Source: Macrostomum lignano (Eukaryota). Taken from it: DNA of 64,000 nt. Within the stretch, counting starts at the first letter, position 1, and every line of letters begins with the position of its first letter. Location: positions 5,875 to 69,874 of the forward strand of contig NIVC01002540.1 of NCBI GenBank assembly GCA_002269645.1, written 5' to 3'. The notes beneath the pieces were generated by a model that made no database searches, was not told where the DNA came from, and was given only the letters and a program-made list of their open reading frames with translations. A program made the translations under genes and the position numbers. Below, in pieces: positions 1 through 64,000 of this stretch.

Positions 1-1189
1 GCCCTCGTTGCCGTGTCCGGCGACGCCGCCGACCCAGCCCTGGCTGATGCCGCCTCCGCGATCGCCGTAGCAGGTTCTGGTCCTGGAGATGGCCACTCCC
101 AGCCAGCCGGCTCCCAGGCCGCCCTTGTATGTCCTTGTAGACGGTCCGTAGCTCCCGGGCTGCCCGTTCGCACCGCCGTAGCCGACGTAGGAAGCCGTGC
201 CGACCGAGTCGGTTCCGTTTGGACCAGCCGATCCGTTCACGCCTGCGTTGAGGCCACAAAGATAGCAAAGATCGGAGCTGTGAGTCACCTAAATGCACTA
301 CGGTGATCACCATTAAAAGTACTTTAGAATCGTTGGTATCGTTAGAAGTGAAATCACGTTAGAAGTATCATGTTATTCTTAATTCATAGCCTGTATCTGA
401 ATTTATACCTTTGTATCCGATGGAGCCACCGCCGCCTCCGCCAGCAGCCAGGTACAGCAAGTTGTCCGAGCTCCGGTACACGAAGGTGCCGCCGCCGCCG
501 CCAGAAGCGGCGTGGTTGTAACTTTGAGTGGCGTCGCCGCCCCGCTGTCCGATCACCAGGCTGAGCTGCGTTCCCGCCGTCAGGTTGAAGCTGCCTCCGA
601 TGCGGGCGCCGAATCCGCCGGTGTAGACGGGGCTGAAGGCCGGGTTGGAGCTGCCGCCTCTGGCTCCGAGCGCCTCCATGCGGTAGCAGCCGGTCTCGTT
701 CACCGTCAGGGTCTGGATGGAGCCGGTCCGGCCCGAGCTGCTGTCTGGAATGCGAAGCAGTATGCCGTAATAAGCAAATCTTTGAGGAAGTCTTATATCT
801 CATTGAAATCTGAGCATTAGAAGGCAACTGCTCACTTCTATATGTATTATAGGTGATGTTCCACAGGATGTTGATCTTCTGTGAAACAAAGACCATTTCA
901 CCGCTGGTGCCATTGAAGGTTGTGTTGCATTCCGGCCTGGCCAGACGGAACAGCACAGGCTCAACATGAACAGTCCTGCAGACGCCGTCCTTGAACGCCG
1001 CAGCTGCACAGCCTGAGCTGCTGCACCGGAAAAGGCACTCAACGCTGCTGCGGATGCCCTGCAGAACTTCCACAGTCTTGCAGCTGTTCGTCCCCTGCCC
1101 CACGGTAACGACCGAGCCAGTGAGCGACTGTGCCAGACGAAAAACTTCGCTTAAATTTGCCTCTTCGGCTGCTAACGGGCAGACGAGAC
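1..1189 (-). CDS. Protein with a PAN/apple-like Cys module and an ALK/LTK-type TNF-like/glycine-rich domain (partial; 3' end runs off the window)
   Basis: Phase-compatible GT-AG exons 1189-902, 744-409 and 242-<1. Motifs GRTGSIQTLTVNETGCYRMEALGARGG, GGFGARIGGSFNLTAGTQLSLVIGQRGG and GGGGGTFV..LYLAAGGGGG match the ALK/LTK glycine-rich domain pattern. SVECLFRCSSSGCAAAAFKDGVC is PAN-like. Confidence 0.7.
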
Positions 1190-1248
1190 CTGGAAGTGTT
1201 TTTAGAGCAATGATACCGCTTTTGCAGAAATCATTCGTACGCTCGTAA

Positions 1249-1423
1249 TGTTTTATTCCTTGCCTTAGAGGCAAACTCGTAGATATTGCTGAATCATTGT
1301 CGCTTTAAATATAGGAATGTACATCTCGATCTATATGTACATTGATGTCAATAAATATATCGTTCGCTGCCCCGCAGGGTTTTCGTGTTTTTGATCTCAC
1401 ACTGCCAAATACCGCGTGTCACA
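1249..1423 (+). repeat. 5' LTR of the small element (175 bp)
   Basis: Direct repeat of 3044-3210 with about 11 substitutions and an 8-bp indel, counted by eye. Confidence 0.85.
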
Positions 1424-1425
1424 AG

Positions 1426-1436
1426 TGGTAGCAGAG
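1426..1436 (+). promoter_or_regulatory. Primer-binding site, initiator tRNA-Met type (TGGTAGCAGAG)
   Basis: Lies 2 nt after the LTR end and is complementary to the conserved 3' end of animal tRNAiMet (...CTCTGCTACCA). Confidence 0.75.
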
Positions 1437-1442
1437 CTCAGA

Positions 1443-2925
1443 ATGGCAGAGGGCAGCCACCGCGCGATTCCAAGAACTTTTGGCGCTCTGGCAACTTTAA
1501 TGAGTGGCTGCAGCGGTTTGAGCTGTGTGCAGCAGCCAACAAGTGGACAAATGACAAACACCTGCATCTGCCAACGTTTCTGGATGGCGAGGCTCTGGTG
1601 GCCTTCCTTGAGCTCAGCGACAAGGACAGAGCGACTACAGTCAGGTGACCAAAGACAGCACGACTCCGCCAAGATGGTCCGACAACAGACTGCGACACCT
1701 CAGCCGCATCTGGCGGAAGTTGCGAATTCAAGACGGCCTTCTCTGCCCGGCCTTCAACGACGCTGCAAGACCGAGGGAGGTTCCCGTGATTCCGGAGTTG
1801 CTGCGGCGCCAGTTCCTGACCGACATTCACGAGGGCATCGGCGGTCATTTCGGACCGGAGAAAATGGCCGACACGCTGAAGCAGACCGCGAGTTTCTGCC
1901 AGGAGTGCCAGAACTGCCAGCTGAAAAAGGCGCAGCGCCGGCCCGCAGCCCCTCTCGGTGAGATGCCGATCGGCAAGCCCTGGCAGACGGTGGCGATCGA
2001 TGTGCTGAAGGTGCCGACATCGGACCGAGGCAACAGCTACCTACTGGTGATGCAGGACCAGTTCTCCAAGTTCCTGACCGCCGTGCCGATGCCAGATCCG
2101 ACCGCCAAAACCATCGCGGACGCTGCAGTGAAAGTCTTCTCTCTGCTCGGAGTCCCGTCCGTCATCCACTCGGACCAGGGCGCGAACTTCGAGAGCGAGC
2201 TGTTCCAGGAGACGCTGAAAACACTGGGCATCAAGAAGATGCGCATTACGCCGTACCATCCGCAGGGAAATGGACTGGTGGAACGCGGCAACAAGTCGCT
2301 GCTGCAGCTGCTGAGGCTGTTCGCCGAGACTGAGTCCAGCTGGGAGGAGCAGCTGCTGCTGGTGGTCCTGTCCTACAACTACAGGGTCCACAGCTCAACC
2401 AATGTGGCGCCGCTGACGGTGATGACCGGCCGCGACCCGCAGCTCTCGCCGGAGGTGCAGAGCAGCGAGCAGCAGTTCGACATCGGCACCTACTCAGCAC
2501 TGCTGGAGCGGCGGCTGGCCCGGATCCGCGAGTTCATCGAGAAGAACCTGGTAGCCGCCGGGCAGCAGCAGAAGGCCGCTCACAACAAGAAGGCGGCGGA
2601 CCTGCCGCAGTTCCCGCAAGGTGCCAAGGTGCTGCTCAGCATCGAAATGCGGCGCTCAAAGTCGGCGCCCTACTGGGAGCCGGGCTGGACGGTGCTTGAG
2701 CAGCGCGGTCACTCGGTGTGCATCCGCCGCGCCTTCGGCAGCCGGCCGGTCCGCTGGGTGCACGTGAACCGGCTGCGCAAGCGGTTCGCAGCCCAGCCCG
2801 ACTCTGACCAGCTCCGTCAGCAGCCGGTGACCCACCAGGTCGCGCCGGAGACCAGCCAGACCGAGCGGCGGTACCCGGCCAGGCAGCGGCGGCCTCCGGA
2901 CTTCTTTGGCGTGAGCACTGAGTGA
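1443..2925 (+). CDS. Gag-N/integrase fusion reading frame with two -1 frameshifts
   Basis: ATG at 1443. Restoring one G near 1485 and one near 1632 gives PRTFGGSGNFNEW...DRADYSQVTK, in frame with ORF 1645-2925. That ORF has H2C2 (shortened by about 10 aa), the catalytic residues AIDVL, HSDQG and VERGN, and C-terminal RRYPARQRRPP. Confidence 0.7.
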
Positions 2926-3043
2926 GAGACAGAGACCGGTGTGGACTGTTCTTTTATTGCATCTGTTGTAGCTGGTTGTCTTTTTGTGCTACCGTTTGAT
3001 TTTATTACCTCATTTGCTTTTACTCTTTTTGTTGGGGGGAAAA

Positions 3044-3210
3044 TGGGAAATTTCTTGCCTTAGAGGCAAACTCGTGGATATTGCTGAATCATTGTCGCTT
3101 TGTATATAGGAATGTACATCTCGATTTATATGTACATTGATGCCAATAAATATATCGTTCGCTGGGTTTTCGTGTTTTTGATCTCACACTGCCAAATACC
3201 GCGTGTTACA
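3044..3210 (+). repeat. 3' LTR of the small element (167 bp)
   Basis: Follows the polypurine tract, ends GTGTTACA and matches 1249-1423. Confidence 0.85.
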
Positions 3211-3957
3211 ATTATACGGTATTAAAATGAACTTACGGACAGCACTTTTTCTTGCTCTTTCTCATATTTTAAACAAAATGTCAATCATGGATTTTGAGCT
3301 GTTCTATCAGAACCGTGACTTTTTGGTAGTATTCAGAATTCGCATTCTTACCTATCAGAAGCAGAGCGAGCACCAAATTCAAGGCAGAATTCATACTCAA
3401 TTGCTGCAGGTAAAAACGCTGGTGAAATCACTTGAGATAGGAGCAGACAGTCGCACATGTCGCTCATTTGCCCTCAGTTTTTAAAGGCGAGCTAGGCCTC
3501 TTAGGCCGAGCTAAAACTGGGGTGTTGGGAAGCTAATCGTTGCCATGCCAACCGATCGGGGCTCCAAACAACAGCTGACTGGCTAAGAGGGCCGTTGGGG
3601 CAGAAACATGGAGGCCTCACCCCATTGACTCTGAGAGGGATCAACTCCTGGGAGTCGACATAGAAGCAACATAGTTTTCGAACAATTTTATATAGCATTT
3701 AACAAAATGCTTTCGTAAGCCACAACAATACACCAGAGACCAATGGGCGAGATTAAAAAACTAGAAATTCTTCTCAGCATGAGCTATTGTCAGATTGAAT
3801 TTGAATTTTAATGATTTAAATCAGATTGATCGAACAATAAAAACAAAAATTTTCACGGTAACTTTCCGAAAATTGGGGCTTATAACAATATTTAGGTCGA
3901 TTCACTGGGATTTAAAGTGTGAAGCTGAGCGCTTGATGCGCTACGGTATTGACCGGT

Positions 3958-6795
3958 GGCTGTCTATGGTAGCCTTCCGTGATAAACGGGTGTCTATGGT
4001 AGCTGTCCGTGACAAACGGGTGTCTATGGTAGCCTTCCGTGACAAACGGTTGTCTATGGTAGCCTTCCGTGACAAACGGGTGTCTATGGTAGCCTTCCGT
4101 GACAAACGGGTGTCTATGGTAGCCTTCCGTGACAAACGGGTGTCTATGGTAGCTGTCCGTGACAAACGGGTGTCTATGGTAGCCTTCCGTGACAAACGGT
4201 TGTCTATGGTAGCCTTCCGTGACAAACGGGTGTCTATGGTAGCTGTCCGTGACAAACGGGTGTCTATGGTAGCCTTCCGTGACAAACGGGTGTCTATGGT
4301 AGCCTTCCGTGACAAACGGTGTCTATGGTAGCCTTCCGTGACAAACGGGTGTCTATGGTAGCCTTCCGTGATAAACGGGTGTCTATGGTAGCCTTCCGTG
4401 ACAAACGGGTGTCTATGGTAGCTGTCCGTGACAAACGGGTGTCTATGGTAGCCTTCCGTGACAAACGGTTGTCTATGGTAGCCTTCCGTGACAAACGGGT
4501 GTCTATGGTAGCCTTCCGTGACAAACGGGTGTCTATGGTAGCCTTCCGTGACAAACGGGTGTCTATGGTAGCTGTCCGTGACAAACGGTGTCTATGGTAG
4601 CCTTCCGTGACAAACGGGTGTCTATGGTAGCTGTCCGTGACAAACGGGTGTCTATGGTAGCTGTCCGTGACAAACGGCTGTCTATGGTAGCCTTCCGTGA
4701 CAAACGGGTGTCTATGGTAGCCTTCCGTGACAAACGGGTGTCTATGGTAGCTGTCCGTGACAAACGGGTGTCTATGGTAGCCTTCCGTGACAAACGGGTG
4801 TCTATGGTAGCCTTCCGTGACAAACGGGTGTCTATGGTAGCCTTCCGTGACAAACGGGTGTCTATGGTAGCCTTCCGTGACAAACGGGTGTCTATGGTAG
4901 CCTTCCGTGACAAACGGTGTCTATGGTAGCCTTCCGTGACAAACGGGTGTCTATGGTAGCCTTCCGTGACAAACGGGTGTCTATGGTAGCCTTCCGTGAC
5001 AAACGGTTGTCTATGGTAGCCTTCCGTGACAAACGGGTGTCTATGGTAGCCTTCCGTGACAAACGGGTGTCTATGGTAGCCTTCCGTGACAAACGGGTGT
5101 CTATGGTAGCCTTCCGTGACAAACGGTTGTCTATGGTAGCCTTCCGTGACAAACGGTTGTCTATGGTAGCCTTCCGTGACAAACGGTTGTCTATGGTAGC
5201 CTTCCGTGACAAACGGGTGTCTATGGTAGCCTTCCGTGACAAACGGGTGTCTATGGTAGCCTTCCGTGACAAACGGGTGTCTATGGTAGCCTTCCGTGAC
5301 AAACGGTTGTCTATGGTAGCCTTCCGTGACAAACGGGTGTCTATGGTAGCCTTCCGTGACAAACGGGTGTCTATGGTAGCCTTCCGTGACAAACGGGTGT
5401 CTATGGTAGCTTTCCGTGACAAACGAGTGTCTATGGTAGCCTTCCGTGACAAACGGGTGTCTATGGTAGCCTTCCGTGACAAACGGTTGTCTATGGTAGC
5501 CTTCCGTGACAAACGGGTGTCTATGGTAGCCTTCCGTGACAAACGGGTGTCCATGGTAGCCTTCCGTGACAAACGGTTGTCTATGGTAGCTGTCTGTGAC
5601 AAACGGGTGTCTATGGTAGCCTTCCGTGACAAACGGTTGTCTATGGTAGCTGTCCGTGACAAACGGGTGTCTATGGTAGCCTTCCGTGACAAACGGGTGT
5701 CTATGGTAGCCTTCCGTGACAAACGGGTGTCCATGGTAGCCTTCCGTGACAAACGGGTGTCTATGGTAGCTTTCCGTGACAAACGAGTGTCTATGGTAGC
5801 CTTCCGTGACAAACGGGTGTCTATGGTAGCCTTCCGTGACAAACGGTTGTCTATGGTAGCCTTCCGTGACAAACGGGTGTCTATGGTAGCCTTCCGTGAC
5901 AAACGGGTGTCCATGGTAGCCTTCCGTGACAAACGGTTGTCTATGGTAGCTGTCTGTGACAAACGGGTGTCTATGGTAGCCTTCCGTGACAAACGGTTGT
6001 CTATGGTAGCTGTCCGTGACAAACGGGTGTCTATGGTAGCCTTCCGTGACAAACGGGTGTCTATGGTAGCCTTCCGTGACAAACGGGTGTCCATGGTAGC
6101 CTTCCGTGACAAACGGTTGTCTATGGTAGCTGTCTGTGACAAACGGTTGTCTATGGTAGCCTTCCGTGACAAACGGTTGCAAACGGTTGTCTATGGTAGC
6201 CTTCCGTGACAAACGGTTGCAAACGGTTGTCTATGGTAGCCTTCCGTGACAAACGGGTGTCTATGGTAGCCTTCCGTGACAAACGGGTGTCTATGGTAGC
6301 TGTCTGTGACAAACGGTTGTCTATGGTAGCCTTCCGTGACAAACGGTTGTCTATGGTAGCCTTCCGTGACAAACGGTTGTCTATGGTAGCCTTCCGTGAC
6401 AAACGGTTGTCTATGGTAGCCTTCCGTGACAAACGGTTGCAAACGGTTGTCTATGGTAGCCTTCCGTGACAAACGGTTGCAAACGGTTGTCTATGGTAGC
6501 CTTCCGTGACAAACGGGTGTCTATGGTAGCCTTCCGTGACAAACGGGTGTCCATGGTAGCCTTCCGTGACAAACGGTTGCAAACGGTTGTCTATGGTAGC
6601 CTTCCGTGACAAACGGTTGCAAACGGTTGTCTATGGTAGCCTTCCGTGACAAACGGGTGTCTATGGTAGCCTTCCGTGACAAACGGGTGTCCATGGTAGC
6701 CTTCCGTGACAAACGGTTGCAAACGGTTGTCTATGGTAGCCTTCCGTGACAAACGGTTGCAAACGGGTGTCTATGGTAGCTGTCTGTGACAAACC
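3958..6795. repeat. 30-bp tandem satellite (GTCTATGGTAGCCTTCCGTGACAAACGGGT)n, about 90 copies
   Basis: Directly visible. The distal part has 40-bp variants with an extra GCAAACGGTT. Confidence 0.97.
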
Positions 6796-6859
6796 TGTGT
6801 TTATGGTGTGTTCAACTGTTTGGCTTAGGCGCAGGTAGAGTTCGTCAGCAGCTTTATTT

Positions 6860-7710
6860 TTACGCAGCCGTCGTTGCTGACAACGTTTGCTCCAGGGTTG
6901 GCTGAGCAGCCGACGCCGGAGCAGAAGGAGCCGCGCCGCCGACAGCCTGAGAATACCAGCTACCGGCTCCGCCGCCGCTGAAGCCGCCGCCGTTGAAGCC
7001 GCCGCCGCTGAAGCCGCTGCCGCCTCTGGCAGCGCATTTATGATGGCCGCCGCCTTCGCCGAAGCCTTCGATGGCGCCCTTATTGCCGTGTCCGGCGACA
7101 CCGCCGATCCAGCCTTCGTTGATGCCGCCTCCACGATCGCCGTAGCACGTGATGGTCCTGGCGTTGGGGACTCCCAGCCAGGCGGCTCCCAGGCCGCCCC
7201 TGCATGTCATTGTGGACGGTCCGTAGCTCCCGGACTGTCCGTTCGCACCGCCATAGCCGATTAATAAGGCGTTGCCGATGGAGTCGGTTCCGTTCAGACC
7301 AGCTGATCCGTTGACACATGTACCAAGCACATCGTAATTAATGAGCTCAGATCACGCTTGTGGAGTGCCGTTTTTCACTTGTTTTAGAAATGATGCAAAA
7401 AGGGCCTGAATATAAGTTCCATGCCAGTCTTTCTCGTGAGCGCATGTGTTTGACTGGATTTTAATTTACCGCTTTCAAATATCATCTACGCGTTTTGAGT
7501 GGCGTCGCCGCCCCGCTGTCCGATCACCAGGCTGAGCTGCATTCCCGCCGTCAGGTTGAAGCTGCCTCCGATGCGGGCCCCGAATCCGCCGGTGTAGACG
7601 GGGCTGAAGGCCGGGTTGGTGCTGCCGCCTCTGGCTCCGAGCGCCTCCATGCGGTAGCAGCCGGTCTCGTTCACCGCAACGTAGATAATTTTGCCAGTTC
7701 TGCCCATGCC
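6860..7710 (-). pseudogene. Second glycine-rich-domain paralogue, apparently truncated or degenerate
   Basis: 7680-7495 is nearly identical to 706-520, and 7320-7075 is homologous to 245-1. The GGGGGTFV...LAAGGGGG segment is missing (frame ends GDATQNA*) and there is no clear acceptor before 7320. Confidence 0.55.
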
Positions 7711-8904
7711 GGAGCCTGATGAATGGGTAGTTTAGTGGCACACGGGTTTCTTAGATGCTCAATCATCTGAGTAAGCAGCCACAGATATACTTGAGTATTC
7801 GTACTATAAATTACAGTTGCGACACGGGCAGAAGCAACGGCGATCGTGTCTGCCATCAGTTCGGCCTGTAGAACTCGTTGATTTGCATTCGCAGCAAGTT
7901 CTCTGCTCCGCCAGCAGTCAGCCGCGGCCGAGGCAGCCGCAGGCAGAAGCCACAAGAGCTGGCAGTCCCCAACTGGCGGAGTTGTGCATCAGAGCGTCCC
8001 AGCAGTTGGAGCATCCAAAAAGCTTACCAAAAATCAAAATAATCATAAAAATCATTTAGAGCCTTCTGACTCCAAATAATTGTTAGTATGCTTCAGCTAG
8101 GCTCGCGTAATGGTTTCTATAATATTGCCACGGAAAAGCTACGGAAGATGCAACAGCTCAAACCTTCATGGAGCTGGCTGTCTTTATAGCAGAGAAATTC
8201 GCAGCTGTGGCCAGAACACACACAGCTCTGCAGCATACAGAGTAACCGAATATTGAAAACATGAAATCGCTCAAGAACGCTCAAGATTCCGACTTCAGCA
8301 TTAGGTGTCTAGAATGCGAAAGATGGAGAGCATCATCGAAGAGAAAAATTCACTCCCCTCCTCTGTGGAATAGATTTCTCGCGACTGGCAGCTGAGCGCT
8401 CAGGAGCAATGCTCAGATGAGGCGAAACAGCTGCTGGAGCGAGCGTAGCATGAAGTTTGACTAGCTGAGCCCAGCTCACCCAACCGCAGCCAGCGTTGGA
8501 ACATACTTCAAGACTGGTTAGACAGTCTTTAACAGCATAGCAACCGACAGCAACCTACCTGTTAGTTAATGTCAATTTTCTGCTTTAGTTTCTGCTTCAG
8601 CGACTCTGCCAACAAGAGCAACTACCTGCTGAGAGATGCCTAGGTGAGTCTTGCAACCGTGAACCGTAACGCGATGCTGAGTAAGTTGAATGAGGCCAAC
8701 TTATTGGAGAAATTTTTTTGTGAGTAGCGTCTGCCGGTCCGTGTCAGTTGGAAATGAATTAAAGCCTTCATGATTCCATTGAGACAAACCCATGCCGGAT
8801 TTTAATTTTATTTATTCTGTTATTATTACTATTGCTAGTCAAAAGAAACACAGCTCCTTTGCGGCAATGCTTGTAGAAACATCAGATCTAGACAATCTCA
8901 AGCA

Positions 8905-9835
8905 GGAAGATGAGGATGAGGATGAAGATGGGATGAGGATGAGAATGAAGATGAGGATGAGGATGAAGATGAGGATGAGGATGAAGATAAAGATGAGGAT
9001 GAGATTGGGGATGAGGATGAGGATGAGGATGAGGATAAGAATGAGGATGAGGATAAAAATGAAGATGAGGATGAAGATGAGAATGAGAATGGGGATGAGA
9101 ATAAGGATGAGGATGAGGATAAAAATGAAGATGAGGATGAGGATGAGAATGAGAATGGGGATGAGAATAAGGATGAGGATGAGGATAAAAATGAAGATGA
9201 GGATGAGGATGAGGATGAGGATGAGAATGAGAATGAGGATGAAAATGAAGATGAGGATGAGGATGAGGATGAGAATGGGGATGAGAATAAGGATGAGGAT
9301 GAGGATAAAAATGAAGATGAGGATGAGGATGAGGATGAGAATGGGGATGAGAATAAGGATGAGGATGAGGATAAAAATGAAGATGAGGATGAGGATGAGA
9401 ATGAGAATGGGGATGAGAATAAGGATGAGGATGAGGATAAAAATGAAGATGAGGATGAGGATGAGGATGAGGATGAGAATGAGAATGAGGATGAAAATGA
9501 AGATGAGGATGAGGATGAGGATGAGGATGAGAATGAGAATGAGGATGAAAATGAAGATGAGGATGAGGATGAGGATGAGAATGGGGATGAGAATAGGATG
9601 AGGATGAGGATAAAAATGAAGATGAGGATGAGGATGAGGATGAGAATGGGGATGAGAATAAGGATGAGGATGAGGATAAAAATGAAGATGAGGATGAGGA
9701 TGAGAATGAGAATGGGGATGAGAATAAGGATGAGGATGAGGATAAAAATGAAGATGAGGATGAGGATGAGGATGAGGATGAGAATGAGAATGAGGATGAA
9801 AATGAAGATGAAGATGAGGATGAGAATGAGGATGG
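8905..9835. repeat. (GATGAG)n-type purine microsatellite with internal higher-order blocks
   Basis: Directly visible. The block ...GAGAATGGGGATGAGAATAAGGATGAGGATGAGGATAAAAATGAAGAT... recurs several times. Confidence 0.95.
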
Positions 9836-9859
9836 AAAACGAAAAGACGAAAAAGCGCA

Positions 9860-10010
9860 ATTAAACGACCATTAACTACTGGAGAAAAGTAATTAAGAAA
9901 GACAGGAGACGAGCCGGACAACATTGAACAGATAGCGCGGGACCGAAAATCATGGAAGTCAGTAATCAAGGCAAGAATGGACTACCTAAGAAAATGGGAA
10001 GGGTCGAAAG
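9860..10010 (+). mobile_element. Probable 3' remnant of an RTE-like LINE ORF
   Basis: Translates, with one shift, to NYWRKVIKK..EPDNIEQIARDRKSWKSVIKARM. This resembles the W...A.DR..W C-terminal motif of RTE-clade ORFs. Confidence 0.4.
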
Positions 10011-11276
10011 CTGCGGATAAGGGTGGTTGTCGACACAGCGGGGAGGCGAGGATCGCCCATTCCGCTAGCCCCTGGAGGCCCGCAGACAGGCAGAGGCGTG
10101 GGGCCGGTCAGGGTGGTCCGCCGGTCCGTCCGGCAGCGGGATCTTCCGTGGAGAAGAAAGTGGCTCGTCTTGTCGCCCGAAGGAACTGGATGAGATTAGA
10201 TAGTTGCTCCGTCAAAAAATTGTCAGGGGGGGATTCCCCCCCCCTTGGTAGGTTGACGGCAGAAAACTGAAAAATGGCTTGGTATTCCTACTGTTATGCT
10301 ATTGCATACCTACTAATAGGAGCATATACTGAACGAGTGCTCTACATTAAATTCGTGCCAGGTGGTAAAGGTTTAAACGAAATTGTTTAGTCTTATGGTT
10401 TGAATTTGTTGGCACTGAACAGAAATTTCCCTATTGAATAGTATAGCATTTTCCACTAAGATCGTCAGGAAGCTTCCAGATCGGAATCAATTCCCGGGTC
10501 GGACGGGCAAGGCGAAGATTGGCCTAAAAAGTATTTGCTGTTTGTGAAAGCTTCTGTCTCGCAGTTCCTGACTCATTGCCGCGTTAGTTGCTACGGGAGG
10601 GGCAAAACTTGTCAGGAAAGCCCAGCGGAACTCAAAGCTTTGGCTCCCATATTCCTCGACAAGGCGTGACAGGCAGGCAGCTTTATCAATGCTGACTCCA
10701 AATTTCCCGTTTCACCCCCAGTCTGGAAGCGCAGGATGTGGGACTCCAGTCGCAGACAAGGCACTTCAAACTTGCCATCCGGAAATGTGCAGCGTTTTCT
10801 CCTCCGTCACGGCGCGGGCGGGGCGGCAGGCCATGCAATATGCAGCAGCGGCGCAACGGGTCCAGCAAGGCCTGAAGAAGTGCTGGGCCTGAATTATTCA
10901 CTGCAGCGGAAGCAGCAAGGACAGGGTGGCGACAGGGAGGGACATGAAGAGGAGGGGGGGAGGAGCGAACCCCACTGACTGGTCAAAACAATGGAGGGGA
11001 ATTGAGCTGCCTGGGGGATGGGGCTTAAAAAGCTTAAAAAGCTTCTGTAGAGATGCCCCTGGAAAACTAGGATTGCAGCGCCACAGAGGTGCAGCTAATG
11101 AGCAGTGGGAAGTTGTCCGGCCGCCGCCGACCTCCCCAAACTCTCTCCTTTCCAGCGCTTCTGTTAGCCCTTCACGGCCCCATCTATCCTGCTGGCCTGA
11201 TATAAAACAGCTGTTTCCAGGGCCGACTGAGTTAGGAGCGACGCCCGTTTTCCGCTGCAGCTCCTCCGCTCTCAAA

Positions 11277-12428
11277 ATGTTTCCATCAGCGGACGGCGGC
11301 GGCGGCTTCACCCAGCAGCAGCAGATTCACCGCTACAGCTTGCAGCCGCCGCAGCCGCCGAGGCCGCTGAGCTACCGCGAGCAAAAGGCGGAGAAAACCA
11401 ACCAGTCGGAGGGCCAGAGGCTGGAAACGCGGCTCAGGGTGATGGAGAAAGAGCGCGAGCACAAACGCCATGTCGGGTCAGTAGAGAAGCGGAAGGTGCT
11501 TCGTCAGGTAGAGGAGATTCACCGAACTACCGGCTACAGCCCGCTGGGCGTTCGACCGGAGCGCGGCGACCAGGTGCTGCGCGAGTCCGCCTACTTCACC
11601 TCGGGCCGGAAGCTGAGCGAGAAAGCGCTCGGGCGATGGAAGCTGCACGAGGCGTCGGCGGAGAGGGCGCTGCGCCTCACCGGGGCGGAGGTGCGCCAAC
11701 GTCAGGACCAGCAGGATGCCCTCAACCACCTGCTGCTTGAGCTCGGCGTCATCGAGCGGCGCCGGCCAACGCTGGCCGCCTCCTCGGACGCGGCACCGTC
11801 CAGGCGTCTTCACAGTCGGTCACAGTCGACGCCGCCTGTCACCGGGAGCGACAACAGCGGAAGCGGCATTGGCAACGGCGTTTGGCAGGCACGAGCGGCC
11901 GCCAGGGCGGAAGCCGCGGCAGCCTCGGCGGCTGTGGCGGCAGAGGCGCCCAGCAACAGCCGGATGGTCCGGGCGGACGCGGTGGCCGCGCTGAGCCGCC
12001 TGGCGGACAAGCAGAGCCGGATGTTCAACCAGAGCGGCGAGCTGCTGCGCAAGGCCACCATTGGCGCGGGCGGTCGCAGCGCCTCGGCGTCAGCTGCTGC
12101 GGCGCCTCTGCCTGCCGCATCGGCTGCCAAAAAGGATGCCGACAATGATTCCGACACTGTTCAGTCAGACGATGATGACAGCCAGGACCTCGCTGAAGGA
12201 GCCGACGAGGAGGACGCTGCTGAGTCAGGTCCACAGTGGAAACGGCAGCTCAGATGCGAGGCGCCGCCTGGGTTGCACGAGCCGAGACGGCGGGCGGCCC
12301 GGGTGCAGCTGGCCGTGTCCCGGGCCAGCCTGAGGCAGCAGCTGCGGGACCTGGTGGCCAGCCAGAACCGCCCGGGTGACCTGAGGCTGCCGACCATGCG
12401 GGTGGTGCGCCGGTCCATGACAGAGTAG
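11277..12428 (+). CDS. Uncharacterised coiled-coil-rich protein (383 aa from ATG 11277)
   Basis: Long GC-rich open frame. ATG in AAAATG context just after an acceptor-like TTTCCGCTGCAG. Helical segments (RLETRLRVMEKEREHKR; RASLRQQLRDLV) flank Ala- and Asp-rich low-complexity linkers. Confidence 0.65.
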   Translation: MFPSADGGGGFTQQQQIHRYSLQPPQPPRPLSYREQKAEKTNQSEGQRLETRLRVMEKEREHKRHVGSVEKRKVLRQVEEIHRTTGYSPLGVRPERGDQVLRESAYFTSGRKLSEKALGRWKLHEASAERALRLTGAEVRQRQDQQDALNHLLLELGVIERRRPTLAASSDAAPSRRLHSRSQSTPPVTGSDNSGSGIGNGVWQARAAARAEAAAASAAVAAEAPSNSRMVRADAVAALSRLADKQSRMFNQSGELLRKATIGAGGRSASASAAAAPLPAASAAKKDADNDSDTVQSDDDDSQDLAEGADEEDAAESGPQWKRQLRCEAPPGLHEPRRRAARVQLAVSRASLRQQLRDLVASQNRPGDLRLPTMRVVRRSMTE

Positions 12429-12639
12429 CGCCCGGAATGTTGATAACTTAATTCTCAAATCTTGCACAAGCTGACAGTCTTTTATGCCCAGATTGTCCTT
12501 CAGATTGTCTTTGGCACTCCTCATTGCTCTTTTTCCCGGTTGCAGCTGCCTTACCAGCCAATTAGATTGTTTGAACTATTTACTTATCTAGGTTCCCCAA
12601 GCTCTTCAGATACTTGATAACGTAACTGTCTCACTCCGC

Positions 12640-12790
12640 CATGCAGCCAATCAGATTGCTCACAAGATGCCTTAATGACGTCACTGTCTCAAGCACTCCG
12701 CCAGCCAATCAGATTGTTCACAAGATGCCCTAATGACGTCACTGTCTCAAGCACTCCGCCAGCCAATCATATTGTTCACAAGATGCCCCA
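12640..12790. repeat. About 58-bp tandem repeat, 3 copies, each with CAGCCAATC
   Basis: Unit GTCACTGTCTCAAGCACTCCGCCAGCCAATCAGATTGTTCACAAGATGCCCTAATGAC. Confidence 0.85.
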
Positions 12791-13323
12791 GCATCCATGT
12801 TTTTGCCTGAGTGTAGACACCATTAGCATTTTCCTACTGTCGATGGTTGAAATTTGATACCCTCATACTGGTAAAGCCAGGTATTGACTGACCAATTAAG
12901 CCTTGTTTCACAAGAAGACACGGAATAATGCGTAACTGCCTAACAGAAACATTCTCCTTCTTGCTTTTGCCTTTGTCTACCTAAGAACCCTGCAAACGGA
13001 CTCGCTGCTCACTGCACTTCCTTAATCCCGAGCTTACTTCAGATTTTGTACTTTGTTTACACTGAGACTGCCTTGCTCATGAAATAGAAGCACTCCAAGT
13101 GTGATTGCAATTACTGGCAAGTTCGCTAGTCTCCATCGATCGGACAATCAAATCTGCTGTGAATTATTCAACTCAATTTTTGTGAGAGCAACTTCGCCTG
13201 ATGGCAGTTTGAGTAGAAAAATCCCATAAACTTGCTTCAAGTTGAAGCCAAGAAGAGAAGACGGGCAGTTTTTGAGGATAAATTCCAAAAAACTTTCATG
13301 AAGTCAGTCCTTGAGATTTGAAC

Positions 13324-16300
13324 TCATTTTTTAGCTATGTGGTTTATATTTCTCGGTCTCTCAATCGCTGGCTCAGATCCAGGACTACTGCTACAGGCTG
13401 GTGACGAACAGAGTTGGTGGTGGCCTGCCCAGCCTCGTTGACAGCTGCTGCAGCTGACGCTGCCTCTTTGGAACTCGCTGCCCGTGTTGCGGAGCTCGCC
13501 AGCTTCCCTGCCCTGGCGTTGCTGCTGTTGATGCTTTTGTGAACTTTGTTGCTGCTGTTGCTGTTGAGAATGCTGCCCTTGTGGTGTTTTCTGCTGTTGT
13601 TTTTGAGCATGGTACTGTTTCTTTATCCCTGTTTGACAGCTCCCTGAGTCCAATCCATTAGGTGCAGTTGTCTCCGTTAAACACCTGCAGGAACGTGAAG
13701 TGAAGGCTAGAAAGTACATGATTTTAATGCAACCGACCTTTCACGCATCTATCGCCTTGCTAGCTTGGCCCGTCCAAGCGATCTATTGCGCTGTCAGGCA
13801 ACTTATATAATACAGTTTAATTGCTGCATCATGAGGCTGCAAAACACAGAACTACAGTTTTTCAAGCTAGTAAAATAGGGGCTAAACAGGTAACACCGCT
13901 ATAAACAGATATTTCCACTTCTCAGCCAGACGTTTGCCAGCCTAATAAAAATTGCACCCATGCAGTATCGATTAATCTTTGGTTTTGAACATGTTCACTC
14001 TCGCCATGGCGTGAACTGTCGAACTTTATTCGGAACAGACAGTAAATGCATGCATGTACTTGCACTCGCCTTGTGCCGAACTGTTGCTGAAGGCTCCCGG
14101 CCGCAGAGCTGGCCTGAAATTTCGGGCTTGCAGGGCTGCATCCGCCCTTGCAGTTGCACCGGCGCTGGAGCACCTGGGCGAGCAGACCGGACAGTCGGCG
14201 TTGAAACTTTCCAGCCTCCGAGCTGAAGTAGCGCTGCTCCTCCATCAGCAGCAGTTCGTCCTGCTCACCAATGTTGTGCTCAACGAAATCGGCGCCCAGA
14301 ATCTCCTCTCGTATCGACATGCGGACCCCCATGGTCACTTTCAGAAGCTGAAGGAGATGGGCGACCGTTGATTCTCAGCTAAGATCCTCAGCACTGAGAC
14401 AAGATCCTCAGCCCTTAACCCTAATGCTCAGCCGTCCTGCCAGACTGCCAGAAACCACAATCAGATAAAAGAATCCAAATTGACAGAAGCCGCTCACCCC
14501 CAGCGACAAGAAAGTGATGACGGCACTCCAGCACCCGATGCACAGGCAGGTGAGCAGCTGCACGCCCAGCAGTCTGAGTCCACCGCCGTGGAACAGGCCA
14601 ATCTGCCCATTGTTCATGTTCTCCACTGTGTCAGTGTCTACAAACAGGCCGCAAGCCAGCATGCCCTGACCAGGACAGGTAGCATGGAGGCAAATTCTTG
14701 GACTCAAGAAAAGATAATTTAATTACTTACAGAAAAACCATCACACTGGCTGAACTCATATTCCCACTCACTTCAATGAAGTACGTTGAAAAGACAGCAA
14801 AAGTGTTACAGCCCATAACACAAGGCAAAAAAACGCACCAACTAAATCCATGGCAACACAATCCACAGCAGCACAACCCACAGCAGCAGCACAACCCACA
14901 GCAGCAGCACAACCCACAGCTACAGCACAACCCACAGCAGCAGCACAACCCACAGCAGCAGCACAACCCACAGCTACAGCACAACCCACAGCAGCAGCAC
15001 AACCCACAGCAGCAGCACAACCCACAGCTACAGCACAACCCACAGCAGCAGCACAACCCACAGCAGCAGCACAACCCACAGCAGCAGCACAACCCACAGC
15101 AGCAGCACAACCCACAGCAGCAGCACAACCCACAGCAGCAACACAACCCACAGCAGCAGCACAACCCACAGCAGCAGCACAACCCACAGCAGCAGCACAG
15201 GTCAAAACAGCAGCAGCACAACCCACAGCAGCAGCACAGCCCAACAGCAGCAGCACAACCCACAGCAGCACAACCCACAGCAGCACAACCCACAGCAGCA
15301 CAACCCACAGCTACAGCACAACCCACAGCTACAGCACAACCCACAGCAGCAACACAACCCACAGCAGCAGCACAACCCACAGCAGCAGCACAACCCACAG
15401 CAGCAGCACAGGTCAAAACAGCAGCAGCACAACCCACAGCAGCAACACAACCCACAGCAGCAGCACAGCCCAACGCACCCACAGCCCGCCGAATCCGTGC
15501 ACCGGGATGGCCGCTACGGGGTCGTCCAAGCGGATTTTGTCCAACAGAGGCTCCGCTAGCACAACAATGAGGCCGCCTATCAGGCCGATGATGAGGGCCT
15601 CCCAGGGCCGGACAATTGAGCAGCTTGCTGTAATTGTGACGATCGAACTCAACTGAGCAGGAGCAGAGTGGGGAAGCTTCTCAAATTACGGAGTAGATCA
15701 CAGAACTCACCGGTGACGGAGACCAGCCCAGCCAGAACGGAGTTCACGATGTCGTTTATCTCGAACTTGCCTTTGTTCATGAGAAACCTATTGTTGTGGG
15801 TTTAAACTTCTCGGCAATCAGATATACTAATGCATAGAAATGCCACCTAAAAAATCAAAACTGATCAACTTACGTGAAGCAGATTCCACTGAGCCCCCCA
15901 CCCATGGAAGCATTTAGTGTGGTCACAGCGGCCCTACAATTAGGAGAAAGTTATTGGCACTTTACCAATCAGCAATGTCACATCATTACTGACACTTTAC
16001 CTATCAGCAATGTCACATCATCACCGACACTTTACCAATCAGCAATGTCACATCATTACTGACACTTTACCAATCAGCAATGTCACATCACTACCGAAAC
16101 TTTACCAATCAGCAATGTCACATCATTACCGACACTCTACCAATCAGCAATGTCACATCATTACCGACACTTTATTAATCAGCAATGTCACATCATTACT
16201 GGCACTTTACCAATCAGCAATGTCACACCATTACCGACATTTTATCAATCAGCAATGTCACATCATTACTGGCACTTTACCAATCAGCAATGTCACATCA

Positions 16301-19300
16301 TTACCGACACTTTACCAATCAGCAATGTCACATCACTACCGACACTTTATTAATCAGCAATGTCACATCATTACTGGCACTTTACCAATCAGCAATGTCA
16401 CACCATTACCGACATTTTATCAATCAGCAATGTCACATCATTACTGGCACTTTACCAATCAGCAATGTCACATCATTACCGACGCTTTACCAATCAGCAA
16501 TGTCACATCACTACCGACACTTTATTAATCAGCAATGTCACATCATTACTGGCACTTTACCAATCAGCAATGTCACTTAAACGGCACTTAAAAGTGGATA
16601 AAGTTCGTTATCGAGAGCATCACAATCAGTCTGGGTTACTGTTGAAAACCCAAGCCAAACTCACTTGGCAGCCAGCTTCCACTTGCCGTTGGAGATGCCG
16701 AACGTGCTGCCGCAGTTGAACGCCAGCCAGCCCCACCTGTTCAAGTTGAAAAATTGACCCAGCGGTGAATTTTTGGTGAATACGAATTTTAGTCCTAGAG
16801 CCACTCACCACAGCATGAACATGCCAATCATGGCGTTTGTGGGATCGCCGCTCTTGGGAAACTCGCGGCTCGAGTCGTAGCGCCCCAGCCGGGGCCCCAG
16901 CATCCAGGCGGCCACGGCGGCCGACACGGCGCCGAGAAAGTGCACAGCCCGGAGCCGGCGATATCAACGCAGCCGAGACGGTGCAGAAAGCCGCGCCGGT
17001 CCCACACCCAGTGGGCCGGGATGCAGTACACCAGGGTGTTCACGAAGGAGAACACGATGTACGAGTCCAGGCGAGCTCGCTCGGCCATCGCGCCGGACAC
17101 TATGGTGGTGGCCGTGGTGGCAAAACTGCGGGGGCGTGAGAACATCATTTTGGGCGATTGACCTTTTCGGATGCTTGGCACTACGCGGTGCCAAGCAGTC
17201 CGAGACCGTCCTGCTGTACAGCACGGAGAACTGGAGAGCCGATGTGGCAATGCTGGAACAAAGCGATCGATTGTCAGGCGTCGTGACCAATGTCATCCTG
17301 GCCCGGTGACGGCGGCTGCCTGACTGGGCCAAGTCCCAGCGCGCGGTCCGGACGGAGCCTGTGCTGTTTACTCTCAGCTTTTTTGCTGTGTTTCCTGCAG
17401 TTTTGCTGCTGCTGATGAGGACGATATCCTACTTGACTCAAAGACATGTACTTTTCCTTCATCCATGGCAAGTACTTCATTCATCACTTCAAGAAGAGCA
17501 GCTCCTGCAAAGTTTCCTCCAGTTCGATGTAACACCACATCCTTCTTTCATCAGGCCCTGTAATCTCCTCTCGTTTTTGCAAAAACTAACCGATTTTTTA
17601 TTATACTTTTGCACCCGAAGTGTACAGGCAGTGAACCTGTCTTACTACTAGTAAGCTCGTACAAGTACGCTCGTAGTAGGTAAGCATTGGATTACCGGGT
17701 TGGAATATTCGAATTTTAGAAGTATTCATATTTTCAGATTACAATAAATTTTCATCGTTTTCAAGATTGTCATATTCATAACTTTTGCTCAGTTTCGCGT
17801 TCCTCGTTCCCGACTTCACCGTCCACAACTTCCACCAAAAACTTTCCCAATGAGCCCCGTCTCCCGTCTTGAAGAGCAACCCGAGAGCCGCTACCTCAGC
17901 TGGAATACGAAGGTGGCGAAGCTCGTGCCCATGTCCGGGGCCCCGGGGCTCCGGTCTACGAAGAAATCGCCCCAGCCGGAGAAGCCGCCCGCGTTGTCCT
18001 TGCCGAATGATAGCCCGTAGCCGAACATCCAGTAGGAGATGCCGCCGAACACCACGTCGACAACGTTCTTCACCATGATGTTTACCTGGTTCTTCAGTTG
18101 CACGTTGCCAGCCTCCAGCAGTCCGAAGCCTGCAGGAGAAAGTCAGCGGTGCAGCTTTTGTTCCTGACGATATTATGTTATTCAATAGATGAAATATATA
18201 TATTTATACGTAAAACTTTACAGCTAATGGCGAACTATTCATGAATTTTTGCCATATCTATTCTATCTGTCTCGCGCTGTCTTCGAGTAGACAAAAACGC
18301 TTTGCATAGCGGAGTGTGAGGATGACAGCGATTAGTCTATGGCCCAGCCCCATTACATAGCGATAGTCTATGGCCAGCCCCATTACATAGCGATAGTCTA
18401 TGGCCGGTCCCATAACCACGCTGGCAGAAACTGGACCTTTGTTTTTCGGCTTTAACTTGAAAAGTTTAAAATTTGGAAAATCTGAAGGCCCGAAATCCAA
18501 GTTCTGTTCCTGTAAATTCCGATTCCCGTGTATCGAGTCCCGATTCCCGTGTATCGAGTCCCGATTCCCGTGTGTCGAGTCCCGATTCCCGTGTATCGAG
18601 TCCCGATTCCCGTGTATCGAGTCCCGATTCACGTGTGTCGAGTCCCGATTCCCGTGTATCGAGTCCCGATTCCCGTGCATCGAGTCCCGATTCCCATATG
18701 TCGAGTCTTGATTCCCGTGTATCGAGTCCCAATTCCCATATATCGAGTCCCGATTCTCGTGTATCGAGTCCCGATTCTCGTGTATCGAGTCCCGATTCTC
18801 GTGTATCGAGTCCTGATTTACGTGTGTCGAGTCCCGATTCCCGTAAATGGCATCCCGATTCGCGAATTTCGAAATTCCCGAAATTGCATGTAAGAGTCTT
18901 AAATGTCTAATCCTTGATGTCTGCATCTAATCGCATATAACCGTGTCCGGATCTCAAAATGTCCTGAGTCTTAACTCCTGAATCCCAAAATGTCAAAAAC
19001 CTCAGGGACGTGCCAGGATCATCCTTGATCTCAATCTATGGTCTGCCGACCTACAACACAAGTCAATGTACTTGTAGAACCTTAGTCTCAAATGCATGCA
19101 TCATTCAATAATATCCCGTTTTAGGCGCTTTGGCTCTATAGCCTTCCCCAGGCTCACCGGACTGCATGGTGAAAATGATGAAGCTGCAGGCCAAAATCCA
19201 GGTGGCATCATCGTGAAGGACAACCTCGGTAGCAACAGTTGTTAGGGCCCGATCATTCGTAGTTATATTAACCATTGCACCGCCACTGCCAGGTGTGCTG

Positions 19301-19314
19301 TCCAGGAATGACAT
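13324..19314 (-). CDS. amt: Ammonium transporter (Amt/Mep family), multi-exon
   Basis: GT-AG exons 19314-19158, 18129-17895, 17125-16809, 16736-16665, 15933-15874, 15787-15711, 15627-15479, 14665-14498 and 14347 to about 14070, with a probable last exon at about 13684-13324. Hallmarks include FTMQSGFGLLEAG, FATTATTIVSGAMAER, DIAGSG-AVH, WWGWLAFNCGS and LDDPVAAIPVHG. One -1 frameshift lies at the CCC at 16948-16950. Confidence 0.93.
14860..15470. repeat. Intronic 18/15-bp tandem repeat (CAGCAGCAGCACAACCCA)n
   Basis: Directly visible in the amt intron; ends at the donor near 15478. Confidence 0.95.
15955..16577. repeat. Intronic 35-bp tandem repeat (TTTACCAATCAGCAATGTCACATCATTACCGACAC)n, about 17-18 copies
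   Basis: Directly visible; fills most of the amt intron between 16665 and 15933. Confidence 0.95.
18515..18860. repeat. Intronic 21-bp tandem repeat (CCCGATTCCCGTGTATCGAGT)n
   Basis: Directly visible in amt intron 1. Confidence 0.93.
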
Positions 19315-19319
19315 TGTGA

Positions 19320-20400
19320 GGTCTAGATATTCAGCTTGTAGATCCGTCTTGCGGAAGGTCTAGATCAGTTTGTAGATCTGGCTTGCGGAGGGTCTAGATC
19401 AGTTTGTAGATCTGGCTTGCGAAGGGTCTAGATCAGCTTGTAGATCTGGCTTGCGGAGGGTCTAGATCAGTTTGTAGATCTGGCTTGCGGAGGGTCTAGA
19501 TCAGTTTGTAGATCTGGCTTGCGGAGGGTCTAGATCAGTTTGTAGATCTGGCTTGCGGAGGGTCTAGATCAGTTTGTAGATCTGGCTTGCGGAGGGTCTA
19601 GATCAGCTTGTAGATCTGGCTTGCGGAGGGTCTAGATCAGTTTGTAGATCTGGCTTGCGGAGGGTCTAGATCAGCTTGTAGATCTGGCTTGCGGAGGGTC
19701 TAGATCAGCTTGTAGATCTGGCTTGCGGAGGGTCTAGATCAGCTTGTAGATCTGGCTTGCGGAGGGTCTAGATCAGTTTGTAGATCTGGCTTGCGGAGGG
19801 TCTAGATCAGTTTGTAGATCTGGCTTGCGGAGGGTCTAGATCAGTTTGTAGATCTGGCTTGCGGAGGGTCTAGATCAGCTTGTAGATCTGGCTTGCGGAG
19901 GGTCTAGATCAGCTTGTAGATCTGGCTTGCGGAGGGTCTAGATCAGTTTGTAGATCTGGCTTGCGGAGGGTCTAGATCAGCTTGTAGATCTGGCTTGCGG
20001 AGGGTCTAGATCAGTTTGTAGATCTGGCTTGCGGAGGGTCTAGATCAGTTTGTAGATCTGGCTTGCGGAGGGTCTAGATCAGTTTGTAGATCTGGCTTGC
20101 GGAGGGTCTAGATCAGCTTGTAGATCTGGCTTGCGGAGGGTCTAGATCAGTTTGTAGATCTGGCTTGCGGAGGGTCTAGATCAGTTTGTAGATCTGGCTT
20201 GCGGAGGGTCTAGATCAGCTTGTAGATCTGGCTTGCGGAGGGTCTAGATCAGCTTGTAGATCTGGCTTGCGGAGGGTCTAGATCAGCTTGTAGATCTGGC
20301 TTGCGGAGGGTCTAGATCAGCTTGTAGATCTGGCTTGCGGAGGGTCTAGATCAGCTTGTAGATCTGGCTTGCGGAGGGTCTAGATCAGCTTGTAGATCCG
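19320..20400. repeat. 34-bp tandem satellite (GTCTAGATCAGTTTGTAGATCTGGCTTGCGGAGG)n, about 31 copies
   Basis: 34-nt period measured (19381 to 19415); begins about 6 nt upstream of the amt ATG. Confidence 0.96.
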
Positions 20401-20590
20401 GTTTCTTTTCCTAAAGAAGCTAACTGTATTAAAATTATGCCAGCCAGCTCACCGCGCTGAGCCCCGCCCTTTGAGCATGAGTCAAACTCAAGCTGTGAGC
20501 ACGTAAAATTATAGGTAGTAATAATGGTAGAAACACGAGACGTCACGTACTTAGCAAGGTAATATGACACCCTCCGCACTACTGCTTTAG

Positions 20591-21647
20591 TGTAGAGTGT
20601 TCTACCTCCCATAAGAAGACATAAAAGTGTTAATGTACTACTCATACATTTTATTCAGTAGTAAGTTGAAGAGCATGAATAAAGGTATGCTTTGAATTAT
20701 AAGTTTATTCTGACTAACCAATAGGAAGAGAGAGACCTTGTGCATGTTAAATTTAGAAATCACCCAATCACGTGTAACCTGTACTTGTCAAACGCAAACC
20801 CCAGGAAAGATGCATCATTCAACTGTACGCACGTGACCCAATCAAATGTAACTAAAAATAACTCGAATGCGATGACCAATCACGCGCTTTTACACTGAAC
20901 CAATGGAATGACTTTCTACCCTGCCAAGTTTGACAGCAACCAAACCGTGACCTTTTTGACAGCTGAAGAGTTGGACTCACGTGACCTCATGGGGGTCCAA
21001 TTGCCTATAAATACAAGTGGTCCGGAACGGACCCGGAGCCAAAAAAATCTCCAAGAGAGAGAAGCTCCGAAGAGGAAGCTCTAGTGAAGCCTTCCTGAAG
21101 AAACTCGCGTCGTGGACGAGTTCTTGCGGTAAGCCTTACTCATTTGCGCCCGTTGGTTGAGACGTCTCGCTCAAGTCTATTGAGACTTGAGTTTATTTGA
21201 GTCTGTTGAGACTCCTGAGTCTGTTTAGACTCTACTGGTTGCAGTCTCCAGAAGGACTGCCCCTGATAGATCTTAGAAGACTATCAGTGGTTTCCGGAGC
21301 TATACCTAGAGTGCATAGAGGCACTGCTAGAAGGAGTAGGCTTATATTAAACCGCAGATTGGCGCAGGGTACCCATTGTTAATTTGGAAGCTTCCCATTG
21401 GTCCGCACTACAGATACCGGCCGGAAATACTTCGAAGGGAGAGAAAAGGAAACTCGGACCCAATCGACATCTGAAGACGTCTAAAAGTCTAAGAGATCTA
21501 CAGAACCGAACGACTCAAGAACGATATCAAGGAATCCGGATCAAGGTAATTGAATACCTTCATTTGATTACTGGGTTGCCTAGCTACAGAGCTAGAAGTG
21601 ATTGTTCCTTGATTACAGTTGAGGACTGGTAATAAGGAACGCCATCA
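20591..21647 (+). repeat. 5' LTR (1057 bp)
   Basis: Starts TGTAGAG, ends CCATCA; contains several CCAAT and CACGTG motifs and a TATA box (CCTATAAATA, about 21004). Confidence 0.97.
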
Positions 21648-21649
21648 AT

Positions 21650-21663
21650 TGGTGATCTCGCCC
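21650..21663 (+). promoter_or_regulatory. Primer-binding site TGGTGATCTCGCCC, possibly tRNA-Val
   Basis: Lies 2 nt after the LTR. Complementary to a tRNA ending GGGCGAGATCA-CCA, which resembles invertebrate tRNA-Val acceptor ends (recalled, not checked). Confidence 0.55.
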
Positions 21664-22421
21664 TCTCGGCACTACTCAAACTTTGAGCAATAGCCCTGAT
21701 CAAGCTATTGTAACGTGACGAAAGAGCGACTTCATTAATTTTGCGCGCACGTGTTAGAGTTAACACTTTTGAAGTCCGAACGTTTTGAAACTCGAGTAAA
21801 AATTTTGGTGTACAGGTTTGAGCACCTGTCAATTTTGAGTACAGTTTGAGCACGCGTGTAAATTTTTGTTTTAACGAGCTCGAGCAAGTGTGAGTTTAAA
21901 ATAAACCGAAAAACAAACCGAAAATAAAAAGAATCGTCGAAGCAAAACAAACAAAAAAATAACTAAAACATTTTACCGGCACAAAAACTAAAACAAAACC
22001 GAAAAACAACGTCCGGTACACTGAAAACAAACCGAAAAGTAATCAATACACACTAAAACAAAACCGAAATTAAAAACACTTGACGAAAGCTAAAACAAAC
22101 CGAAAATTGATAAAACGTGACAAGGCACGTCACAAAGACAAGAAAGGCCTTTGAAAAAAACAAGAAGACAAAGTCCACTTCAACGTGAAGATACACTTTG
22201 CGGGACGCCGCATAAGTGCGAAATCAGCAAGCGAACAGAACAAGTTCATTTGAGGACAACCAGTGGCAGCAAGCCACACCGCATTCGAGGCCAACGAATA
22301 ACAAATCGACACCACAAGGCAATTCGTTACAGTCGAAGTTTATTCCGAGGCAAACACCACACTGGACGATCCGTTACAAATCGATCCAGATCTTGAACTA
22401 CCGTTCTACCCTATCAACAAC

Positions 22422-25400
22422 ATGGCGCGGCGCAATCCAACGGTACACAGAGACATCAAAGAAACGGTCGGTACTTTCTCGATGGAGAAAGATTTTAACA
22501 CATTTGTCGACCATTTCGACCTGGTATGTAGGGAATACAACCTAAAAAATCCAGAGAAGGCACAGCTGCTGCCACCTCTTCTCCAAGGTACTGCGCGAGA
22601 AATTTACGGCAAGCTGGACGCGGCAACACAGCAAAATTATCCAGCACTAATCATTCAACTGCGCGCGCATTTCAACCGTTGCGGCACAAACAGATCAGTG
22701 CTGCTGCACAAGTTACATACCAGAAGGATGCAAGCAACGGAATCCTTCCTCGCCTTTGTGGACGATATCCGCCAGATAATTAAGGCACTGCATCAGCCAC
22801 CGCTGCAAGCTGCGGACCAACCGCCACTGGGAGCGGCAGAATTGGCCGCCAGAGAAAGACAGCGATTGATGGATCGCGAACAAAACCTAATCCTGCACGT
22901 AATAAACAACGCACAGCCGTCACTTCGGGATAGACTTTTACGAGAAAATATCGAAACCGAAGAAGACCTTTTGCGGTGCGGAATGCAATGGGAAGCCAGT
23001 GCCCCATTAATGACGACAGGCAACAATGAAGTGCAGAAACTGACGCAGCAATTAAACAAGTTAATGCAGCACCAGACAGCTGCTATCGCCGAACAAAAAA
23101 GACGAAATGAACAAGCCTCAGCCAGATGTTACTACTGCGGACAAGAAGGACATTATCAGATTAATTGTCCTCATTGGTCAACAAGATACGACAAGCCGCG
23201 ACAGATATTCAACAATCAAAAGCCGCAGAAACCATGGCAGCAATATCAAAATCGCCAACAACAAGGCATGAGACGCTTCGGAAATGATAGACGCTTCGGA
23301 AATAATGACCGCTCCGGAAATGATGGCCGCTTCGGAAATGATGGCCGCTTCGGAAATGACGGCCGCTTCAGAAATAATAGCTACAGGCCACGCAACGCCA
23401 GGTACACACAAAGACAGCCAACGCAAGCAATGCCACGATACGCGAATGCCATCACGTACACACCGGAAAATGAGCAGCAAGAACAGCAAGTGTTCACAAT
23501 TGATGACTTGGAAATGGACTTCACAGTCCCGGAACTTGACATCAGCTTGATCGAAAAAAAGACAACGCACGAGGACAACACTGACAAGGCAGAAGAGGCG
23601 AATGAAACCGAAATGATCGAATTAAAAGAGACCACCGGAGACAGCAGAGAAAACAGGAAGAAAGTAAATCACAAAAAAAGGGAGGAGGCGGAGAGCGATA
23701 CCGGCAACGAAGAAAAGAGGGAGACCAACGAAGAGAACAACTATGAATCAACAGCAGTGAAAGACGACAAAATAAGCATGAAAGACAAAGAAATAAAAGA
23801 AGAAGAATGTAAGAGTTACGGCAACGATCACGACTGCGAGGTGCGTGATGACACGAACGTCTACCAAGCCGAAGAAGGAATGCAGGAAGAACTGAGAGCG
23901 GAAAATCTAAGCTCCGACAGCGATCAAGGCTACGAAATACAATGGAAGGATGAAGAAATGGAAAAAGAACAGAGGAAAGAAAAGCCGAGTTCCGACAGCG
24001 ACGAATGCTACGAGATCCGATACAAACGAAATGGTGAAGCCTACATTCAAACAGTCGACTACAAGACAGAGAGAAAATACCAAACGCAATGGAGTGAAAC
24101 AACTGAAACATCAGAAGAAGCGGCAGACGAAGATACTGAAATAACCAAAAAGCAAAGCGAATCAGAACCCTTCCGCCTGAAACAGCCAATAGAGCAACCG
24201 GAAGGATATGATGCGGACATGGAAGATAACGAATGGCAGTCGCGGCCAATGCCAGCAAAGACAACGGCAAAGTCCAAAAAGTGGAAAAACTGGCTACTCT
24301 GGATCATCGTGATACTACTGATAGCAGTAGTCGCCAAAGCAAAGGCAACGGAAAAGCCAATGATCTGTCCAACGGATGCGCATATCCAACCGATGATCTA
24401 CAAGATACCAACCGACATCAAATGCAGCTACTTCAAGACAAACCAGACGAAGCCAAAGAAGATTACACTTGATCTCTACAAGGCTAACATCAAAAAGCAT
24501 CGACAACACGGAATAGTGTGCTGCAGAGACAAGCACCTAGTGGAAAAAGTCTGGCGCGGACAATGGAATAGGATCCGATTTAAACAACATGAGCTACATG
24601 TGTCGCACGCGGAATGCCTACAATGGAACCAAACACTGTTTTCAAAGGATGGTGAACTGGAACCAGATGAGAAGGTCGGCAACGCACAGCTGTTCAGAAC
24701 AAAGAATTCAGCCAACGGTCGATACATTCACTTCTTCGGAAAATGGAAAGAATATGTAGCACGCAACAGCTACTTGATCAGAAATATTCCATTCTACTAC
24801 AATCCATACGAGAAAATGGAATCGCTACAGCTACAACTAAGCGAATGTCGATACAGTGAAGGATGGTGTCCAACACCAATTCTACGGAAGGAAGAATTAC
24901 ACAGTCTACCACTGAGTCCAACATATCATCAAAACTATCGATGGCAGATTGAGCACAGAGCACAATCACACTATGAGGAACCGTACAAGGCACGACAATA
25001 TTACTTCGCATGGGAAGTAGAGCCGGAAATTGACTGCAAGCTTCAAAAGTACCACACAGTGGAAGGAGGGCTACTGTCGAATACATTTTTGGCAAAAGCA
25101 GGAGACTTGGCCTTGACGTTTCAAAGGAAGCCGGTCGAACAGGAACTCAAATGCAAAGATACGGACAAGACGCTATTCATTTCGGAACAAGAAATACCAG
25201 TCTACGTGAAGGATGCTGACAAACAAACCTTCCTGGCAATCATAAATGGAACATATCAGCAACAAGAGAGACAACGACGCGGCATAGAACGTCCACGATT
25301 GGTGTCAAACCGACTGCTGTCAGCAAAGATCACGGCGCTGGATCACAACCTGCATAACCAGCTTAACCACTTACATCGGTCACTGGTTCAGCTAACTTGC

Positions 25401-26576
25401 AAAATGCACGCAATCAACTTGAACTACGCAAGGCAAAACTACTATGTCAACCCTACGATGACATTTCGCAAGATCACGGGAATGAGAGAGGTTCTGGCAA
25501 TTCCGATATATGGACATCTCCTGATATACAAGTGCACGCCGATACAGCACTTCAACATCTTGCCGTCGAACACTTCAACAACTTGCTACGACAAGCCGAG
25601 AATTGAAGCATTCTACGAAGGCAAAAGAATACAAGGATTCTTGGACACAGTACACAACATCATCGTTGGCACAGCCATACCAAGACCCTGCACCACTGCA
25701 GCAAACTACTATCAACTGGACAATGCACTACACGTCATTAAAACGACAGGAACGACAGCGAACATCACGGAACCAGAAGTGATTGTCGATGAAACGTACG
25801 ATATGGACGATCTGAAGATACGGTTCAACAGAACGAAGTACACGCCATTCGCCGATATCCAACTCGATGAGATAACACCCGGATGGACCATCAACGACTT
25901 CTTGCAAGCGTTCATCACTCAACGGAAGATGATTCGTCAACTCTTCACACGAAAGAATAAAGGAACAGGCACAGGCAGTTTTCCGGTCCTAGTGTCTATG
26001 GACAACGCCATCCAATCGTTTTGGACCAACAGCTTCTTAGAGCTGCTTAACGGAAAAGGCAGCCTCTATCAAGGCTTCATCTTCTACAGTGCCTGTGTTG
26101 TATGGGTAGTTACGGCAATCTTTATCATCTCGTCGATAGTACGATGCTTCAGCAACACTTGTCCCACAGCGAAACGAACAGTGAACGCCATCATGCAGAA
26201 GATACCAAGGGAAGAAGACAACAACTTGGAATTGACAGAGGATGCACGTCAAGAAACTCAAGGACAGCCGACACCATCAACGCGAATGTATCCATCGATT
26301 CCGACAACACCAACAGCACCGAGAATGCAGCCACCTGGCTATCAGCAGGATCAACACGAGCCGAAATGGCCAGAAAACTACGTCTGCACGCTACACGCTG
26401 AGATTGGCAAGGCAATGGCTCAGGTCATTGTCAACAACTTGCCATGTCGAGCACTACTGGATTCAGGCAGCTCTATCACCGTCATCTCGCAACAATTATG
26501 CAACAAGCTACGACTCGCGGTACGACCAGCAGCAATCGCAGTTGCAGGAGCAGGAGGACATTCACTCAATATCTAG
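22422..26576 (+). CDS. Gag - acidic spacer - envelope glycoprotein - protease N-half (1384 aa)
   Basis: Capsid-like N-terminus; CYYCGQEGHYQINC at 23127-23168; signal-like KSKKWKNWLLWIIVILLIAVVAKAKA at about 24270-24346; ectodomain with 13 Cys and 6 sequons; furin site RQRR at 25269-25280; TM at 26076-26141; LLDSGS at 26460. Confidence 0.93.
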   Translation: MARRNPTVHRDIKETVGTFSMEKDFNTFVDHFDLVCREYNLKNPEKAQLLPPLLQGTAREIYGKLDAATQQNYPALIIQLRAHFNRCGTNRSVLLHKLHTRRMQATESFLAFVDDIRQIIKALHQPPLQAADQPPLGAAELAARERQRLMDREQNLILHVINNAQPSLRDRLLRENIETEEDLLRCGMQWEASAPLMTTGNNEVQKLTQQLNKLMQHQTAAIAEQKRRNEQASARCYYCGQEGHYQINCPHWSTRYDKPRQIFNNQKPQKPWQQYQNRQQQGMRRFGNDRRFGNNDRSGNDGRFGNDGRFGNDGRFRNNSYRPRNARYTQRQPTQAMPRYANAITYTPENEQQEQQVFTIDDLEMDFTVPELDISLIEKKTTHEDNTDKAEEANETEMIELKETTGDSRENRKKVNHKKREEAESDTGNEEKRETNEENNYESTAVKDDKISMKDKEIKEEECKSYGNDHDCEVRDDTNVYQAEEGMQEELRAENLSSDSDQGYEIQWKDEEMEKEQRKEKPSSDSDECYEIRYKRNGEAYIQTVDYKTERKYQTQWSETTETSEEAADEDTEITKKQSESEPFRLKQPIEQPEGYDADMEDNEWQSRPMPAKTTAKSKKWKNWLLWIIVILLIAVVAKAKATEKPMICPTDAHIQPMIYKIPTDIKCSYFKTNQTKPKKITLDLYKANIKKHRQHGIVCCRDKHLVEKVWRGQWNRIRFKQHELHVSHAECLQWNQTLFSKDGELEPDEKVGNAQLFRTKNSANGRYIHFFGKWKEYVARNSYLIRNIPFYYNPYEKMESLQLQLSECRYSEGWCPTPILRKEELHSLPLSPTYHQNYRWQIEHRAQSHYEEPYKARQYYFAWEVEPEIDCKLQKYHTVEGGLLSNTFLAKAGDLALTFQRKPVEQELKCKDTDKTLFISEQEIPVYVKDADKQTFLAIINGTYQQQERQRRGIERPRLVSNRLLSAKITALDHNLHNQLNHLHRSLVQLTCKMHAINLNYARQNYYVNPTMTFRKITGMREVLAIPIYGHLLIYKCTPIQHFNILPSNTSTTCYDKPRIEAFYEGKRIQGFLDTVHNIIVGTAIPRPCTTAANYYQLDNALHVIKTTGTTANITEPEVIVDETYDMDDLKIRFNRTKYTPFADIQLDEITPGWTINDFLQAFITQRKMIRQLFTRKNKGTGTGSFPVLVSMDNAIQSFWTNSFLELLNGKGSLYQGFIFYSACVVWVVTAIFIISSIVRCFSNTCPTAKRTVNAIMQKIPREEDNNLELTEDARQETQGQPTPSTRMYPSIPTTPTAPRMQPPGYQQDQHEPKWPENYVCTLHAEIGKAMAQVIVNNLPCRALLDSGSSITVISQQLCNKLRLAVRPAAIAVAGAGGHSLNI

Positions 26577-28500
26577 GAAAAGCAGATATCGACTTGAAAA
26601 TTGCTAATAAACATCTGACGGTCCCGACGTACATCATCGACAAACTACCAAACCAAGACGTCATTGTTGGAATCGACACGTTCAAGCAGCTTCGACTACC
26701 ATTGACCTTCGACTTCAACAAGCAAACGTTTAGGATTGACACGGTGGAGCAACCACTGATTAACCAGATTCGAGTACTACCAAAAGTTACCTTACAGCAA
26801 GATGTCATCATCCAGCCTGAAAGTGCATGCTGGGTCAGAGCGAAAGCGACCAGCGCGGCAGATGAAGCAATGATATTTGATCCACACAGGAGAGTCACGG
26901 CAAAACATCAAATCATGATGCCTACGGCACTAGTGCTGGTGGCGAAAGATAAGCAGCTGCCAGTACAAATCTTCAACCCGAACGCGGAAATGGTTCATCT
27001 ACGACAAGGAATGTGCATCGGTCATCTCAACACTCAAGCATCAGTTATGCTGATTGAGCACACGACTCCACGACTAACAGAAGAAGAATTTCAAAAGAAA
27101 ATCAACTTGGACGACAGCCCGATCACGGAACAGCAAAAGAAGAAAGTTCGACAACTGTTGTGGAAGTACAACGAAGCCTTCTGCCATCATGATTACGACA
27201 TCGGACGCGCTAAAGACATTAAACAAGAAATCAAGCTTCTACCGCACACTGAACCAATTCAGTGCAAGCCGTACCCGATTGCCAAGCATCTGCAACAACA
27301 CTTTGACGAAATTATTGATAAAATGCTAAAGCACGGCATCATCAGCAAAGCAATTTCAGCCTATTCCTCACCGTGCCTACTGGTACAAAAGAAAGAGACT
27401 AACGAGAGACGACTTGTATGCGACTTCAGACTGCTGAACAAGTACATACCGACGGATCAGCAAAGCCTACCAAAGATCTCCGAGCTACTAGCAAAGCTCA
27501 ACACAGCAAAATTGTTCACGGTGTTCGACCTACGTCATGGATTTTGGCAAATTGAAATCGAGAAAGAATCACGACAGTACACGGCTTTTAAGACCTACAA
27601 TGGACAAGTCTACGAGTACAACCGATCGCCAATGGGACTCAGCAACAGCCCAGCAACAATGAGCCGACTAACGGCATACATGCTTGCAGGATGCACAAAC
27701 CTGCTGCACTATGTCGACGACATCTTGGCCTACGGAGAAGACTTCCAACGACTCTATGAAGCTACGGAGAAGGCCCTAGCGCTCATTCAACGCCAAGGTC
27801 TTAAGCTACAACCGACGAAATGCAAATTCTTCCGAGACAACGTACGTTACCTAGGACACCAAGTGACAGCCAAAGGAATCTCACCGGACCCAGACAATGT
27901 GGAGAAAGTAAAAAAGTTTCCTACGCCAACTAGCATTACGAAGGTCCAATCGTTTCTTGGACTAGCGCAATACTTCCGAAAGTTCTTACCGAACTTCGCG
28001 AAGACAGCAAAACCGCTGTACGACCTGCTCAAATTCGACAAGTGGAAACGAGAGAACTGGACGCAAAAGCAGCAAGAGAGTTTCGACGAAATCAAACGAC
28101 AACTGACATCAGACGCACTACTACAGCATCCGGACTTCGACAAACCCTTCATCATCGAGACAGACGCCTCAGGAACGGGACTCGGAGCCGTCCTACTACA
28201 GGAAACCGAGGACAAGAAGGAGCGACCTATCGCCTACGTCAGTCGAGCACTCAAGCCAAATGAAACAAAGTGGTCAGCTACGGAACGCGAGCTACTAGGA
28301 GTCTTGTTCGCCCTACGACAGTTCCATTACTACATCTATGGTTCTCCAATACCGACGATAGTACGCACAGATCACGCACCGCTGACCTACGTCGTAACTA
28401 CAAAAGGACAAACAAATAACCGACTCATCAGGATGACACTCAAGATCCAGGACTACAACTACAAGCTCGTCTACAAACCAGGAATTACTAACAAGGCGCG
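26573..28500 (+). CDS. pol: Protease C-half, reverse transcriptase and RNase H (ORF 26444-28597 frame)
   Basis: VIVGIDTF; RRLVCDFRLLN; FDLRHGFWQI; YVDD at about 27710; RNase H motifs. Linked to both neighbouring ORFs by -1 shifts at about 26573 and about 28498. Confidence 0.95.
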
Positions 28501-29922
28501 GACGCTCTGTCAAGAGCCTACGAAGTCAACGCCATTCATCCAATCCCTAACATCAAGGAATTGGTGGATGAGACTGAACACGACAACTTCTACATAGCAG
28601 TTAAAAACAACGACAAGGACATCAAGCTCAGCCCCGTGGAACGAAAATTCCTGCGCAAGCAGCGACAACATTTAACAATCAACAAGTCACGACTCTACTG
28701 GATGAGTGACAACAAACCTAAAATCTACATGCCATATTCGTTTAGGCAGGCCATTCTCAACGAGCTGCACGACAACCCACTCGCTGGACACCTGTCGGCA
28801 GCCAAAACCATTGCAAGAGTGGAGCAATACTACTTTTGGCCAAGCATGCATGGCGACATCAAGCAGTATTGCAACAACTGCCACTCATGCGCAGCATCGA
28901 AGACAGGACGACGACAGAAACCACAGCTACAATCGATACCGAAGTCAACAACTATGGACTGTCTCAGCATCGACATCACCGGACCGCTGCCACCGAGCTG
29001 TCTCCATGGCATAGCCTACACCTACATCCTAACAGCCTTGGACATTTTCTCAAAGTTTGCTATTGCCATACCAATACCGGACATCACAGCTCAGACAGTG
29101 GCAATGGGTTTCTTCAACGACATCATCTGCAAGTACGGTACGCCAAAGAACCTCACATCGGACAATGGATCGCAGTTTACGTCTCAACTCTTTCAGCAAG
29201 TGGTGAAGATCCTCAACATCACGCAGATCTACACATCGACCTACAATCCGAAGGCGAACATGGTTGAAAGGTTTCACCGCAACCTACACGAGATGATTAC
29301 ACACTTCGCGCATCAACAACCGGACGACTGGATCATCTATCTGCAAGCAGTAACAATGGCCTACAACAGCGCTATTCATCGATCAACGGATAATACGCCA
29401 TTCTTTCTAATGTTTGGGCGAGACTTCCAGCCGCCAAACCTATTGGCACAGCAACTACTACCATCGCAATATGTGGAAGTCCCGACGTCCATTCAAAAGT
29501 TCGTCACGCAACTACACCTCGCATGGAAAGTAGCCAAGCACAACATCGACAATCAGGTGGCTCTAACCACCGGCACCGACACGAGATCGACAACTCTGAC
29601 AGCCGGCGACATCGTCTACCTGCACTATCCGCCGCAACAGACGCACAAACACGCACAGAAGTACAAAGGACCATATCGAGTGGTCCAACTAACGTCACCG
29701 ACAACGGCACGCCTGGCCAATGTGCAAGATCCTCATCAGCACCAATTCTACGTGCACATTCATCGACTAAAGAAGATCAACACTGACACGACAACGTTTT
29801 TACCGTCACTAGACAACGCTGATCGCACGCGTTCGGCGAACCGCCACATCGCAACAAAACACGAGGAGACACAAACATCAACCGAGAAACAGCAACATGG
29901 CTACAATCTGCGACCTCGTTAA
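28498..29922 (+). CDS. Integrase
   Basis: One extra G gives YKPGITNKAADALSR. Contains HDNPLAGH...CNNCHSC, SIDITG, SDNGSQF and VERFH, and ends YNLRPR*. Confidence 0.95.
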   Translation, partial: ADALSRAYEVNAIHPIPNIKELVDETEHDNFYIAVKNNDKDIKLSPVERKFLRKQRQHLTINKSRLYWMSDNKPKIYMPYSFRQAILNELHDNPLAGHLSAAKTIARVEQYYFWPSMHGDIKQYCNNCHSCAASKTGRRQKPQLQSIPKSTTMDCLSIDITGPLPPSCLHGIAYTYILTALDIFSKFAIAIPIPDITAQTVAMGFFNDIICKYGTPKNLTSDNGSQFTSQLFQQVVKILNITQIYTSTYNPKANMVERFHRNLHEMITHFAHQQPDDWIIYLQAVTMAYNSAIHRSTDNTPFFLMFGRDFQPPNLLAQQLLPSQYVEVPTSIQKFVTQLHLAWKVAKHNIDNQVALTTGTDTRSTTLTAGDIVYLHYPPQQTHKHAQKYKGPYRVVQLTSPTTARLANVQDPHQHQFYVHIHRLKKINTDTTTFLPSLDNADRTRSANRHIATKHEETQTSTEKQQHGYNLRPR

Positions 29923-30033
29923 GTTGCGAAAATAACCCGTGTAGAGACCGGGTCAGAATAGCTCTACAGCTTCGCAAGCTTGTCGTAAGAGGCGACTAAT
30001 CTGAGCGACTTCAAACTTCAAGCGACGACGACA

Positions 30034-30246
30034 ATGGGCAACGCACTGTCCAAACAGGCGCCCCAACTACAGCAACTCTACGAATGCCCAATATGTTTAA
30101 CTGACGACTTGGCTGTCAAGCCACCAATTATTTGTGAAAACAGACATCGCATATGCGGACAATATTTAGGCGACTCACATTATATTCAGCTCTGGCAGAA
30201 TTGCCCGATAGGTAGAAGAAGTTTGCGGCAGTGCGCCTATCGTTAG
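30034..30246 (+). CDS. Small ORF with N-myristoylation motif and a degenerate C3HC4 RING (70 aa)
   Basis: MGNALSK with ACAATGG start context; C18-x2-C21-x12-C34-x3-H38-x2-C41-x2-Y44-x12-C57-x2-G60. Confidence 0.6.
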   Translation: MGNALSKQAPQLQQLYECPICLTDDLAVKPPIICENRHRICGQYLGDSHYIQLWQNCPIGRRSLRQCAYR

Positions 30247-30464
30247 TCTTGGCGCACATGTCAATACTGTAACCAAAAACATTTTATTTGCATGAGTATA
30301 CTTACCTTTAAATAACTTTTATAACCAACGCTCTTAACTACCCATTACTAAATACCTGTAACACTTGTGACAAAAGATTTTTATAAAGACATGCTCGAAC
30401 TTTTTACGCGTTTCAATCCTCTATTTAAAACTCGGGACGAGTTTTTTGTAAACATGGGAGATTT

Positions 30465-31521
30465 TGTAGAGTGTTCTACCTCCCGTAAGAAGACATAAAA
30501 GTGTTAATGTACTACTCATACATTTTATTCAGTAGTAAGTTGAAGAGCATGAATAAAGGTATGCTTTGAATTATAAGTTTATTCTGACTAACCAATAGGA
30601 AGAGAGAGACCTTGTGCATGTTAAATTTAGAAATCACCCAATCACGTGTAACCTGTACTTGTCAAACGCAAACCCCAGGAAAGATGCATCATTCAACTGT
30701 ACGCACGTGACCCAATCAAATGTAACTAAAAATAACTCGAATGCGATGACCAATCACGCGCTTTTACACTGAACCAATGGAATGACTTTCTACCCTGCCA
30801 AGTTTGACAGCAACCAAACCGTGACCTTTTTGACAGCTGAAGAGTTGGACTCACGTGACCTCATGGGGGTCCAATTGCCTATAAATACAAGTGGTCCGGA
30901 ACGGACCCGGAGCCAAAAAAATCTCCAAGAGAGAGAAGCTCCGAAGAGGAAGCTCTAGTGAAGCCTTCCTGAAGAAACTCGCGTCGTGGACGAGTTCTTG
31001 CGGTAAGCCTTACTCATTTGCGCCCGTTGGTTGAGACGTCTCGCTCAAGTCTATTGAGACTTGAGTTTATTTGAGTCTGTTGAGACTCCTGAGTCTGTTT
31101 AGACTCTACTGGTTGCAGTCTCCAGAAGGACTGCCCCTGATAGATCTTAGAAGACTATCAGTGGTTTCCGGAGCTATACCTAGAGTGCATAGAGGCACTG
31201 CTAGAAGGAGTAGGCTTATATTAAACCGCAGATTGGCGCAGGGTACCCATTGTTAATTTGGAAGCTTCCCATTGGTCCGCACTACAGATACCGGCCGGAA
31301 ATACTTCGAAGGGAGAGAAAAGGAAACTCGGACCCAATCGACATCTGAAGACGTCTAAAAGTCTAAGAGATCTACAGAACCGAACGACTCAAGAACGATA
31401 TCAAGGAATCCGGATCAAGGTAATTGAATACCTTCATTTGATTACTGGGTTGCCTAGCTACAGAGCTAGAAGTGATTGTTCCTTGATTACAGTTGAGGAC
31501 TGGTAATAAGGAACGCCATCA
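30465..31521 (+). repeat. 3' LTR (1057 bp)
   Basis: Same length as the 5' LTR. Only one difference was spotted by eye (CCCATAAG vs CCCGTAAG). Confidence 0.97.
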
Positions 31522-31583
31522 TTAGGAGCAATGTACCTGTTTTAGGCTTAACAGTCGGATGACGAAGCTATTTTTCCATTGCA

Positions 31584-33208
31584 CGGATGCCGATGGGGGG
31601 GGGGTATTTCAAATACCCAAAAAGTTATCCACGCCATAACTCTTGAACCCGACCATGGATTCGTCTGAAAATTCACAGTACGGGCTAAAATTTATCGAGT
31701 AATCTGATGAAGCCATCGCCGACTCTCTCCGACATCGAGATCGTCGAGATATTCAGCGATTCTCAAGGAGGTCCCCCTGTTTTTGAAGGCAAACCGTCGA
31801 ATTCAGTGGCTAGGTCTTGACACCAGGCAGTAAGGTGCACAAAATGATCCCAAACCTCATTTCAGCCATTGGTGAGGTAACCCAGAACACTTGTAGTGCG
31901 CTACAACAATGCCCCGTGGCCACCGTCGACCATCGTCAGGACATTCAACGAGCACATTCTGACATCATCGGAATTTGAGATCCGAAACAAATTTCGGTCA
32001 AATATTTATTATGAAATTTTGTCAATGAGCAACCTACGAACCACTGCAGTCACGCCTAGTTATTTTGCGCCGTTTCGCTTATCGATCGTTAGGAAAAATG
32101 TCCAAGGATCAATTTGAAAAAAAACAGAATCGCACGAAGTTTTTATTTGTTCATAAACGCAGCAATTTTCTTTTTTTAGCACACAGAAAGTGCTTGTGAA
32201 TTGTTCTTAAAACTGGCGCAACAGAGTAAAGTCGCTATGGAACGGTGTCATTGAATAAACAGTCTAATAAACATGGAATAAACAGTTGTAAAGGAATAAA
32301 CAGTCTGCAATGATCTGCAATAAACAGCATGCAATGGACGCATGAACCAAAATTGTACACAGCAAGGCCTCCACTTTTTTCATTCACCGCCATGTCTTGT
32401 CCCACCTGTCTTGTTCCACGTAAACTTTTAGTGTCACTTTCTCTTACTCACTCAGACTTTTACACTAAAAGATGTACCCAGTTTTGTCCAAATTAACGAA
32501 AAAAATCGGTTTAGCTGAATCGAAATGCAGAATCTATATGGACTAATAACTAGGCGTGACTGCAGTGGTTCGTAGGTTGCTCATTAGTTAGTTGCGCGCT
32601 TAGATTGCTAGGGTGCTCATTGGTGAGGCTTGATCAAGAATTTCTAGCCAAAGTATATGCTAGACTGTCAGAAGTCGGATGGACACATCCGTTGAAGGTC
32701 CCGACGGTCGTCCAGACGGTCGGGATGGTGCAGGAAGTATAGTGACTGCAGTGGTTCGTAGGCTGCTCATTGACAAAATTTCATAATAAATATTTGACCG
32801 AAATTTGTTTCGGATCTCAAATTCCGATGATGTCAGAATGTGCTCGTTGAATGTCCTGACGATGGTCGACGGTGGCCACGGGGCATTGTTGTAGCGCACT
32901 ACAAGTGTTCTGGGTTACCTCACCAATGGCTGAAATGAGGTTTGGGATCATTTTGTGTACCTTACTGCCTGGTGTCAAGACCTAGCCACTGAATTCGACG
33001 GTTTGCCTTCAAAAACAGGGGGACCTCCTTGAGAATCGCTGAATATCTCGACGATCTCGATGTCGGAGAGAGTCGGCGATGGCTTCATCAGATTACTCGA
33101 TAAATTTTAGCCCGTACTGTGAATTTTCAGACGAATCCATGGTCGGGTTCAAGAGTTATGGCGTGGATAACTTTTTGGGTATTTGAAATACCCCCCCATC
33201 GGCATCCG
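31584..33208. mobile_element. Non-autonomous foldback/MITE-like element with about 470-bp terminal inverted repeats
   Basis: 31584-32053 is the near-perfect reverse complement of 32742-33208. A 41-bp nested inverted copy lies at about 32545-32585. No transposase ORF and no clear TSD. Confidence 0.85.
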
Positions 33209-34251
33209 CCTGTTTTAAGAATCCTAAACTAATGACAATTCTCAAGATGGATTAACGATGATATCTGATACTAAGTGACAAACTTTTAACTGAGTAACGA
33301 ATCTCTTTTGAGTTCTGAAATCCCCATCTCAGAATCCGAAATATCATCTCCAAATCCGAAATCCCAATCTCAAGTTCCGAAATCCAAATATTTTAAGTTT
33401 CAAAATCCTAAAATCTTAAGTTCCAAGATCCCAATCACAAAAATCGAAATCCCAATCTCTGGCTTTGAAATCCCAATCTTAGGACATATGTAGCCACCAA
33501 GGCTTGACAATTTTAATTTATTGCATGTGGCGGCCAGACTACGCGACCGGCAGCACCAGTGCAGACGCACTGGAAACCCCCCCCCGCCTCTGTCTAGCTG
33601 AGGTGGGGTGGGTGCGCGCCAAGCTAGCCGGCTCGCTAAGCCAGGGGGGTTGGCGTAGCCAATCACGCCACGCCACATGTGCGCACCTCCCTCGGCCCCT
33701 CAATAATCTCGCGCTGTTTTCACTTGTATAAATATACGCGCAATGCAGTGCAACATCTTCGCTGCCATTCCATCTATTGAAACAAAAAAAAGGCCTTCCG
33801 CCTCATGCAGAAAAATTATTTTTTGGATTCTAATAAATGAGACGGTTTATGTAATAACGAAGTAATAAAACTCTAAGCATTGCTAAAAAGTGACAAATTT
33901 TGATTATTAAAGTACACCACAAGGCAAGCAAGCGGTACAATAGTTACGCATGTACATGTACCAGTACAGCAGACTTACAGTTCGACATGCCAATCTGAAT
34001 CAGCGCACGTGAAATTGGGGCAGAAAATGCAAGCAGAAAAAAATAATATACTCGTATACAGCTTCAATATTTACAGGCTTCATTGCTTGTTGAGTTGCGG
34101 CACGAATACACGCGACCGAACTACTATTAGTAGTATTGTAGCGAGTTTCATTTCACTCCAGTTTATCTACAGTCTATGAAACGAGCTCTAGAGAATTAAT
34201 TATCCGCGCGTGTCGACAGCTGTTGACATCTGCGATTTGAAAGTCCAGGGT

Positions 34252-35711
34252 TCAGACAGTGGTCAGTTCAACAGTGTCGCTGCTGACGGCGGCGGTTGTG
34301 GCGGCAGCGGTGGCGGTGCCAGCGTCGTTGCTCTGCTGTCGGTGTCGTCGGCGCTTGTGCCGGTCGGCAACAGGCGCCGGGCGCCGGCACGCCTGCCAGG
34401 CGTCGGACTGGCCAGCCGCAACCAGCAGGCGGCGCAGTTCGCCAACTGTGGCGGCGGCGGCGGCGGCGGCGGCGGATTCGGAGTAGCGACGCAGGAGGAG
34501 GCCGGCGGGGCTGGTGGAGTCAGCTCGGGCGCGGGACTCCAGCTCGGAGACGGCGTCAGCGTTGTTGCCTGAAGAGAGGTGGGTAGCGATGTATTTTATC
34601 GCGCTAGTGGGCAAACTACTCTACTGATAGTAGGAAGGGCCGCAAATGCAATTATGATGCTTCCGATAGCATAGATAAACTGAGCTGCAGTCCCTGCACT
34701 GCCCTGAGCTGCAGTCCCTGCACTGCCTGAGCTGCAGTCCCTGCACTGCCTGAGCTGCAGTCCCTGCACTGCCTGAGCTGCAGTCCCTGCACTGCCCTGA
34801 GCAGCAGTCCCTGCACTGCCCTGAGCTGCAGTCCCTGCACTGCCCTGAGCTGCAGTCCCTGCACTGCCTGAGCTGCAGTCCCTGCACTGCCCTGAGCTGC
34901 AGTCCCTGCACTGCCCTGAGCTGCAGTCCCTGCACTGCCTGAGCTGCAGTCCCTGCACTGCCCTGAGCTGCAGTCCCTGCACTGCCCTGAGCTGCAGTCC
35001 CTGCACTGCCTGAGCTGCAGTCCCTGCACTGCCTGAGCTGCAGTCCCTGCACTGCCTGAGCTGCAGTCCCTGCACTGCCCTGAGCTGCAGTCCCTGCACT
35101 GCCTGAGCTGCAGTCCCTGCACTGCCCTGAGCTGCAGTCCCTGCACTGCCTGAGCTGCAGTCCCTGCACTGCCCTGAGCTGCAGTCCCTGCACTGCCCTG
35201 AGCTGCAGTCCCTGCACTGCCTGAGCTGCAATCCCTGCACTGCCTGAGCTGCAGTCCCTGTACTGCCCTGAGCTGCAGTCCCAAGGACCGCCAGACTCAC
35301 CCATCTCAGCAGCCAGAGCTTTCCAACCATCTCGACAGTCCAGCGCCAGCTCCAGACGCCTCAGTCGCGAGTCGGGCAAGTCAGCCAGCGGCAGCGCATC
35401 GTCTGGAAAGTCGTCTTCGGCTTCGAAGTCGGGCACAGCAGCCTCGGTCAGCGGAGCGGTGACGTCGGCTGTGTGCGACGAGTGCAACGGCGGCTGCAGC
35501 TTCGAGTCGCGGCCGCGGCTGCGCGCGTGCTTGAGCACAACCCAGAGCACCAGGCCGCAGATGAGGGCGCCAAGGAGGCCGCAGTACAGAGGGATCAGGT
35601 TGCTGGCGCCCGCGTTGGGCGCTCTGGACGGAAGAGGCTGCGCCAGCGGCTCTGTGTGATGGGGAACGGGGAGGGAACTGGCGTTGATAGATGCTGTCTC
35701 ATTGGGGAGAT
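34252..35711 (-). CDS. p75NTR/NRADD-like single-pass membrane protein with death domain (last two exons)
   Basis: Phase-compatible exons 35711-35301 and 34568-34252. The TM NLIPLYCGLLGALICGLVLWVVLK resembles p75NTR NLIPVYCSILAAVVVGLVAYIAFK. Death-domain-like DGWKALAAEMG|...SPAGLLLRRY...TVGELRRLL. Confidence 0.8.
34677..35281. repeat. Intronic 23/24-bp tandem repeat (CTGAGCTGCAGTCCCTGCACTGC[C])n
   Basis: Directly visible; fills the intron that splits the death domain. Confidence 0.96.
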
Positions 35712-36439
35712 CTGGGAGAGTGGTTGGGGAAAGAAAAAGAAAAATTAGGCCAAAATCCACGCCTTATGAAAGCCAACCCCTAAACTGATTGACTGATTAC
35801 AAGACTGATTACAAAGGCTTACAGATTACAGTTCTCTGTACAGTGTATAGTTTACAAAGTTGTCAAATGCACTCAGTGTCTGAGTTTTATTAACTGCCGA
35901 TTCCACAGCCCTCAGGTCTTAGCGACAGAGCGTCAACCTGGAGGAAAAAATGGACAGTTCAGAACACCTAGCAAAACAAGCATGGAGTTATCTAACTCAT
36001 ATTTCATAATCAACGGTTTCGATGACAGCACAGAATTCACGTAGAAGATTGAAAGCAACCCAAACAGACGGAACCCAGGCTCCTTATCGCGCCTCATCAA
36101 TCAGTAGCTACCGGAGCGGCCCCCCGGGATTCTCGGTGGGACAACAAATCGCTGCCTGTTACGCAATCGCATCGCGACTGACTCGGATGAACGCGAAACA
36201 CCAGGCGCAGACAGTCGCAATATACAGTATAGAAGTCAGCCACGAGTATACAAGCTACAGATAAGGAATCTGTTTGACTATCTCTTAGGACAAGAAAACA
36301 ATTCACTTCAAGGAACAACCAACTCTTAGCCAAACCCACACTACATACACAATGAGGCCGACTGCAGGTTTTCAGTTTCAGATTGGGGAGTTTTTCTGCA
36401 TCATTTTTTGCATTTTTAGAATAGCTAGCTTCTGAGTCT

Positions 36440-36830
36440 CAGTCCTCTCTTTTGAGTCTACTGTCTACTCTTCTGAGTCTACTGTCCTCTCTTCTGAGTC
36501 TACTGTCTTCTCTTCTGAGTCTACTGTCCTCTCTTCTGAGTCTACTGTCCTCTCTTCTGAGTCTACTGTCTACTCTTTTGAGTCTACTGTCTACTCTTTT
36601 GAGTTTACTGTCCTCTCTTCTGAGTCTACTGTCTACTCTTTTGAGTCTACTGTCCTCTCTTCTGACTCTACTGTCCTCTCTTCTGAGTCTACTGTCCTCT
36701 CTTCTGAGTCTACTGTCCTCTCTTCTGAGTCTACTGTCCTCTCTTCTGAGTCTACTGTCCTCTCTTCTGACTCTACTGTCCTCTCTTCTGAGTCTATTGT
36801 CCTCTCTTCTGACTCTACTTTCCTCTCTTC
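36440..36830. repeat. 21-bp tandem repeat (TCTGAGTCTACTGTCCTCTCT)n
   Basis: Directly visible. Confidence 0.93.
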
Positions 36831-39800
36831 CGAGTCTAATGTCTCCCCTCTCCGCTTTCCCACCTCACTCCGCTAAAAGCGACACATCGCGACCAAAAAG
36901 CCAGGGAAACGCGGAACATTTGGCCGGCACTGCAGCACAAAGCAAGCATCGAAAGCCATTCAGCAAAGAGATCGTGAGCGGGTTTGGCTGTTGCCTCAGG
37001 CATTCTTGTTGCCATAGTGGGGTCAGCCGAGGCTAACTGAAGCTACTGAGCGATAAATCAGTGACCAGCCTTTGGCAGGCGGGCGGCGGGCAGCACTGCA
37101 GCGGCCCATCTGCTGCAAGTCCTGCAGGGTCCGCCGTTTCTGTCCGAACTGAATATTCATTTCCTTTTAGCCCGCACCGCCATCCGCGCGCCTGACGCAA
37201 GGGCTAGCCCAGCCCAGCCGGCTAAGACTGATGACGACGCCCAGAGGCTGGGCGACCAGGTTCTCCAATTGGGGATCGGAGGGCAACGGTGCATGGGCCG
37301 AGCTGGCTAGAGGCATGCGTGTGAAGCATTTCTGTAAAGCAAAGCTGTTTAAGTACGCATGTACTTTAATAAAAGATAAGCTCAAATAGTTGTACGCAGT
37401 ATCAAAGGGACTTCCGGGATTCTCCGTAGCGCTTTTAAGGGATTTCAGGGGGTTCGCTCAGGGACTTCAATGATTCTTCAAGGGGATTTCAGGGGATTCC
37501 TTCAGGGACTTCAGGCATTATTCAAGGGGATTTCAGGGGCTTCTCTGAGGGACTTCAGGGATTCTTCAAGGGGATTTCACCTTTAGTCTTTTTGGGATTC
37601 GGGATCAGGATTTGCAAGCTTGCTGCAATTCTGGACTCTGGATTAAAGGCAAGAAAAATCAGGGCCATAAACGGCAGGATCCCCCAACAGAATGATTTGT
37701 TGCACCTGCCAGAAGTTCCCCCCCCCACCCCGAGTAGCGCCATCCCAACTTTGATAAATAACAATAGCGGGGCAATAACGTTCCTATGGTTTATGCTTGC
37801 GAACTGCTGCGCAACCAGCCACAGTGCTTAGCCATATATTAGCATGCAGGCAACCCCCGGCCAGCGAACACCTTTTAAATTAGGCGGAGTGTAGTTGGAG
37901 TGGAGCGGGCGTATGTCGGTGTGTGTGTGTGTGTGTGTGTGTGTGGTTAAGACCCAACCCGCACCCAGCGCCCGAACACAGTCAGAAATATATGGGGCTT
38001 GCGCAAGCGCGGTCCCTTTGTGGCGCCGCCCGCTGCCGCGCGGCTAAAGGGCTGATGGGGTTGGCGGCCGCCTCTGTGAGTCAAAAATAAGAGAGGCCAG
38101 CACCAGCCGCCCCAGGATTTTACAACCCGAAAAAAGTTTTATTGCCAATCCCTCCGTCCCGTTGGCCTGGCCTATCCAGAAAAATTAAGCAGCGAGTGAG
38201 AGAGAGATCAAAGGGGCCGCTAAAGAGAGAGCAGCCTCATTTAAAATGAACCAGACTGTGACTGTCTGTCTACCTGGGCCCGCGCCTCCCCAAGATCATA
38301 TTAGCATTTTTTATCGTGATTTACTGCCACCTTGCGGCCTAGACTGGCTGGGAGGGAGAGAGTTTAGCATTCACTAGCTGCTATTATAGAACTGTTACAA
38401 TTGCCGAACTGCAGGAAATTAACGGCGAAAATGGTATTAAAAATGAATCAATAGAATGTCATTTTTTACCGATGAAGTTTTAATAACAGAATTTTTTTAT
38501 TTATTATCCCCGGGGAGGCAGACTGTCTGGGACTGACGGGCCCAGATTGGGGACACGGGAAGGGCCCAGATGTGGGACGGTGCTCGTCAACTCAGCTATT
38601 TTATATAAGTAGTCGCAGAGAGCCAATTAATTCTTTCAAAGCTTTCGTTTTCTGACGCAGAACAGCCTCTTGGAGGATGGAGAGGATGGCTGGGAATCTG
38701 GAGCAGTAAAAAGAAAGATGGAGAGAAAGACGAGACGAGAACAGGGGTAGAATGGCTGGTATATAGTGTTTCTAGGACCTACGAACTCTCGTAATTCTAA
38801 ACAGAGGGGCGGGTTCCTCCCCAGTTAATGGCTCTACACTTTGATGACGCCCCGGAAACTGTGCAACCGCCTCGTTTGTCAAGTGGAAAATTGAATGGTT
38901 TGCATTCTTAAAATACTCGTAATGCGAAATCAAGGGCAAGGCTGCTAATCTGCTATGCTGTTAATGTAACTGTAGCTTGTGACACGATGTGGTGCACTTG
39001 CAGCCTATATGGGCCTTGATTTTCGTTGGTTATTACATTCAATTTAAATTCGTGCCAAAACGGACATCGTTAAAATCGTTCCGGTTATTCCCCAAAATAC
39101 AATTAGGCTTAAGAGTAAGTGAATACTTTCAGGACTTCATAAATTAAAATGTGTTTACTGTTTAAAGTTAGTTTTCAAGGCGTTCAATGATGATTAAAAA
39201 GTTAGTTTTTGGCGCGAATTTGAATTAAACAATCAAAACCATAAAGCACTCTGTGACGTCAAAACGGCACAGCTATATAAACACGAACCTTCAGTCGAGA
39301 CAGCGGCGGTGAAGTTCTTCAGTCGATCTTGCACCAGGCCGTTGTCAATCAGCACCTTCCAGTCCATCAGCGAGGAGCCGCCGCCGCCGCCGCCAGCATC
39401 AACCGATGACGCCTCGGACGAAGCAGCTGCACCGGCACTGCGTTCGCTGACTGATGCCGCTGCTGGTGGCATGGACGATCTGTCGCGAGCGTGGAATAAT
39501 CTTCGAAATCTTGGTTGGGATTAATTGGTTCCTTGCAGAGTCTGTGTGGGCAATGGCTCTGTTGCTAGTGTCGGCTTTTTAAAAGCTTTTTTCTGGCCAA
39601 TGACAGAAGAGCACTGACTAGTGACTTGCAGCTTTTGCCCCGACCATGGACCGCTAAAGAACTGGATTGGATATAGCCGAGAATCTTCCGTCTTCACACA
39701 GATTGCTGAATATTAGGAGCGCTGCGCAAATTCATTATACTTCTTAATCTTGATGGATTTCAAGTAACGATATTCACACAGTAAAATTATATTAGCAAAA

Positions 39801-40079
39801 TCAGTGAAGAGCTGAAGAACTCTGCAGGCTGAACGATTTTTCCTATCTCTGTATATTAGGCGCACGGGTCCGCTTCCAGTCCAGACATCTATAGAGGTCT
39901 CTGGCCCGACGGTGCAGGAAATGAAAATTCCCTTGTTAGCCAATGGCGAGCGAGCAGTTGGACAGCCTTCTGACAAACTTGGGAGACTATAAAACCAATA
40001 ATTGTATTATAGATCCATTCGAAAACCGCATCATAAGTCTCAATAAAATTACGATGTAACATGATACAGCTACTGAGCG

Positions 40080-40740
40080 TCTTTGGCGCCGAACTCGGCT
40101 CTGTTTGGAGCGCTATAAAATAAGTGTCATTGGCGCCGAACTCGGCTCTGTTTGGAGCGCTATAAAATAGGTGTCATTTGGCGCCGAACTCGGCTCTGTT
40201 TGGAGCGCTATAAAATAAGTGTCATTGGCGCCGAACTCGGCTCTGTTTGGAGCGCTATAAAATAAGTGTCATTGGCGCCGAACTCGGCTCTGTTTGGAGC
40301 GCTATAAAATGGATGTCATTTGGCGCCGAACTCGGCTCTGTTTGGAGCGCTATAAAATAAGTGTCATTGGCGCCGAACTCGGCTCTGTTTGGAGCGCTAT
40401 AAAATGGATGTCATTTGGCGCCGAACTCGGCTCTGTTTGGAGCGCTATAAAATAAGTGTCATTGGCGCCGAACTCGGCTCTGTTTGGAGCGCTATAAAAT
40501 AGGTGTCATTTGGCGCCGAACTCGGCTCTGTTTGGAGCGCTATAAAATAGGTGTCATTTGGCGCCGAACTCGGCTCTGTTTGGAGCGCTATAAAATAAGT
40601 GTCATTGGCGCCGAACTCGGCTCTGTTAGGAGCGCTATAAAATGGATGTCATTAGCGCCGAACTCGGCTCTGTTAGCTCGTAGGAGCGCTATAAAATAGG
40701 TGTCATTAGCGCCGAACTCGGCTCTGTTAGCTCGTAGGAG
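40080..40740. repeat. 47/48-bp tandem repeat (TTGGCGCCGAACTCGGCTCTGTTTGGAGCGCTATAAAATAAGTGTCA)n, about 14 copies
   Basis: Directly visible; each unit has a GCCGA-AC-TCGGC stem and TATAAAA. Confidence 0.95.
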
Positions 40741-41379
40741 CGCTAGAATCCTTTATTTGTTTTGTCAAAGCCAAAAAATAAAAAAGTCAAAATCGCAAAC
40801 ATAATTAGGTGGGAGGGGGGTTTAAAGAGCTCACAGCTCGGCACCAACTCAATTCGAATCGAATAGAAGAGGGTCGTGACTATCAATACATTTTAGTCAG
40901 TTTTATGACCCAGCCAGCCGGTTCAAAGCAGCTTGGGCGCGCAAGTGTACACAGCAATTTATCAGTACCCTTTTGCCCCAGGCCTATATACGAGTGAGCA
41001 CGACATGGGTTAACAGCCAGCGGTGTAGCTACGAGAGGCCAAGTATAGAACAGCCGGCCTTTTGAGTCACTCATCAGCTTTTTGATCTTACCGCCCAAGA
41101 TAAGAGGGAGAGGCGGGGGGCGGAGTAGTATAGGGGTGGCGGTTTTTGTTTGAGCGCCCACTGCACAGCTATGGCGGCGGCTACCATGAAGCTGTGTGAG
41201 CAATGTTATAAGGATTTTCGGTCAATATTAATAATGAGGAGGATAATTATATCGAATGAGCCTGTCCAGAGACTCACAAATTCAGGATAAACAGCAGAGC
41301 AGACTCCTTCCGGTTTAACAGTAAGCACCCAAGGCCGATTCTATGATGGTAGCTCTTGCATTCCATGTAACAATGGGCC

Positions 41380-42020
41380 GAAGTGCCAACATCGTGGGGA
41401 GTCAGAGAGCGCCAACATCTCACGAAGTATCAGGATTAAGAAACGCCAACATCCTGGAGTGTCAGGGGCGCCAAAATCTTGGAGAGTCAGGAGGCGTCAA
41501 CATCATGGTGTTAGGGGGCACCAAAATCTTGGAGAGTCAGTAGGCACCAAAATCTTGGAGAGTCAGGAGGCGCCAACATCATGGTGTTAGGGGGCGCCAA
41601 AATCTTGGAGAGTCAGTAGGCACCAAAATCTTGGAGAGTCAGGAGGCGTCAACATCATGGTGTTAGGGGGCACCAAAATCTTGGAGAGTCAGTAGGCACC
41701 AAAATCTTGGAGAGTCAGGAGGCGCCAACATCATGGTGTTAGGGGGCGCCAAAATCTTGGAGAGTCAGTAGGCACCAAAATCTTGGAGAGTCAGGAGGCG
41801 TCAACATCATGGTGTTAGGGGGCACCAAAATCTTGGAGAGTCAGTAGGCACCAAAATCTTGGAGAGTCAGGAGGCGCCAACATCATGGTGTTAGGGGGCG
41901 CCAAAATCTTGGAGAGTCAGGAGGCGCCAACATCACAGTGTCAGGGGGCGCCGAAAACATGACGTGTCAGGAGGCGCCAACATCATGGTGAGTCAGGAGG
42001 CGCCAACATCGCGGAGTGTC
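41380..42020. repeat. Higher-order tandem repeat (76 bp = 26+26+24-bp related monomers)
   Basis: 76-nt period measured (41541 to 41617); degenerate monomers at both edges. Confidence 0.9.
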
Positions 42021-42423
42021 AGGGTGGGCCAGCATGCATTATTTACGACATTTTCGCCACTTTAATAACGGCGGTGCACCCGATTTCGGACAGCACGGCC
42101 TCAAACGCAATTTAACTGTCTCATATTACCTCCAATTGAAGAGTGAATTTAGTAGTACAATCCAGTCCAACCAAGTATTTATTAATTATGAACAGGCAAC
42201 CAGGATCTTAGCATCCGAGAAAAGGTACTCGTACATATCAGGGGACAAGTTTATTTGTTTACAAATTAAAACCAAATTGAAACGAGCAAAGAAATGCAAA
42301 TTTATAGAAGACATCAGCATCGTTTTACAAAAATACCATTTTACCAACTTAGCTACTTAAAAGTAGCGTAGTAAGACTTTTTGAAAAATTGCTGCTATTT
42401 TGACTTAAAAAATTACTTATTCT

Positions 42424-43308
42424 CTAATTAGAATGCGACTTGGTCACCATTGCAGCGGACAGCTCAGTCTGGAAGGTGTCCACTGTCGCTGCCGCCACCT
42501 CAGCAGCCAGCCGATCACGCTGGCGCCGGTTGCAGAACCAGGTGAGAACAACTGGCTTAGGCAGGCCGAGGCGGCTGCTCAAAGCCGCCGAATCGGCTTT
42601 TGACAGATGCGGCGTGTGCAAATAGTGGCGCTCGAGCTGCGCCAACTGGGCGCCAGACGGCTGGCAGCGGGGGCGCCGGGCGCGCCGCTGTCGGATCAGC
42701 CGAGTCGGCGGCCCGACGGCGCCAGTCTCAGCTGCGCTGGCCGCGGCGGCTACGATGGAGTCGGCGGCCTCGGGACCGAGCAGCTCGCGAGCCTCGAGGT
42801 CGGCCAGCCAGCGGCGCAGCAGCGGCCAGACGTCGGTCATGTTGTCCAGACTGAGGTCGGCCAGCTCAAAGCGGCTGAGCATGCCCTGGCTGATTGTGCA
42901 CTTGTACAGCCGCTCCATTGCCAGACAGGCGTCCAGCTGCGAGTAGCCCAGCTCCTCCCGGCGCCGGCGAAACCGCTGGGCAAAGGCGGCCAGCTCCGCC
43001 ATGCTGGCGCCGGAAGGTCCGGCTGCGTCGGCGGCAGCGCTGGCAGCCGACTGCTGACGGGCCGCGTTGGCTGGCAACTCGGCGATGCTGGCACTCATCG
43101 AAGGCGCCAATAACTTGGTGTCGGCAGCATCGGCCGCGGCTTCGGCGCCGGCCCGCGGCAACAGCAGGAACTGCTGCCTATCCGGCGGGTACTGGCGGCA
43201 GCTCAGGCTGGGCGGCTGCTCAACTGGCACGGCATTCATGCGGCCGTCAATCAGGCTCTGGGCCAGGTGCTCCACCTGACGCTGGGTTACTAAGCCGCAT
43301 AGAGGCAC
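42424..43308 (-). CDS. Divergent POU-domain transcription factor, single-exon ORF
   Basis: POU-specific domain ELAAFAQRFRRRREELGYSQ...ISQGMLSRFE...LLRRWL and homeodomain ending VVLTWFCNRRQRDR (WFCNRRQ is the POU hallmark). Confidence 0.88.
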   Translation of the reverse strand: MPLCGLVTQRQVEHLAQSLIDGRMNAVPVEQPPSLSCRQYPPDRQQFLLLPRAGAEAAADAADTKLLAPSMSASIAELPANAARQQSAASAAADAAGPSGASMAELAAFAQRFRRRREELGYSQLDACLAMERLYKCTISQGMLSRFELADLSLDNMTDVWPLLRRWLADLEARELLGPEAADSIVAAAASAAETGAVGPPTRLIRQRRARRPRCQPSGAQLAQLERHYLHTPHLSKADSAALSSRLGLPKPVVLTWFCNRRQRDRLAAEVAAATVDTFQTELSAAMVTKSHSN

Positions 43309-43384
43309 AAGAATGTCTGGCCTGTTAAATATGATTGTGCGATGTCAGTAATGATGGCCTCTTAGTCTCGATGCCGTATACTCT

Positions 43385-44305
43385 GTTTGGGGGTGGGTGC
43401 CACTCTATTTGAGGCGTGGGTGCCACTCTATTTGAGGGGTGGGTGCCATTCTATTTGAGGGGTGGGTGCCATTCTATTTGAGGGGTGGGTGCCATTCTAT
43501 TTGAGGGGTGGGTGCCATTCTATTTGAGGGGTGGGTGCCATTCTATTTGAAAGGGTGGGTGCCACTCTATTTGAGGGTTGGGTGCCATTCTATTTGAGGG
43601 GTGGGTGCCATTCTATTTGAGGGGTGGGTGCCATTCTATTTGAAAGGGTGGGTGCCACTCTATTTGAGGGTTGGGTGCCATTCTATTTGAGGGGTGGGTG
43701 CCATTCTATTTGAGTGGTGGGTGCCATTCTATTTGAGGGGTGGGTGCCATTCTATTTGAGGGGTGGGTGCCATTCTTTTGAGTGGTGGGTGCCATTCTAT
43801 TTGAGTGGTGGGTGCCATTCTATTTGAGGGGTGGGTGCCATTCTATTTGAGTGGTGGGTGCCATTCTATTTGAGGGGTGGGTGCCATTCTATTTGAGTGG
43901 TGGGTGCCATTCTATTTGAGGGGTGGGTGCCATTCTATTTGAGTGGTGGGTGCCATTCTATTTGAGTGGTGGGTGCCATTCTATTTGAGTGGTGGGTGCC
44001 ATTCTATTTGAGGGGTGGGTGCCACTCTATTTGAGGGGTGGGTGCCATTCTATTTGAGGGGTGGGTGCCATTCTATTTGAGGGGTGGGTGCCACTCTATT
44101 TGAGGGGTGGGTGCCATTCTATTTGAGGGGTGGGTGCCATTCTATTTGAGGGGTGGGTGCCATTCTATTTGAGGGGTGGGTGCCATTCTATTTGAGTGGT
44201 GGGTGCCATTCTATTTGAGTGGTGGGTGCCATTCTATTTGAGGGGTGGGTGCCACTCTATTTGAGGGGTGGGTGCCATTCTATTTGAGGGGTGGGTGCCA
44301 TTCTA
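43385..44305. repeat. 24-bp tandem satellite (GGTGGGTGCCATTCTATTTGAGGG)n, about 38 copies
   Basis: Directly visible; starts about 80 bp upstream of the POU ORF. Confidence 0.96.
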
Positions 44306-45472
44306 TTTCGGGGGGGGGCACCAGCGCTTTAAACAAGAGGTCTTCAAAGATGGTATCAAGGGGGTGCCATATGCTTTTGCCAGTCAATTGGGTGACCTGT
44401 ACTGCGTGGTTTGGAACAAAAATCTGGCACAATCTCTCTATCAAAATTGCATAGACACTGGATTTTACCTGTAGGTTCGACCAGAGAAGCGCAGGCGCAC
44501 TAGGGTAGCACCAGCTGCATCAGCCAGGCCAAACTGCTCATTTCTGGGCACCTGTGCCAGTCTGAAACTGGACAGAACTTCTGCTGTTGAATTTGACTTC
44601 CTTTTGCTGGATTTAGAGTCCATTGGATTGAAATAGCTGAGGATTGTGAAAGGGGAGACTCTGTTGATGTTTACCAAAAGTATATATTGCATATAATATG
44701 TTTTCTAGTCATAATTTTACAAAATATTAGTCTTCAGTGATTTAATTTAACAGAAAAGCACAATAAAATAAGCCTGGGTTCTTAAGTATCAGAATTGCAG
44801 AGCCATTTGGTATCAATTGAAAATTTCAAAATTAAATATAATGCTATGGCTCATATGGGGAAATTGCTGAGATTCCAAGAGTCAATTGGGAGTTGTTGAT
44901 AGGCCAAGCACCAAAGGGAGGCTTTGATGTCAAAGCTCAAAGTGGTGCTAATATGTAAGGCTAGATAGCTAGCTTTAGCATAGATGCTTTTTGAATTAAA
45001 CATCTTTTTCTTCAGTATATTAATAATAGTGAATATAAAAACCCAATAGCTATATTTAGTTTATTCAAAAAAATATCTAGTTTATTCCTTTTTTGTTGTC
45101 TACCTAATGCAGAGGATAAAAAAAAAATCATTTTTAAGTGTTAACACTGTATATTTTTAGTGCCAACTTGAAAAGAATTTAACTAAGAAAAAATGCATAT
45201 AATAACTTCATCTTGATAATTATATTAATAATTATAATAATTTTAAAATAGGGCTGAACCAACTACATATTGATTTCAGCAAAACTGGACTCACAAAGCT
45301 ACTACTAGTAATTTTGAACTTGTGCTTTAATATTTCTTTTGGTTTCTTATTAAAGATGTGATTGCCAGCCAACTTGGCTAATCTAGCTTGCAACAATGTA
45401 AGTTGCAAAAGGAATAAACAAAGTTATATTTTTGTCAAAACAAAGTTTTATGGTTGCTATAATTTCAGAGGT

Positions 45473-45528
<56 letters not shown>

Positions 45529-46289
45529 TCTGATTAAAGACTATGTGATATTTGCCTGATTGATTCTTTTTATAGCTTTTTGAAGTATTATAGATTAAAT
45601 TAATAGTATTATAGGCCTATTTGATCTTTCCTAAAGCAATCTTATCACTGGTCTATTACCACTAAGTTATAATAAGGCTTTGCTCTGCTGTTCTTATAAA
45701 ATCCTACTGCTTGTGCTAAGTTGTTGCAAATGCATTTTCTATTATGAAATATCCTTTTAGTTTTATTCCTATTCTATCATTAAACTGCTTATTAAACTAA
45801 AAAGACTATTGTTGGTACAATTTACTATTAGTAGTGCTAGTGCCCAAGTGGCAAAACACTACTAACTGATTCTATTTTCCAAAATTATTTTACTAATGAT
45901 TGATAGGTAAATTGATAGGCTTCTTTTAAGGAATTACAGTCTATCACAACTTATTAATGCATTATGTTAATATGTCTAAGCAACACACATATATTTCTTA
46001 GGGATTCTCAAATTTTTACCTAGCACTAGGCAATCTACCTTTTATACTCTTTATATATGTTTTATTTATTAGACACTTATTTTATAGGCAAAATACCTTT
46101 TTTGACCAAAACAGTCTTTGCTTTGCAATCACTACTTTAATTGGCATATGTACTAGGGGTATTCTACTATACCCCTAGTACTCTAACCAAACCAAACCTA
46201 GTACTCTAATCTAACCAAAACCCTCTCAGATCCTACTGCTGCCACCAAGTTGTACTAGGGGTAGAGATTATAATAAGATAAGAGATTAC

Positions 46290-46780
46290 AAAGATAAGAG
46301 GGGAGATGAGAGACAGAGGGGGAGAGAAGTTAGTTAGTGAGGAGAGAGGAAAGGAAAGAGGAGAATGGAGAAGGGAGAGAGTAGAGGAGAAGAGAGAGAG
46401 AGAGAGAGAGAGAGGGGGAGAGAGAAGGAGAGAGAGAGAGAGAGAGAGAGAGAGGGACAGCTGAGAGAAATAAGAAGAGAAAAAAGAGAAGAGAAAAGAA
46501 GAGAGATGAAAGATAAGAGAGTATACACAAGAGAGAAGAGAGGTGAGGTAAGAGATCACAGAAGAAAGGGAGAAAGGAGAGAGAAGAGAAGAGATAAGAG
46601 AGATGAAAGAGGAGAGATGAGGGAAGGTATGGGAGAAGAAGGGAGAGAGGTGAGAGGAAAAAGGAGAAAAGGTAAGAGGAGAGAGGAGAGGAAAGACAAG
46701 GGACAAGAGAGAAAAGAGGAAACAGAAGAGAAGATAGAAGTTGCAAAGGATTCAAGGGACATAGGGAGAGTCAGAGGCAG
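46290..46780. repeat. Polypurine (GA-rich) low-complexity tract
   Basis: Almost entirely A/G on the + strand, with (GA)n runs. Confidence 0.9.
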
Positions 46781-47649
46781 AGGCCAGAGTTTGCCAATAC
46801 ATGAAATCCTAATTTTATACAATTGTAGGCCTACTCCATTTTATGTTTACCTTATCCTACTAACTATTAACAAGTTTTTGTTTAAGTATGGTCCCAAATA
46901 CAATAATACATGCAAAAACAGTTCCACAGATTAGAATTCCCCAGGTTCAAAATCCACAGGTTTCAACAGCTTGTAATATGCAAAAGTGTATAGTAGTAGT
47001 AATAATAGTAGTTAAGTTTGGCTCAGGCAAGAAGCCTGTTTGGCCAGTATACATTAGTATATTTAATAAAAAATTCAAGAGTAGAAAGAAAACCCTATGT
47101 ATAAGTACAAGTTTTGCAATAATAGAGTATTTGAAAAAGTGCCTAAATTTTTCTGAAACTTCAAACAAGCTTTAACAATTAACAAAGCAAAAAATATTTA
47201 AGTAAGGAATTAAAAAACAAGTATTGTATGAACTTGATGTATAGCAATTCAATTGATCCTGTAGGTGATAAAAATGAGTATGTAGGTATTAATCAGATAA
47301 AAACAAATTTTTATTAAGTATGGTATTTGAATGTGTCTGGGATTTTTTTGTAGTAAATGTGATAATTTTAAATACAAGCAATTTAGACAAAAAGCAATCT
47401 AGTGTGGCCCCCTTCGGGGCGCCCAATAAGAACGAAGCAAAAATAGTTTATGGAAATCAATGAAAAAGCACATTTTCTTAAAAACTAAGTCCTTCATCAC
47501 TTTTAAAAATCACCTTATTCATTTAAAATTGTCATGGACAATAATATTTGCTATGAATCTCTTTTTTTCTAAAATTAACAAACAGACAAGAAAATATAGC
47601 TTTCACAAAGATCACAGTCATTACCCCTAAATAGAAAATATTCCCAAGA

Positions 47650-48190
47650 CAGCAAGCATCCCCCCAGTAGCAAGCACCCTCCTCCAAAAGTAAACAACCG
47701 CAGATAGCAAGCATCCCCTAATACTCCTAGCAAGTATCCACCCAGATAGCAAGCATCCCCTAATACTCCTAGCAAGTATCCACCTAGATAGCAAGCATCC
47801 CCTAATACTCCTAGCAAGTATCCACCCAGATAGCAAGCATCCCCTAATACTCCTAGCAAGTATCCACCTAGATAGCAAGCATCCCCTAATACTCCTAGCA
47901 AGCATCCACCCAGATAGCAAGCATCTTGCAGATAGCAAGCATCCCCCAAATAGAAGCATCCCCCGGATAAAAGCATCCACCCAGATAGCAAGCATCCCCC
48001 AAATAATGTAGAAGCATCCTTTCAGATAGCAAGCATCCCCCAAATAATGTAGAAGCATCCTTTCAGATAGCAAGCATCCCCCAAATAATGTAGAAGCATC
48101 CTTTCAGATAGCAAGCATCCCCCAAATAATGTAGAAGCATCCTTCCAGATAGCAAGCATCCTGCACATAGCAAGAATTCCTAAATAGCAA
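47650..48190. repeat. About 42-bp tandem repeats built on GATAGCAAGCATCCCC (two sub-arrays)
   Basis: Directly visible. Confidence 0.88.
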
Positions 48191-48239
48191 GCATCCCTGG
48201 ATAGAAATAATCCTATACATGTAGCCAAGCTTATCAAGC

Positions 48240-48825
48240 GCAGTAATTCTTGGCTATGGAGTGAAGTAATCCTTGGTTTATTAAGACCAATAATCTTTGG
48301 CTTATCGAGTGCAGTAATCCTTGGTTTATTAATAGCAATAATCCTTGGCTTATCGAGTGCAGTAATCTTTGGTTTTCTAAGTGCAGTAATCCTTGGTTTA
48401 TTAATAGCAATAATCCTTGGCTTATCGAGTGCAGTAATCTTTGGTTTTCTAAGTGCAGTAATCCTTGGTTTATTAATAGCTATAATACTTGGCTTATCGA
48501 GTGCAGTAATCCTTGGTTTTCCAAGTGCAGTAATCCTTGGTTTATTAAGAGAAATAATCCTTGGCTTATTGAGTGCAGTAATCCTTGGTTTATTAATAGC
48601 AATAATCCTTGGCTTCTCGAGTGCAGTAATCCTTTGTTTTCCAATTGCAGTAATCCTTGGTTTATAAAGAGCAATAATCCTTGGCTTATCGAGTGCAGTA
48701 ATCCTTGGTTTATTAATAGCAATAATCCTTGGCTTCTCGAGTGCAGTAATCCTTTGTTTTCCAATTGCAGTAATCCTTGGTTTATAAAGAGCAATAATCC
48801 TTGGCTTATCGAGTGCAGTAATCTA
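48240..48825. repeat. Degenerate 21/24-bp tandem repeat around GCAGTAATCCTTGG
   Basis: Directly visible, with an exact duplicated higher-order block. Confidence 0.85.
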
Positions 48826-49319
48826 AGTTTTGTTTTATTAAAGGACTAAATGTTTTATTAAAGGACTAAATATTTAATAAAAGCTTTTAATAAAAAATTT
48901 TACACTACTACTTTTAAACTACTTAGATTCGAAACCAGGTCGCTGCATTAGCAGTCTAGCTCTTCAGCTCTAGGCTAGCTCTCATCGAAGTTATCAGTGA
49001 ATTTGTACCACTTATATAATTCAACACTCATACCAAGTCAGGTAGAGTAAAAAGTCACACAAAGCAGTTATGACATAATCAATTTCTTAGGCAAGTCAGT
49101 ACCAGTGTCTATGAAAGTTAACAAATGGTTACGTAATATAAATTGGGTACTGCGCTATGCTTTTACACTCAAAGCTGTGATGAAATTCAATTGAGTGTCA
49201 AATTCAGCCAGTACACAGACGATAAATAAAGTGTAAATTGTGATGCAATCCATTTTAGAATTTAGAATTCAACTAGTCAGTTTTTCTGCTAGCATTCTTA
49301 CAATGCATTTCAAGTCGAA

Positions 49320-49470
49320 AGAGCTGCTTGACCTTTGCAAAAAAGCATGTTTTTCGAATATTTAATCCCTTTAGCATCAAGCAATTTCTTAGCAACGATG
49401 CATGTACCATCACGGAAAAATTTCTGATCGAATGGTGCAAATTTGAAGAAAATCAGTTGAGCCGTTTTTG
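49320..49470. repeat. Interspersed repeat fragment; second diverged copy at about 62570-62715
   Basis: Both copies share GCAAAAAAGCATGTTTTT...AGCAATTTCTTAGC...TACCATCAC...AATGGTGCAA in the same orientation. Confidence 0.7.
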
Positions 49471-49480
49471 CTAAAATCGA

Positions 49481-49516
<36 letters not shown>

Positions 49517-51439
49517 ACCATTCTTAGTTTAGACAAAAAAACAAAATGTTGATTTAAAAGAAACATTTTCTATTGAAACAATCCTTATTAAGTAGTGAAC
49601 ATACAATAAAAGATGCATATTGAACATATAAAATAAAATAAAACTTGCATTATTTCATATTTTTTTGTCATTTTATTTTCCATTGCAAAAAATACCAAAT
49701 TGCTAGATTTCATCTTAAATATTTGGTTTCTTGTGGTTTTAATGGTAGTTTTTTATTTAAATTGATGAAAGAATTGTTTTTTGCAAAATAATTACTTTAT
49801 TCAAAAACTTTTTTTCTGTACTAAAACATCATGATCTTAATTTGAGAACTATCTATATACCATTTTGGTATGCTGTATATATATACCTTGTATGCTAGAA
49901 GTTTTCTAGGTGTAAGAACTAAAGTTTTAAACCTTTATAGCACTCAAGTTTTAGCATATGGATTAGTCATAATAGTGCCTATAGTGGTACTGGTACCTCA
50001 TAATAAGTCAATTTTTGTTATTAGGCCTAATTAAAATTAACTACTAGTCAATAACAATACATTAATTATTACATTATTTAACACAAATTTGTTAGGCCAC
50101 AGCTGAGAAAGGGTCATCCCCTCCCCTCTCAACTGCGTCCGCCCTAGCTGCGTGGCAATGTTTGTTTGTAACTTACTGTAACAAGCTGTTTCTTTAATCT
50201 AGTTGGATTATCAGATTTCTTCGAAAAAGCATAACTTGAAATTTACTGGTATACTTATAAAGTATAACACGAGAAAAAATAAGAAAACACTCATCTTAGA
50301 TAATAAAAGACCTGATAACTCTCTGAATCATTTTGTCTAGAAATTCTTACTGTTTTAATTAAGATCGTTCAAGAAAACATGGCAAAGTTTGTGATAAGTA
50401 TGAACTATGAAGTTTTAAATCAAGGAAAATATCGTGAAAAATGGGCATGCATGCATGCATTGCATAGATGCAAGTTCATTGTGATGTGTATGTGTATCTG
50501 GCTGAGCCTGGCTCTGACAGATAGGGACATTGTAGATTATTTCTCAAAGGTTTGATAGTGATATTCTCAAAAGGTTTTTTTGTTGATTTAAATTCAACAC
50601 GACCAAGTGCTTTAAAATGAAAGCAGCAAAGCAATAAAAGAAAGCTTACAAACTCACGGGTCTCACGCATGAGTCACGCCTTTGAGCACTAAATTAACAT
50701 TAACACGTAGTAGGGTGTAGACTAGGTAGTATGTCTAAACTAGTTGCAATGCAATGCCTCAAATTAAATTAATCTCTAAAGTCTAGCACTTAGCTTTTCA
50801 TGTTTGTTAAAAAGCAGAATGGCTTAATTTTACTTGTAGAAATAATTGATTTTGATACTGTACACTCTTATCAACCCCTGCCCGGTGCCCCGCCTCACTC
50901 CAATGTACACTCTTATCACAGTTTATTTAATAAATTTATATTTGAATTGCAATATTAATATTGTTTCTAAGCAGTATTTAAATTGCATGGTCTATTGTTT
51001 AAATTTAATGGATATTTGATTTAAAATATAATTATAATTAAATTATGTATAGTTATAGTATAGGCTATAGCTACTAAAGTCTAGAACTAGATTTTAGATA
51101 AGTAAATTTTTGGCATCAATTTAGATCTAATAGATGGTAGCACTCAAATTGATTTCAGTTTAGTTCATTCTTCAATATTATATAATTGATTAATAAATAA
51201 TTTAGACTAGATACTAGAAAGAGCTTATATAAAAAACTAGGCCTAGGATATAATAAATCTAAATAGTATGCATACTAGAACTAGATCACTTGACTTATTA
51301 ATATCAAGAATTAAAACTTTTTATATTTTACTTTTAGAAAGTATATTTAAATAGACCTTACTAATTTTGCTTGTTTATTCTAGAGAAAATCTTGTTTATT
51401 ACTCTAATATTAAGTTTATACATGTGTAACCTTGGAAAT

Positions 51440-51595
51440 CACTTAGCCATTTCTATTGGCAACATACATGTAAGTTGCTATTGGCTGAGAATTGGTTAGT
51501 CTAGAAAAGACTACTATTCTATCCAATAGCAACTTATATTGCTTTTTGTTATTGCACTGTATGTTGCCAATAGAAACAACTAGGTGAATCCCTAG
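51440..51595. repeat. Small hairpin/MITE-like inverted repeat
   Basis: TTTCTATTGGCAACATACA pairs with TGTATGTTGCCAATAGAAA, and TAAGTTGCTATTGG pairs with CCAATAGCAACTTA. Confidence 0.65.
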
Positions 51596-52100
51596 GTTGT
51601 GCCCAAATATGATTTAGTTTTTTATAAGTCTACCTTGAAATTTTTTTAAATACAACTTTTGAATTTAAATAAGTTATTAAATGACTGCACTTAGCCAATC
51701 ATTATCACTACTTATGCTATTTTGTTTAGCTGAGGAATTCCCATATAATTGACTCTATATTAATATTGTGGCTGGGGCCAAATTATAACAAATAGCTCTT
51801 TAACTATGAGTATAGTAGACAAAATGCAAATATGCTAGAGAAAGCTAGTTCCCTAATCCCTTGTTATGGACACTAGCTTTGGTATATTGGTATATGTTTT
51901 TTATCTATACTAAATGGCTATCAGCAAAAATATCATTTGGCTATAATTGGGTAAAAAACATGAAAATATTATAAGTGGGCTATGTCTAGGCATAGTTGGG
52001 ATCTAGTAAACATTGAATGGGACTTCACTATTAATCGTGAGATGGACCAATATGACAGCTGATTTAATGCATGCTTGCTTTATCTGAACCTCTAAAGGCC

Positions 52101-53981
52101 ATGATTAAGGCGATCCTCATATTCAACAACCATGGCAAGCCGCGCCTCACCAAGTTCTACATGCACTATGCGGAGGATGAGCAGCAGCAGGTGATTCGTG
52201 AAACCTTCCAACTAGTCTCTAAGCGCGACGACAATGTCTGCAATTTTCTTGAGGGAGGCACCCTGATTGGTGGGCAAGACTATCGGCTCATCTATCGCCA
52301 CTATGCCACGCTGTACTTTGTGTTCTGCGTGGACTCATCCGAGTCCGAGCTGGGCATCCTCGATCTTATCCAGGTGTTTGTAGAGACGCTGGATAAGTGC
52401 TTCGAGAATGTGTGCGAGCTCGATCTGATCTTTCACATGGATAGGGTGCATTGCATACTGAATGAGCTGGTGATGGGCGGCATGGTGCTCGAGACCAATA
52501 TGAACGAGATTGTGGCCAGGTAAGGGAGTCCTAGCATCTTTCAATAGTTGAACAACCAAAGTGGGGAAATTCTCCCATCAGACTGTCGGGTGCCATTTTC
52601 AAGGTGTCAAACCCAAGCAAACTAAAAGCAACAGAAACACTTGAATTTTTTTATGTTAACAGTAGGAATACCATAGGAAGCCATTTTTCTGCCCGTCGAA
52701 CTACCAGGGATCCCCCTGACAAATTTTTTGCTGCGACAGACGGAGCAATGCAGGTACACGAAATTTAAGACCGTTGCGCACCTTCTCAAACAAGAATCAG
52801 GTCGCCAGCCCTCCGGACCGTCGAGATATTCAACAATTCTGCCAGAAGGTCGGATTTTTTCCATTAACGCTATGCGCCAATCAGCACTGCGCCTCAGTGC
52901 GGCCTTCCCAGGCCTCCAAATTTCATCACCACGTCGACCACATGTGTCTGCATCAGCTCTGACTTCGTTAGTCACTGGCCTTCACCCAGGCGGAGCTTCT
53001 GGACCTTTAACAGGTGGCACCAGGTGACTATAGAAACTTTATTGCGAATTTCTCTAATTTCTCTGATCAAGCCTGGACGGTGAGCAAACCTCAACTGCTG
53101 AACAACCTCAGCTAGGCTCTCAAGCATTCCGTCACCATCGCGACGCCGTAGGCACCTTCAGCAGATGACATCAGAGGATTATGAACAATTAAATAATTAA
53201 ATTACAGTGAGTAGCAATACCTTAGTATCTATATTACGTTTATATAAGCCTAAGATTAATTATAGTCATCTTTATCCGATTGCATTTGGATGACGAATAA
53301 ATGTCTAAGTTGACTATTTGAGAACACCTAGCAGCTGAGGTTTGTCCACTGTTGAGGCTTGATTAGCGAGCGATTATAGAGAAGTTCGCAACAGGGTACA
53401 TAGTCACCTGGTGCAATCTGTCGGATGTCCAGAAGCTCCCTCTGGGTGAAGACCAGTGATCAGCAAAGCCAGAGCTGATGCAGGCACATGTGGTCGGCGT
53501 GTTGATAAAATTTGGAGGCTTGGCAAGGCTGCACTGAGACGCAGTGCTGATTGGCGCACAGGGGTGTACTGATACTGAATCAGACCTTGTGGCAGAATCG
53601 TCAAATATCTCGACGTTCCGGAAGACTGGCGACGTGATTTTTGTTTGAGAAGATGCGCAACAAAAAGTTAGTCCGTCCGTGTTCTCGAATTTCGCGTGTC
53701 TGCGTTGCTCTGTTCCGGCGCAGCAAAAAATATTTTCAAGGTAGTTCTACCGCTAAAACCCTAGTACTATGTCAGTGCATGCTGATGGTGAGCATCACAA
53801 TATCGCCTTCCATCACCGGTCCCAAAGGTTCGAAGAGCAGCAGAAGTTGCAGAAGTCAGAATCCGGCTTCAGCGCGATGCCGAATCGAGCGGTCTCCACT
53901 GTTCGGGACATGAATCTGTCGCAGAAGCTGCGCGATATAAAGATACCCGACATGCCGTCATTTTCTTCGCTGTACCAGTAG
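52101..53981 (+). CDS. AP3S: AP-3 adaptor complex sigma subunit
   Basis: Exon 52101-52519 (MIKAILIFNNHGKPRL...YRHYATLYFVFCVDSSESELGILDLIQVFVETLDKCFENVCELDLIFH) and exon 53828-53981 (KLQKSESGFSAMPNRAVSTVRDMNL...*), phase-compatible GT-AG. Confidence 0.95.
52660..53760. mobile_element. Old foldback/MITE element in the AP3S intron with diverged inverted arms of about 380 bp
   Basis: About 52685-53065 pairs with about 53375-53750 (e.g. GCGCCAATCAGCACTGCG / CGCAGTGCTGATTGGCGC). A reversed terminal fragment of the same family occurs at about 10210-10295. Confidence 0.75.
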
Positions 53982-56153
53982 TTGGCGTTGAATGACTTGA
54001 ACCATGTACCTTATGATGGTGTACCTACAAGAATCCATTTATAGTGTTCAGATTTTTCAATGCGATTTTAACGAAGGAGCAAAGTTGTAAATTCTGGGGC
54101 AAGTTTTTATAACAACTCAGGACGTTCACTCGCGAATGGTGGAAATTCTAGGAAAGGCCGCTCGTGCCTGCTTTAGATATGTCTATGGCACTGAAGCCTT
54201 TCGATAAAGAAGCAAATGTTTTATATATATTAAAAAATGACACCGAGGTCTCATTGCCATAGACATGGAGTTACTTCGGGTGACTACAGTCTATGGATTA
54301 TTGACTAGGGAAAGTTCAATACAAAATTCCAGTCATTGATTCTCTGAAAAAAATTATTGTCAGTCAGTCAGTCTGGAAAAGACGGTGACAATTGGATGGA
54401 TCGTGTTCCTATTTCTATTACAATAGCAGCAAACATTTGAATCAATCGAGCATGTATTATTTCCAATAAATTTCTTGCCTCACAAAGTGTAGTTATATCA
54501 ATATTTGGCAACGAGTTGGCTTGTCAATGCTTCAATTTTGCGCTCAATGGATTCAATTGGTTGCTCACTTGCTTGACACAGTTTTTACCAAGTGCAGACT
54601 ATATAGACAACAATTGTTTTTTATTTGCCTGCCCGTTCCGGCCTACCCAACTTCTGCTCACAAATCTGAGAAGGCATGCCCAGAGCCAAAAAACACATTT
54701 GAAAATTTATCGAAGAACACATTTCTACATTTGTTTTGCAGCTGTTTGTGCTTTGCATTACGAGTAGCGTACGCGAATAAAAGAGATATTTCTTGAATTG
54801 CTGGACATTCCGGAGGCTGTCATATTGACTGGATACGGAAATCCCTTTTAAATTCAACAAGCCAATAAGGAAACGCTCGAGTTCGTTAATTTTACTCTTA
54901 ACGGTATAATTGTTATGAATATAACAGACAGAAAACTGCTAATAAACGCACATCGTAAAATTGTATTTTTTGCTGGTTTTATATAGCGCGGAGTTAAATA
55001 GTAAGAATCATAGTAATGATATAATTAAAAACAATAATACAATACAGTACGTGCGAGGAAACCACACAGTCCAATATAAGCGGATGAGGGTGCTGAAGCA
55101 GCAAGCGAAGTTGAAAAAAAAGCAAAGAAAAAAGCAGAGAAGACAAACAAAAGAACGGATTTCGGAATCTACACTCGCAGAGCAGCTTAGCAACAGATAT
55201 GGAGAGGGAGGGGAGACAACAGAAAAGCAGCAAAGCAGAAGCTGGGACGGGGAGACGGACGACTTTATACATAAAACGTTAAGCAAAGCTGTTAGATGTA
55301 TAGAAGTGTATATCTAATTTTTTTGAGGACAAATCTACAAAAAGGTAACCTAGCGCAGTTGAGTAAATAAATGTAGATTAAATAAATATTGTGCATTTTT
55401 ATGCTAAGCTGAAATGACCATGAAATCAATAAGAAATAATTTTAAACTTATAATATAGAGAACAGATGGCAAAACACCAAAGCATGACGGAAACGAGGCT
55501 GTATTGTTGCCGAAATAAAAATTGTGCGAGTTCTAAACAAATAAGCAGTGTGTGACAATAGCGCCACACAAACAGCTTATATTAGTACGTGTGTATGTAC
55601 AGGCAGGTATATATGCATATATTATATCAACTATATATATATCAGTGGGATCGAATCAGCTGCCGCAGGCCCCGCTGCCCCGGAGGCGGGGAGGATATGG
55701 GGGAGTAGATGGAGTTAGCGAAAAATGATTTAAAAAAAGCAGACGAGCTCTGCGATGACAAAATCACTAAAAAAAGTCATTTGTATATATGTACAGGCTA
55801 CATAACCGCACACGGTTTGACTAGGAACAGATCTGCTGTGCGAGTGATTTTGTGACAACAAACACTTTTTTATTACTGATAGTAATCGCGCACGAAACTA
55901 GCAATAAATTTATATATATATTAAAAAATCGTTTTTATGCTAAAAAAATTCTACAGGGGCTCCGCACCTCCTATTTACAGATAGTCTGAAGTCGACACCA
56001 CAAACAGAATAGAAAGCGGAAACAAATAGAAATTATTGGGGCAGCTAAGTGAACAATCCAGCTCTAGAGGAGCGTTATAAAGACTTGGGAGAGGCCGATT
56101 TGACTTCCTTCAACTGCCCAGTCAACGGCTATATTAAGAGATTCTTATTACAG

Positions 56154-59100
56154 TCACAAGGATGTATAGGTCAGCTGCTGCTGCTGGCGATCGTGAGGCC
56201 CAGCGGAGGCGGCCGCAACGGTAGCGGAAGCGGAGGAGACCAGAGTAACGCCCGGCATTGAGGCGGCCAGCTGCGAAGAATCCAATAGCAGCAAATTAGC
56301 GAAGCCAAGCTGCTGCTGTTGCTGCTGAAGAAGCTGTTGCTGTTGCTGCGGCTGCATCTGCTGCTGCGGTTGGAGTTGCTGCGGCTGGAGCTGCTGTTGA
56401 GGCTGGAGCTGCTGAGGCTGCAGCTGCTGAGGCTGCGGCTGCTGCTGGCCATCAGTAGCGGCTTCCGGTAAAAGAAACTGCGGCCTAAAATACGGACTCT
56501 GCTGATCGGTGGCCAGCTGGTAGTACACAGTAGGCTGGTAGATCTGCCACTCGTAGGGCTGGCCGGGCTGCTGAGTGAGCAGGGCGTATTGAGTTCCGCC
56601 AGGCCCGCCCAGCGCAATGCCACCCCCTGTTCCCGTTGTGACTGTAGGCTGCGCAGTGGAGTCCATTTTTACTGTTCTCAGCAGAGTAGTTCCCATCATT
56701 TGCTGCTGCTGCTGCTGCTGTTGTTGTTGTTGAAGCTGCTGCTGCAATAATTGCTGCTGCTGCAACTGCTGCTGTTGTTGCAGTTGCAGTTGTTGCTGTT
56801 GTTGTTGTTGCTGTTGCTGCTGCTGCTGTTGCTGGGCTTTTGACCGGGACTTGCCTCCAGATTTGGTGGCGCGAGCCGGCGCTGCTGAATTAGCAACGGC
56901 AGCGGCTGGAGCAGTCGCCGGCGCCTCCCCGCCGCCCTGCCCATCGGCGGCGGCGGCTGCGGCTTCGGCCTTCCGTTTGCGTCGCCGTTCGGCTTTCCTG
57001 ACGCTCTTGGGATCCGGCTGGGTGACCCGCATCTCCGTGTAGTCGGTGAACACCACCTCGGCGTCGTTCAGGGCGCCAATCGACAGGCCAACCACGTGGT
57101 CGCGGAGTTTCCTCAGCGCCAGATAGAATGGCAGCTTGTCGGCGGCGCGCGCAACTGTGCGCAGCGGGCGCTAGACGAGGGCATAACAAACACCACAATG
57201 TCTGTGCCAGGCAGTCGCTCGGGCTGCTTGCCCATGTAGAAATTCTTGTTGCCAACAAATGCTTCATAGATGCCTGGCAAGTGAAAATGTGTGTTAAATT
57301 GATTTACTGGGTCTTGGTTCTGAGTTTCAACGAGAGAGCCTAACTACTAAAGAAGCCACAAGTTTAGCGTATCATTAAAAGTGCACTAGTAAAAGTACAT
57401 CAGTACACTAAAAGTACATCAGTACATTAAAAGTACACCAGTATATTAAAAGTACATGTATCATAAATCGACAGCGCTTTTTAACGACCGGCACTAAAAC
57501 TCCATTGTTTTTTCTAACTAAAATCACCCCAGTTGACCCTAGCCTATATGATAGAACCATAAGTTATAATTTTTCATTTTTCTCGTATTCCTAGCCGTAG
57601 GTGATTAATTTCCCGTAACTTGCCACAACTTCTAATGGCGTCTCATGTATTGTAGAAGAATTCTGGAAATGCATTTACCTTAACTTTTGCCCCACCAGGC
57701 CACCACCCCCACCCCAACCAAAAACTCTGTTGCTTGGATTTAGGAGTCCTTCTCACAAGAGCTTTAAAATATGTGTTTCCGTAACCATATCCGTAACCGT
57801 AGCTATGGCGGAACTTAAACTATAACTAAAATAAGCATCTACCGTAATGCCAGCTCACCTTTGCCATTGAAGACGGCAATTTTCGGTTTGTAGCGCTTTA
57901 ACTTCACCAGCAGGCTTTCAACGCCTTCCTTCATTTCTTTTCTGGAAATAGATTTCAATGCGATTGGTTGTAAGCGACTTGCAGGAATGACAAGTCAAAG
58001 AAAAGCATCACATCTAGTCTGATTTTAAAGCAAAAAACAAAATTTCTAACTGGGAAAATCTGGGAAGCCCAGTGGTGGCGGCCCAGGCTCGATTCCAAGT
58101 GCAGTCACATTAATTTGGGGCTGAATTGGAATCTCGGCTTGGCTCTGGTTGTGCAATTAACGTCCTTGAGATCCAACCCCCAAGGCACAGTGAAGTGTAC
58201 ATGCCTAACGATAAATAAAGTTAGGGCCGCTGTACACTCCTGTGTGAGTGTGTGCCTGCGTACGTATCCGCACGCTTGTATGCCTGCTCAGGGGAGTCGG
58301 CGGAATGGGCAGTAATGCCTCTCGCCGGTTGTGTGCCAATGTCGCTTAAAGTGCGCCAGGGTGCACACAGGCCCCTGTCTCTAACTAGCTCTGCGTACGG
58401 CTGTTCAGTCGAAAAACTGCGGGTTCGCCACACACCCTCAGTTACTCCAGCTAATGCTGGCAGCCATTTTACAGCAGGGTGAACTGAAGCAATGCAGAGT
58501 TAAGTGTCTCACTCAAGGGCACGAGTGGGAACGGGAATCGAACCTCTGACCTTCAAGTCGCGAGTTCGACGCTCTGACCACTAGGCTACAAACCGGTATC
58601 TCACTGCGAAGACTCAAATCATTAATAAGTGTAAAATGTAGAAGATCAATCAATATGCAGACAGTGCTCCTCACCTAGTGAGCTCCGCAGCTCCCTTAGT
58701 CGGCCTGGTGCAAACATTGGTCAGACCGACGCCAAACTGCAGCATTCTGTCATCGTCGTGACACGTCATGGGCTCCGGAATGAGGCCGCTTTCGCTTACG
58801 CACGACCAGAAATGGTTGCCAGGCCCAGCGTAGTGATGGCCAACAAAGGCTGAGGTGATGCTGGGGTTGATGCCGATCTGTGGGTTGCCAGCATTGTGGA
58901 CTGTGAATTAGCGACCCCGAGGGCTCACAATTTTGGGTCAGTGAATCTCAGTGCTCACATTTTTGGGTAATTGAATCTTAGTGCTCACAATTTTGGGTCA
59001 GTGAATCTCAGGGCTCACAATTTTGGGTCAGTGAATCTCAGGGCTCACATTTTTGGGTCAGTGAATTTTAGTGCTCACATTTTTGGGTTGGAGAATCTCA

Positions 59101-60669
59101 GGACTTACATTTTTGGGTCAGTGAATTTTAGTGCTCACATTTTTGGGTTGGAGAATCTCAGGACTCACATTTTTTGGTCAGCGAATCTCAGGCTCACAAT
59201 TTTGGGTCAGTGAATCTCAGGGCTCACATTTTTGGGTCAGTGAATTTTAGTGCTCACATTTTTGGGTCAGTGAATCTCAGTGCTCACATTTTTGGGTCAG
59301 TGAATCTCAGTGCTCACATTGTTAGGTGGATGAATCTTTCTTAGAATGCTAAAATTACTCGTCAGTGACTTCTATTGGCAAATATAGCAGCATGTCAAGA
59401 AGTTCACCGGTGCAACAAAGGCAAAATACATGGTACGCACCACAATCATGTCCAGTCCTTCAGCCAGATACTCCGGCAAAGTGCTGGACCCGGCACAAGC
59501 TCGCCATTCTCGTCTAAAGCCACCTGCTGTTTGAAGCGTTCGCACCTGGGACAGCTGCCAATTAAGGAGAGGTCGTGCCGCTGCCGCTTGGTCAGGGAGC
59601 TGAGAGGCGGGAATGGTGAAGATAAGTTAGAAAGAGAGTTTGAAATATTTTGTTAAAAAGGTAAAGAAGCTGAGATATTTTAATGTTTTCCAATTTCTGA
59701 AATAATAATATAAACTAACAGGCTTAGCAGGCATCCATCGCTGAAGAAAACTGGATACTGTTTCGGCATCGGGTGTCTCTTTATTTGTCACACAACCGGC
59801 GAGAGACATGACTGCCCATTCCGCCGACTCCCCTGAGCAGGCACACAAGCGCGCGGATACGTACGCAGTCATACGCACAGGCACACACTCACCACAGGAG
59901 TGTACAGCTGCCCTAGTATGTACACTTCACTGTGCCTTGGGGGTTTGGCCCTCAAGGCCGTTAGTTGCACGAGCAGAGCCAAGCCGAGATTCCAATTTAG
60001 CCCAAAATTAATGTGACTGCACTTGGAATCGAGGATGGGCCGCTGGGCCACGGAGTACGGACCCCATAGGGTGCGTTCAGTCATGCTTAATTTTTAGTAA
60101 TTTTCATCTTTCGTTTTATATCTACGAGCTCGTATATTTTAATGATAAATTTTATACTTTTGCATCGCCCTACTGACAGTAGAGCAAATTGCGCATGCCA
60201 ACCTTTCTAGCGGCCTGCCGACTGGCGGCTCAACAGAATCTGAGCCGGCCTGCGAGTGGCCCGCCGGTGCGGTGACCGACAACACAGCGGCGCTGCCGAC
60301 TCCGCCGCCGCCAGCTGCCGGTTTCACTAAGCCGATGGTGCCGCCGGCGGCGCCGCCAGCCGCAGACTGGCCGGAGGCGGACGAGGAGCAGGGCAGCGAG
60401 GACGGGCTGAGCAGCTGCGACTCGGCTAGGCCTCCTGGATCAGCTGCTGGAGCCTCTTCAACAGCGGGCATAGCAGCGGCGGCAGCAGCTCCTGCAGGGT
60501 CAGTCAGGCTGGCGAATACATCCGCATCATTCTCAATTGTTGGGTGCAGATTGTTCAAAGCGGCATCAACAACAGACGAGTCTGCTGTTGTTGGCGGCAG
60601 ATTCTGTGCTGAGTAGCCGGGCAGAGCGGCCGCTGGGCCGTCGTGACCAACTGCCTGCCCAGCGCTCAT
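56154..60669 (-). CDS. TDG: G/T mismatch-specific thymine-DNA glycosylase with long Ala-rich N-terminal and polyQ C-terminal extensions
   Basis: Exons from 60669 to about 60180 (donor uncertain), about 59599 or 59545 to 59441 (TLPEYLAEGLDMIV), 58877-58675 (IGINPS...GHHYAGPGNHFW...GLTNVCTRPT), 57941-57859 (KPKIAVFNGK) and 57273-56154 (VFVMPSSSARCAQL-RAADK). One -1 shift at about 57151. Confidence 0.92.
58075..58335. repeat. Intronic repeat, with an inverted copy at about 59785-60050
   Basis: CGATTCCAAGTGCAGTCACATTAATTT...CTCGCCGGTTGTGTG has a closely matching reverse complement in intron 1. Confidence 0.85.
58335..58589 (-). mobile_element. tRNA-derived SINE with CORE-like segment
   Basis: The minus strand reads GTAGCCTAGTGGTC (A box)...GGTTCGATTCC (B box), then GTGCCCTTGAGTGAGACACTTAAC...CACCCTGCTGTAAAATGG. 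Confidence 0.7.
58915..59330. repeat. Intronic 30-bp tandem repeat (GGGTCAGTGAATCTCAGTGCTCACATTTTT)n
   Basis: Directly visible in the TDG intron. Confidence 0.92.
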
Positions 60670-63600
60670 GCTGCTCGGCCTGCTGCAGGTGCAGATTGGT
60701 GATTTGAGGTTATAAGAAAACAGGCTTTAAAATATATAGACCTTGGGCCTACTTAATTTTTAATGAACCTTAAATTCAATTGGCTAAAAAGGCACCTGTT
60801 AAAACATAGAAACTCAATAAATGAGCATTTATCCTATTTAAGCAATTCCTGCTTCCTGAGACTATAAATAATTAAACTTGCCTCTTACTGATTTGTCTAA
60901 CTTTGACCTCTTCTTATTGCTTACTAAGCTAGATTGGACATACAAAAAAGGTTTATTATATATTTTTTATTATCATTCAGAAGTTTATAATAGTTTTAGT
61001 ATATATACTTAAGAAAAACATTATAATTTTTTTTTAATTTGCTTGCTTGACTTAGTAAGGCCCTAATCAATAGACACTAAATTTTGAATAAAGAATTGTC
61101 ACCAAAAAGTGGTTACTAAAATATCTTGTTACCAAAATGTCTAAGAACCCATGGAGTTTTTTAGCCATTTTCATTGAAAGTTAATTCTTTTTATATTCTA
61201 TTGTTCCAAGTATGCACTGTGCACAGGAGAATTTTTTTGATCTGCATGCTACATGCGGGAGGGTTGGATCAAATCCACCAAGTGTACACCAATGGGCCCT
61301 AGGAGAAGGGTTACAAATTGAGATGCTGCAACAATAAATATTTTTTTGCATTGCAACAATAAAGGACCTTTTTGTATTGCAACAATCAAGCCTTTTGGCT
61401 ACCTACTTACATTTATTTGCTTTTTAGATACTAAATTATGTCTCTCATAACATTTATATACAATACTCAATTTCCATGTTTTTACAAGGTAACAATTTTT
61501 ATTTTTAACAAAAATTTACTGTTTTGTTTTTGTTATTTATATACATGAAACACTATATTAATACTATTATTTTTTTAAATTTATCTAATTAAAATTACAA
61601 ATCAAAATCATTAGTCTAGTATTACCTTTACAAAATTTACAATTTGAATCTTTGAATAAGGTAGGCCTAATGTTTGGCATACACATCAGCATTGGCCCCT
61701 AAACCAAAAAATTTGGTCATTTTTCCCGGGTATATATAGACTGTTCTGAACTATAGTAGCTTTGGTTATAGTACAGTATATCTTTTATTTTTTATATATT
61801 GTGCTGCCATGCAAAACAGGCTAAAAAACTTTATCAACTCCTTGATACATACCATAGTCTAGAAGATGGCCTTTATGCCAGAAAATTCTGGCATATTTTT
61901 GCTCTCGCTAACAATCTTGGCATACACTTGGCATATAGAATTTTTAGGTTCAACATAAAGTATACAATGTTAATGTATAAGGCTAGCCAAGTTCAAGGCT
62001 AATATAAATGTGTAGTTAAATATCAACTAACAAAAGCTCTTTTTAAAATAATTGGAAACTAAAATAAAAAATTTCAATGCAATTTACAAGAAAAACAAAA
62101 TAAAAACAAAGAATATCTGTATCAGCAAAGAACAGCTATATTAAAGTTGAGTAAAGCTCTTTTATTTCTGATAATATACATTCTTTAAAAAAATGGCATA
62201 CAAACAATTCTAGGCTTGGCATAGAACTTCTTTCAAAATTTACATCAATGTAAAATTGAAAAAAAAACATGAATTTTTATTCCAGCATGCTTGCCATGAT
62301 CTAGACTATGGGATACACATTGTGCACGCAGTACTAGACTGCCTGGGACCTTGCTGCACACAAGAATTTCCCCTAAATAAAAACACATCCTTGGGAATAT
62401 AGTTTATATTGAATTTGAAAACTATTCAATTGCATTCACAAAGTTAAAAAGTTTAAAACTGATTTATTAACTTTTACTATTTATTCCTACCTATTAAATC
62501 AAGTCTAATGATTTTTTCAATTTTCAAGTTTATGCTAATAATAATATTAATAAGTTGAAAAATCTACTTGATCTCCGCAAAAAAAGCATGTTTTTTAAAT
62601 TTTTAATCCTTTTAACATTGAGCAATTTCTTAGCCAAGACATATATACCATCACATAAAAATTTCCAATCAAATGGTGCAAGTTTCATGACAATTGGTTA
62701 AGTTTTTTTTTCTCTAATCAATTGCCCAGGGTCAGGATTGTGTACCAATATATGCTGGAACAAAAATTGTTTCCCTAGCTTTTATATGCCAATGTAAGCC
62801 AATGGACTTTTATTGCACACAAAAATATGCCAAAACAGTTTGAAGAATAATTTCTTATACTTTAGTAAAAATAATTTAACAAATGGACCCTGACGATTGC
62901 CCTTAATTTTTATCTTTTTATTAGGCCTATAGTTTAAATATTATTACTAGGCCTGACTATATTAATAATAATAATAGGGCTAGGCCTATACTTTTATATA
63001 GTGTAGGCCTAAATCTTTGTGTTATTATGTTATAGAAAACAAAGACTCATATCAACTGTTTTTAGCTTTTTAGTCATAGTGTAGAATGACAGACCTAGAT
63101 CCCTGATTAGGCCTAATAAGGCCTACAATTTTCATTAGAATTAGAGATTAGGGTGTTGGTATTCACATAAATAACATTATTCCATTGACACGAAAACCTG
63201 TGTGTAAAATGAAAATTCAATGCGCAATAGCATGTATAAAAAATATAGCAAAGTGATTTCAAAGGCTGTTAATTCGAAGTTTAGTGACAACAAAAGACAA
63301 CATGTAGGCCTAAACCACTTATGAAATTCCTGGAATTTGATCCATCTTCCGGACTCGAAAACAAAAGACAAGGACGGTAAAACAAATAAAGTTAAAGTGT
63401 GCTCTCTTAAAATGTTTTTGAATAAAATTGATGATTTTAGGCCCTTTTTATATGTGTTATCCTTTTACTTAGTAGAAAAAAAATTTGGTAATAAAACGTG
63501 ATATTTTTTAATTTCGGTGTTCGAATTTCGTTCGTCCAACTTGAATCTGCAGAAAAATGCTAAACGTTTTTCGACGATCATCTAAGCTTGTTTAGCAAGT

Positions 63601-64000
63601 AAGTAGTTTTGTGTTATTGTCTAAAAGCAGTGTTGCTCCATATATCGGTATTTATTGACTTGCTGCGTTTAGTATATGCAATAAAATAGTCGGTAGATTT
63701 TATTTTTAAATACAATAATAGTACGTTTTATAAACAGAATTATTCCTAGCCATTTATTGTTGGTATATGCCATCTAATCGGCAATCTAGTCATCTTAAAA
63801 TATTAGAGAAGTAAGCTCATTCTCAGTTAAAAAGCGATTGAAATACGGTTTTATCTGTATCTTTTGGTATAGTTAGAATTTTACATGTAAGGACATTGCC
63901 CTCTGTTACTTTTTAAATTTGAGTGAGCTTTGCGTTTTTACTTGACGACTTCATGGTGACCTTTACTCTTAATAAAATCAGCGTAGGAGTACCGGTATCT

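Follow-up and report, generated by a model that had tools for sequence, protein, structure and literature searches.

The window (the whole stretch of 64,000 nucleotides that was analysed) contains a retroelement whose envelope gene lies between Gag and the protease. This raises the questions of whether Gag, Env and Pol can be made as a single polyprotein that is threaded through a membrane, and whether such a gene order is new. In our view, the element probably belongs to a flatworm Ty3/gypsy family that carries an envelope gene, exists in many copies and is of the GAG-ENV-POL gB-type kind already described in print; this copy was probably inserted recently, and the polyprotein is modelled as membrane threaded. 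Its features are as follows.

20587..20590 (left copy) and 31522-31525 (right copy), strand not given: target site duplication (TSD) TTAG, 4 bp
20591..21647, +: 5' LTR, 1,057 nt, TG...CA ends, 1 mismatch with the 3' LTR
21650..21661, +: primer-binding site TGGTGATCTCGC, 2 nt past the 5' LTR
22422..23168, +: Gag, capsid-like region and CCHC knuckle (knuckle 23127-23168, aa 236)
23460..24230, +: acidic spacer, 257 aa (aa 347-603), 31% D/E
24279..24347, +: putative internal signal segment (basic, hydrophobic core, A-x-A; aa 620-642), KD 2.68 over 17 aa
24348..26072, +: Env ectodomain, class III (gB/Monjiviricetes-type) fusogen
25269-25280, +: furin-like RQRR (aa 950), within the Env ectodomain
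26073..26141, +: transmembrane (TM) helix, putative stop-transfer, KD 2.63
26142..26400, +: cytosolic tail (about 100 aa)/Env-protease linker; YPSI 26289, PTAP 26310, PPGY 26331
26401..26576, +: protease N-half, LLDSG at aa 1345 (DSG at 26460); the frame stops at the first frameshift
26402..28597, +: protease C-half, RT and RNase H (RVT_1 2.7e-28, RT_RNaseH_2 1.4e-37)
28492..29922, +: integrase (H2C2, core, GPY-like C-terminal motif), Integrase_H2C2 6.3e-21, rve 8e-15
30034..30246, +: accessory ORF, 70-aa truncated tandem RING protein
30465..31521, +: 3' LTR, with a short purine run (GGGAGA) just before it

The insertion is young, as its two 1,057-nt LTRs differ by one mismatch and a 4-bp TSD flanks them. 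The TG...CA LTRs, the TSD and the tRNA primer site are those of Ty3/gypsy elements (Metaviridae), and the pol genes have the Ty3/gypsy order PR-RT-RH-IN. The primer site is present in 18 of the 19 copies fetched. Gag has the CCHC knuckle of a Ty3/gypsy Gag, and its capsid region, which has no Pfam match above the cut-off, was assigned only through Atlas neighbours with Ty3_capsid/Retrotrans_gag at 0.92-0.93; Pfam gag matches in 3 of the 27 Env relatives scanned agree with this call.

The preliminary description reported one stop-free frame from Gag to the DSG of the protease, and this is indeed what is found. The frame is free of stops from 22302 to 26576, has a Met at 22422, encodes 1,384 aa and contains all of the parts described, in the order Gag, acidic spacer, signal segment, Env, TM helix, tail and protease DSG; 200 shuffles of this DNA gave stop-free stretches of 289 aa at most. 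The claim of a full Gag-Env-Pro-Pol polyprotein holds for the family, in which sisters have a single ORF of about 2,500 aa encoding Gag, Env, PR, RT, RH and IN. It does not hold for the window copy as assembled, because two frameshifts, near 26.57 kb and near 28.49 kb, interrupt pol and the main frame ends inside the protease. We rejected programmed frameshifting as the cause, since the sisters are in frame at both sites; the breaks may be either real mutations or assembly errors. The preliminary description did not mention these frameshifts, nor the gB-type fold, the late-domain-like motifs and the 3' RING ORF that are discussed below.

The junctions were surveyed at 36 places, in copies located through env, and each count refers to the copies that hold both probes. 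The two sides are in one ORF at spacer-signal-Env in 33 of 34 copies, at Env-TM-tail in 28 of 28, at tail-PR in 27 of 28, between the protease halves in 34 of 35 and at RH-IN in 13 of 15. Of the 80 Env matches in G000, 11 are within open frames 2,450 aa or longer. More distant Env relatives came from a HMMER library search, which was the informative one; word-index searches for long Env-containing proteins gave just two near-identical proteins. Among the 57 relatives, a CCHC motif precedes Env in 23, a protease motif follows it in 17 and both are present in 13, of which six also have RT and four also integrase. None of the 57 has an RT motif ahead of Env. A Panagrolaimus protein (P0037) has Env-PR-RT-RH-IN in one chain, and the RT of the window element is 31% identical to its nematode match in a pairwise comparison.

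These observations bear on whether Env is a nested insertion in, or a neutral passenger of, an ordinary Gag-Pol element. The flanks of Env do evolve faster than the core genes, with a pooled dN/dS of 0.35 for the acidic spacer, and the tail is likewise fast. However, both ends of Env are in frame in nearly all of the copies, the same order recurs in relatives at 20-30% identity, and the dN/dS of Env is near 0.05 (0.04-0.07 at dS 0.3-1.0, against the five copies L021, L024, L027, L032 and L033), while that of Gag is about 0.04. Env is as strongly conserved as the capsid or integrase, and is under strong purifying selection. A nested or passenger Env is effectively refuted by this selection, and we give it almost no probability.

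The Env ectodomain has about 575 aa, with 13 Cys and six N-glycosylation sequons. Its profile (alignment A1) matches herpes gB at E 4e-16, and its predicted structure (pLDDT 78.9) matches gB at E 8e-23 as well as nyami-, chu- and rhabdo-like glycoproteins, the nyavirus glycoprotein ranking fourth in a search of viral folds. A single-sequence PDB search with Env gave nothing useful (one match, E 0.75). The profile and the modelled structure together show a gB-type class III fold. As in the GAG-ENV-POL gB-type class of PMC13524379, Env lies between Gag and Pol, and its HSV/gB fold is flanked by signal/TM segments.

We suggest that the genomic RNA would be translated into one polyprotein, of which Gag would remain in the cytosol. 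The internal signal segment would direct Env into the ER and be cut there by signal peptidase, so that Gag, itself without Gly2, would be left membrane-anchored by a C-terminal hydrophobic stub. Furin would cleave Env, and the TM helix would bring the tail and PR-RT-RH-IN back to the cytosol, with Pol hanging on the Env tail rather than fused to Gag. The signal and TM calls are from hydropathy and motif scans, not SignalP or DeepTMHMM. Over the 36 places, the AxA and hydrophobic core are present in 27 of the 27 copies read there and the TM helix is hydrophobic in 35 of 35. The signal/furin/TM pattern also recurs, with the gene order, in relatives at 20-30% identity. Several of the long relatives have no clear TM or signal at the threshold used, their best TM-like windows being 1.1-1.7 in seven of the eight rechecked.

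The first hydrophobic segment might instead be an uncleaved TM anchor, Env being a luminal loop with two TMs that is processed by furin and the element's own protease only. The hydrophobic core is long and strong (KD 2.68 over 17 aa), and among the gB-type ectodomains of PMC13524379 some lie between a signal peptide and a TM and others have a TM on each side. However, A-x-A directly precedes the start of mature Env in all 27 copies read, and the segment also ends in small residues in many distant relatives, so that we regard an uncleaved anchor as improbable. On the whole, the in-frame junctions in most sisters, the purifying selection on Env and the membrane pattern in relatives favour the architecture and the membrane threading that the preliminary description proposed, as far as sequence comparison can tell.

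In retroviruses and insect errantiviruses, Env is translated from a spliced mRNA, and env could likewise be an in-frame intron here, or have its own mRNA, with Gag-Pro-Pol made without membrane threading. This would solve the problem of stoichiometry, since a 1:1:1 ratio of Gag, Env and Pol is wasteful and needs surplus Gag, to which we found no route. However, conservation covers the two membrane segments as well as the reading frame that flanks them, and Gag/Env/Pol motifs occur in one chain in database proteins from many sources, which are predictions from DNA. Among 24 runs, no RNA run is on record as containing the element, which is evidence in neither direction. All four of the contig sets searched, three of which we guess to be RNA, cover 30 of the 30 bins of the element, and contigs in X5 and X6 span 22649-24395, from Gag to the start of Env, which does not amount to a single transcript. 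Among the 15 joints listed (22 more are unlisted), none removes env between GT..AG ends. A single long skip was rejected as splicing and taken as a DNA deletion variant, as it is also in X15, a run of unknown kind. We think a spliced env quite improbable.

To return to the membrane-threaded polyprotein, the linker between Env and the protease has three classes of late-domain-like motifs (YPxI, PTAP and PPxY) packed into 18 residues. Among the 34 copies read, PT/SAP is present in 33, PPxY, with a variable x, in 34 and YPxI in 34; these copies are not independent, one linker sequence being common to 21 of them. PT/SAP and PPxY arise together in 12 of 20,000 shuffles. In a second family of the same host (P0013, RT identity 41%), this linker contains PSAP and LYPTL. 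The motifs are rare in distant relatives and absent from most: among 16, PT/SAP occurs in 2 (0.16 expected), PPxY in 1 (0.4) and YPxL in 3 (1.46). A motif scan of the window copy's Gag found no Gly2, PT/SAP or PPxY.

We predict that the motifs could serve in budding by bringing in ALIX, TSG101 and NEDD4-type ligases, and that trimerisation of Env would concentrate the protease, so that the enzymes and core are freed. YPSI also matches the YxxPhi sorting consensus, and the motifs may instead be signals for endocytosis (YxxI sorting) or ubiquitin-dependent degradation of Env (PPxY turnover), particles then forming without ESCRT or inside the ER. Their absence from most distant relatives agrees with such a role; three classic late-domain classes so close together, PSAP plus LYPxL at the same place in the second family, and the lack of PT/SAP and PPxY in Gag speak against it. 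We consider sorting or degradation signals possible, if rather doubtful.

The accessory ORF is truncated in the window; in sisters it encodes 124-222 aa beginning with Gly2 (leaving out, for Gly2, a 64%-identity subfamily), and two sets of eight ligands with C3HC4 spacing are invariant in 8 of 8 aligned ORFs. Its profile matches the RINGs of TRIM31 and TRIM5 (E 2e-5 and 4e-5). It falls under every Pfam cut-off (best 22.4 bits, gathering score 27.3), Foldseek gives nothing for it at E 0.001 or better, and none of 12 candidates is a homologue at E 0.01. The top Atlas matches are viral RING proteins (0.90-0.91, low recognition), a weak lead, and nothing among the 60 PDB rows listed supports a likeness to arenavirus Z. 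The most likely role of the protein is that of a ubiquitin ligase attached to the membrane, which would help release or act against host defence, its activity and N-myristoylation being predictions only. At least one spreading subfamily can do without it.

Neither the late-domain-like cluster in an Env tail nor the 3' RING ORF was found in print. Our literature searches, with passages of PMC5408684, gave no description of gypsy elements whose accessory ORFs encode RING or myristoylated proteins, or of late domains in their Env tails; nor, in the passages covered, does the host LTR survey PMC12801592 mention RING or ORF or PMC4604429 contain anything on the window element. The main text of PMC13524379 does not mention polyprotein, in frame, late domain, ESCRT, budding, myristoyl or RING.

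A bolder reading is that enveloped particles would form by a route undescribed for retroelements, with Gag on the stub of the Env signal, Pol as an extension of the Env tail, the ESCRT late domains shifted from Gag to that tail, and a myristoylated tandem-RING protein from the 3' cassette, which is duplicated in longer copies, as a matrix-like or counter-defence factor. We put it forward tentatively, as an idea with a fair way to go before even odds. If the membrane-threaded model is right, Env and not Gag can be the means by which a retroelement packs its enzymes and buds, which would change the view of the minimal retroviral assembly plan. The candidate budding signals in the Env tail and the extra RING-finger gene hint at a possible route of exit from the cell. 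The family offers testable handles on the function of such elements, including the conserved signal, furin and TM segments, the late-domain-like cluster and the RING gene, and transgenesis of the host is reported (PMC5730564).

As for the gene order, the preliminary description knew of no described element of this kind and had agreed to give up the claim if the order was already catalogued. It is: Chary and Hayashi (eLife 2026, PMC13524379) describe gB-type elements with the order GAG-ENV-POL from nematodes, bryozoans and flatworms, so the order is not new. These elements are not monophyletic, and their transmission and entry mechanism is stated there as unknown. The flatworm family listed, Platyhelminthes_Rhabditophora_Mlig_errantivirus_2, resembles the window element in gene order, gB-type Env, LTRs, multi-copy state and flatworm host, and has the identical 12-nt primer site 2 nt past the LTR. 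From the primer site to the 3' LTR it measures 8,862 nt in the table, compared with 8,815 in the window; 13 of the fetched copies have both landmarks, and in 11 of these the distance is 8,848-8,893. By table entries rather than by sequence, the two thus agree in primer site, in internal length, in the type of Env and in host label, and proteins 95-99% identical to the window element are labelled Macrostomum lignano. Two Env motifs are absent from the seven supplementary files of PMC13524379, where the family appears as a name and coordinates only. Its tabled LTR differs, at 863 nt against 1,057, and may be cut short because the call starts at extract position 0.

The nematode endogenous retroviruses (NERVs), said to be the subject of Sacco et al. 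in 2022, reportedly have a continuous gag-env-pro-pol ORF, as our family does, with a metavirus-type RT, a nyamivirus-like glycoprotein and an extra ORF. They differ in host phylum, being reportedly restricted to chromadorean nematodes, whereas the proteins nearly identical to ours carry a flatworm label, and the RT identity to the nematode match is just 31%. Insect errantiviruses such as gypsy and ZAM share the Ty3/gypsy pol, an env gene and a 4-bp TSD, but their env is F-type and lies 3' of pol, unlike that of the window element, and is made from a spliced mRNA. Atlas virus (Belpaoviridae; Merchant et al. 2022, PMC9094657, as far as the available part goes) likewise has Gag, Pol and Env in one intronless polyprotein of 2,828 aa; however, its Env is last and class II (phlebovirus-like), and its Pol never re-crosses the membrane. 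The C-terminal class II Env of the Belpaoviridae is absent from the window element. In flavivirus and alphavirus polyproteins, an internal signal sequence follows the capsid, and foamy virus Gag is not myristoylated and requires Env to bud. The likeness to these viruses is in the way of working only, without homology, and the window element differs from them in that its enzymes come after the Env tail and its protease is of the retroviral aspartic type.

The preliminary description read Gag, Env and the start of the protease in a single frame, and this frame is indeed present: no stop codon interrupts it between 22302 and 26576, a Met is encoded at 22422, and the longest stop-free run among 200 shuffles of the same DNA is 289 aa. 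In its 5' part, a Gag region with a CCHC knuckle is followed by a 257-aa acidic spacer and then a basic-hydrophobic-AxA segment. The Env ectodomain, about 575 aa long, contains 13 Cys, an RQRR site and 6 sequons; a TM helix and then a tail of roughly 100 aa separate it from the protease motif LLDSG. An 18-nt coding repeat at 23274-23378 encodes an RFGND-type basic repeat downstream of the CCHC knuckle. The element has LTRs of 1,057 nt that differ at one position, a primer site and, at its borders, a TTAG duplication; it is therefore a very young insertion. A 34-bp array (19331-20398) lies about 190 nt from its insertion site, and minisatellites are abundant across the window (31 entries). Other features of the window are:

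1612-2925, forward strand, integrase belonging to a different LTR element (rve, 2.7e-15)
30034-30246, ORF 3' of the integrase (RING ORF), truncated form
42424-43344, reverse strand, segment of a host POU-homeodomain gene (Pou 7e-20, Homeodomain 6.5e-15)

The element is real, young and multi-copy; a DNA search of a genome dataset (G000) with the Env region gave at least 43 matches, with 40 of 91 candidates scored. In the window copy, two frameshifts split pol, one within the protease and one at the RH/IN junction. We compared 36 places, of which 19 are loci spanning at most 9.9 kb and 17 are loci centred on Env and spanning at most 5.8 kb; the locus of the window itself was left out, as were two duplicates. 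These sister copies were collected via env, a sampling that env-less sisters would escape. Among copies holding both probes, one ORF joins spacer, signal and Env in 33 of 34, Env, TM and tail in 28 of 28, tail and protease in 27 of 28, both halves of the protease in 34 of 35, PR and RT in 27 of 34, RH and IN in 13 of 15, and CCHC and spacer in 28 of 33. All 13 domain probes lie within one ORF in one of the 19 long loci; frame breaks are scattered, and their position differs from copy to copy. In a protein search of G000, 11 of 80 Env matches fall within open frames that are 2,450 aa or longer. The junction counts and long open frames indicate that the family design, as read from sequence, is one ORF and that the window's breaks are not programmed; the in-frame sister copies rule out programmed frameshifting at both. 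Splicing around env is a rival account of how such an ORF is used. One sister locus (L033) has a dS from the window of 0.02 in the integrase and 0.8-1.0 in Gag and Env, a mosaic divergence that points to recombination between subfamilies.

Pfam gives Env a sub-threshold Monjiviricetes fusion match (E 1.5e-4). A profile built from 44 sequences, namely Env of the window plus 43 of 57 relatives, picks out herpesvirus gB from the PDB (E 4e-16). Structure searches with the AlphaFold model (pLDDT 78.9, pTM 0.61) find gB (E 8e-23, TM-scores around 0.4) and, with similar E-values, nyami-, chu- and rhabdo-like virus glycoproteins. Pooled over non-independent pairs of the window with 8 of the 19 long copies, dN/dS comes to 0.02 in RT and 0.04 in both capsid and integrase; the two halves of Env give 0.08 and 0.06, TM plus tail 0.17, and the spacer 0.35. 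The Env values rule out a passenger, and Env is, on these comparisons, a maintained gene.

A HMMER search of 1.84 billion representatives found 57 Env-related proteins. By motif scan, 23 have a CCHC upstream of Env, 17 a protease motif downstream and 13 both; none of the 57 has an RT motif upstream of Env. Pfam, run on 27 relatives, found RT in six and integrase in four of the 13 CCHC-Env-protease proteins. Of the 10 relatives looked up, those with a name are a Panagrolaimus protein and a member of a second flatworm family. One relative (P0031) has a protease match on each side of Env, and three (P0030, P0050, P0064) have two tandem protease motifs between Env and RT. In another (P0001), a glycoside-hydrolase domain is fused to the element's Gag-Env-PR, probably a gene-model artefact. 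P0013, a 2,852-aa protein with the same host label, represents a second Gag-Env-Pol family annotated as one protein, with 29% Env and 41% RT identity to the window element. The hydrophobic segment, furin-like site and TM pattern recurs in most long relatives, several being without one element at the threshold used. The first hydrophobic segment could alternatively be an uncleaved anchor.

The linker between the TM helix and protease has YPSI, PTAP and PPGY inside 18 residues. Late-domain motifs of these classes are established in retrovirology as binding TSG101, NEDD4-type ligases and ALIX. The linkers readable in 34 of the 36 copies represent 12 distinct variants; the YPSI class is kept in 34 of 34, the PTAP class in 33 and the PPGY class in 34, and adjacent residues vary. 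PT/SAP and PPxY occurred together in 12 of 20,000 shuffles. P0013 has PSAP and LYPTL at the same place. Distant relatives seldom have the motifs: of 16, two have PT/SAP (0.16 expected), one PPxY (0.4) and three YPxL (1.46). A motif scan found no PT/SAP or PPxY in the element's Gag. The tail motifs may, as a rival explanation, serve sorting or turnover.

The RING ORF starts with MGNALS and has two RING-type ligand sets; in longer copies it also encodes a helical domain, and a second paralogue is present. Its profile matches TRIM RINGs (E 2e-5), and Pfam gave no match above cut-off. With dN/dS of 0.11-0.15 where measurable, the ORF is, by this measure, under purifying selection. The full form in sisters has a Gly2 start, two RING sets and a helical C-terminal part; most sisters encode 124-144 aa, and two of them, L024 and L039, 222 aa. 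In L024, L038 and L039 the ORF is accompanied in tandem by a second paralogue, 206-231 aa long. G000 has 145 matches, several as arrays on contigs C87, C272, C2121 and C4009. The ORF is stop-truncated in 20 of the 145 (the window and 19 other places), and therefore one subfamily spreads without the full RING protein. A subfamily with 64% Env identity is present on contigs C717, C583, C2596 and C391; in all four of these full-length matches, the RING ORF is about 4 kb downstream of env.

The element thus combines one frame, a gB-type fold and conserved topogenic motifs. By analogy with flaviviruses, we infer that the polyprotein would be threaded co-translationally through the membrane. Signal peptidase and furin would cut within the secretory pathway, and the element's own protease would act in the cytosol. 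Gag and Pol would become two separate chains on one side of the membrane, where the signal stub would hold Gag and the Env tail would hold Pol. Threading had been proposed in the preliminary description, and the frame and motifs agree with it; the separate, membrane-held Gag and Pol are a consequence left undrawn there. A Gag held by the signal stub would explain its lack of a myristoylation site, and the late-domain-like motifs on the Env tail would be explained if that tail holds Pol and the stub holds Gag. Stoichiometry is the remaining difficulty of threading, and we consider Env-driven packaging and budding a tentative model, somewhat more doubtful than probable. The main value of this work is a testable assembly model and two undescribed features, the linker motifs and the 3' RING ORF, which we did not find in print. 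Nothing relevant on Env-tail late domains or RING accessory ORFs in gypsy elements was found in a literature search that covered mainly open-access papers.

A continuous gag-env-pro-pol ORF is reportedly described in the abstract of Sacco et al. 2022. That study is cited by Chary and Hayashi (PMC13524379), whose main text uses none of the terms polyprotein, in frame, late domain, ESCRT, budding, myristoyl and RING. According to the same paper, nematode, bryozoan and flatworm errantiviruses have solely gB-type Env and the arrangement GAG-ENV-POL, in several separate clades. The gene order is already catalogued, and the earlier suggestion that it was new fails because this paper reports it for flatworm errantiviruses. 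Its table has nine flatworm families, one of which measures 8,862 nt internally, inside the range of the sister copies, and has the same primer site as the element; database proteins 95-99% identical to the element are labelled Macrostomum lignano. The family itself is very probably catalogued too, being matched by primer site, length and host label rather than by direct sequence comparison. Atlas virus, as described in PMC9094657, is a further case in which a retroelement polyprotein can include Env, although its Env is at the polyprotein end.
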